Shown: positions 1 to 53,047 of the stretch, piece after piece
Numbering within the stretch: position 1 is the first letter of the stretch
How the letters are laid out: each line of letters opens with the position of its first letter
DNA from: Candidatus Eiseniibacteriota bacterium
GTDB lineage: Bacteria; Eisenbacteria; RBG-16-71-46
NCBI GenBank assembly: GCA_044222065.1
Contig: JBGAOA010000025.1
Coordinates: forward strand, 1-53,047
Length of the DNA stretch: 53,047 nt
Direction: 5' to 3'
Notes under the pieces: model-generated
What the model was told of the DNA's origin: nothing
Database searches by the model: none
The model's input: the letters and a program-made list of their open reading frames with translations, nothing else
Program-made: the position numbers and the translations under genes

Positions 1-1
1 A

Positions 2-142
2 ATGGTGATGCCGGGAGACAACCTGGACGGCATGACGGTGGAACTGATCACGCCGGTGGCGATGGAAGACGGACTGCGGTTCGCGATCCGCGAGGGCGGC
101 CGTACGGTCGGCGCGGGCGTCGTCACCCAGATCCTCCAGTAG
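2..142 (+). CDS. tuf: Elongation factor Tu, 3' end of a first copy (partial, runs off window start)
   Basis: Translates [46 protein letters not shown]; nt 1-140 are identical to 16794-16933 of the full tuf copy. Confidence 0.97.
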
Positions 143-156
143 AGAGGTAACGAATC

Positions 157-306
157 ATGCGCGATCAGGTCACGCTCGCCTGCAACGACTGCAAGAACCG
201 CAACTACATCACGAAGAAGAACAAGCGACTGCATCCGGACCGGATGGAGACGAAGAAGTACTGCCCCACCTGCCGGAAGCACACGTCGCACAAGGAATCG
301 AAGTAA
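157..306 (+). CDS. rpmG: 50S ribosomal protein L33 (zinc-ribbon type)
   Basis: Not in ORF track; read manually as [49 protein letters not shown], with two CxxC motifs, GAGG SD and canonical tuf-rpmG-tRNA-secE position. Confidence 0.96.
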
Positions 307-316
307 CGATCGAGGC

Positions 317-394
317 AGGCCTGTAGCTCAGCCTGGCTAGAGCACCGGTCTCCAAAACCGGGTGTCGGGGGTTCGAATCCCTCCAGGCCTGCCA
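317..394 (+). tRNA. tRNA-Trp (CCA)
   Basis: Acceptor stem AGGCCTG/CAGGCCT, anticodon arm CCGGT-CTCCAAA-ACCGG, T-loop GTTCGAATC, encoded 3' CCA. Confidence 0.97.
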
Positions 395-449
395 GTTCTT
401 GGTCCGGCTCAGGGGACGACGCCGGACGCCACATTCAGAGGCAACGACC

Positions 450-641
450 ATGTCGTGGATCACGGCGGTTCAGGAGTTCGCCAAAGACGTTCGCGCGGAG
501 TCGGAGAAGATCAGCTGGCCGACCCGGCGTGAGCTTCGGGATTCGACCGTGGTCGTGATCGTCACGATCCTGCTCGTGTCGATCTTCATCGGCATCGTCG
601 ATCGCGCGCTCACGTTCCTCGTGGGACTGCTGTTCCGGTGA
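450..641 (+). CDS. secE: Preprotein translocase subunit SecE
   Basis: Motif E.EKISWPTRREL followed by a single TM helix; upstream of nusG; ATG at 450 preferred over 399. Confidence 0.95.
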   Translation: MSWITAVQEFAKDVRAESEKISWPTRRELRDSTVVVIVTILLVSIFIGIVDRALTFLVGLLFR

Positions 642-688
642 CGGACCTCGAGGTGCGCACCGAGTCCGGGCGCACGGCGGAAGGAACC

Positions 689-1219
689 ATGGAGAAGAAG
701 TGGTACGTGATCCATACGTACTCGGGTCACGAAAACAAGGTGAAGACGAACCTCGAGAAGGCGATCCACTCGGCCGCGCTGGAAGACCAGTTCGGGCAGA
801 TCCTGGTCGCCACCGAGGAGTTCGTCGAGATGAAGGACGGGAAGCGCAAGACGTCGCGAAGGAAGACCTTCCCTTCGTACGTCATGGTCGAGATGGCGCT
901 GACGAACGAGTCGCGCTACCTCGTCCAGAACGTTCCGGGCGTGACCCGCTTCATCGGTTCCGGACAGAGCGCCGTCGCACTCAAGGAAAACGAGGTGCGT
1001 CGCATCCTCGGTCAGATGGAGCAGACGAAGAGCAAGCCGGCGCCGACCGTGACGTTCCGCGTCGGCGACCACGTGCGCGTGGTGGACGGTCCGTTCAGCG
1101 CGTTCACCGGCGTCGTGGACGAAGTGAACAACGAACGCGGGAAGATCAAGGTGATGGTGAGCATCTTCGGGCGCGCGACGCCGGTCGAGCTCGACTTCCT
1201 GCAGGTGCAGCCGGTCTGA
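689..1219 (+). CDS. nusG: Transcription termination/antitermination factor NusG
   Basis: [16 protein letters not shown]-terminus, KOW motif, [15 protein letters not shown] at 689 has an AGGA SD (alternative GTG start at 638). Confidence 0.97.
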
Positions 1220-1253
1220 CCGGCCTTTCGATCCGAAGTCGAGGAGAAGCGTC

Positions 1254-1679
1254 ATGGCGAAGCCGGTTCAGGCGATGGTGAAGCTGCAGTGCAACGCGGG
1301 CAACGCGACCCCGGCCCCGCCCGTGGGTCCTGCGCTCGGACAGCACGGCATCAACATCATGGAGTTCTGCAAGCAGTTCAACGCGAGAACGCAGCACCAG
1401 GCCGGGCTCGTGATCCCGGTCGTCATCACGGTCTACAACGACCGCTCGTTCACGTTCATCACGAAGACGCCGCCCGCGGCGGTGCTGCTCAAGCGCGCCG
1501 CCGGACTCGCGAAGGGTTCGGGCGTGCCGAACCGCACGAAGGTCGGAAGCGTCACGAAGGCGCAGGTGCGCGAAATCGCCGAGCTGAAGGCCCCCGATCT
1601 GAACTCCGCGTCGGTCGAAGCAGCCGAGCGGATGGTCATGGGCACCGCCCGCAGCATGGGCATCGAGATCTCGGGCTAA
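1254..1679 (+). CDS. rplK: 50S ribosomal protein L11
   Basis: [27 protein letters not shown] motif. Confidence 0.98.
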
Positions 1680-1736
1680 CGCCCGGGCACGCGGCGGCGC
1701 GCGATCGGCGCGACGGCGCAGGAGGGAAGGAACCGA

Positions 1737-1937
1737 ATGGTTCGCCTGGACAAGGAAGCCGCTGAACAGCTGCTCAAGGGGAAGAGCCCGCGCGAGATCT
1801 ACGACATCGTGCGAGAGAAGGTCTCGGCTGCCCCGGGGGCCAGCATCAACGACTTCTTCGACACGCTCGACTGGGTGGTTTCCGAAGGCTACGCCACCGA
1901 GGCCGAGCTCGAAGCGGTCGAGGAAGAGAACGGCTAA
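1737..1937 (+). CDS. Hypothetical 66-aa acidic protein inserted between rplK and rplA
   Basis: Purine-rich SD (GGAGGGAAGGA), ATG start, host-like C/G-ending codons; no family recognised. Confidence 0.75.
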   Translation: MVRLDKEAAEQLLKGKSPREIYDIVREKVSAAPGASINDFFDTLDWVVSEGYATEAELEAVEEENG

Positions 1938-2055
1938 GACGGCCGGTCGTTTCGGTCGTCGTCGCGCCCCGCGCCGGGCGCGACCACCGGTCACACGGTC
2001 GATGCGCGAGCATCGGACGTTCGCCGGCGAGACGGGCGCGTCGAGTCTCAATACA

Positions 2056-2096
2056 CGTGGGAGTGGCGAAGTGGTCGTCGCCACGTTCGCACCACG
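2056..2096 (+). promoter_or_regulatory. Putative L1-binding autoregulatory mRNA element upstream of rplA
   Basis: CGTGG-GA-GTGGCGA...TCGCCAC-GTTCGCA-CCACG forms two helices around an asymmetric internal loop (GUGGGAG...ACCAC pattern), abutting the rplA SD. Confidence 0.7.
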
Positions 2097-2105
2097 GGAG
2101 GATGC

Positions 2106-2813
2106 ATGAAGCGTGGCAAGCGCTACCGCGTGGCGTTCGATCTCGCCAGCAAGGCCGGTGAGGTGAAGGACCTCGCCGAGGCCGTTCGGCTGGTGAAGCA
2201 GACCGCCCGCGCGAAGTTCGACGAGACGATCGTGATTTCGTCGCACCTCGGCGTGGACCCGCGGCATTCCGATCAGCTCGTGCGCGGCACCATCGTGCTG
2301 CCGCACGGCACCGGAAAGAGCCTGCGGGTGCTCGTGCTCGCGAAGGGCGAGAAGGAGAAGGAAGCCCTCGCTGCGGGCGCCGATTTCGCGGGTGCCGACG
2401 AATACGTCAAGAAGATCCAGGACGGCTGGCTCGATGTCGACGCCATCGTCGCCACTCCGGACATGATGGGAGAGGTCGGAAAGCTCGGGCGCGTGCTCGG
2501 GCCGCGCGGCCTCATGCCGAATCCGAAGAGCGGCACCGTCACGTTCGACGTCGCGAAGGCGGTCAAGGAACTGAAGGCCGGCAAGATCGAGTTCCGCGTC
2601 GACAAGGGCGCGAACGTCCATGCCCCGGTCGGCAAGGCTTCGTTCTCCGAGGACAAGCTCCTCGAGAACGCGCGAGCGTTCCTCAGGGAACTCGTGCGCG
2701 CGAAGCCGGCCGCGTCCAAGGGCCACTACATCAAGAGCCTGACCATGAGCGCCACGATGGGTCCGGGGATCACCCTGGATGCGACGGCGGTCACGGCGGA
2801 CCTCAGTCACTAG
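2106..2813 (+). CDS. rplA: 50S ribosomal protein L1
   Basis: AKFDET, LPHGTGK and [16 protein letters not shown] motifs. Confidence 0.98.
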
Positions 2814-2822
2814 GAGGACGCG

Positions 2823-3347
2823 ATGCCGACCCCGCAGAAAGCACAGATCATCCAGGACACCCAGACGCGCCTCGAGGGCGTTCGCGGCATCTTCCTCGCG
2901 GACTTCAGCGGCATGAGCGTCGAGAAGCTCTCGCTGCTGCGCAAGAAGTGCCGTGAACAGCAGGTCCAGTTCCACGTGGTCAAGAACACGTTCCTCAAGC
3001 GCGCGTTCAATGCCCACGGCATCAGCGAACTCGACCCGTTCCTCGTCGGCAACACGGGGCTCGTGTTTAGCCCGGTCAGCGAGATGGGCCCGGCGAAGAT
3101 CCTCGCGGACTTCGCCAAGGAGCACGAGAAGCCGCGCATCAAGGCGGCGGTCGTGGACGGCCGTCTGTTCGACGAGAAGGCCGTTGCGGTGCTCGCCACG
3201 CTGCCGAGCCGCGAGGTCCTGCTCCAGCAGGTGCTGGGCACGATCATCGCGCCGATGACGACGTTCCTCGCCGCGATCGACGCCACGTTGCGGCTGCCGG
3301 CCACGATGGCCGACGTGCTCGAGCGCGAAAAACAGAAAGCATCCTGA
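2823..3347 (+). CDS. rplJ: 50S ribosomal protein L10
   Basis: VVKNT and LATLPSREVLL motifs; position between rplA and rplL. Confidence 0.96.
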   Translation: MPTPQKAQIIQDTQTRLEGVRGIFLADFSGMSVEKLSLLRKKCREQQVQFHVVKNTFLKRAFNAHGISELDPFLVGNTGLVFSPVSEMGPAKILADFAKEHEKPRIKAAVVDGRLFDEKAVAVLATLPSREVLLQQVLGTIIAPMTTFLAAIDATLRLPATMADVLEREKQKAS

Positions 3348-3434
3348 GACCGACGACCGGCATTCGCCGGCTGAACCCACTTTCTTTGAAAAACCCGCCG
3401 GGCGACCCGGCAAGCAAGAAGGAGATTCACGACC

Positions 3435-3812
3435 ATGTCGACCGCGATTGACCAGGTGCTGGACCTGATCGGAAACATGACCGTTCTCGAGCTCGCCGAG
3501 CTCAAGAAGAAGTACGAGGACAAGTTCGGCGTGACGGCGGCCGCTCCCATGATGGCGATGCCGATGGGCGGCGGCGGTGCCGCGGCCGCGGTCGAGGAGA
3601 AGACGGAGTTCACCGTCGTCCTCTCGGCGGCCGGCGACAAGAAGATCCAGGTCATCAAGGTGGTTCGTGAGCTCACCGGCCTCGGTCTGAAGGAAGCGAA
3701 GGACCTGGTGGATGGCGCTCCGAAGACCCTCAAGGATGGTGTCAGCAAGGACGACGCGGCCAAGATGAAGGCCGCGCTCGAAGAGCAGGGCGCGACGATC
3801 GAGATCAAGTAG
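3435..3812 (+). CDS. rplL: 50S ribosomal protein L7/L12
   Basis: [33 protein letters not shown]. Confidence 0.98.
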
Positions 3813-3852
3813 GCCACGTTGATCGCGTTGCGCGTTCGCTGAATCCCGGCGC

Positions 3853-3896
3853 GGGGCCCGGTGCACACCGGGCCCCCCGCGGGCGCTTCCCTTTTT
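3853..3896 (+). terminator. Possible attenuator/terminator between rplL and rpoB
   Basis: 10-bp stem GGGGCCCGGT/ACCGGGCCCC with a 4-nt loop; the T-run (3892-3896) is offset from the stem. Confidence 0.45.
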
Positions 3897-3948
3897 CGTC
3901 TGAAGCGTGCCGCTGTCGTCGGCTCTCTCCCCCAAGGAGAAAGGCGGG

Positions 3949-7824
<3,876 letters not shown>

Positions 7825-7868
7825 GCGGGTCGCGAACCCGTGGTGAGTGACCTGCGAAGGAGACACGC

Positions 7869-12080
<4,212 letters not shown>

Positions 12081-12092
12081 TTCGCAACGAAC

Positions 12093-12126
12093 GGCGCCCG
12101 GGTCGATCTCGACCCGGGCGCCTTTT
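12093..12126 (+). terminator. Intrinsic terminator after rpoC
   Basis: Inverted repeat GGCGCCCGGGTCGA/TCGACCCGGGCGCC immediately followed by TTTT. Confidence 0.88.
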
Positions 12127-12253
12127 CATTCCAGGTCCCGGTTTCCGATGGTTCACGCCGGACCAGTTGGATTGCCGATATCCTGCCGGGCGGCGCCGAC
12201 GGGAATCGGACCCGGGACGAGGCGATCGGCCGAACCCCTACGGGAATTGCGGC

Positions 12254-12282
12254 TTGACAGGGTTTGGGCGAATCCCTAGATT
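12254..12282 (+). promoter_or_regulatory. Sigma70-type promoter of the str operon
   Basis: TTGACA-N17-TAGATT, downstream of the rpoC terminator and upstream of rpsL. Confidence 0.85.
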
Positions 12283-12448
12283 CCCCGGCCTGCGCGGCAA
12301 CGGCGCATGCTGTTCCTTCAAGGATGCCGTGGCCTGCCATCGTCCGCGCAAGCTCTGAATTCTCCCAGCGTCCATCACCTCGGCCGGAGACTCTCCGTCT
12401 CGGCGTGGCCGATGATTCGCGCTGCAATGAAAGGTTGGAGGTCTTTCC

Positions 12449-12817
12449 GTGCCGACGCTGAGCCAGCTCGTCCGTCATGGACGCAACCGGCAGAAGTCGA
12501 AGACGGGCGCGCCCGCGCTGAAGTCCTGCCCGCAGAAGCGGGGCGTGTGCACGCGCGTCTACACGACGACGCCCAAGAAGCCGAACTCGGCGCTGCGCAA
12601 GGTGGCGCGCGTGCGGCTGACGAACGGCGTGGAAGTCACCGCGTACATCCCGGGCGAAGGACACAATCTCCAGGAGCACTCGATCGTGCTCATTCGCGGA
12701 GGTCGTGTGAAGGACCTGCCCGGCGTGCGCTACCACATCGTCCGCGGGACGCTGGACGCGAGTGGCGTGAGCGGCCGCAAGCAGAGCCGCTCGAAGTACG
12801 GCACCAAGTCGAAGTGA
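12449..12817 (+). CDS. rpsL: 30S ribosomal protein S12
   Basis: [13 protein letters not shown] and [14 protein letters not shown] start with GGAGG SD. Confidence 0.99.
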
Positions 12818-12899
12818 CGAAGTGCGGCCTCGACGAGGCCGCGTGACGGTCCGCGCGGGCGCATCGCCCGCGGCGGCGTAGCGGTTGAAAGGATCCAGG

Positions 12900-13370
12900 A
12901 TGCCTCGCAAGGGTTTCACCCCTCGTCGGGAATCGGCGCCAGACCCGATGTACGACAGCCTGATGGTGACGCGCTTCATCAACGCGATCATGTACACGGG
13001 CAAGCGGTCGATCGCCGAGCGCGCCTTCTACAACGCGATGAAGATGATCGAGCAGAAGACCGGTCAGGAGGCGATGGCCGTGCTCAAGCAGGCGATGACG
13101 AACGTCAAGCCCGCGCTCGAAGTGAAGTCGCGACGCGTCGGCGGCGCGAACTACCAGGTCCCGGTCGAGGTGCGCCCCGAGCGGCGCAACGCGCTCGCGA
13201 CCCGCTGGATCATCATCAACGCGCGTGCGCGAAACGACCAGACGTTCGCCGAGAAGTTCGCCGCCGAGATCATCGCCGCCTCGCGCAACGAGGGTGGTGC
13301 GGTGAAGAAGCGGGAAGACACGCACAAGATGGCGGAGGCCAACAAGGCCTTCGCGCACTATCGCTGGTAA
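12900..13370 (+). CDS. rpsG: 30S ribosomal protein S7
   Basis: EVKSRRVGGANYQVPVEV and HKMAEANKAFAHYRW. Confidence 0.98.
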   Translation: MPRKGFTPRRESAPDPMYDSLMVTRFINAIMYTGKRSIAERAFYNAMKMIEQKTGQEAMAVLKQAMTNVKPALEVKSRRVGGANYQVPVEVRPERRNALATRWIIINARARNDQTFAEKFAAEIIAASRNEGGAVKKREDTHKMAEANKAFAHYRW

Positions 13371-13575
13371 GCCTCACCACTCCCGGCCGGTTCGCCGGCC
13401 AAGCCATCGACGGGTGAAGGCCTCCTTCGGGCGGCCTGGATACGATCGCCGGACTCGCTAACGGCTCGCGTCTGAACACTGCGGATGGCCCCGTCGTTCA
13501 TCACTGCGCTTTCTAGACCAGAAAGGCGGGTGGTGCGTTCGGTCTGACACATCTTCACCAAGGATCCGCCAGGAC

Positions 13576-15654
<2,079 letters not shown>

Positions 15655-15735
15655 GAACGAAGCGCGGCGCTTCCGCACGGCGGTGAGCGCCCCGGACGAA
15701 TACAGCGGAACCCTCACACGGAGGAACCTGGGACC

Positions 15736-16935
<1,200 letters not shown>

Positions 16936-16942
16936 GGTCGTG

Positions 16943-17248
<306 letters not shown>

Positions 17249-17324
17249 GGGAGGTCGGCGCAGCGGGCCGGAGGCGATCGGGGATCAACCCCGCGCCACG
17301 GATGGCCGCGCGTGGACGGACGAC

Positions 17325-17948
17325 ATGATCGGACTGATTGGCAAGAAAATCGGAATGACCCAGCTCTTCAGTGAGCAGGGCGAAGCGGTGCCGGTGACCG
17401 TCATCGAGGCGGGCCCCTGCACGATCACGGAGCTGCGGACGCTCGAGCGCGACGGCTACAACGCCGTTCAACTCGGCTTCGGCACGAACAAGGAGAAGCG
17501 CTTCACGAAGCCGCTCCTCGGCCAGTTCAAGAAGCGCAACCTGCCCCCGTCGCGGCACGTCAAGGAATTCCGCGTCGAGGGTGTGGACGGCTTCTCGGTC
17601 GGCCAGACGCTCACGGTGTCGCTGTTCGAAGCCGGACGGCACGTCGACGTTCAGGGCGTGACGAAGGGGCGCGGATTCCAGGGTGTCATCAAACGCCACG
17701 GCTTCCGCGGCGGCCAGGCCTCGCACGGACCGACGATGGGACGCGAGCCCGGTTCGATCGGCGCCTCCGCGTATCCGTCGCGCGTCATCAAGGGCAAACG
17801 GCTGCCCGGCCACATGGGATCCGAAAACCTCACCATCAAGAACCTCGAAGTGGTGGCGATCGATCCCGAGCAGAACACGCTGATGGTGCGCGGCGCCGTT
17901 CCCGGCCCGGCCAACGGGATCGTGTTCATCAAGAAGAGGGACGACTAG
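17325..17948 (+). CDS. rplC: 50S ribosomal protein L3
   Basis: GKKIGMTQ, TKGRGFQGVIKRH. Confidence 0.98.
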   Translation: MIGLIGKKIGMTQLFSEQGEAVPVTVIEAGPCTITELRTLERDGYNAVQLGFGTNKEKRFTKPLLGQFKKRNLPPSRHVKEFRVEGVDGFSVGQTLTVSLFEAGRHVDVQGVTKGRGFQGVIKRHGFRGGQASHGPTMGREPGSIGASAYPSRVIKGKRLPGHMGSENLTIKNLEVVAIDPEQNTLMVRGAVPGPANGIVFIKKRDD

Positions 17949-17949
17949 C

Positions 17950-18576
17950 ATGAACGCTCGGATCGTCACTCAGGACGGCAACGAGAAGGGCCAGGGCGTG
18001 CTGCCGGTCGAACTGTTCGGCCAGCAGGTCAACGAGCACCTGCTGTGGCTCGCGGTGAAGCGCTACCTCGGCAATCAGCGCGAGGGCAACGCGAAGGTCA
18101 AGAACAAGGCGGCGGTGTCCGGCGGCGGCAAGAAGCCCTTCAAGCAGAAGGGCACCGGCCGCGCCCGCCAGGGTTCGAACACGTCTCCGCTCATGCCGGG
18201 CGGCGGTCGTGCGTTCGGCCCGCGTCCGCGCGACTACCGCACGGAACTGCCTAAGTCGCAGAAGCGCGCGGCGCTGACGTCGGCGCTGTCGCTCAAGGCG
18301 AACGAGAACGCGGTGACGATCCTCGAGTCGCTGGCGCTCGGCGCTCCGAAGACGAAGAGCGTCGCGACGCTGCTCGGCAAGATCGGCCTCGGCGGCAAGC
18401 GCACGCTGCTCGTGCTCGACCAGGCGGATCCCAACGTCGTGAAGTCGTGCCGCAACATCGACGGTCTCACCACGCTGCTCGCGCATCAGCTCAACGCGTA
18501 TCAGCTGGTCGTGTCGGACGCGCTGGTCGTGACGTCGAAGGGTCTCGAGCGGATGAAGGAGGTCTACGCCAAATGA
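17950..18576 (+). CDS. rplD: 50S ribosomal protein L4
   Basis: KPFKQKGTGRARQGS. Confidence 0.98.
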   Translation: MNARIVTQDGNEKGQGVLPVELFGQQVNEHLLWLAVKRYLGNQREGNAKVKNKAAVSGGGKKPFKQKGTGRARQGSNTSPLMPGGGRAFGPRPRDYRTELPKSQKRAALTSALSLKANENAVTILESLALGAPKTKSVATLLGKIGLGGKRTLLVLDQADPNVVKSCRNIDGLTTLLAHQLNAYQLVVSDALVVTSKGLERMKEVYAK

Positions 18577-18863
18577 GAGACGCGAGGACCATCATTCGCA
18601 AGGCCCTGATCACCGAGAAGGGCACGGTGCTGCGCGAAGTGCGCAACCAGTACCTGTTCGAGGTGGCTGTCGACGCGAACCGAATCGAGATCAAGCGCGC
18701 CGTGGAAGAGATCTTCAAGGTCAAGGTCGCGGGCGTGAAGACCATGCAGATGGGCGGAAAGATGAAGCGCCAGGGCCGCTATGCCGGCCGTCGCGCCGAC
18801 TGGAAGAAGGCGATCGTTCGTCTCCAGCCCGATCAGAAGATCGAGCTGTTCGAGCAGATCTAA
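18573..18863 (+). CDS. rplW: 50S ribosomal protein L23
   Basis: ITEK, EIKRAVEEIFKVKV, WKKAIV; ATGA overlap with rplD. Confidence 0.97.
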   Translation: MRDARTIIRKALITEKGTVLREVRNQYLFEVAVDANRIEIKRAVEEIFKVKVAGVKTMQMGGKMKRQGRYAGRRADWKKAIVRLQPDQKIELFEQI

Positions 18864-18878
18864 TCCGAGGACATCCCG

Positions 18879-19703
18879 ATGGGCCTCAAGAAATACCGAC
18901 CGATGACTCCGACGCTCCGGCACACGACGATGCCGGACTATTCGGAGCTGACGCGCAGCCGGCCGCGGAAGTCGCTGACGGAGCGCATCTACAAGACCGG
19001 CGGCCGGAACAACTACGGCCACGTCTCGATGCGCTGGATCAGCGGCGGCCACAAGCAGCGCTACCGGCTCGTGGACTTCCGTCGCGACAAGGACGGCATT
19101 CCGGCGCGCGTCGAGAGCATCGAGTACGACCCGAACCGCTCCGCCCGCATCGCGCTGCTCGTGTACGCGGACGGTGAGCGCCGCTACATCGTCGCGCCCG
19201 ACGGCCTGACCGTCGGAGCGAAGGTGATGTCGGGCGCGGACGCGGACATCGTCGCTGGCAACTGTCTTCCGCTGCGCGCGATTCCGGTCGGCACGAACGT
19301 GCACAACGTCGAACTGCAGCCGGGCCGCCGCTCGCGCATCGCGCGCTCGGCCGGCGCCTACTGCCAGCTCATGGCGAAGGAAGGCGAGTACGCGCAGCTG
19401 CGGCTCCCCTCCGGTGAAGTGCGCAAGTTCCACGTGAACTGTCGCGCGGTCATCGGGCAGGTCGGCAACCTCGATCACGAAAACGTGCAGCTCGGGAAGG
19501 CCGGCCGTTCGCGCTGGCTCGGCCGTGCCCCGAGCGTGCGTGGCGTCGCGATGAACCCGGTGGATCACCCGATGGGCGGCGGCGAGGGCAAGACCTCGGG
19601 CGGCCGTCATCCGTGCTCGCCGTGGGGACAGAACGCCAAGGGACTCAAGACGCGGAAGCGCAAGCTGAGCGACTCGCTCATCGTGCGCCGCCGGAAGAAG
19701 TAG
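18879..19703 (+). CDS. rplB: 50S ribosomal protein L2
   Basis: [26 protein letters not shown]. Confidence 0.99.
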
Positions 19704-19719
19704 GGAGGACGGTAGCGAC

Positions 19720-20010
19720 ATGGCGCGTTCCATCAAGAAGGGGCCGTACGTCGTCGACTCCCTCGTCAAGAAGATTGAGGGCTTGAACCGCGCGGGTGAG
19801 AAGCGCGTGCTCAAGACCTGGGCGCGACGCTGCACGGTGCTGCCCGAGTTCGTCGGCCACACGCTGGCCGTGCACAACGGCAACAAGTTCATCCCGATCT
19901 ATGTGACCGAGAACATGGTCGGCCACAAGCTCGGGGAGTTCGTTCCGACCCGTGTCTTCCGCGGTCACGGTGAAAAGGCGGCCGAGAAGACCGCGGCGCC
20001 AGGGAAGTGA
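19720..20010 (+). CDS. rpsS: 30S ribosomal protein S19
   Basis: [16 protein letters not shown]. Confidence 0.98.
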
Positions 20011-20015
20011 CGACC

Positions 20016-20351
20016 ATGCAGGCGAAAGCGATTCAGCGTTACGTGCGGATCTCGCCGCGCAAGTGCAACCAGGTGCTCGAGCTCATCCGCGGCCGCAGTG
20101 TCGAGGATGCGCAGACCACGCTTCAGTTCATGCCGAAACTGGGCGCCCGCATCGCCCAGAAGGTGCTGAAGTCGGCGGTCGCGAACGCGCTGCAGGCGGG
20201 CAAGGTTCGACTCGAAGAGCTGTACGTGAAAGAGGCGGTGGCCGGCGACGGCCCGCGCCTCAAGCGCTGGCTCCCTCGCGCTCAGGGCCGCGCCACGCCG
20301 TTGATCAAGCGCATGAGCCACGTCTCCGTGACCGTGGCAACGAAGGACTGA
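20016..20351 (+). CDS. rplV: 50S ribosomal protein L22
   Basis: RISPRK, KVLKSAVANA, PRAQGRA (alternative GTG start at 20007). Confidence 0.97.
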   Translation: MQAKAIQRYVRISPRKCNQVLELIRGRSVEDAQTTLQFMPKLGARIAQKVLKSAVANALQAGKVRLEELYVKEAVAGDGPRLKRWLPRAQGRATPLIKRMSHVSVTVATKD

Positions 20352-20354
20352 CGC

Positions 20355-21017
20355 ATGGGCCAGAAAACCAATCCGACCGGCCTGCGTCTCGGGATCGTCA
20401 AGACCTGGGACTCGCGCTGGTTTGCGAAGCGCGGCTACGCCGAGATGCTCAAAGAGGACCTGCTCATCAAGCGGTACCTCAAGAAGCGTCTCTACCAGGC
20501 CGGCATCTCCCGCATCACGATCGAGCGCAAGGGCGACAAGGTCACGATCGGCATCAAGACCGCGCGTCCGGGCCTCGTGATCGGCCGCAAGGGCGAGCAG
20601 GTCGACAAGCTCTCCGAGGAGATGAAGCAGCTCACGAAGAAGGTCGTGCAGCTGAACATCGAGGAGATCAAGCGGGCCGACCTCGACGCGCAACTCGTCG
20701 CGGAGCACATCGCGAAGCAGCTCGAGCAGCGCGTGTCGTTCCGTCGCGCCATGAAGAAGGCGATCGCGTCGTCCATGCGCGCCGGCGCGAAGGGTATCCG
20801 CGTCTGCTGCACGGGCCGCCTCGGCGGCTCGGAAATGGCGCGCTTCGAGACGTATCGCGAAGGCCGCGTTCCGCTCCACACGCTTCGTGCCGACATCGAT
20901 TTCGCGCGCGCGACGGCGTTCACGCCCTACGGCACGTGCGGCGTGAAGGTGTGGATGTTCCACGGTGAAGTGCTCGACAAGCCGGCGGCCGGCGTTCCGG
21001 CCACGGCGACCCGCTAG
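20355..21017 (+). CDS. rpsC: 30S ribosomal protein S3
   Basis: [26 protein letters not shown]. Confidence 0.98.
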
Positions 21018-21029
21018 GAGGATCGAAGC

Positions 21030-21452
21030 ATGTTGATGCCGAAGCGGGTCAAGTACCGCAAGCAGCAGCGCGGTCGCATGAACGGAAAGGCGTACCGCGG
21101 ATCGGCGGTCGCGTTCGGGGAGTTCGGTCTGCAGGCGCTCGAGCCCGCGTGGGTCACGAGCCGCCAGATCGAGGCCGCGCGCGTCGCGATCACGCGCAGC
21201 ATCAAGCGCGGCGGCAAGGTGTGGATCCGGGTGTTCCCGGACAAGCCGTACACGAAGAAGCCGGCCGAGACCCGAATGGGCACCGGCAAGGGCTCGCCCG
21301 AAGGGTGGGTCGCGGTGATCAAGCCGGGTCGCGTGCTGTTCGAGCTCGAGGGCATCTCGCGCGAAGCGGCGCAGGGCGCCATGAAGCTCGGCGCCTCGAA
21401 GCTCCCGATCCGCACGCGCTTCGTCGAGCGGCACGAGCTGGGAGGAGAGTGA
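21030..21452 (+). CDS. rplP: 50S ribosomal protein L16
   Basis: [18 protein letters not shown]. Confidence 0.98.
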
Positions 21453-21453
21453 C

Positions 21454-21663
21454 ATGCCGCACGTGAAAGCCGTGAACCTGCGCGAGATGACGGTGGACGA
21501 ACTCAAGACGCGTCTCGGCGAGCTGCGGGAGGAGATGTTCAACCTGCGGTTCAAGAACGCGATGAAGCAGCTGGACAATCCGCTCCGCATCCGCGAGGGC
21601 CGACGTGAGCTGGCGCGGGTGATGACGGTGCTGACCGAGAAGCAGAGGGCCGTGAAGGCCTGA
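21454..21663 (+). CDS. rpmC: 50S ribosomal protein L29
   Basis: ELREEMFNLRF, RRELARVMT. Confidence 0.96.
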   Translation: MPHVKAVNLREMTVDELKTRLGELREEMFNLRFKNAMKQLDNPLRIREGRRELARVMTVLTEKQRAVKA

Positions 21664-21743
21664 TTCGACCCGGCGCCGCGATCCGCGCGGCGGTGGCGAC
21701 ACCGCGGCGGGGCGGCCGGAGCGATCGAGGGAGGTGGCTGTAG

Positions 21744-22007
21744 ATGGAAACGACGACTCGCAATCGCAGGAAGCTGCGCGTGGGCAAGGTGGTGAGCGAT
21801 CGCATGGACAAGACGTGCGTGGTCTCCATCGAGCGCCTCGTGAAGCATCCGACCGTGGGCCGCTATGTGCGGCAGCGCGCCAAGTTCAAGGTGCACGACG
21901 AGAAGAACGAGTGCCGCGTGGGCGACGTGATCCGCTTCATGGAGACTCGGCCGCTCTCGAAGGACAAGCGCTGGCGTTTCGTGGAATTCGTGGAGCGGGC
22001 GCGCTGA
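21744..22007 (+). CDS. rpsQ: 30S ribosomal protein S17
   Basis: [22 protein letters not shown]. Confidence 0.98.
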
Positions 22008-22053
22008 GCGCTGGACCGGCGGGCCGCCCGATGCGGCCCGGGAGATCTTCGTC

Positions 22054-22422
22054 ATGATTCAGCTTCGAACCATGGTGACCGTCGCGGACAACTCGGGCGC
22101 GAAGCGCGCTCAGTGCATCAAGGTGCTTGGCGGGCACCACCGTCGTTACGGACGGCTGGGCGACATCGTCGTGGTGTCCATCAAGGACGCCATTCCGGGC
22201 GCCGCCGTGAAGAAGGGCGACGTCGCGAAGGCCGTCGTGGTCCGCGCCGTCAAGGAAGGCCGCCGCAAGGACGGCTCGTACATCCGCTTCGACGAGAACG
22301 CGGTCGTACTCATCAACGAGGACAAGGAGCCGCGCGGCACCCGCATCTTCGGACCGGTCGCTCGCGAGCTCCGCGAGAAGCAGTTCATGAAGATCATTTC
22401 GCTCGCGCCGGAGGTGATCTGA
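22054..22422 (+). CDS. rplN: 50S ribosomal protein L14
   Basis: [28 protein letters not shown]. Confidence 0.98.
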
Positions 22423-22745
22423 TGGCTCTCAAGATCCGCAAGGGAGACACCGTCCAGGTGATCTCGGGCGAGGACAAGGGCAAGGTCGGCCGCGTGCTGA
22501 GCGTGGACGAGAAGAAGATGCGAGTCGTGGTGGAGAAGGTGAACTTCGTGAAGCGTCACACGAAGGCGCGCCGTCAGGGCATGCAGAGCGGCATCCTCGA
22601 GAAGGAAGCCCCGATCCACTACTCGAACGTCATGCTGTACGACTCGAAGTCGCAGGCCGGAACGCGCGTCGGCATTCGCGCGCTGGCCGACGGCTCGCGC
22701 GAGCGCGTTTCGAAGCGCAGCGGCGAGACCATTTCGAAGGACTGA
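22422..22745 (+). CDS. rplX: 50S ribosomal protein L24
   Basis: KIRKGDTVQVISGEDKGK KOW motif, EAPIHYSNV; true start at 22422 inside the ORF-track ORF 22113..22745. Confidence 0.97.
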   Translation: MALKIRKGDTVQVISGEDKGKVGRVLSVDEKKMRVVVEKVNFVKRHTKARRQGMQSGILEKEAPIHYSNVMLYDSKSQAGTRVGIRALADGSRERVSKRSGETISKD

Positions 22746-22834
22746 GTTCCACAGGGCCGATCGTTCGGCCCGACGCGGTTCCGAACCACCAGGGTCGGGG
22801 AGCCGCGGAGCAGTGACCCTGGAGAGACGTTTCC

Positions 22835-23515
22835 ATGGCGGAAGAGCAGAAGGACGACAAGAAGAAGGCGGCGAAGCCGGCGCCCGCGGGCGGCGGCAAG
22901 AAGTCGAAGGGCGAGGGCGCGGGTGGACCGGCGGGTCCCGTCGTCGCGGGCCGTCCGAAGAGCCTCGGCAGCAAGCCGCGCTACCAGAAGCATTACGAAG
23001 AGAAGGTGCGCGCGACGCTCGTCGAGAAGTTCAAGTACCAGAGCGTCATGCAGGCGCCTCGCTTCGTGAAGATCGTTCTGAACATGGGCGTCGGCGACGC
23101 GATCGCGGACCCGCGCCTGCTCGATGCCGCGCTCGGCGAGCTCGGACAGATCGCGGGCCAGCGGCCGTCGAAGCGTCTCTCGAAGAAGTCGATCTCGAAT
23201 TTCAAGCTGCGCCAGGGGCTGCCGATCGGTTGCGCGGTGACCCTGCGCGGCGCGCGCATGTACGAGTTCTACGAGCGTCTCGTGAATGTCGCGGTGCCCC
23301 GCATTCGCGACTTCCGCGGCCTCTCGCCGCGGTCGTTCGACGGGCGCGGCAACTACACGACGGGACTGAAGGAGCACACGATCTTCCCGGAGATCAACAT
23401 CGAGAAGGTCGGGAAGCTCCGCGGTCTCGACGTGACGATCGTCACCACCGCCAAGACGGACGAAGAGGGGCGTGAGCTCTTGAAGCTCATGGAAATGCCC
23501 TTCCGTCAGCGCTGA
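22835..23515 (+). CDS. rplE: 50S ribosomal protein L5 with a low-complexity N-terminal extension
   Basis: [24 protein letters not shown]. Confidence 0.97.
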
Positions 23516-23526
23516 TCGGAGGAGAA

Positions 23527-23712
23527 GTGGCGAAGAAGTCCATCATGGAAAAGTGGAAGCGCACGCCGAAGTTCAAGGTCCGCGCCTACACCCGCTGCCA
23601 TCGCTGCGGGCGGCCGCGCGGCTTCCTGCGCGACTTCGGTCTGTGCCGCATCTGCTTCCGCGAGCTGGCGCTGACGGGACAGATCCCGGGCGTCGTCAAG
23701 TCGAGCTGGTAA
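23527..23712 (+). CDS. rpsN: 30S ribosomal protein S14 (short zinc-binding type Z)
   Basis: 61 aa; [10 protein letters not shown]...LCRICFRE. Confidence 0.98.
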
Positions 23713-23778
23713 GACCCATCGAAGGCCAGGCTGCAGGCGCGCACACGAGCGCCTGAACGCTGGGCTTCCGGAGGATTC

Positions 23779-24177
23779 ATGTCGGTCAGTGATCCGATCT
23801 CGGACTTCCTGACGTGCGTGCGGAACGCGATCCGCGCGAAGCACCGCAAGGTGGACGTTCCCGCGTCCACCCTGAAGACGGAGCTCGCAAAGGTCCTGCT
23901 GCGCGAGCGTTACATCAACAACCTGAAGCTCATCGAGGATTCGCGCCAGGGCGTGCTGCGCATCTACCTCAAGTACAACGCCGACGACGTCAACGTGATC
24001 ACGGGGCTGCGCCGCGCGAGCAAGCCGGGGCGCCGCGTGTACGTCAAGAAGGACGGCATTCCGCGCATCATGGGCGGGCTCGGCACGGCGATCGTCTCCA
24101 CTTCTCGCGGGCTGATGACCGACCGCGAGGCCCGCGCGGCGGGCCTCGGCGGCGAGCTCGTCTGCACGGTGTGGTAG
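23779..24177 (+). CDS. rpsH: 30S ribosomal protein S8
   Basis: DPISDFLT, SKPGRRVY, STSRGLMT. Confidence 0.98.
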   Translation: MSVSDPISDFLTCVRNAIRAKHRKVDVPASTLKTELAKVLLRERYINNLKLIEDSRQGVLRIYLKYNADDVNVITGLRRASKPGRRVYVKKDGIPRIMGGLGTAIVSTSRGLMTDREARAAGLGGELVCTVW

Positions 24178-24187
24178 GGGGGCGGCC

Positions 24188-24724
24188 ATGTCGAGAGTCG
24201 GCAAGCTTCCGGTGACGATCCCGAGCGGCGTGACGGTGTCCGTCGGCGAGGGACGCGTTCGCGTCAAGGGTCCGAAGGGCGACCTCAGCACGCACGTGCT
24301 CACGGGCACGACGGTGAAGGTCGAGGACGGCCACGTGCGCGTGAGCGCGGAGAAGATCACGCGCAACCCGGCGTTCGGGACGATGCGCGCGAACATCAAC
24401 AACATGGTCGTCGGCGTGACGCAGGGCTTCACGAAGGTGCTCGAGATCGTGGGGACCGGCTATCGCGCGCAGATGGACGGCAAGAAGCTGGTGTTGCAGC
24501 TGGGCTTCTCGCACCCGATCGAGTTCATGCCGCCGGACGGCATCGCGATCAAGGTCGAGAGCCCCACGCGCCTGAGCATCTCGGGCGCCGACAAGTGCCT
24601 CGTCGGCCAGGTCGCCGCCGACATTCGCGAGTTCCGTCCGCCGGAGCCCTACAAGGGCAAGGGCGTCAAGTACGAAGGCGAGTACATCCGTCGCAAGGCC
24701 GGTAAGGCTGCGGGGTCTGCGTGA
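24188..24724 (+). CDS. rplF: 50S ribosomal protein L6
   Basis: [16 protein letters not shown]. Confidence 0.98.
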
Positions 24725-24725
24725 T

Positions 24726-25085
24726 ATGAGCGGAAAGCACGATCAGTACGAACGGCGTCGGATCCGCCGCTATCGGATCCGCAAGCGTGTGGTGGGTTCC
24801 ACGGAGCGTCCGCGTCTCTCGGTGTTCCGGAGCTCGAAGCACATCTACGCGCAGATCATCAACGATTTCGACGGCAACACCCTCGTCGCCGCCTCCAGCC
24901 GCGAAACGAAGGGCACGGGCGACGCCGGCAAGACCGGAGTGTCGACGGCCGTGGGCAAGCTGCTCGCCCAGCGCGCGAAGGAGAAGGGCATCACGAAGGT
25001 CAGCTTCGACCGGGGCGGCTACCTGTACCACGGGCGCGTGAAGGCGCTCGCGGACGGTGCGCGCGCCGGCGGTCTGGAATTCTAG
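24726..25085 (+). CDS. rplR: 50S ribosomal protein L18
   Basis: [25 protein letters not shown]. Confidence 0.98.
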
Positions 25086-25095
25086 GAGGACACCC

Positions 25096-25623
25096 GTGCG
25101 AGCGAGCGAAGCTCCGAAGTCCGAATTCACCGAGCGGGTGATCCAGGTCAACCGCTGCGCGAAGGTCGTCAAAGGCGGCCGTCGCTTCTCCTTCAACGCC
25201 ATCGTCGCGATCGGCGACCAGAAGGGCCGCGTCGGCGTCGGCCTCGGCAAGGCCAACGAAGTCGCGGACGCGATCCGCAAGGCGGGCGAGGCGGCGAAGA
25301 AGGGCATGTTCACCGTGCCGGTCACGAAGGCCGGCTCGATCCCGCATCTCGTCGTCGGTCACTTCGGCGCGGGCGAAGTCATGCTGAAGCCCGCCTCGGC
25401 CGGTACGGGCGTGATCGCGGGCGCCGGCGTGCGCGCCGTGCTCGAGGTCGCAGGCGTGCAGAACGTCCTGACGAAGTGCCTCGGCACGCGCAACCCGCAC
25501 AATCTCGTGAAGGCGACCGTGAACGGTCTGCAGCGTCTCCGCCGTCCGTCGGACGTCGCGGCGATGCGCGGCATGAGCACGGCCGAGCTGTTCGGACGAA
25601 AGGGCGAGGGCCATGGCGCGTAA
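25096..25623 (+). CDS. rpsE: 30S ribosomal protein S5
   Basis: [21 protein letters not shown] at 25096 follows an AGGAGG SD. Confidence 0.97.
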
Positions 25624-25798
25624 GCTCCGCATCCGGCAGTTCAAGAGCGCGAGCGGCCATCCCGCCGACCAGGCGGCCACGATCCGCGCGCTCGGCATCC
25701 GCCGTCTCCATCAGATCGTCGAACACAACGACACGCCCCAGATCCGGGGCATGGTCACCAAGGTCCGCCACCTCGTGAAGGTGGAAGAGACCGCGTAA
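25613..25798 (+). CDS. rpmD: 50S ribosomal protein L30
   Basis: [18 protein letters not shown]. Confidence 0.96.
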
Positions 25799-25809
25799 AG
25801 GAAATCACG

Positions 25810-26259
25810 ATGCGCATCGGATCCATTCGCCCGGCTCAGGGCGCCACGAAGAAGCCGAAGCGGCGCGGCAAGGGCACCGCGACCGGTCTCGGCGGCACCG
25901 CGGGCAAGGGCCACAAGGGACACAAGGCGCGCACGGGCGGCAAGATTCCCGCCTGGTTCGAAGGCGGCCAGATGCCGGTGCAGCGCCGGCTGCCGAAGCG
26001 CGGCTTCAAGAACTTCACGCGCGTCGAGTACCAGCCGCTCAACGTCGGCCGCCTCGCGGCCGTCGCGGCCGGCACCGTCGTCGACGCGGCGTGGCTCCAG
26101 CAGCAGCGCTTCATCCGTCGTCGCGGCCCGATCAAGCTGCTCGCGGGCGGCGAGCTGAAGGTGGCGCTCACGGTGAAGGTGGATGCGGCGAGTGCGGCGG
26201 CGAAGAAGGCCGTCGAAGCGGCCGGCGGGACGGTCGTGACTCCGGAGAAGAAGGCCTAG
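25810..26259 (+). CDS. rplO: 50S ribosomal protein L15
   Basis: GKGHKGHKAR, FEGGQMP. Confidence 0.98.
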   Translation: MRIGSIRPAQGATKKPKRRGKGTATGLGGTAGKGHKGHKARTGGKIPAWFEGGQMPVQRRLPKRGFKNFTRVEYQPLNVGRLAAVAAGTVVDAAWLQQQRFIRRRGPIKLLAGGELKVALTVKVDAASAAAKKAVEAAGGTVVTPEKKA

Positions 26260-26265
26260 GAGCCC

Positions 26266-27585
26266 ATGCTCGACAAGCTCAGAAACATCTTCCAGGTCCC
26301 CGAGCTCAAGCGCCGGATTCTGTTCACGCTGGCGCTGTTCGTGGTGTACCGGCTCGGAGAACATGTGCCGACGCCCGGGGTCAACGTGGCCGCGCTCAAG
26401 AGCGCGTTCGCGAGCCAGGCCGGCACGCTCTTCGGCCTGTACGACCTGTTCGTCGGCGGCGCGTTCTCGCGCGCGACGATTTTCGCGCTCGGCATCATGC
26501 CGTACATCTCGTCCTCGATCATCATCCAGCTGCTCGGCGCGGTCGTGCCGTACTTCGAGAAGCTGCGCAAGGAGGGCGAAGAGGGTCAGAAGCGCCTCAA
26601 CCAGATCACGCGCTACGGCACGGTGCTGATCTCGATCATCCAGTCGTTCGGCTACAGCGTCTTCCTCCAGAACCTCGGCGCCTCGCAAGGGCTCACGGTC
26701 GTGCCGCACCCGGGCATCGCGTTCGCGATCTCGACGATCGTGACGCAGACCACGGGCACGATCTTCGTGATGTGGCTGGGCGAGAAGATCACCGAGCACG
26801 GCATCGGCAACGGCATCTCGCTGATCATCTTCGTGAACATCCTCGGCGGCGTTCCGAACCAGACGCTGTCGCTGTGGCAGAGCTTCCAGGCCGGCTCGGT
26901 GTCGCTGTTCCAGATCCTGATCATCGCGGCGATCATGGTGCTCGTCATCGCGGCCGTGATCCTCATGACGCAGGGCACGCGCAAGATTCCGGTGCAGTAC
27001 GCGAAGCGCATCGTCGGCCGCCGCATGTACGGCGGCGCGAACACGCACATCCCGCTGCGCGTGAACAGCGCCGGCGTGATTCCGATCATCTTCGCCTCGA
27101 GCCTCATGATCCTGCCGACGACGATCGCGCAGTTCGTTCCGCACGACTCGCCGCTCGCGCAGATGGGCAACTGGTTCGGCCCGAACACGCCCGCGTACAT
27201 GATCGTGTACGCGCTGATCATCGTGTTCTTCACCTACTTCTACACCGCGGTCGTGCTGAACCCGAACGACCTCGCGGAGAATATGCGCAAGCACGGCGGC
27301 TTCATCCCCGGCATCCGCCCGGGCAAGAAGACCGCCGAGTACATCGACCGGGTGCTCGGCCGGATCACGCTCCCGGGCGCGATCTTCCTCGCCGCGATCG
27401 CCGTGATTCCCGACTGGTTCATCGGCATGTCCGGGGCGCCGTTCCTGTCGTTCGGCGGCACGAGCGTCCTGATCGTGGTCGGCGTCGCGCTCGACACGCT
27501 GCAGCAGATCGAATCGCACCTGCTCATGCGTCACTACGAAGGTTTCGTTTCGCGCGGCCGGATCCGCGGCCGTCAGAGGATGTAG
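26266..27585 (+). CDS. secY: Preprotein translocase subunit SecY
   Basis: ALGIMPYISSSII, GIGNGISLII, IPGIRPG, GGTSVLIVVGV. Confidence 0.99.
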   Translation: MLDKLRNIFQVPELKRRILFTLALFVVYRLGEHVPTPGVNVAALKSAFASQAGTLFGLYDLFVGGAFSRATIFALGIMPYISSSIIIQLLGAVVPYFEKLRKEGEEGQKRLNQITRYGTVLISIIQSFGYSVFLQNLGASQGLTVVPHPGIAFAISTIVTQTTGTIFVMWLGEKITEHGIGNGISLIIFVNILGGVPNQTLSLWQSFQAGSVSLFQILIIAAIMVLVIAAVILMTQGTRKIPVQYAKRIVGRRMYGGANTHIPLRVNSAGVIPIIFASSLMILPTTIAQFVPHDSPLAQMGNWFGPNTPAYMIVYALIIVFFTYFYTAVVLNPNDLAENMRKHGGFIPGIRPGKKTAEYIDRVLGRITLPGAIFLAAIAVIPDWFIGMSGAPFLSFGGTSVLIVVGVALDTLQQIESHLLMRHYEGFVSRGRIRGRQRM

Positions 27586-27590
27586 GAACG

Positions 27591-28253
27591 ATGCGACTCG
27601 TGCTCCTCGGACCGCCCGGCGTGGGCAAGGGAACCCAGGGCCGCCGTCTCGCGACGGCGCGTGGCTGGGCCTTGATCTCCACGGGCGAAATGCTGCGCGA
27701 GGCGGTCGCGAACCGCACCCCGCTCGGCGTCGAGGCGAAGCGCGTGATGGATGCCGGACAGCTCGTGAACGACGACATCATGATCGGGCTCGTGCGCGAA
27801 CGGACGGCGCAGCCGGACGCCGTGCGCGGCTTCCTGCTCGACGGCTTCCCGCGCACGGTGCCGCAGGCCGACGCGCTCCAGCGCGTGCTCGCCGAGCGCG
27901 GGCAGTCGCTCGACGGCGTATTGTTCCTGACCGCGGAAGCGGACGCGCTCGTGTCGCGCATGACGGCGCGCCGCGAGTGTCCGGTCTGCAAGCGGGCGTA
28001 CAACCTGGTGAGTGCCCCGCCGAAGGACGGCCGTCACTGCGACGACCATCCGGACGCGGAGCTGGTGCAGCGCGCCGACGACACCGAAGAGACGGTGCGC
28101 CGCCGCCTCGTTGTCTATCGCGAGCAGACCGAGCCGCTCGTCGCCTACTACCGCGCCGCGAAGCTGCTGCGCGAGGTGCCGGGGCTCGGCGGCATGGACG
28201 AAGTGTTCGAACGACTGCACCGCGTCCTCGAGGGCGCGGGGGCGGGAGCCTGA
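27591..28253 (+). CDS. adk: Adenylate kinase (long, Zn-type LID)
   Basis: P-loop GPPGVGKGTQ, LDGFPRT, LID CPVC...CDDH, QRADD; real start at 27591 within ORF-track ORF 26091..28253. Confidence 0.97.
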   Translation: MRLVLLGPPGVGKGTQGRRLATARGWALISTGEMLREAVANRTPLGVEAKRVMDAGQLVNDDIMIGLVRERTAQPDAVRGFLLDGFPRTVPQADALQRVLAERGQSLDGVLFLTAEADALVSRMTARRECPVCKRAYNLVSAPPKDGRHCDDHPDAELVQRADDTEETVRRRLVVYREQTEPLVAYYRAAKLLREVPGLGGMDEVFERLHRVLEGAGAGA

Positions 28254-28255
28254 CG

Positions 28256-29011
28256 ATGGTGTATCTGCGACAGCCCGACGAGATCGAGCGGATCCGAGAC
28301 GCGGCGCGCCTCGTGGCGCGCACGCTGCGCGAGCTCGAGCGTCACGCCCGGCCGGGCGTCACGACCGGCGAGCTCGACCGGATCGCGGAGGAGTTCATCC
28401 TCGCGAACGGCGGCCGTCCGGCGTTCAAGGGCTACCGCGGATTCCCGGCGTCCATCTGCCCGGCCGTGAACGAGGAAGTCGTGCACGGCATCCCGGGCGA
28501 GCGGACGCTGCGCGACGGCGACATCGTCGGCATCGACGTCGGAGTCGAGAAGGACGGTTTCTTCGGTGACGCCGCGATCACGGTGCCGGTCGGCGAGGTC
28601 GACGGCGAAGCGCTCAACCTGCTGCGCGTCACGCGCGAGGCGCTCGAGAAAGGCATCGCGCAGGCGCGTCCCGGCAATCGCGTCGGGGACATCTCGCACG
28701 CCATCCAGGCGCACGCGGAGCGCTTCGGCTATTCGGTCGTGCGCTCGCTCGTCGGCCACGGCATCGGCCGCGAGATGCACGAGGAACCGCAGGTGCCGAA
28801 CTACGGACCGCCGGAACGCGGCCCGCGCCTCATGGCGGGGCAGGTGCTGGCGATCGAGCCGATGGTGAACATCGGCGCATTCGATGTGGTGACCCAGGCC
28901 GATGGCTGGACGGTCGTGACGAAGGACGGCTCCCTGAGCGCGCACTTCGAGCACACCGTCGCGATCGGTCCGGACGGCCCCGAGATCCTCTCGGTGGCCG
29001 GTGACGTGTAG
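28256..29011 (+). CDS. map: Type I methionine aminopeptidase
   Basis: VHGIP, DVG...GDAA, GHGIG, IEPMV, SAHFEHT. Confidence 0.97.
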   Translation: MVYLRQPDEIERIRDAARLVARTLRELERHARPGVTTGELDRIAEEFILANGGRPAFKGYRGFPASICPAVNEEVVHGIPGERTLRDGDIVGIDVGVEKDGFFGDAAITVPVGEVDGEALNLLRVTREALEKGIAQARPGNRVGDISHAIQAHAERFGYSVVRSLVGHGIGREMHEEPQVPNYGPPERGPRLMAGQVLAIEPMVNIGAFDVVTQADGWTVVTKDGSLSAHFEHTVAIGPDGPEILSVAGDV

Positions 29012-29026
29012 TCCGAGGACATTGGT

Positions 29027-29245
<219 letters not shown>

Positions 29246-29270
29246 AGCGACACGCTCCGGGAGTGGATCG

Positions 29271-29387
29271 ATGAAGGTGCGTACGTCCGTGAAGAAGATC
29301 TGCGAGCACTGCAAGGTCGTGCGTCGCAAGGGCGTGATCCGCGTGATCTGCAGTCGCAATCCGCGGCACAAGCAGCGTCAGAAGTAG
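29271..29387 (+). CDS. rpmJ: 50S ribosomal protein L36
   Basis: Not in ORF track; read manually as [38 protein letters not shown]. Confidence 0.96.
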
Positions 29388-29402
29388 GGGAGGAGAGAAC
29401 CC

Positions 29403-29801
29403 GTGGCACGAATTGCGGGCATTGATTTGCCGGCCGAGAAGCGTATCGAGGTCGCGCTGACTTACATCTACGGGATCGGTCCGGCGACGGCGAAGCGGAT
29501 CCTGAAGACCGCCGGCGTGAGCCCGGACACCCGGGTGAAGGGCCTCAGCGACGAGGACGCCGGCAAGTTGCGCACGATCATCGAGCGCGACTTCAAGGTC
29601 GAGGGCGCACTGCGCAGCGAAATCGCGATGAACATCAAGCGTCTGATGGACATCGGCGCCTACCGCGGCCTGCGTCATCGCCGCGGCCTGCCGGTGCGCG
29701 GTCAGCGCACGAAGACGAACGCGCGCACGCGCAAGGGCCCCAAGAAGACCATGGGCGCGCGCAAGCCTGCGGCGGCCGCGAAGCCGGCGCCGAAGAAGTA
29801 A
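29403..29801 (+). CDS. rpsM: 30S ribosomal protein S13
   Basis: [28 protein letters not shown]. Confidence 0.98.
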
Positions 29802-29846
29802 GCATCAACGTGCGGCTGCCTCGGGCGAGCCGCGTGGAGGATTCGA

Positions 29847-30233
29847 GTGGCGGAAGTCAAGAAGGCCAAGAAGCGTGATCGCCGGGTCTCGACGAACGGC
29901 GTGGCCCACGTGCAGGCGAGCTTCAACAACACGATCATCACGATCACGGACACCGACGGGAACGTCGTGAGCTGGGCGAGCGCCGGCAAGGTCGGCTACA
30001 AGGGCTCGCGCAAGAGCACGCCGTTCGCGGCGCAGGTCGCCGCTGAGGCGAGCGCCCGTGAGGCGCTCAACCTGGGCATGAAGCGCGTCGAGGTCTGGGT
30101 CAAGGGGCCGGGTTCGGGCCGCGAGGCGGCGATCCGCTCGCTGCAGGCGGCGGGCCTCGAGATTTCCGCGATCAAGGACGTGACGCCGATTCCGCACAAC
30201 GGTTGCCGCGCGCCGAAGCGGCGCCGCGTCTAG
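29847..30233 (+). CDS. rpsK: 30S ribosomal protein S11
   Basis: [17 protein letters not shown]. Confidence 0.98.
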
Positions 30234-30247
30234 GAGAACAGGGAGCT

Positions 30248-30877
30248 ATGGCGGTTTATCACGATGCGCGGTGCCGGCTCTGCCGGCGAGAGGGGATGAA
30301 GCTGTTCCTCAAGGGACAGCGCTGCTTCACCGACAAGTGCGCGTTCGAGAAGCGCGGTTACGCGCCCGGCGAGCACGGCAAGAACCGTCGCGTGAAGGAG
30401 ACGAACTACGGCCAGCAGCTGCGCGAGAAGCAGAAGGCGCGGCGCATTTACGGTCTGCTCGAGCGGCAGTTCCGCCACTACTTCGCGAAGGCGTCCGACG
30501 CGAAGGGCGTGACGGGCGAAGTGCTGCTCCAGATGCTCGAGCGCCGGCTCGACAACGTGGTCTTCCGGCTCGGCTTCGCGGCGTCGCGCAACGCGGCGCG
30601 CCAGCTCGTGCGCCACGGCCACGTGTCGGTGAACGGTCGCAAGGTGGACATCCCGTCCGTGCTCGTGCGCTCCGGCGACGAGGTCTCGGTGCGGGACAAG
30701 AGCAAGAAGCTGGCGTCGGTGCTGACGTCCCTGGAAGCCCGCAAGGGCCAGGGCGTCCCGGAATGGCTGGAGCTGAACTCCGATCGCGTGACCGGTCGCG
30801 TGCTGAACATCCCGACGCGCGCCTCCATCCCGGTGCCGATCAACGAGCAGCTCATCGTCGAACTCTATTCGAAGTAA
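30248..30877 (+). CDS. rpsD: 30S ribosomal protein S4
   Basis: CRLCRREG...[28 protein letters not shown] at 30248. Confidence 0.98.
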
Positions 30878-30907
30878 CGGACCGCCACCCTCAGGGAGGC
30901 CTGACGA

Positions 30908-31897
30908 ATGAAGTGGAAGAACCTCACCATGCCGAAGCAGGTCGTGCCGGATTCGGCGAACACCGACGGCTACGGCAAGTTCGTCATCGAGCCGCTCGAG
31001 CGCGGCTTCGGCATCACGCTCGGCAACGCGCTGCGACGCGTTCTGCTTTCGTCGCTGCAGGGCGCCGCGATCACCGCGGTGCGCATTGACGGCGTGCTGC
31101 ACGAGTTCTCGACGCTGCCCGGCGTCATCGAAGACGTCACCGAGATCGTGCTGAACCTGAAGCAGGTCCGTCTCAAGCTGCACGGTGACGGCCCGCAGAA
31201 GGGCACGTTCGAGATGAAGGGCAAGGGCGAGCTGCGCGCCGGCGACCTGCAGGTGGATCCGCAGGTCGAGATCCTCAACCCGGACCTGCACATCGCCACG
31301 CTCAATCGCGACGGCGACCTGCGCATGGAAGTCGAGATCAACACCGGCCGCGGCTACGTGTCGGCCGATCAGCACTCGACGACCGACCGACCGATCGGCG
31401 TGATTCCGATCGACTCCATGTTCTCGCCGGTCACGCGCGTGAACTTCAACGTCGAGGCGACCCGCCTCGGCCAGCGCATCGACTACGACAAGCTGACCAT
31501 GGAAGTGTGGACCGACCGCAGCATCACGCCGACCGACGGCGTGGCGTGGGCGGCGAAGATCCTGCGCGACCACTTCAGCCTGTTCATCCACTTCGACATC
31601 GAGCCCGACGTCGAGCGCGAGGAAGAGGTGGACGAGGAAGTGATGCGCGTCCGCAAGCTGCTCGACAAGAGCGTCGAGGAGCTCGAGCTGTCCGTGCGTT
31701 CGAGCAATTGTCTCCGCGCCGCCGAGATCAAGACGATCGGCGACCTCGTACAGAAGGACGAGTCGGAGATGCTCAAGTTCCGCAACTTCGGCCGCAAGTC
31801 GCTCAAGGAGATCCAGGACCTCCTCGGCGAGATGGGTCTCGGCTTCGGCATGGACATCCGCAAGTACATCGAACCCAGGGCCACCGTCGACGCCTAG
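30908..31897 (+). CDS. rpoA: DNA-directed RNA polymerase subunit alpha
   Basis: EPLERGFGITLGNALRRVLLSS, ELSVRSSNCL, NFGRKSL. Confidence 0.99.
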   Translation: MKWKNLTMPKQVVPDSANTDGYGKFVIEPLERGFGITLGNALRRVLLSSLQGAAITAVRIDGVLHEFSTLPGVIEDVTEIVLNLKQVRLKLHGDGPQKGTFEMKGKGELRAGDLQVDPQVEILNPDLHIATLNRDGDLRMEVEINTGRGYVSADQHSTTDRPIGVIPIDSMFSPVTRVNFNVEATRLGQRIDYDKLTMEVWTDRSITPTDGVAWAAKILRDHFSLFIHFDIEPDVEREEEVDEEVMRVRKLLDKSVEELELSVRSSNCLRAAEIKTIGDLVQKDESEMLKFRNFGRKSLKEIQDLLGEMGLGFGMDIRKYIEPRATVDA

Positions 31898-31922
31898 GCG
31901 CGGCGCCCGAAGGACCATTCCC

Positions 31923-32489
31923 ATGCGACACCGCAACGATCACCGCCGACTCAGCCGCAACCACTCGCACCGGAGGGCGCTGCTGCGCAACCTGGTGACC
32001 GCGCTCTTCCAGTACGAGCGCATCGAGACCACGGTCGCGAAGGCCAAGGAAGCCCGCCGGCTCGCGGAGCGCCTCATCACGTTCGCGAAGCGCGGCGACG
32101 TGGCGGCGCGACGTCACGTGGACCGCTTCGTCACGCGGCCCGCGGTGACGCGCAAGCTGTTCGACACGATCGCGCCCTGGTACACGGAGCGGAACGGCGG
32201 CTACACGCGCATCCTGCGCATCGGCCACCGGCTCGGCGACGCGGGCGAGACGGCCTACCTCGAGCTGGTGAAGTCGGCCGAGCAGAAGGAGCAGGAACGT
32301 CAGGCGCGCATCGCGGCAGCCGAGGCGAAGGACCCGGCGCTCAAGGGCGACAAGGGTTCGAAGAAGGCCAAGGCGGAAGCCGAGGCCTCGGAGTCCCCGG
32401 CCGAGAAGCCGCAGCGCGGAAAGAAGAAGGAAGGCGGCGCCTCGGCGCCGGCCAAGAAGCGCACCCGCACCGGGGTCAAGACCGGCTAG
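31923..32489 (+). CDS. rplQ: 50S ribosomal protein L17 with a charged C-terminal extension
   Basis: MRHR, IETTVAKAKE, RNGGYTRI. Confidence 0.97.
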   Translation: MRHRNDHRRLSRNHSHRRALLRNLVTALFQYERIETTVAKAKEARRLAERLITFAKRGDVAARRHVDRFVTRPAVTRKLFDTIAPWYTERNGGYTRILRIGHRLGDAGETAYLELVKSAEQKEQERQARIAAAEAKDPALKGDKGSKKAKAEAEASESPAEKPQRGKKKEGGASAPAKKRTRTGVKTG

Positions 32490-32511
32490 CGGCGCGCGCA
32501 CGACAGCACCG

Positions 32512-32545
32512 ACGCGGGCGGGAGCCGGCTCCCGCCCGCGTTTCG
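32512..32545 (+). terminator. Intrinsic terminator ending the ribosomal supercluster
   Basis: Perfect palindrome ACGCGGGCGGGAGCCGGCTCCCGCCCGCGT followed by TTCGTT. Confidence 0.75.
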
Positions 32546-32568
32546 TTGAAGGGCGCCGAGGGCGACGC

Positions 32569-33816
32569 ATGACGCTCCAGCACATCCGAACCGGCCTCGC
32601 CGCCGTCGCGATCGCGGCGGCGTGTCTGGCGTGCGCCTCGCGCGCGCGCGCGGACGCGCCGTCCGACTCGCTCGACGTGCGGTGGTCCGGTCCGGCGCCC
32701 GCGGCCGGAGACACGCTCCGGCGTCCCTTCGAATACCTGTGGGTCGTACGCACCTCGCTCACGAACCGGCGCGACGTCGAGGCGCTGGTCGCGCGCGCCG
32801 AGTCGCTCGGAGTGCGCGGGCTGCTCGTGCAGGTCGTGGGACGGGGCGACGCGTGGTACCACTCCGACTTGCTGCCGCGCCCCGAGGCCGTGCGCGAGGC
32901 GGGCTTCGACCCGCTCGGCACGCTGCTCCCGCTCGCGCACGCCGCGGGGCTCGAAGTGCACGCGTGGATGAACTGCATGCTCGTGTGGTCCGCGGAGCGC
33001 CCGCCCGTGGACCCGCGCCACGTGATCCGCGCGCATCCGGAGTGGGTGTCGCGGCTCGCCGACGGACGCCCGATGACGCGCCTCACCGCCCGCCAGCGGG
33101 CGCGGCTCAAGCTCGAGGGCGTCTTCCTCGCGCCCGGTCATCCGCAGGTGCGCACGTGGCTCGCGCGCGTCGCGTCGGAACTCGTGACACGCTACCCGGT
33201 GGACGGCCTCCAGCTCGACTACATCCGGCTGCCGAGCGCCGCGACCGGCTTCGACCCGACGACGCGCGCGAAGTTCGCGTTCCAGAGCGGCGTGGACGTC
33301 GTGCGGCTCGACCTCGTTCCGCGGCGCGATCGCGCGCGCGTGGATTCGCTGTGGGCCGATTTCCAGGCGCGCCAGGTCGTCGCGGCCGTCGCCGAGATCC
33401 GCGACAGCGTCCGGCGCGTGCGGCCGGACCTGCCGCTCTCGGCCGCCGTGCTCGCCGACACCCTCACGGCGCGGCGCGTGAACGCGCAGGTGTGGTGGGA
33501 GTGGCTGCGGGACGGTCTGGTGGATCGCGCCTTCGTGATGTGCTACGCCCCCGTCGTACAAACCGTGCTCGACCAGATGCTCGGTTACGCCGAGCGCTTC
33601 TCCGCGCCGTCGCGCATCGTGCCCGGCATCGCCGTCTACAACTGCCCGCCCTCGGCGGCGGCGGCCAAGATCAAGGCCGCGCGCGCGCTCGGCTACCCGG
33701 CGGTCGCACTCTATTCCTACGATTCCCTGTTCGAGCGGCGCAGCTACTGGCCGCTCCTGTCCGACCTCCTGCGCCCCGACGCTCCGGGCGCGGAGGTCCT
33801 CGAGGAGGCTCCTTGA
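32569..33816 (+). CDS. Secreted glycoside hydrolase-like 10 (GHL10, YddW/DigH-like) protein
   Basis: Signal peptide; [14 protein letters not shown]...[34 protein letters not shown]. Confidence 0.82.
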
Positions 33817-33821
33817 CGGTC

Positions 33822-35675
33822 ATGACCCCGCGCTCCGCGTCCCACTCCGATCTCGCCACGCGCGAGGACCTGCGCAACATTGCGATCATCGCCCACGTCG
33901 ACCACGGCAAGACGACGCTCGTCGACGCGATGCTGTGGCAGAGCGGCGTGTTCCGCGAGAACCAGGAAGTCGCCGAGCGCGTCATGGACTCGAACGACCT
34001 CGAGCGCGAGAAGGGCATCACGATCCTCGCGAAGAACACCGCGGTGCGCTTCGGCCGCCACAAGATCAACATCGTGGACACCCCCGGCCACGCGGACTTC
34101 GGCGGCGAGGTCGAGCGCACGCTCAAGATGGTGGACGGCGTGCTGCTGCTCGTGGACGCGAGCGAAGGGCCGCTGCCGCAGACGCGCTTCGTGCTGCGCA
34201 AGGCGCTCGAGCTGCACCTGCCGCCGATCATCGTGATCAACAAGATCGACCGGAAGGACGCGCGTCCGCAGGAGGTGCTGAACGAGATCTACGACCTGTT
34301 CATCGATCTCGACGCGCAGGAGGACCAGCTCGACTTCCCGGTGCTGTACACGATCGCGCGCGAAGGCGTCTGCCGCCTCACGGCCGACGGCGAGAACCAC
34401 CGGCTCGAGCCGCTGTTCGAACAGATCGTGAAGACGATCCCGGCGCCGCGCTACGACCGTCAGTCGCCGCTCCAGATGCTCGTGCTGAACCTCGACTACA
34501 GCGACTACGTCGGCCGTCTCGCGATCGGCCGCATCGTGAACGGCAGCGTGCGCGCGCGGCAGGACGTCGCGCTCGCCGCGCTCGACGGCTCGACGATCCG
34601 CACGCGCGTCACGAACCTCTACGCGTTCGAAGGCCTCGAGCGGGTCGAGGTGCCCGAGGCGGGCCCCGGGGACATCGTCGCGCTCGCGGGCTTCGAGGCC
34701 GTGAGCATCGGCGAGACGATCACCGATCCCGAGGACCCGCGCCCGCTCGCGCGCGTCCAGATCGACGAGCCGACCGTCAGCATGATCTTCCAGGTCAACA
34801 ACTCCCCGTTCGCGGGGCAGGAAGGCAAGTTCGTCACGTCGCGGAACCTCAAGGACCGGCTCGATCGCGAGCTGCTCACGAACGTGAGCATCCGGGTCGA
34901 GGCGGGCGAGTCGCCCGACCAGTTCAAGGTCTCGGGCCGCGGCGAGCTGCAGATGGCGATCCTGATCGAGACGATGCGCCGCGAGGGCTTCGAGCTCGCG
35001 GTCGGCAAGCCCGAAGTCATCACGCGCGTCGTGGACGGAACGCGCCACGAGCCGATGGAGCGCCTCGTCATCGACTGCCCGGAGGAGTTCGTCGGCGTCG
35101 TCACCGAGAAGATCGGGCGCCGCCGGGGGCGCATGACGAACATGGTCAACCACGGCACGGGCCGCGTCCGGCTCGAGTTCCGCATTCCGTCGCGCGGGCT
35201 GATCGGCTTCCGCAGCCAGTTCCTCACCGACACGCGCGGCACCGGCCTGCTCAACCACCTGTTCGACGGCTACGAGCCGTGGCAGGGCGAGATCCCTCAC
35301 CGCACGACCGGGGCGCTCGTCGCCGACCGGACGGGCAAGGCGACCGGTTACGCGATCGAGCACGCGCAGGCGCGCGGCGAGATGTTCATCGAGCCGGGGG
35401 AGCGGATCTACGAGGGCATGATCGTCGGCGAGAACGCGCGCGAAGAGGACATCGACGTGAACATCGTGAAGGAGAAGAAGCTCACGAACATGCGATCGTC
35501 GACGGCCGAGGAAGGCATCCAGCTGTTGCCGGCGCACCGCATGACGCTCGAGCACGCGCTCGAATGGGTGCGCGAGGACGAACTGCTCGAGGTGACGCCG
35601 AAGTCGCTCCGGCTGCGCAAGCGCGTCCTGCAGGCGAACGTCCGCCCGCGCTACTGGCAGAAGGGCGGCCAGTAG
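33822..35675 (+). CDS. typA: Translational GTPase TypA/BipA
   Basis: [55 protein letters not shown]; start at 33822 within ORF-track ORF 32622..35675. Confidence 0.97.
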
Positions 35676-35775
35676 TCGGCGAGGGACGGCGCGCGGCCCG
35701 GATTGCGGGCGAAAACACGCTCAACGACGGGTTCCGGACGGCCGATAACGCTATCCGGACCCGACCGGAGAGCGC

Positions 35776-38700
35776 ATGGACTCGTTCGATTCCCGGCCCC
35801 TGAAGGGACACGACGGCAGCGCACGACCGCGCACGGAAGCGCCGGAGGGAAGCCCCCGGGACGCCGCGCGCGTGTTCCTGACCGCGGAGCAGAACCCGAG
35901 CGCCGACTCGCGACGCATCGCGCTCGGCCTCACCGTGCTCGCGCTGCTCTCGGTCGTGCTCCTCAACTTCGGCATCTACCAGGGCGCGCGCTCGAACCTG
36001 CAGAAGCAGCGCTGGGCCGACCTCGAGGCCCAGACCGATTCCAAGCGCGAGGAAGTCCGCGGATTCCTGTGGGAGATCCAGCGCCACGCCGAGTTCGTCT
36101 CCGCGCAGAGCCACATCGTCGGGTGGGCCGTGCGCGGCGCGGCCGGCGACCTCGACGAATCGTCGCGGCTCGCGCTCGTGCAGGAGTTCCGCAAGGCCTC
36201 GTTGACGCTCCACTTCGAGAACGTCGCGCTCGTGACTCCCGACCGCGCGTGTCTCGCGGACGGCGGCGCAGACGGCGCCGGCGCCGGCCCGGCCGACTTC
36301 GACCTCGGCGCGCGCGCGGTGTCGTCGCGCCGAACGCTCGTGGACGACGGCGACATCCTGCGCGGCCGCGGCGTGCTGCGCATCGGCGTGCCCGTCGGCC
36401 CGCCCGGCGCGCCGCCGGTCGCGGCGCTCATCTTCCGCAGCCGCATCGACGAGGCGCTGGAGCCGATCCTCGCCGCGTGGCCGGGATTCGGCCCGACCGC
36501 CGGCGCCTACCTCGTGCGGCGCACGGACCGGGGCCTCGTGTGCATCACGACGCCGCCGCCCGCGATCGGCGGCGCGGTGGGCGAGGCGCTCACGGTGGGC
36601 ACGCCGCTCGCGCGGCCGGCCGACATCGCCGCCGAGTCCATCGAATCCACGATCGACGCCGTCGACGCGAGCGGGCGGCCGCTCTGGGTCGTGACGCGCG
36701 GCCTGCCCGAGTTCGGGTGGGGGCTCGTCGGCCAGGTCGATCCGCGAGCGATGATGGAGGGCCTGCACGGAACCGTCGCGGGGCTGCTCGCGCTCGACAG
36801 CGCGATGCTGCTGCTCGGCCTCGCCGGCGTGTGGTTCTGGCGCCGCCAGTACCAGACCGGACTCGCGCGCCGCGAGATCGAGGTGTCGCGTCGTCACGCC
36901 TCGCGCGTCCAGGCGATCTTCGACACGGCGTTCGACGCGATCCTCACGTTCGACCGCACCGGACGCATCGTGACCGTGAATCGCGCCGCGGAACGGCTGT
37001 TCCAGCGCGCCGCCGTCGAGCTCGAGACCCAGCCGATCCACCGCGTGCTGCGCTGGGACGCGGAACAGGCGGATCCGAACACCGGCCTTCCGGCGCGCGG
37101 CGTCGTCTCGCGCGGACACGTGGTCGCGGCGCAGGGCGAGACGCCGGTCGAGTTCTCGCTCGGCACCGCGGGCGAGGGCGGCGAGCTGGTGTACACGGCG
37201 ATCGTGCGCGACATCCGCGAACGCGTCGAGAACGAGGCGCGCATCCGGACGTTCGCCGAAGGGCTCGAATCCTCGAACCGCCGCCTGGAAGAGGTGAACG
37301 CGCAGCTCGAGGAAGCCTCCCGGCTCAAGAGCGAGTTCCTCGCGAATACGTCTCACGAGCTGCGCACGCCCTTGAACGGCATGATCGGCTTCCTGCAGCT
37401 CGTGCTCGACGGACTCTGCGACTCGCCCGACGAGGAGCGCGACTTCCTCCAGCAGGCGCTCGCGTGCTCGCGCCACCTGCTCGGCCTCATCAACGACGTG
37501 CTCGACATCGCGAAGATCGAGTCGGGCAAGATCTCGCTCGAAATCGCCTCGGTGGACCTGCGGGCGCTGTTCGACGAGGTGCACACGGTGACGCACGTGC
37601 AGGCGCAGCAGCGGGGGCTCGAGCTGCGTTTCGAACCGCCCGACGATCCGGACATCCGGGCGCGCGGCGACTTCGGGAAGGTGAAGCAGATCCTCATCAA
37701 CCTGATCGGCAACAGCCTCAAGTTCACCCACCAGGGTTCGATCACGCTGCGCGCGACGGCGCGCCCCGACACCGGGCACGTGATGCTCGAGGTGCGCGAC
37801 ACGGGCATCGGCATCGACCCGTCGCGGCAGCGCGTGATCTTCGAGAAATTCACGCAGGCGGACGGCAGCACGACGCGCAAGTACGGCGGCACGGGGCTGG
37901 GCCTCGCGATCTCGAAGAGCCTCGTCGAGCTCATGGGCGGCGTGATCGGCGTCGAGAGCCGCGGCGAAGGGCAGGGCACCCGCATGTACTTCTCGCTGCC
38001 GCTCTGGCGCGAGGAGGAAGGCGCGAGTCCGGCGGGCACCGAGGCGGCGGGGCGCGTCGAGGGTCCCGAGGACTCGCCGCTCGTGCTCGTCGTCGAGGAC
38101 GATCCGGTGTTCCGTCACTACCTGCGCTCGCTGCTGCACGTGAACGGCTATCGGACGGCCGAGGCGGCGCACGCGGACGGCGGCTGGGCGCTCGCGCTCG
38201 AATTGCGGCCCTCGCTCGTGCTGCTCGACTACGCGCTCGCGTGCCCCGAAGGCGCGACCGTGCGCACCGGCTGGGAGCTGGCCGAACGGCTCGCGGGCGC
38301 CGACGAGACGCGGCACGTGCCGGTCGTGTTCGTGACCGGGTTCGAGGACGAGCTGCACGCGCGGGTGCGCGACAGCCTGTTCTCGCGGCGCCCCACGCAC
38401 CTCGTGAAGCCGATCGAAGGCCCGCAGCTCATCCGCCGCATGGACGAGGTCCTCGGTTCCACGCCCGGCGTCGTGCGCGTCCTGCTCGCCGACGACGATC
38501 CGTTGGTCGCGGCGTACGTGCGCCGCACGCTGCCGGCCGCGCGCTTCGACCTCGACACCGCCGCGAACGGCGAGGAGTGCCTGCGGAAGCTGCGGTCGCG
38601 CGCGGGCGCCTACGACCTGCTCGTGCTCGACCTCATGATGCCCGAGGTGAGCGGCTACGACGTGCTGCGCGAACTGACGCTGACGGGGATCGCGCGGGAG

Positions 38701-38913
38701 CTGCCGGTCCTCGTGCTCACGAACGTCACCGATGGCTGGAGCGAGGACGAGCGGCGACTGCTCGAACAGGGCGCCGTGCTCGACGTGCTCCCGAAGTCGG
38801 ACGTGCACGAACGCCCGGCCCTGTTGCCGCACGTGATCGAACGGCACCTGCGGCGTGCGCAGGGCGCGCGCCCCGACGACGACGCACCGGAACGGGAGGC
38901 GCGCGCCGCATGA
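35776..38913 (+). CDS. Membrane hybrid sensor histidine kinase (2 TM with extracytoplasmic sensor, PAS, HisKA, HATPase, two receiver domains)
   Basis: H-box FLANTSHELRTPLN, N-box QILINLIGNSLKFT, DTGIGI, GGTGLGL; two REC domains (VEDD...LLD...KP and ADDD...LDLMMP...K). Confidence 0.93.
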   Translation: MDSFDSRPLKGHDGSARPRTEAPEGSPRDAARVFLTAEQNPSADSRRIALGLTVLALLSVVLLNFGIYQGARSNLQKQRWADLEAQTDSKREEVRGFLWEIQRHAEFVSAQSHIVGWAVRGAAGDLDESSRLALVQEFRKASLTLHFENVALVTPDRACLADGGADGAGAGPADFDLGARAVSSRRTLVDDGDILRGRGVLRIGVPVGPPGAPPVAALIFRSRIDEALEPILAAWPGFGPTAGAYLVRRTDRGLVCITTPPPAIGGAVGEALTVGTPLARPADIAAESIESTIDAVDASGRPLWVVTRGLPEFGWGLVGQVDPRAMMEGLHGTVAGLLALDSAMLLLGLAGVWFWRRQYQTGLARREIEVSRRHASRVQAIFDTAFDAILTFDRTGRIVTVNRAAERLFQRAAVELETQPIHRVLRWDAEQADPNTGLPARGVVSRGHVVAAQGETPVEFSLGTAGEGGELVYTAIVRDIRERVENEARIRTFAEGLESSNRRLEEVNAQLEEASRLKSEFLANTSHELRTPLNGMIGFLQLVLDGLCDSPDEERDFLQQALACSRHLLGLINDVLDIAKIESGKISLEIASVDLRALFDEVHTVTHVQAQQRGLELRFEPPDDPDIRARGDFGKVKQILINLIGNSLKFTHQGSITLRATARPDTGHVMLEVRDTGIGIDPSRQRVIFEKFTQADGSTTRKYGGTGLGLAISKSLVELMGGVIGVESRGEGQGTRMYFSLPLWREEEGASPAGTEAAGRVEGPEDSPLVLVVEDDPVFRHYLRSLLHVNGYRTAEAAHADGGWALALELRPSLVLLDYALACPEGATVRTGWELAERLAGADETRHVPVVFVTGFEDELHARVRDSLFSRRPTHLVKPIEGPQLIRRMDEVLGSTPGVVRVLLADDDPLVAAYVRRTLPAARFDLDTAANGEECLRKLRSRAGAYDLLVLDLMMPEVSGYDVLRELTLTGIARELPVLVLTNVTDGWSEDERRLLEQGAVLDVLPKSDVHERPALLPHVIERHLRRAQGARPDDDAPEREARAA

Positions 38914-39314
38914 GGCACATCGTGGTGGTCGAAGACGACGCGCACAACGCGGTGCTCTTCCGCCGGCTGCTCGAGAAGCGCGGCCCGTTCCGCGTCACGG
39001 TCACCGAATCGGCCGAGGAAGTGCTCGCGCTCGCGCGCTCGGGCGACACGGCGCTCGTGATGCTCGACGTGTCGCTCGCGAACACGACCTACGAGGGCCG
39101 CGCGCTCAACGGCGTGGACCTGTGCCGGCTGCTGAAGGCCGATCCCGCGGCCGCGCGGGTGCCGGTCGTGCTCGCGACCGCGCACGCGATGCGCGGCGAC
39201 GGCGAGCGCCTGCTGGCCGAGAGCGGCGCCGACGAATACGTCGCGAAGCCCATCGTGGACCACACCGCGTTCGTCGAGCGGCTCCGGACGCTGTGCGAGC
39301 GGGAGGCGGCGTGA
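38910..39314 (+). CDS. Single-domain response regulator (DivK/DevR-like)
   Basis: MRHIVVVEDD, MLDVSL, TAHAMRGD, YVAKP; ATGA overlap with the kinase; tail of ORF-track ORF 35703..39314. Confidence 0.9.
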   Translation: MRHIVVVEDDAHNAVLFRRLLEKRGPFRVTVTESAEEVLALARSGDTALVMLDVSLANTTYEGRALNGVDLCRLLKADPAAARVPVVLATAHAMRGDGERLLAESGADEYVAKPIVDHTAFVERLRTLCEREAA

Positions 39315-39934
39315 AGAGCCCGAAGGACTGCCGCGTCCTCGTCGTGGACGACGACCGCTTCTTCCAGCGCGTCCTCGAGAAGCGGCTCGCGGCGGAGAAC
39401 TACCAGGTGCAGTGCGCCGCCGACGGACGCGAGGGCATGCGGGCGATCGTCGCGTGGGAGCCGGACCTCGTGCTGTCGGACTGGATGATGCCCGAGGTGG
39501 ACGGCCTCGAATTGTGCCAGTCGGTCAAGACGGGGCTCGGCGACGGGGCGCCGTACTTCATCCTGCTCACGGCGAAGGGCGAGATCAGCGACCGGCTGCT
39601 CGGACTCAGGACCGGGGCCGACGACTACCTCGTGAAGCCGTGCGACCACGGGGAGCTGCTCGCGCGCATCCGCGCGGGTCTCCGGATCGTGTCGCTCACG
39701 AAGGACCTGAAGCGCGCGACCGCCGACCTCGATCAGGCGCGCTTCGAGCTGTTCGCGCTGCGCGCGCAGGTCGCGGCGCTCGCGGGTGCCTCCGCCCTGT
39801 GCCCGCGCTGCGGGCGCGTGCGTGGCGAAGGCGGCGCGTGGATGCCGCCGGCCGTGCCGCTCGCGAGCGAAGTGCAGGCGCTGCTGCCGCTCGACGCGTG
39901 CCCCGAGTGCCTGGCCGACCGCCGCGCCGCGTGA
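39311..39934 (+). CDS. Response regulator with coiled coil and C-terminal CxxC...CxxC module
   Basis: VLVVDDD, SDWMMPEVDG, LTAK, GADDYLVKP, then CPRC...W...CPEC; GTGA overlap, GGAGG SD. Confidence 0.88.
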   Translation: MKSPKDCRVLVVDDDRFFQRVLEKRLAAENYQVQCAADGREGMRAIVAWEPDLVLSDWMMPEVDGLELCQSVKTGLGDGAPYFILLTAKGEISDRLLGLRTGADDYLVKPCDHGELLARIRAGLRIVSLTKDLKRATADLDQARFELFALRAQVAALAGASALCPRCGRVRGEGGAWMPPAVPLASEVQALLPLDACPECLADRRAA

Positions 39935-40023
39935 GCGCCACGGTCGCGCGGCCGCGCGCGAGCCGGTAAGCTCCGCCGCCGCGGCGCCGCACGGCGCGAC
40001 GCCGCGGCCCAACGGAGGATCGA

Positions 40024-41034
40024 GTGTCGGCGAACGTCCTGCTCGTCGGAGGCGCGGGCTTCCTCGGATCGCACGTCGCGCGCGCGTTCGTCGCCCGCGG
40101 GCATCGCGTGACGTCGCTGTCGCGCACGAAGCGCTCGCGCGTGGACGGCGTCGTGTCGCTCGTCGCCGACCGGCGCGACGCGAGCGCGCTCGCCGCGGCG
40201 CTCGACGGCAAGCGGTTCGACTTCACGGTGGACCTCGCGGCCTACGACGCCGCCGACGTCGAAGGGCTGCTGCTCGTGCCGTACGCCGCCACCGGACGCT
40301 ACGTGCTCGTCTCGACCGGACAGGTGTACCTCGTCACCCGGGACGCGAAGCCGCCGTACCGCGAGGAGGACTCGGCCGGCACGGTGATGGACGAGCCCGC
40401 GCCCGGCTCGCCCGATCACGCCGGCTGGGCCTACGGCGTGGGGAAGCGGCGCGCGGAAGGCGCGCTGCAGGCGATCCGCCAGTCCTACGGCGTTCGCGCG
40501 CACGTGCTGCGTCTGCCGATCCTGCAGGGCGAGGGCGACGTGTCGCTGCGCCTGTGGGCGTGGGTCGAGCGCCTGCTCGACGGCGGCCCGATCGTGCTGC
40601 CCGACGGCGGCCGCACGCCGGTGCGGCACCTGCTCGCCGCCGACGCCGCACGGCTGCTCGTGCGCTGGCTCGAGGGCGCGCCGCCCCGCGAGTCCGTCTA
40701 CAACTTCGCCCCGATCGAATCCACGACGCTCGCGGACGTCATCGCGCTGCTCGCGCGCACGCTCGGGGTCGAGCCGCGCATCGTGCCGGCCCCGGCGGAC
40801 GAACTCGCCGCGGCGGGCCTGCCGATCTCGACTTATCCGTACGCGAGCCGCTGGGCCTCGGTGCTGGACCCCGCGCGCGCCGTCGCCGAGTTCGCGATCG
40901 TCCCGGAGCGGGTCCTCGACTACCTGCCGGCGCTCGCCCGCGCGCTCGCCCGCGAACGCCCCGACGAGCACGACATGGGCTACGTCCTGCGCGAGCGGGA
41001 GCTCGAGTTCGCCCGCGCCCGCGCGGGCGCGTGA
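40024..41034 (+). CDS. NAD-dependent epimerase/dehydratase (extended/atypical SDR)
   Basis: GGAGFLG Rossmann motif, ST, YGVGK (YxxxK); GGAGG SD. Confidence 0.88.
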   Translation: MSANVLLVGGAGFLGSHVARAFVARGHRVTSLSRTKRSRVDGVVSLVADRRDASALAAALDGKRFDFTVDLAAYDAADVEGLLLVPYAATGRYVLVSTGQVYLVTRDAKPPYREEDSAGTVMDEPAPGSPDHAGWAYGVGKRRAEGALQAIRQSYGVRAHVLRLPILQGEGDVSLRLWAWVERLLDGGPIVLPDGGRTPVRHLLAADAARLLVRWLEGAPPRESVYNFAPIESTTLADVIALLARTLGVEPRIVPAPADELAAAGLPISTYPYASRWASVLDPARAVAEFAIVPERVLDYLPALARALARERPDEHDMGYVLRERELEFARARAGA

Positions 41035-41063
41035 GCGTGGGGCGTCTCACCCGCGGCCGCGGC

Positions 41064-41093
41064 TTGACCGCTCGAAAGCGGCCCGACTAAACT
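41064..41093 (+). promoter_or_regulatory. Sigma70-type promoter of tRNA-Asn
   Basis: TTGACC-N18-TAAACT followed by a GC-rich discriminator. Confidence 0.65.
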
Positions 41094-41156
41094 CCGCGCC
41101 CTGTTTCCTCACCAGCACGCGTGGCGGCCGCGCCTTCGCCGCGCTCGAAGCGACGT

Positions 41157-41231
41157 TCCTCGGTAGCTCAACGGCAGAGCATCCGGCTGTTAACCGGAGG
41201 GTTGTAGGTTCGAATCCTACCCGAGGAGCCA
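41157..41231 (+). tRNA. tRNA-Asn (GTT)
   Basis: Acceptor TCCTCGG/CCGAGGA, anticodon arm TCCGG-CTGTTAA-CCGGA, T-loop GTTCGAATC, encoded CCA. Confidence 0.97.
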
Positions 41232-41239
41232 GTGTGCGA

Positions 41240-41273
41240 AGCCCCCGTGACTCGACGAGTTGCGGGGGCTCTT
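41240..41273 (+). terminator. Hairpin after tRNA-Asn (probable terminator)
   Basis: AGCCCCCGTGACTC-gac-GAGTTGCGGGGGCT stem with G-U pairs; weak pyrimidine tail. Confidence 0.55.
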
Positions 41274-41295
41274 CGCTTGGCGCACTCTGCCCGCC

Positions 41296-42804
41296 ATGCA
41301 CGACTCGGACGCCCCCCCGAGTTTGGAAGGGTTCCTCGACGAGTACTCCGGACGCCTGGCCGAGCTGTTGCGCGGTGCCGGTCGGCATTCGTTTCTCGAG
41401 GGCCCGATCGTGCTTCCCGACGACGAGTGGTTCCCGGACCGCTGGACGCCCGACATCGAGTCGGTGCGGCGAATTGCCGTCCGACTGCTCGCCTATGCAG
41501 GGCTCGGTCACCTGCAGGCCGAGTGCACCGGTTTCGGCCTGCATCGCTCCCGGAGTTTCCCTTCGCCGCTCCATGTCGCCGAGCGGCCTTCGGAGCGCGG
41601 GGCCGCCGCCGTGTTCTTCGGGATATCCGAAGACTGCGCCTACTTCGGCGTCGAACTGAACATGCTCGATCGGCCGCAGGTCCTGGTGGGCACGATGGCG
41701 CACGAAGTGGCTCACGCCTGGCGGCTTTCGCACGAACTCGAAGTCGAGAACGCAGCGGAAGAAGAGCGGTTGACCGACCTCACGTCGGTCGTGCTCGGCT
41801 TCGGCGTCCTGAGCGCGAACGCCGCCTATCTCTACGAAACCGACCACGAAGTGCGAGGCGGGATGACGATGCACCGCTCGGCGCACTTCCAGACCGGGTA
41901 CGTCGGGCCCGACCGATTGGCCTGGCTGCTCGCGATTCAATGCGTGGTTCGGGGACTCGACGGGGATCCCATCCGTAGCCGTCTCGGAACGACCCAGCGG
42001 AGCGCGTTCGATGAGGTCGTTCGCGCGATGTCTCGCGACGCGCTGCTCGCGAGGCTCGAACTCCGCGACGTGCTGCCAGTCGGGGATTGGGAGCAGGGGA
42101 AGCCACCGAGCGTCGAGATCCGGCCAGGCTGGGCGGTGCGAACGGTCGTGGCGCTGGGTGAGCGGGCGCGGGAGCAAGTGGGCGGAGAGAACGAACTGCT
42201 CGACCGCCCGCTGGTCTTCGAGCCCGAGATCGTGTTCACGCGGCATCACTGGCTCGCGACGCTCGGGCGACCGCACATCGACGGCGGCTGGCGGATCGAT
42301 CTCGTTCTCGTCGAGGTTCCCGACTGCGAACGCGTCCTGCTCGTCGGCGCGCACCACGAACGCGGCGCGAGGACCGATCGCGTCTTCGGCCTGTTCGAGG
42401 ATCGCTGCGTGCGCAAGAAGACGACGTTCTTCCGGGCGCTTTCGAAGCTCTTCGACCCCGGGCACGGGAAAGCCCTCGCACTCACCGAACCGCCGTCTTT
42501 CGCGCACGTCTACTCGAGGCGGCTGCTCGGAATCGACGAACTCCGAGACATCCTCGCCGGTCCTGTGATGGCATTCGGCGCCGATTGCATCTACGCGGAC
42601 ACTCTCGAGCTCGAGGCGGGCCGGCGCAGCCTCGCGCGCGTGCGTGGAGAGTCGGAGGGCGGACCGCGCGAGCCCGCGCCAGGAGGTTTCGACCTGCGAC
42701 GAGGCTACAAACAGTGGTGGATGACCGTCTCGGACCGGTGGCGTGTGGACGACGAATCATCGACGTTCGAGGCGATCGAGAACCGTATCGCCCGGGAGCG
42801 TTGA
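41296..42804 (+). CDS. Hypothetical protein with an HExxH zincin-like motif
   Basis: MAHEVAHAW and downstream EEERLTDLTSVVLGFG; more A/T-ending codons than neighbours; start uncertain (41260 or 41296). Confidence 0.7.
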   Translation: MHDSDAPPSLEGFLDEYSGRLAELLRGAGRHSFLEGPIVLPDDEWFPDRWTPDIESVRRIAVRLLAYAGLGHLQAECTGFGLHRSRSFPSPLHVAERPSERGAAAVFFGISEDCAYFGVELNMLDRPQVLVGTMAHEVAHAWRLSHELEVENAAEEERLTDLTSVVLGFGVLSANAAYLYETDHEVRGGMTMHRSAHFQTGYVGPDRLAWLLAIQCVVRGLDGDPIRSRLGTTQRSAFDEVVRAMSRDALLARLELRDVLPVGDWEQGKPPSVEIRPGWAVRTVVALGERAREQVGGENELLDRPLVFEPEIVFTRHHWLATLGRPHIDGGWRIDLVLVEVPDCERVLLVGAHHERGARTDRVFGLFEDRCVRKKTTFFRALSKLFDPGHGKALALTEPPSFAHVYSRRLLGIDELRDILAGPVMAFGADCIYADTLELEAGRRSLARVRGESEGGPREPAPGGFDLRRGYKQWWMTVSDRWRVDDESSTFEAIENRIARER

Positions 42805-42889
42805 CCGCCCGATTCCGTACGGAAGGTCCGACGCGCCGGCCGCGCGTGCGGTAGGCGCCGGCACCCCGCAATGTGCTCGCAGCCCTCGG

Positions 42890-43396
42890 TCAGAGGCTGT
42901 CCGTTCGTCCCGGCGTTCCTCTGGCCGGGGGTCGGAAACGCTCGCCCGCCGAATCCGTTCCCGAGGGCATCACGAACCATGCGGCGGTCGTGAAGAAGCG
43001 CTCGGATCCCTGAGGGAGCGGGGTGAGCCGCGACGCCGGGAGAGCCTCTTCGCGCGCGGGCGTGCGCGCCGCCGCGCCTCTGAGGCCCGCGCCCACCGCG
43101 ACCGCCGCGAGCACCGCGAGCGCGAGCGCCGCCCACGCCGGCACCGGACGCGCGAACCACGCCGGCCTCGGGGCTGCCGCCGGCGAAGCGAGGGCCGCGC
43201 GGATGCGCTCGCGCAGCGCCGCGTCGGGCGCGACGCGCGTGCCGCGCACGGCGTCGCGCAGCGCGATCCGACGGCGCTCTTCGGCGCCGCATTCCGCGCA
43301 CGCGGACCGGTGCAGCTGGAGTTCGATCTCGGCCTCGGAGTCGAGCTCGCCGAACACGAGTTCGTCGAGCGCCGCTCGCGCCTTCTCACACGTCAT
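42890..43396 (-). CDS. Zinc-binding (ZAS/zf-HC2) transmembrane anti-sigma factor
   Basis: MTCEKAR...GEL...HRSACAEC (HxxxCxxC), one TM helix; overlaps the sigma gene end. Confidence 0.85.
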   Translation of the reverse strand: MTCEKARAALDELVFGELDSEAEIELQLHRSACAECGAEERRRIALRDAVRGTRVAPDAALRERIRAALASPAAAPRPAWFARPVPAWAALALAVLAAVAVGAGLRGAAARTPAREEALPASRLTPLPQGSERFFTTAAWFVMPSGTDSAGERFRPPARGTPGRTDSL

Positions 43397-43967
43397 GACA
43401 GGGCTCCTCGCGGTCGGGTGGTGACGGTTCCTCTTCGATCGCGGCCCGCAGCCTGCGGACCGCGTGGTGCATGCGCGACTTCACCGTGCCCTCGGGAACG
43501 TTGAGCACGCGCGCGACGTCGCGCACGGACATCTCCTCGCGCACGCGCAGCAGCACGACGACGCGATGCTCGTCGTCGAGCGACGCGAGCGCGCGCGCCA
43601 CGGCCGCATCGCGCGCGCGCCCGGCCGCGCGCGCTTCGGGCCCCTCGCGCGGCTCGGCCACCTCGAGCGCCTCGTCGCCGAGCGGCCGCGCGTTCGCGAT
43701 GCGCCTCCTCCGCAGCTCGCTGAGCGCGAGGTTCGTCGCCGTGCGATAAAGCCACGCGCGGAACGCGCCGCGCTCTTCGTATCGCCCGATGTGCCGCCAC
43801 ACGCGAACGAACGTCTCCTGAAGCAGGTCCTCGGCGGCCGCGCGCTCGCGCACGAGCCCCTCGAGATAGGCGAGCAGCCGCGCGCCCCAGCGCTCGAACA
43901 ACTCATCGAACGCCCGCGGCTCTCCGCGCCGGATCCGCCCGGCGATCGTGTCGTCCCACTCGGACAC
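43386..43967 (-). CDS. ECF RNA polymerase sigma factor
   Basis: AEDLLQETF, FRAWLYRTATN (region 2), VPEGTVKSRMHHA (region 4); GGGAGGAG SD. Confidence 0.93.
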   Translation of the reverse strand: MSEWDDTIAGRIRRGEPRAFDELFERWGARLLAYLEGLVRERAAAEDLLQETFVRVWRHIGRYEERGAFRAWLYRTATNLALSELRRRRIANARPLGDEALEVAEPREGPEARAAGRARDAAVARALASLDDEHRVVVLLRVREEMSVRDVARVLNVPEGTVKSRMHHAVRRLRAAIEEEPSPPDREEPCHDV

Positions 43968-43991
43968 GCGGCCCCGACTCCTCCCGCGGCC

Positions 43992-45233
43992 CTAGGGCCG
44001 CGGGAAGCGCTTCCGCCAGTAGGCGAGGCGCGGGGCCCTCGGATCCACCTGCTCCCACGCCGCGAGGAACTGCGCGCCGCCGTCGCTTTCGTGCTGCCGG
44101 TCGCAGGAATCGAGCACGCGCTCCATCACCTCGCGGCCCCGCGTGTCCGCGTGGCGGCGGTACAGGGCGAGCGCGAGCTGGTAGTCGGCGGCGACGTAGT
44201 TGCGCATCAACGTGCCGAGCGCCGTCCAGCGCTTCCAGTCCACGCTCGCGCTCGTCGCGCTCTCGCGACGGTAAAGTCCTTCGAGGTTGCGCGCGAGCTT
44301 CGCCTCGTCGGCCATCGCGTCGCCCTTCGACTCGCGCACGCGGTAGACGACGCCCTCGCACGCGAGCTGGCGGTCGGTGAGCTTCGTCGCCGCGTCGAGC
44401 GTGACCGCGAAGTACACGGGGCGCCGCTCCGCCGCGGGCCGCTTCTCGAGGTTCTCGAGCAACATCTTCACGACGTCCGTTCCGTAGCGGCAGTCCTCGC
44501 GCTCGCCGAGCGGGAGCGGCAGCGATGCCGGCGCCGCCGCGAGCTGCGCGCGATACCAGGGCAGCGCCAGCAACCCGACGTTCACGACGATCACGTCCGT
44601 GCGCAGTCCGCGCGCCGTCTGGAGCGCCAGGCACGGGTACGTGTCGTTGTCGCCGTTCGTCACGAGGATCGCCCGCGGCTCGAGCCCGACGAGCAGGTTG
44701 TAGCCGAAGTCCACGAGCGGCTCCGGCATGCGGCCGTTGTCGAGCAGCGACTTGAGGTGCGCGTTCGCCTCGTCACGCCTCCCCTGCGAGAGCCGCATGG
44801 TCCAGAGGTGGTAATGCGCGTCGTCCACGAGCGGGTCGAGCGCGAGCGCGCGCTCGAGCAGCCGGATGGATTCGGACGGATCGTCATGGCCCGGGCCGCC
44901 GCAGTAGAGCGCCCAGCTGTAGCGCCCGAGTGCCGCGAGCGCTTCGGCATCGTTGGGATCGATCTCGAGCGCCTTCTTCGCGTAGGCCTTCGCGCTCTCG
45001 CAGGACTGGGCGTAGTAGGCGGCGCGTGCGAGTTGCGTCCACGCGCGCACGTCGCGCGGGTGGGCGTTCGCGTACCGGAGCCACTGGTCGCGCAGTTCGG
45101 CGTAGGTCGTGGTCGTGGGGTAGGCCATCCGAAGCGGCAGCACCTCGGGTGGCCGGCCGGTGCCCTCGGCCGGGGCCGGGCGGGCCGTGACCAGCGCCAC
45201 GGCGATCAGACAGGCGGCGAGCGTGGACTTCAT
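43992..45233 (-). CDS. Secreted TPR protein with a DUF2723/TMEM260-like C-terminal motif domain
   Basis: Signal peptide MKSTLAACLIAVALVTARPAPA; TPR-like helices (AKKALEIDPNDAEA, LERALALDP); motif YNLLVGLEPRAILVTNGDNDTYP...RTDVIVVNVGLL.LPWY; GGAG SD. Confidence 0.78.
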   Translation of the reverse strand: MKSTLAACLIAVALVTARPAPAEGTGRPPEVLPLRMAYPTTTTYAELRDQWLRYANAHPRDVRAWTQLARAAYYAQSCESAKAYAKKALEIDPNDAEALAALGRYSWALYCGGPGHDDPSESIRLLERALALDPLVDDAHYHLWTMRLSQGRRDEANAHLKSLLDNGRMPEPLVDFGYNLLVGLEPRAILVTNGDNDTYPCLALQTARGLRTDVIVVNVGLLALPWYRAQLAAAPASLPLPLGEREDCRYGTDVVKMLLENLEKRPAAERRPVYFAVTLDAATKLTDRQLACEGVVYRVRESKGDAMADEAKLARNLEGLYRRESATSASVDWKRWTALGTLMRNYVAADYQLALALYRRHADTRGREVMERVLDSCDRQHESDGGAQFLAAWEQVDPRAPRLAYWRKRFPRP

Positions 45234-45275
45234 CGGTGGTTCTCCACGGGGTCGGACGGCGGGATTCCGACACCG

Positions 45276-45301
45276 AAACGCTCGAGTCGCGTCGAGGTTC
45301 A
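45276..45301 (-). promoter_or_regulatory. Putative ECF-sigma promoter for the TPR-sigma-anti-sigma operon
   Basis: Minus strand TGAAC-N16-CGTTT, ending about 43 nt before the ATG at 45233. Confidence 0.55.
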
Positions 45302-45445
45302 CGAAGATCCGCCGACCGGGCGGAAGTTGCCCGGCGCGGCTCCCGCGGGCTGGGAGCCGCCCGGGCGAGGGGCTAAGGTACACGTCGCTCGCGGCCGTTC
45401 CGAGCGCTGATTCCCCCTCACGCACTCCCACTCGAGGAGTCCCCG

Positions 45446-47572
45446 ATGCGCGCCTTCCTCCGTGTCGTCCTGCCGGCCTTCGCGCCGCTCGTCCTGTTCG
45501 CGGCGCTCGCGACCGCCGCGCCTCCGTCCGCGCCTCCCGTCACCACGGTGAAGGAAGTCCGCGAAACGCTGCACGGCGTCGAGATCTCGGACCCCTATCG
45601 CTGGCTCGAGGACCAGAACAGCCCCGAGACCCGAGCGTGGATCGAAGAACAGACCCGCTACACGCACGACGTGCTCGCCGAAGTCGGCGGTCGCGAGGCG
45701 ATCGAGTCGCGGCTCGAGCCGCTGCTCAAGGCCGAGGGGCAGAGCACGCCGATCGAGCGCGCAGGCCGGCTGTTCTTCGCCCGCCGTCGCGCGGATCAGG
45801 AGCAGTCCGTGCTGTACGTGCGCGGCGCCGACGGCAAGGACGAGGTGCTGGTGGACCCGCATCCGCTCAGCGCCGATCGCACGACCTCGGTGTCGTACCT
45901 CGACGTGACCGAGGACGGCTCGCTCGTCGCGTACGCGACGCGCGAGGGCGGCGCGGACGAGGTCACGGTCACGCTGCTCGACGTCGCGACCCGCCGCCCG
46001 CTCGTGGACGCGCTGCCGAAGGCCCGTTATTTCGGCGTGAACCTGCGCCCGGACCGGCGCGGCCTCTACTACTCGAAGTTCGAGGCGACCGGCCCGCGCG
46101 TCTACTACCACGCGATGGGCACGGATCCGGCGAGCGACGAGCGGATCTTCGGCGACGGCTACGGTCCCGAGAACATCATTGGCGCGCGGCTGTCCGAGAA
46201 CGGACGCTGGCTGCTGCTCGGGATCCAGCGCGGCTCCGCGAGCGACGAGACGAAGCTCGTCGTCCGCAACGTCGAGACGAACGGTCCGTGGACGTGGATC
46301 GTGAAGGACCAGAAGGGCAGCTTCACCGGCGACTTCGCCGGCGACCGCCTGTACGTCACGACCACGTGGGAGGCGCCGCGCGGCCGCGTGCTCCGCATGG
46401 ACCTGAACGACGCCGCGGCCGGCCAGTGGACGACGGTCGTGCCCGAGGGCGAGGACGTCATCGAGGGCACGTCGCTCGTCGGCGGGCGGCTGTTCGTGAA
46501 CTACCTGCACGACGTGGCCTCGCGCGTCCAGGTGTTCGACGCCGACGGCAAGCGCACCGGCGCGATCGCGTTCCCGACGCTCGGCTCGGTGTCGGGGCTC
46601 GCGGGCTCGTGGACGTCGCCGAACGCGTACTTCACGTTCGCCTCGTTCCACGTGCCGACCACGATCTACCGCTACGACGCGAAGCGCGGCACGAAGTCCG
46701 AGTGGTGGCGCTCGCCCGTGCCGGTGAAGAGCGACGCGTACGCGCTCGAGCAGGTGTGGTTCACGTCGAAGGACGGCACGCGCGTGCCGATGTTCGTCGG
46801 GCACCGGAAAGGCCTGAAGCTCGACGGGACGAATCCCACGATGCTCACGGGCTACGGCGGCTTCCAGCAGAACATGCGTCCGACGTTCTCGGCGCGCGCG
46901 GTCGCGTGGATGGACGCGGGCGGCGTGTTCGCGCTGCCGAACCTGCGCGGCGGGAGCGAATTCGGTGAGGCGTGGCATCGCGCCGGGATGCTCGAACACA
47001 AGCAGAACACGTTCGACGACTTCATCGCGGCGGCCGAGGCGCTGATCGCGATGCGCTACACGTCGTCGCAGAAGCTCGCGATCCTGGGCGGCAGCAACGG
47101 CGGACTGCTCGTCGGCGCGTGCATGACGCAGCGCCCCGAGCTGTATCGCGCCGTCGTGTGCTCGGTGCCGCTGCTCGACATGCTGCGCTACCACCAGTTC
47201 CTGGTCGCGCGGTTCTGGGTGCCCGAGTACGGCTCGTCGGAGGATCCGAAGCAGTTCGAGTGGCTGCGCGCGTATTCGCCCTACCAGCACGTGAGGGCGG
47301 GCGAGAAGTACCCCGCGGTGCTGTTCGTCTCGGGCGACTCCGACACGCGCGTCGCCCCGCTCCACGCGCGCAAGATGACGGCGCTCGTCCAGGCGTCGAG
47401 CGCCTCGGGACTCCCGGTGCTGCTCCAGTACGACACGAAGTCGGGGCACGCGGGCGGCAAGCCCGTCCGCAAGCAGATCGAGGACCTCGCGGACGAACTG
47501 CAGTTCCTGGAGTGGCAGCTCGGCATGATCGGCGTTCCGGGCGCCCCGAGCGCGCTCGAAGGCTCGCATTGA
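45446..47572 (+). CDS. Secreted prolyl oligopeptidase (peptidase S9A)
   Basis: Signal peptide; DPYRWLED, GYGGF, NLRGGSEFG, GGSNGG nucleophile, DTRV, GHAGG. Confidence 0.95.
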   Translation: MRAFLRVVLPAFAPLVLFAALATAAPPSAPPVTTVKEVRETLHGVEISDPYRWLEDQNSPETRAWIEEQTRYTHDVLAEVGGREAIESRLEPLLKAEGQSTPIERAGRLFFARRRADQEQSVLYVRGADGKDEVLVDPHPLSADRTTSVSYLDVTEDGSLVAYATREGGADEVTVTLLDVATRRPLVDALPKARYFGVNLRPDRRGLYYSKFEATGPRVYYHAMGTDPASDERIFGDGYGPENIIGARLSENGRWLLLGIQRGSASDETKLVVRNVETNGPWTWIVKDQKGSFTGDFAGDRLYVTTTWEAPRGRVLRMDLNDAAAGQWTTVVPEGEDVIEGTSLVGGRLFVNYLHDVASRVQVFDADGKRTGAIAFPTLGSVSGLAGSWTSPNAYFTFASFHVPTTIYRYDAKRGTKSEWWRSPVPVKSDAYALEQVWFTSKDGTRVPMFVGHRKGLKLDGTNPTMLTGYGGFQQNMRPTFSARAVAWMDAGGVFALPNLRGGSEFGEAWHRAGMLEHKQNTFDDFIAAAEALIAMRYTSSQKLAILGGSNGGLLVGACMTQRPELYRAVVCSVPLLDMLRYHQFLVARFWVPEYGSSEDPKQFEWLRAYSPYQHVRAGEKYPAVLFVSGDSDTRVAPLHARKMTALVQASSASGLPVLLQYDTKSGHAGGKPVRKQIEDLADELQFLEWQLGMIGVPGAPSALEGSH

Positions 47573-47653
47573 GCGTGCGGCCGGACGCGCGGGAGACGCA
47601 CGCCGCCTCCCGCGCGCCGTTCGCGAGCGGCGCGCCGCTCGCGGCGGGGCGCG

Positions 47654-47989
47654 GTGCTCGGCCTGCTCGCCGTGGCGGCGGGCGCCTTCGGGGCGCACGC
47701 CCTTCGCGAGCGGCTCGCGCCCGACCTGCTCGCGGTGTTCGAGACCGGCGCGCGCTACCAGCTCGTCCACGCGCTGCTCGTCGTCGTCGTGGGGCTCTTC
47801 GAGGACCGTGGCGGGCGCCCGCTCGCTCCGGCCGGGCTCCTGCTCGTGATCGGCACCGTCGTGTTCTCGGGCAGCCTCTACGCGCTCGCGCTCAGCGGCG
47901 CGCGCCTCTGGGGCGCCGTGACGCCGGTCGGAGGGCTGCTCCAGATCGCGGGCTGGCTCGTGCTGGCGATCCGGCTGGCGCGACGCTGA
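47654..47989 (+). CDS. DUF423 (YgdD/TMEM256-like) small membrane protein; 5' end possibly frameshifted
   Basis: AVAAGAFGAHAL, FETGARYQLVHA, FSGSLY, GAVTPVGG. Confidence 0.88.
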   Translation: MLGLLAVAAGAFGAHALRERLAPDLLAVFETGARYQLVHALLVVVVGLFEDRGGRPLAPAGLLLVIGTVVFSGSLYALALSGARLWGAVTPVGGLLQIAGWLVLAIRLARR

Positions 47990-48194
47990 AGCCGCTCGGA
48001 AGCGGATTCCGCCTCAGGTTGCCTGAGTTCGAAACCGCTGAACGAGAAGTCGTTGCGAGGCTCGCCTGCGAGAAAAAAGCTCTTTCCCACAACCCGGTCC
48101 TCTGACATTTTCCTGACGCTTCGCGACCGGGTTACCCCTGCGGGCACTCCCGCGCCCGGCACGACGAAGCGTGACCCCAGCTGGAGGAGTTCGC

Positions 48195-49418
48195 ATGAAG
48201 GCGAAGCATCTCCTGCCGTCGGCCGTGTTGGGTTGTGCCCTGTTCGCCGCCTCAGTCCAGGCCCAGACCGTCACTCCCGAGCGCATGCCGGACGAGATCG
48301 GCAACGGGGGCGTGAGCGAGCGCTGCTCGACGCCGGTCCCGACCGAGAGCGAGATGGCCTCGGTCGCCGCCTACCTCAAGGCGCACCAGAACGAGCTGAG
48401 CACGATGGCCGTCGGCGGCCAGATCAAGGTCGCGTGGCACGTCATCTACAACGGCTCGACGGGGAACATCCCGCAGTCGCAGATCGACGCGCAGATCGCC
48501 GAGCTGAACCTCGCCTACAACGGTTCGCACGGCGGATTCAACACGGGCTACACCTTCGTGCTCGCGTCGGTGGACCGCACGAACAACCGCCAGTGGTTCG
48601 GCTGCACGCCGGGCAGCTCGCGCGAAGTGAACATGAAGAACGCGCTCGCGATCGATCCGATCCATCGCCTGAACGTGTACTCGTGCAGCCCGGGCCAGAG
48701 CCTGCTCGGCTGGGCGTACTTCCCGTGGTCGTACGCCGAGAACAGCAAGATGCACGGCGTCGTGTTCCACTACGCCTCGGTGCCGGGCGGTGCGCTTTCG
48801 CCGTACAACCTCGGCGGCACGCTCGACCACGAAGTCGGCCACTACCTCGGCCTCTACCACACGTTCCAGGGCGGCTGCACCGCTCCCGGCGACCAGGTGG
48901 ACGACACCCCGTACGAGGCGACCGCGACGACGGGCTGCCCGGCCGGCAAGAACACCTGCGCCGCGGCCGGCGACGATCCGATCCACAACTACATGGATTA
49001 CTCGTACGACGCCTGCTACACGCAGTTCACGGCCGGTCAGGACGTGCGCATGGACGCGGCGGTGCCCGCGTACCGCCCGAACCTGCTGAACGCCGCGGTC
49101 GCGCAGGGCATCGTGAAGTCGCCGGCGACGGAGCTCGGCTCGCGCGCGCTCACGGCGGTGCAGTTCCGCGGCGCGACGCCGAATCCGTTCCGCGTCGAGA
49201 CGCAGCTGCGCTTCGCGCTCCCGCAGGCGGGCCACGTGTCGCTGCGCGTCTACAACGTCGCCGGCCAGCTCGTCGAGACCGTCGTGGACGGCACGCTGTC
49301 CGCGGGCGAGCACTCGGCGCGCTTCGCGGCGAAGTCGCTGCCGTCGGGCATGTACTTCGCGCAGCTCAAGCTCGGCAACGGCGAGACGGTCGGCCGTACG
49401 GTCGTGCTCATCGACTGA
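48195..49418 (+). CDS. Secreted M43 (pappalysin/ulilysin-like) zinc metalloprotease with a T9SS-type-A/FlgD-like C-terminal domain
   Basis: GGAGG SD, signal peptide, HEVGHYLGLYH, Met-turn NYMDY, C-terminal PNPF...YNVAGQLV...LPSGMYF. Confidence 0.9.
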   Translation: MKAKHLLPSAVLGCALFAASVQAQTVTPERMPDEIGNGGVSERCSTPVPTESEMASVAAYLKAHQNELSTMAVGGQIKVAWHVIYNGSTGNIPQSQIDAQIAELNLAYNGSHGGFNTGYTFVLASVDRTNNRQWFGCTPGSSREVNMKNALAIDPIHRLNVYSCSPGQSLLGWAYFPWSYAENSKMHGVVFHYASVPGGALSPYNLGGTLDHEVGHYLGLYHTFQGGCTAPGDQVDDTPYEATATTGCPAGKNTCAAAGDDPIHNYMDYSYDACYTQFTAGQDVRMDAAVPAYRPNLLNAAVAQGIVKSPATELGSRALTAVQFRGATPNPFRVETQLRFALPQAGHVSLRVYNVAGQLVETVVDGTLSAGEHSARFAAKSLPSGMYFAQLKLGNGETVGRTVVLID

Positions 49419-49448
49419 GGACCGCACGCGGGCATCGAACCGCCCGTT

Positions 49449-49482
49449 CGGGGCCGGCCCCACCGCCGGCCCCGTCGTTTTT
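49449..49482 (+). terminator. Probable intrinsic terminator after the M43 protease
   Basis: Stem CGGGGCCGGC/GCCGGCCCCG followed by TCGTTTTT. Confidence 0.7.
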
Positions 49483-49530
49483 CCGGCCCGCCGCTGACAC
49501 CCGCGCGCGCGCTGTGGCACAGTGCGGACC

Positions 49531-51454
49531 GTGACGTTCTCACCTCCACTCCGCGACGTGCGCGACGCGCTCCAGCGGCTGGCGCTCGCGCGACTCGCGC
49601 CCGGAGCGCCCGCCGCCGGCGCGCGCACGCTGCTCGTGGACGCGCGCGCCCAGCGGCTGTGGCTGTTCGAGGGCGACGAGCCCCGCGAGTCGTGGTTCTG
49701 CTCGACCTCGGCGCGCGGCCTCGGCGGGCGCGAAGGCTCGAACCGCACGCCGCTCGGCTGGCACCGCATCGCCCGGGCGATCGGCGCGGGAGCGCCGTAC
49801 GGCGCGGTCTTCGAATCCCGCGAGCCGACGGGAGAGGTGTGGCGCGCCGGCAGCGAGGATCGCGACCTCATCCTGACCCGCATCCTCACGCTCGAAGGCC
49901 TCGAGCCCGACGTGAACCGCGGCCCCGGCTGCGACTCGCTCGAGCGCTACATCTACGTGCACGGCACGAATCACGAGGACTGGCTCGGAGTGCCCGCCTC
50001 GCACGGCTGCGTGCGGCTCGCGAACGACGCGATGCTCGAGCTGTTCGACCTCGTCCGCCCCGGCGACGCGCTCGTCGTCGTGGACGCGCCCGCGACCGTG
50101 CCCGCCGTCGCGGGCCCGGGACGCTTCCACTACGCCGGACTCGGCGGCAGCGGCATGAGCGCGCTCGCTCAGTTCCAGGCGATGCGTGGCGGACGCGCGA
50201 GCGGGAGCGACCGCTCCTTCGATCGCGGCGAGCGCCCCGAATCGCGCCGTCAGCTCGAAACGCTCGGCATCGCGGTGACGCCCCAGGACGGCTCGGGCGT
50301 CGGCCGCGACTTCGACCGCGGTCGAGAACACGGTGCCGGATGTCGAGCGCGCGAAGGCGCGCGGCGTGCGCATCCTCCACCGCTCGGACCTGCTCGCGCA
50401 CTTCGTCGCGCGCCACCGCACGATCGCGGTGAGCGGCACGAGCGGAAAGTCCACCGTCACGGCGATGGCGTTCGAGATCCTGTGGGGCGCGGGCCGCGAT
50501 CCGTCCGTGATCACGGGCGGCGACCTCGTGCTGCTCGAGGAGCGCGGCCTGTGGGGGAACGCCTGGGCCGGCGGCTCGGACCTGCTCGTCGTCGAGGCCG
50601 ACGAGAGCGACGGCTCGCTCGTGCGCTACGAGCCCGCGGTCGGCGTGATCCTGAACCTGCAGCGCGACCACAAGGGCGAGTCCGAAGTCGCCGCGATGTT
50701 CGAGACCTTCGCGGCCCGCACGCGCGAGGCGGTCGTGAAGGGCGAGGACGCCAACCTTGCGGGAATCGCGCCGGGTGCGCGCGTGTTCGGCTTCGGCGAC
50801 GGCGCGGACGTCCGGGGCGAGGACGCCGGCACGACGCCCGAGGGCGCCGCGTTCGAAGTGCGCGGCGTGCGCTTCACGCTGCCCGTGCCCGGACGGCACA
50901 ACGTCGCGAACGCGCTCGCCGCGATCGCCGCGTGCGAGGCGGTCGGCGTGCCGCTCGACGCGATGGTCGCGCCGCTCGCGCGTTTCCGCGGCGTCGGCCG
51001 CCGCTTCCAGCGCGTCGGCGTCGCGCGCGGGATCGAGGTCGTGGACGACTTCGCCCACAATCCGGCCAAGGTCGAGGCGGCGATCGCGACGGCGCGCGCG
51101 CGCGCCGGCCGCGTGCTCGCGATCTACCAGCCGCACGGCTACGGACCGACGCGCTTCCTGCGCGCCGACTTCGTCGCGAGCTTCGCGAAGGCGCTCGGGC
51201 CCGAGGACCGGCTGTGGTGGCTCGAGGTGTTCTACGCGGGCGGCACGGCGACGCGCGACTTCTCGAGCGCCGACATCGTCGCCGAGATCGCCGAACGCGG
51301 AGCGAACGCGCAGTTCGCGCCGTCGCGCGAGTGGCTCGTCGAGCGCGTCGCCGCCGAGGCGCGGCCCGGCGACCTCGTGCTCGTGATGGGCGCCCGCGAT
51401 CCGTCGCTCAGCGCGCTCGCTCGCGCGATCTTCGACGCGATCGAGCGGGGCTGA
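49531..51454 (+). pseudogene. Frameshifted fusion: signal-peptide-less YkuD (L,D-transpeptidase-fold, ElsL-like) domain plus MurC/Mpl-like UDP-MurNAc ligase
   Basis: First frame has TPLGWH, ILTRIL, YIYVHGT...SHGCVRL then HYAGLGGSGMSALA..SGSD; the frame changes at 50311/50312 and continues STAVE...GTSGKST...EADESD...GVGRRF...DDFAHNP...QPH. Could be an assembly error rather than a true pseudogene. Confidence 0.72.
50333..51454 (+). CDS. MurC/Mpl-like Mur ligase central and C-terminal domains (downstream frame of the broken fusion)
   Basis: P-loop SGTSGKST, VEADESDG, NLQRDH, HNVANALAA, DDFAHNP, YQPH, VMGA. Confidence 0.8.
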   Translation: MPDVERAKARGVRILHRSDLLAHFVARHRTIAVSGTSGKSTVTAMAFEILWGAGRDPSVITGGDLVLLEERGLWGNAWAGGSDLLVVEADESDGSLVRYEPAVGVILNLQRDHKGESEVAAMFETFAARTREAVVKGEDANLAGIAPGARVFGFGDGADVRGEDAGTTPEGAAFEVRGVRFTLPVPGRHNVANALAAIAACEAVGVPLDAMVAPLARFRGVGRRFQRVGVARGIEVVDDFAHNPAKVEAAIATARARAGRVLAIYQPHGYGPTRFLRADFVASFAKALGPEDRLWWLEVFYAGGTATRDFSSADIVAEIAERGANAQFAPSREWLVERVAAEARPGDLVLVMGARDPSLSALARAIFDAIERG

Positions 51455-51460
51455 CGCCGC

Positions 51461-52717
<1,257 letters not shown>

Positions 52718-52723
52718 GCGGCG

Positions 52724-52753
52724 AAGATAGGGGCCGCGTTTGGAGAGGGTCAA
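52724..52753 (-). promoter_or_regulatory. Sigma70-type promoter of ispG (leaderless geometry)
   Basis: Minus strand TTGACC-N18-TATCTT, then 6 nt, then the GTG start. Confidence 0.65.
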
Positions 52754-52913
52754 ACGCGCGCACGACGCGGAGCGCGTCCACGTGGGTTCGCCGCGCCACG
52801 ACCGGAGCGGCGCATCCGTCGAGGCGTCCCGGGCGCTCGCCCGAACGCGCCGGCGGCGAACCCGGGACGCGCCGCTCGCGGGCCGCACCGCGCATCCGCT
52901 ACCGTAGCGCCCC

Positions 52914-53047
52914 ATGCGCCGCGCCCCCGTCCTCGCCGCGCTCGCGCTCGGCGCGGCACTCGTCGCCGAGTGCGCGCTGCGCCCGCGGCTCCTCGCCCCG
53001 GACGCGTTCCTCTACGCCGACGTCGCGGCGAACCTCGCGGCCGGGCG
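52914..53047 (+). CDS. Partial membrane protein, possibly a GT-C (ArnT/PMT-like) glycosyltransferase N-terminus
   Basis: [44 protein letters not shown]...: TM helix followed by a D...Y...A.N...G pattern; truncated by window end. Confidence 0.45.

Follow-up and report, generated by a model that had tools for sequence, protein, structure and literature searches.

Known enzymes of wall-peptide recycling

Direct reuse of cell-wall peptides is credited to the ligase Mpl; in species that have neither Mpl nor LdcA, the peptides are assumed to be broken down to amino acids (PMC13046382; PMC9790009). Mpl, the UDP-MurNAc:tripeptide ligase (TIGR01081; PDB 3HN7; PMC3060825), is a second MurC-like enzyme encoded outside the dcw cluster, and it depends on a carboxypeptidase partner; without one it makes toxic UDP-MurNAc-tetrapeptide (10.1101/771642; PMC8630537), the tripeptide being the form that MurF can process in the following step (10.1101/771642). 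MurC itself, the UDP-MurNAc:L-Ala ligase (TIGR01082; PDB 1P3D), is expected as a single copy within the dcw cluster. L,D-carboxypeptidases include the S66/LdcA type (PF02016, PF17676) and, with an unrelated YkuD fold, ElsL (LdtK) of Acinetobacter baumannii (NF040925; PMC8649774; PMC8630537), which occurs in genomes lacking LdcA. ElsL is a proven cytoplasmic tetra-to-tripeptide carboxypeptidase that requires Cys138; its working definition is a stand-alone protein of 105-200 aa (PMC8649774), and fusions were filtered out of the published survey because proteins longer than 200 aa were excluded (PMC8649774).

A YkuD domain fused to a MurC-family ligase

The window, a 53,047-nt stretch of DNA from a Candidatus Eiseniibacteriota bacterium, carries on its forward strand a fused gene (49531..51454; ~646 aa if intact) in which a YkuD/ElsL-type domain precedes a MurC-family ligase. 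The fusion is genuine: one frame, free of stops in translation from 49531 to 50313, joins the two. It opens with an N-terminal extension (49531..49623) that contains an amphipathic helix (H12-26, as modelled for homolog P0003) and is not signal-peptide-like in a hydropathy check. The YkuD domain (49624..50079; aa 32-183; PF03734, 77.8 bits vs a cut-off of 23.4) bears the catalytic motif His144 ... Ser157-His-Gly-Cys160 (49960..50010), evident in the translation and the homologue alignment. An Ala/Pro linker (50083..50124) marks the domain junction, and the first part of the UDP-binding Mur ligase N-terminal domain follows (50125..50310; aa 199-249; PF01225, 24 bits vs a cut-off of 21). The remainder of the ligase, comprising the rest of the N domain, the ATP-binding middle domain and the C-terminal acceptor domain (PF08245, PF02875), lies in another frame (50315..51454; TIGR01082 245 bits, TIGR01081 99 bits), with the P-loop Lys of the middle domain at 50447-50449. 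An M43 metallopeptidase gene upstream (48171..49418, forward strand) serves as a syntenic marker, as ligase-only relatives sit at the same locus; across the loci compared, no wall-related neighbour other than carboxypeptidases recurs between phyla.

The preliminary description of this DNA had proposed a single frame running from YkuD through the linker into the Mur-ligase start, and had held that the frameshift farther downstream does not create the fusion. Both points stand: Pfam domains lie on either side of the linker, no stop or indel separates them, and the junction, ~190-225 nt upstream of the break, is spanned by gap-free contig alignments in two separate studies (X1 record 1 and X3 record 17, each covering 49400-50314), one of which may be the source sample. 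YkuD plus three Mur domains are present in all 120 listed of 688 matches, and intact fused homologues of 630-690 aa (~650 aa) are common among those listed; intact fusions are present in cultured Geothrix (WP_306589806.1) and Mesoterricola (WP_316415473.1). An origin of the fusion by frameshift or chimeric assembly is ruled out by the intact homologues and the bridging contigs; a programmed frameshift is rejected because homologues read through the site in one frame, with no break there. Full-text literature searches, subscription papers lying outside their reach, found no description of the fusion or of the ligase clade.

At the frameshift site (50311..50314) the window is 17 nt short of the commonest homologue spacing: the QDGSG and STAVE motifs are separated by 10 residues in 76 of 89 matches (9, 11 or 13 in the other 13) and by 13 nt here. 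Contigs of runs X1, X2 and X3 all stop aligning at 50310-50314 and leave overhangs of 2-26 letters (24, 26, 4 and 2 nt); run X7 has no cover at the break, and among the listed contigs of the four runs none spans it as written in the window. The contig data are compatible with restoration of the frame by the overhanging letters. The break at about 50311 has no counterpart in the other assemblies examined and probably represents an artefact or a strain-private lesion, the organism's copy probably being intact. We consider it unlikely that the 17-nt deletion is real and fixed in this copy, leaving the organism with an ElsL domain bearing a junk tail (675-aa ORF) and no ligase. The break is present in the assembly, no listed contig reads through it in either form, and no same-species intact copy was found in JGI metagenomes (0 matches; best relative 76% identity). 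Against this, near-identical contigs from three studies diverge at exactly 50310-50314 with extra letters, consistent with 17 nt that the window lacks, and both halves are free of other decay (~65-78% identity to intact homologues). Copies in three relatives (G003, G011 and G015) also carry frameshifts, which may be assembly errors or signs of relaxed selection.

The YkuD half

Among NCBIfam models the YkuD part matches ElsL best (NF040925, 140 bits; next YkuD model, 26 bits), and its score falls within the 118-210 bits spanned by the listed gamma- and betaproteobacterial ElsL-like matches. A profile built from the fused domains gives scores of 130-180 bits to 30 gamma/beta ElsL-like proteins and of 37 bits or less to other YkuD proteins. 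Fused YkuD domains (126-143 bits) fall below the curated NF040925 cut-off of 270 bits, but 0/201 gammaproteobacterial genomes reach it either, so the cut-off is narrower than the published ElsL family. The YkuD tree is weakly supported (94, with long branches) and includes just three outgroup rows, and the assignment therefore rests on profile scores.

The catalytic His, Ser, Gly and Cys are invariant in 38/38 alignment rows, and the strict motif is present in 113 of the 120 fused homologues. In a crude hydropathy test over the first 45 aa, the highest 12-residue value is 1.0 in the window; none of the 120 homologues exceeds 2.0, so that no signal-peptide-like N-terminus was detected; with the fusion to an ATP/UDP-sugar enzyme, this marks the domain as part of a putative cytoplasmic protein. 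The earlier assignment as a cytoplasmic ElsL-subfamily domain is thereby borne out, and identity as an exported L,D-transpeptidase is ruled out by the profile match and the non-signal-like N-termini. The domain shares with ElsL its subfamily by profile, the catalytic His and Cys, the missing signal peptide and occurrence in genomes without LdcA; it differs in being joined to or adjoining a Mur ligase, in a protein of ~650 aa when fused. Its putative role is to trim tetrapeptide to tripeptide.

The ligase half is a third MurC-family clade

In the ligase tree, Mpl (10 rows) and the fusion-ligase clade (59 rows) each occupy one side of a branch with SH-aLRT 100. The AU test (p 0.498) neither establishes nor rejects a sister relation of the clade to Mpl; as the clade's sister may be Mpl or MurC, convergence from MurC is not claimed. 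Scores against the Mpl model TIGR01081 are 99-117 bits (cut-off 388.7), and those against the MurC model TIGR01082 (cut-off 335) are 276-285 bits for intact fusions and 258-334 for alphaproteobacterial members. The ligase is nearer MurC than Mpl in sequence (285 vs 117 bits) and in fold (Foldseek TM 0.88 to 1p3d vs 0.70 to 3hn7), and by tree and profile it is a third clade, neither Mpl nor canonical MurC. Of the initial label of a MurC/Mpl-like ligase, the notion of a MurC-family recycling paralog holds; the protein is neither Mpl (117 vs 389 bits) nor canonical MurC (285 vs 335). Mpl membership is ruled out by the separate clade, the low score and the missing EPRSN motif.

The three-domain Mur ligase fold and the ATP/Mg residues are conserved as in MurC, and the catalytic core (P-loop Lys, both Glu, His198 and His348) is kept in all rows. 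The acceptor pocket is not. Among the residues of the L-Ala site, Tyr346, His348, His376, Arg377 and Arg380 (MurC acceptor-site residues and the Mpl EPRSN motif are taken from PMC3060825), only His348 and His376 are kept; Gln374 is also retained. The motif DDFAHNP (51044..51064), equivalent to MurC DDYGHHP, has Phe at the Tyr346 position, as in 10/10 Mpl, and Asn in place of His349. QPHGYGP (51128..51148) replaces MurC QPHRYSR, with loss of both L-Ala-binding arginines (H. influenzae Arg377 and Arg380): the first position is Gly in 118/120 fused rows vs Arg in 39/44 MurC, the second Pro in 119/120 vs Arg in 44/44. The Mpl-specific acceptor motif EPRSNT is absent, QPHG[YF]GP standing in its place. 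In MGARD (51386..51400; GAG in MurC) a clade-specific Arg, present in 118/120 fused and 27/27 alphaproteobacterial rows vs Gly in 44/44 MurC, is a candidate peptide-carboxylate contact.

Distribution and pairing with carboxypeptidases

The ligase is an extra copy: canonical murC is present in the window's genome, on another contig (C51), and in 22 of 25 alphaproteobacterial carriers. The gene lies outside the dcw cluster, as first described, and the recycling paralog envisaged there is supported. Three small alphaproteobacterial genomes (G041, G094 and G241) have MurD, MurE and MurF and lack canonical MurC; their only MurC-like proteins fall in the fusion-ligase clade. Variant copies in these genomes also lack both arginines; L-Ala ligation is therefore compatible with their loss, and it probably occurs in some members of the clade. 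The variant motif QPHTPFS/QSHKPLS defines a derived sub-clade nested inside the alphaproteobacterial group, and G041 has the variant alongside the S66-linked type.

Fusion is the prevailing arrangement in metagenomes: of 80 loci picked by the ligase half alone, 66 had enough upstream DNA, and these comprise 60 intact fusions, 5 with an adjacent YkuD gene, 1 fusion with an internal stop and no ligase-only locus. Unfused members occur in Sphingomonas, Erythrobacter (for example the S66-linked WP_115416954.1) and Novosphingobium. Among 201 alphaproteobacterial genomes, 25 carry the clade, as an unfused ligase, at 26 loci; 20 of these have an S66/LdcA-type gene no more than 1.5 kb away (9 tandem, 11 divergent), locus L127 counting as S66-adjacent by construction. 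S66 is present in 24/25 of the genomes with the ligase vs 29/176 without it, although kin are not independent. A set of 40 relatives is complementary: in families f1 and f2, 0/27 genomes have S66 and 25/27 have the ElsL-type domain; all six ligase-only relatives lack the ElsL-type domain and have S66 in the genome; and three class-level outgroups have none of the three. This complementarity probably reflects one or two evolutionary events only. S66 proteins share the partner role of the YkuD domain with an unrelated fold, and pairing with this second family is a stronger argument than the fusion alone. No S66-ligase fusion was found among proteins of at least 526 aa (29 long non-YkuD matches lacked an S66 domain; 8000 candidates scored); the long matches inspected resemble mis-called starts, with clusters mixing members of 762-768 and 464-475 aa.

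In Bacteroidota the clade is carried by 7/201 genomes, none of which has a carboxypeptidase next to the ligase in the neighbourhoods scanned, and co-occurrence is uninformative because S66 is near-universal there (192/201). A Nitrospiraceae genome (G044) has the ligase, no S66 match and no YkuD match in the ElsL-like group. An Elusimicrobia copy (L020) lies between dapA-asd-dapB and two other Mur ligases, and a Bacteroidales copy (L022) beside mraZ-mraW.

Mpl and the fusion-ligase clade were not found together in the genomes sampled. Mpl was found in 0/201 alphaproteobacterial genomes, and no match exceeded the cut-off in the window's genome; gammaproteobacteria have Mpl in 182/201 and the clade in 0/201 (tallies include an unpublished genome, G482). 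As this exclusion tracks class boundaries, it is a statistically weak test. In the window's genome, MurQ, AnmK and a sugar ABC permease are encoded by clustered genes, and class-5 peptide-binding proteins and Amidase_3 enzymes are also present. S66 and an AmpD-type amidase were not found in it and the AmpG-like MFS match is weak, so that the route of peptide import is one that we infer.

Proposed function and alternatives

We think it likely, from sequence comparison, that the ligase is an Mpl-equivalent recycling enzyme coupled to tetrapeptide trimming. The intact protein would be a cytoplasmic peptidoglycan-recycling enzyme in which the ElsL-type domain cleaves the last D-Ala off recycled tetrapeptides, whether these are free stems or are already attached to UDP-MurNAc, and a ligase of the third MurC-family lineage, its acceptor pocket rebuilt, joins the product to UDP-MurNAc; tripeptide ligation by the clade is suggested by the gene pairing. 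Association with a carboxypeptidase would avoid dead-end UDP-MurNAc-tetrapeptide. The proposed enzyme would share with Mpl its reaction, its place as a second MurC-like gene outside the dcw cluster and its dependence on a carboxypeptidase. Split and ligase-only forms exist, so fusion is not obligatory and any channelling between the halves is hypothetical.

Alternatively, the ligase might be a MurC isozyme, a second enzyme that adds one amino acid (L-Ala, Gly or Ser), its link to carboxypeptidases reflecting only co-regulation of wall metabolism. This we regard as unlikely, though it would account for the closeness to MurC in HMM score and fold, the retention of Gln374 and His376, the three genomes in which the clade provides the only MurC-like enzyme, and the wall-gene surroundings of the Elusimicrobia and Bacteroidales copies; Frankia also offers a precedent for replacement of murC by a paralog (PMC7231273). 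It leaves unexplained, however, both the pairing with two unrelated carboxypeptidase families and the ElsL/S66 complementarity, and the genomes without MurC use the derived sub-clade, G041 having the S66-linked type too. Mpl has weak activity on L-Ala (0.7 vs 260 per min; PMC3060825), which makes a peptide ligase itself a plausible source of a MurC replacement. Membership of the Frankia murC2 in the same family was considered and set aside: the passages on it place it by murG and do not mention recycling (PMC7231273).

YkuD enzymes commonly catalyse both hydrolysis and transpeptidation, and the pair could act on peptidoglycan peptides by other chemistry, the ligase accepting a di-, tetra- or pentapeptide or a non-mDAP stem, or the YkuD domain being a cytoplasmic L,D-transpeptidase that exchanges the terminal D-amino acid. 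An acceptor pocket unlike those of MurC and Mpl (Asn349, Gly377, Pro380 and the new Arg of GAR) and a YkuD score at just half the ElsL cut-off point that way. We nevertheless hold it quite improbable: S66 hydrolases replace the YkuD partner in other lineages, which argues for plain removal of D-Ala, and tripeptide is what MurF uses next (10.1101/771642).

Implications for peptide reuse

Trimming coupled to tripeptide ligation can be assayed cheaply with the cultured Geothrix and Mesoterricola fusions and the unfused Sphingomonas, Erythrobacter and Novosphingobium members, and a reporter strain, E. coli dapD mpl, is available (PMC9928106). On the broadest reading, for which we find the case evenly balanced, the fusion exposes a widespread, uncharacterised third MurC-family lineage that would fill the role of the missing Mpl in Sphingomonadales and other Alphaproteobacteria, Chitinophagaceae and other Bacteroidota, Ca. 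Eisenbacteria, Holophagae, Nitrospirota and Fibrobacterota. It would have been paired independently with two unrelated carboxypeptidase folds; the fused form would hand trimmed peptide directly to the ligase, avoiding the toxic UDP-MurNAc-tetrapeptide, and a duplicate would have displaced MurC in one small-genome alphaproteobacterial lineage. The clade is a natural comparison for the evolution of Mur-ligase acceptor specificity, and, if the proposal is true, many 'murC' or 'L,D-transpeptidase' annotations would need correcting. A second ligase family with an unrelated pocket would then extend peptide reuse to several phyla, and the gene probably lets many bacteria thought to be without it return peptides straight to new wall.

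The fused gene and its homologs

The gene at 49531–51454 (forward strand) opens with a stop-free frame (49531–50313) that encodes a YkuD domain (PF03734, residues 32–183, 77.8 bits) joined through an Ala/Pro linker to the beginning of a Mur ligase (PF01225), confirming the single reading frame proposed in the preliminary description; the remainder of the ligase, identified by domain match, follows on the same strand in a different frame (50315–51454). By comparison with homologs, 17 nt are missing at about position 50311, the spacing from QDGSG to STAVE being ten residues in 76 of 89 homolog matches versus 13 nt in the window. In contigs from four public sequencing runs (X1, X2, X3, and X7) aligned to the gene, the domain junction is crossed gap-free by X1 and X3 records (two studies, one of which may be the source sample), so the fusion is, as first thought, not a product of the frameshift. 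The break as written is spanned by no record among those listed from the four runs; X1, X2, and X3 records end at 50310–50314 with 2–26 letters unaligned, and X7 lacks cover there. It probably arose in assembly or as a lesion private to the strain; that the window's own copy is truly broken, a question separate from mechanism, seems unlikely. The gene is also frameshifted in three relatives (G003:C87, G011:C6, and G015:C182), each at another position, which may reflect assembly error or relaxed selection.

Intact fused homologs, the existence of which had been left to database searches, are numerous. The YkuD part used as query against proteins of 458–2000 aa gave 688 matches among 2792 candidates, and all 120 of the matches listed carry YkuD and three Mur domains. 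Among 80 metagenome loci picked by the ligase half alone, 60 hold intact fusions, five carry YkuD on a distinct neighboring gene, one is a fusion with an internal stop, and 14 have too little upstream DNA. The 40 relatives of the window comprise 19 with full-length fusions, four with fusions interrupted by contig ends or frameshifts, four with split but adjacent pairs, six with the ligase only, one with a partial copy (contig end), and six lacking it altogether. Where a source is named, the fused homologs belong to Ca. Eisenbacteria, Methyloceanibacter, Parvibaculaceae, Krumholzibacteriia, Nitrospirota, and a deltaproteobacterium; cultured carriers are Geothrix sp. 21YS21S-4 and Mesoterricola silvestris. 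Going by these labels, the organism that bears the window probably lies close to Ca. Eisenbacteria. Directly upstream in the window (48171–49418) is an M43 metallopeptidase gene with a C-terminal Por_Secre_tail-like domain, which recurs at nine loci; because five of these are ligase-only, a deletion in situ probably removed their YkuD half. Farther left (1–32000), GC content is 64%–68%, versus 69%–74% to the right, and ORF sizes and order resemble those of the rpoBC and ribosomal-protein operons, a tentative assignment by size.

The YkuD half belongs to the ElsL subfamily, as its motifs had suggested: it scores 140 bits with the ElsL model NF040925 and 26 bits with the next YkuD model. The score lies below the NF040925 cut-off (270), which is reached in none of 201 gammaproteobacterial genomes either; the 150 ElsL-like matches listed from these (a tally that includes the unpublished G482) score 118–210 bits. 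A profile of the fused domain scores 130–180 bits with 30 gammaproteobacterial ElsL-like proteins and at most 37 with the three other YkuDs recovered. His144 and Cys160 are present in the window and invariant in all 38 aligned homologs, and a hydropathy check found no signal-like N-terminus, in line with the lack of a signal peptide noted earlier. ElsL itself acts in the cytoplasm, where it shortens tetrapeptides to tripeptides, and requires Cys138 (PMC8649774, PMC8630537). The published survey of its orthologs dropped proteins longer than 200 aa, which explains why fusions went unreported there; a term search of its supplements returned no entry for Geothrix, Methyloceanibacter, or Fibrobacter (PMC8649774).

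A third lineage of MurC-family ligases

The label "MurC/Mpl-like" holds at the level of the MurC family. Membership of canonical MurC or of Mpl was rejected: intact fusions score 276–285 bits with the MurC profile (cut-off 335) and 99–117 bits with that of Mpl (cut-off 389), and a tree of 99 rows, subsampled from 163 collected and with the C-terminal half of the window added, unites the 59 fused, split, and stand-alone members in a single clade (SH-aLRT 100), separate from MurC and from Mpl (SH-aLRT 100). Grouping the clade with Mpl as a constraint was not rejected (AU p 0.498, 57 rows). A confident AlphaFold model of a fused homolog (P0003; pLDDT 87, pTM 0.73) is nearer to MurC (1p3d, TM 0.88) than to Mpl (3hn7, 0.70).

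All rows retain the P-loop Lys, both Glu, His198, and His348 (H. influenzae MurC numbering, placed by motif from our own alignment and the residue list of PMC3060825). Arg377 is replaced by Gly in 118 of 120 fused and 27 of 27 alphaproteobacterial rows, and Arg380 by Pro in 119 of 120 and 27 of 27, whereas MurC keeps these arginines in 39 and 44 of 44 rows, respectively; Tyr346 is Phe, a residue shared by all 10 Mpl rows, His349 is Asn, and GAG is GAR. The alignment points to an acceptor site that is rebuilt around conserved catalytic residues. Since selection went by the YkuD part for the fused rows and by profile score for 22 of the 27 alphaproteobacterial rows, the counts were not produced by motif selection, which was applied to another set of loci (among the sources of the named fused homologs). 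Some alphaproteobacterial ligases (P0127, P0135, P0145, and similar; 730–776 aa) have N-terminal extensions without a Pfam match; they cluster with members of 464–475 aa, and the extensions are probably mis-called starts reading into a divergent neighbor gene.

Partner carboxypeptidases

The main functional evidence is gene pairing. The clade occurs in 25 of 201 alphaproteobacterial genomes (26 loci), and at 20 of these loci an S66 (LdcA-type) L,D-carboxypeptidase gene lies within 1.5 kb of the ligase (nine tandem, 11 divergent), as called with a local profile built from five sequences, the gene at L127 itself among them; Pfam confirms S66 for five such neighbors. Genome-wide, S66 is found in 24 of 25 carriers versus 29 of 176 noncarriers (Fisher p 2e-15, an overstatement given the non-independence of kin). 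Among the relatives of the window, S66 is missing throughout families f1 and f2 (27 genomes, 25 of them with an ElsL-type domain) and occurs in all ten genomes of family f3, including all six ligase-only genomes and two with the fusion and a weaker S66; three class-level outgroups lack ligase, ElsL, and S66 alike. The ligase thus has partners from two enzyme families that are unrelated to each other, and each family includes enzymes that turn tetrapeptide into tripeptide. No S66–ligase fusion was found among the 8000 database candidates scored, of at least 526 aa. Mpl is present in 0 of 201 alphaproteobacterial versus 182 of 201 gammaproteobacterial genomes (the latter tally including G482), and the clade in none of the latter sample. 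Pairing has a known reason, as Mpl without a carboxypeptidase yields toxic UDP-MurNAc-tetrapeptide (10.1101/771642, PMC8630537).

Some results count against a reading based on pairing. Seven of 201 Bacteroidota genomes have the ligase, all with S66, yet S66 occurs in 192 of the 201, so that most S66 enzymes there have no clade partner, and no carboxypeptidase adjoins the ligase among the neighbors scanned in these carriers. The Nitrospiraceae genome G044 has the ligase and gave no S66 or ElsL-like match. Other wall-related neighbors are scattered and include SLT transglycosylases beside two Bacteroidota ligases (L013:7650–8723, L018:7504–8817), a scaffold-domain YkuD beside one fusion (L006:7993–9876), dapA-asd-dapB and two Mur ligases flanking an Elusimicrobia copy (L020:3556–10358), and mraZ-mraW beside a Bacteroidales copy (L022:4288–5739).

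Proposed function

On the strength of this pairing, the favored mechanism remains the one first proposed, trimming coupled to re-ligation: the YkuD domain would take D-Ala4 off recycled stems, and the ligase would attach the tripeptide so formed to UDP-MurNAc, giving a product that feeds MurF. We consider this likely as a whole. The mode of action would be that of LdcA or ElsL with Mpl, but the ligase is not a member of Mpl, nor, by the profile and tree tests, of canonical MurC. As the ligase also occurs in split and in S66-linked arrangements, fusion is dispensable and channeling therefore unproven. The genome that contains the window also has a canonical murC (contig C51, adjoining other Mur ligases) and no Mpl above cut-off.

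That the ligase is instead a second single-amino-acid ligase is unlikely, although three small alphaproteobacterial genomes (G041, G094, and G241; 1.4–1.7 Mb, three of the 25 carriers) speak for it. They have MurD, MurE, and MurF and lack canonical MurC, and each carries a derived ligase (L152, L148, and L140, respectively) with QPHTPFS or QSHKPLS and both arginines missing; G041 also holds an S66-linked ligase. This sub-clade appears to replace MurC, and some clade members therefore probably add L-Ala; the acceptor-site residues by themselves thus do not settle the substrate. Against this, the variants are derived and nested within the alphaproteobacterial group, and a peptide ligase could be re-tuned toward L-Ala, given that Mpl itself ligates L-Ala weakly (0.7 vs. 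260 per min; PMC3060825). Some other peptide chemistry, such as another acceptor for the ligase or exchange rather than hydrolysis by the YkuD domain, we hold to be unlikely.

No AmpD-type amidase or clear AmpG was found in the window's genome, which has murQ, anmK, a sugar ABC system, class-5 peptide-binding proteins, and Amidase_3 enzymes, a set that fits a putative route for importing free peptides. Its amino-sugar cluster (L118:6922–13426, contig C69 at about 24900–31400) contains murQ (above cut-off), an unassigned 446-aa ORF, two ABC sugar permease domains, anmK, and a SpoIID/LytB protein, which suggests that wall sugars may enter by an ABC route where clear AmpG or AmpD is lacking.

Consistent with the novelty first supposed, searches of openly accessible full texts turned up no account of either the fusion or the clade. 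Frankia murC2 is, by its description, a different case (PMC7231273). Papers on Caulobacter and Agrobacterium have taken the absence of Mpl and LdcA to imply peptide degradation (PMC13046382, PMC11980594, PMC9790009). The fusion would represent a known pathway in a new form and points to an uncharacterized enzyme family, one open to direct tests in E. coli K-12, for which a reporter strain exists (PMC9928106).
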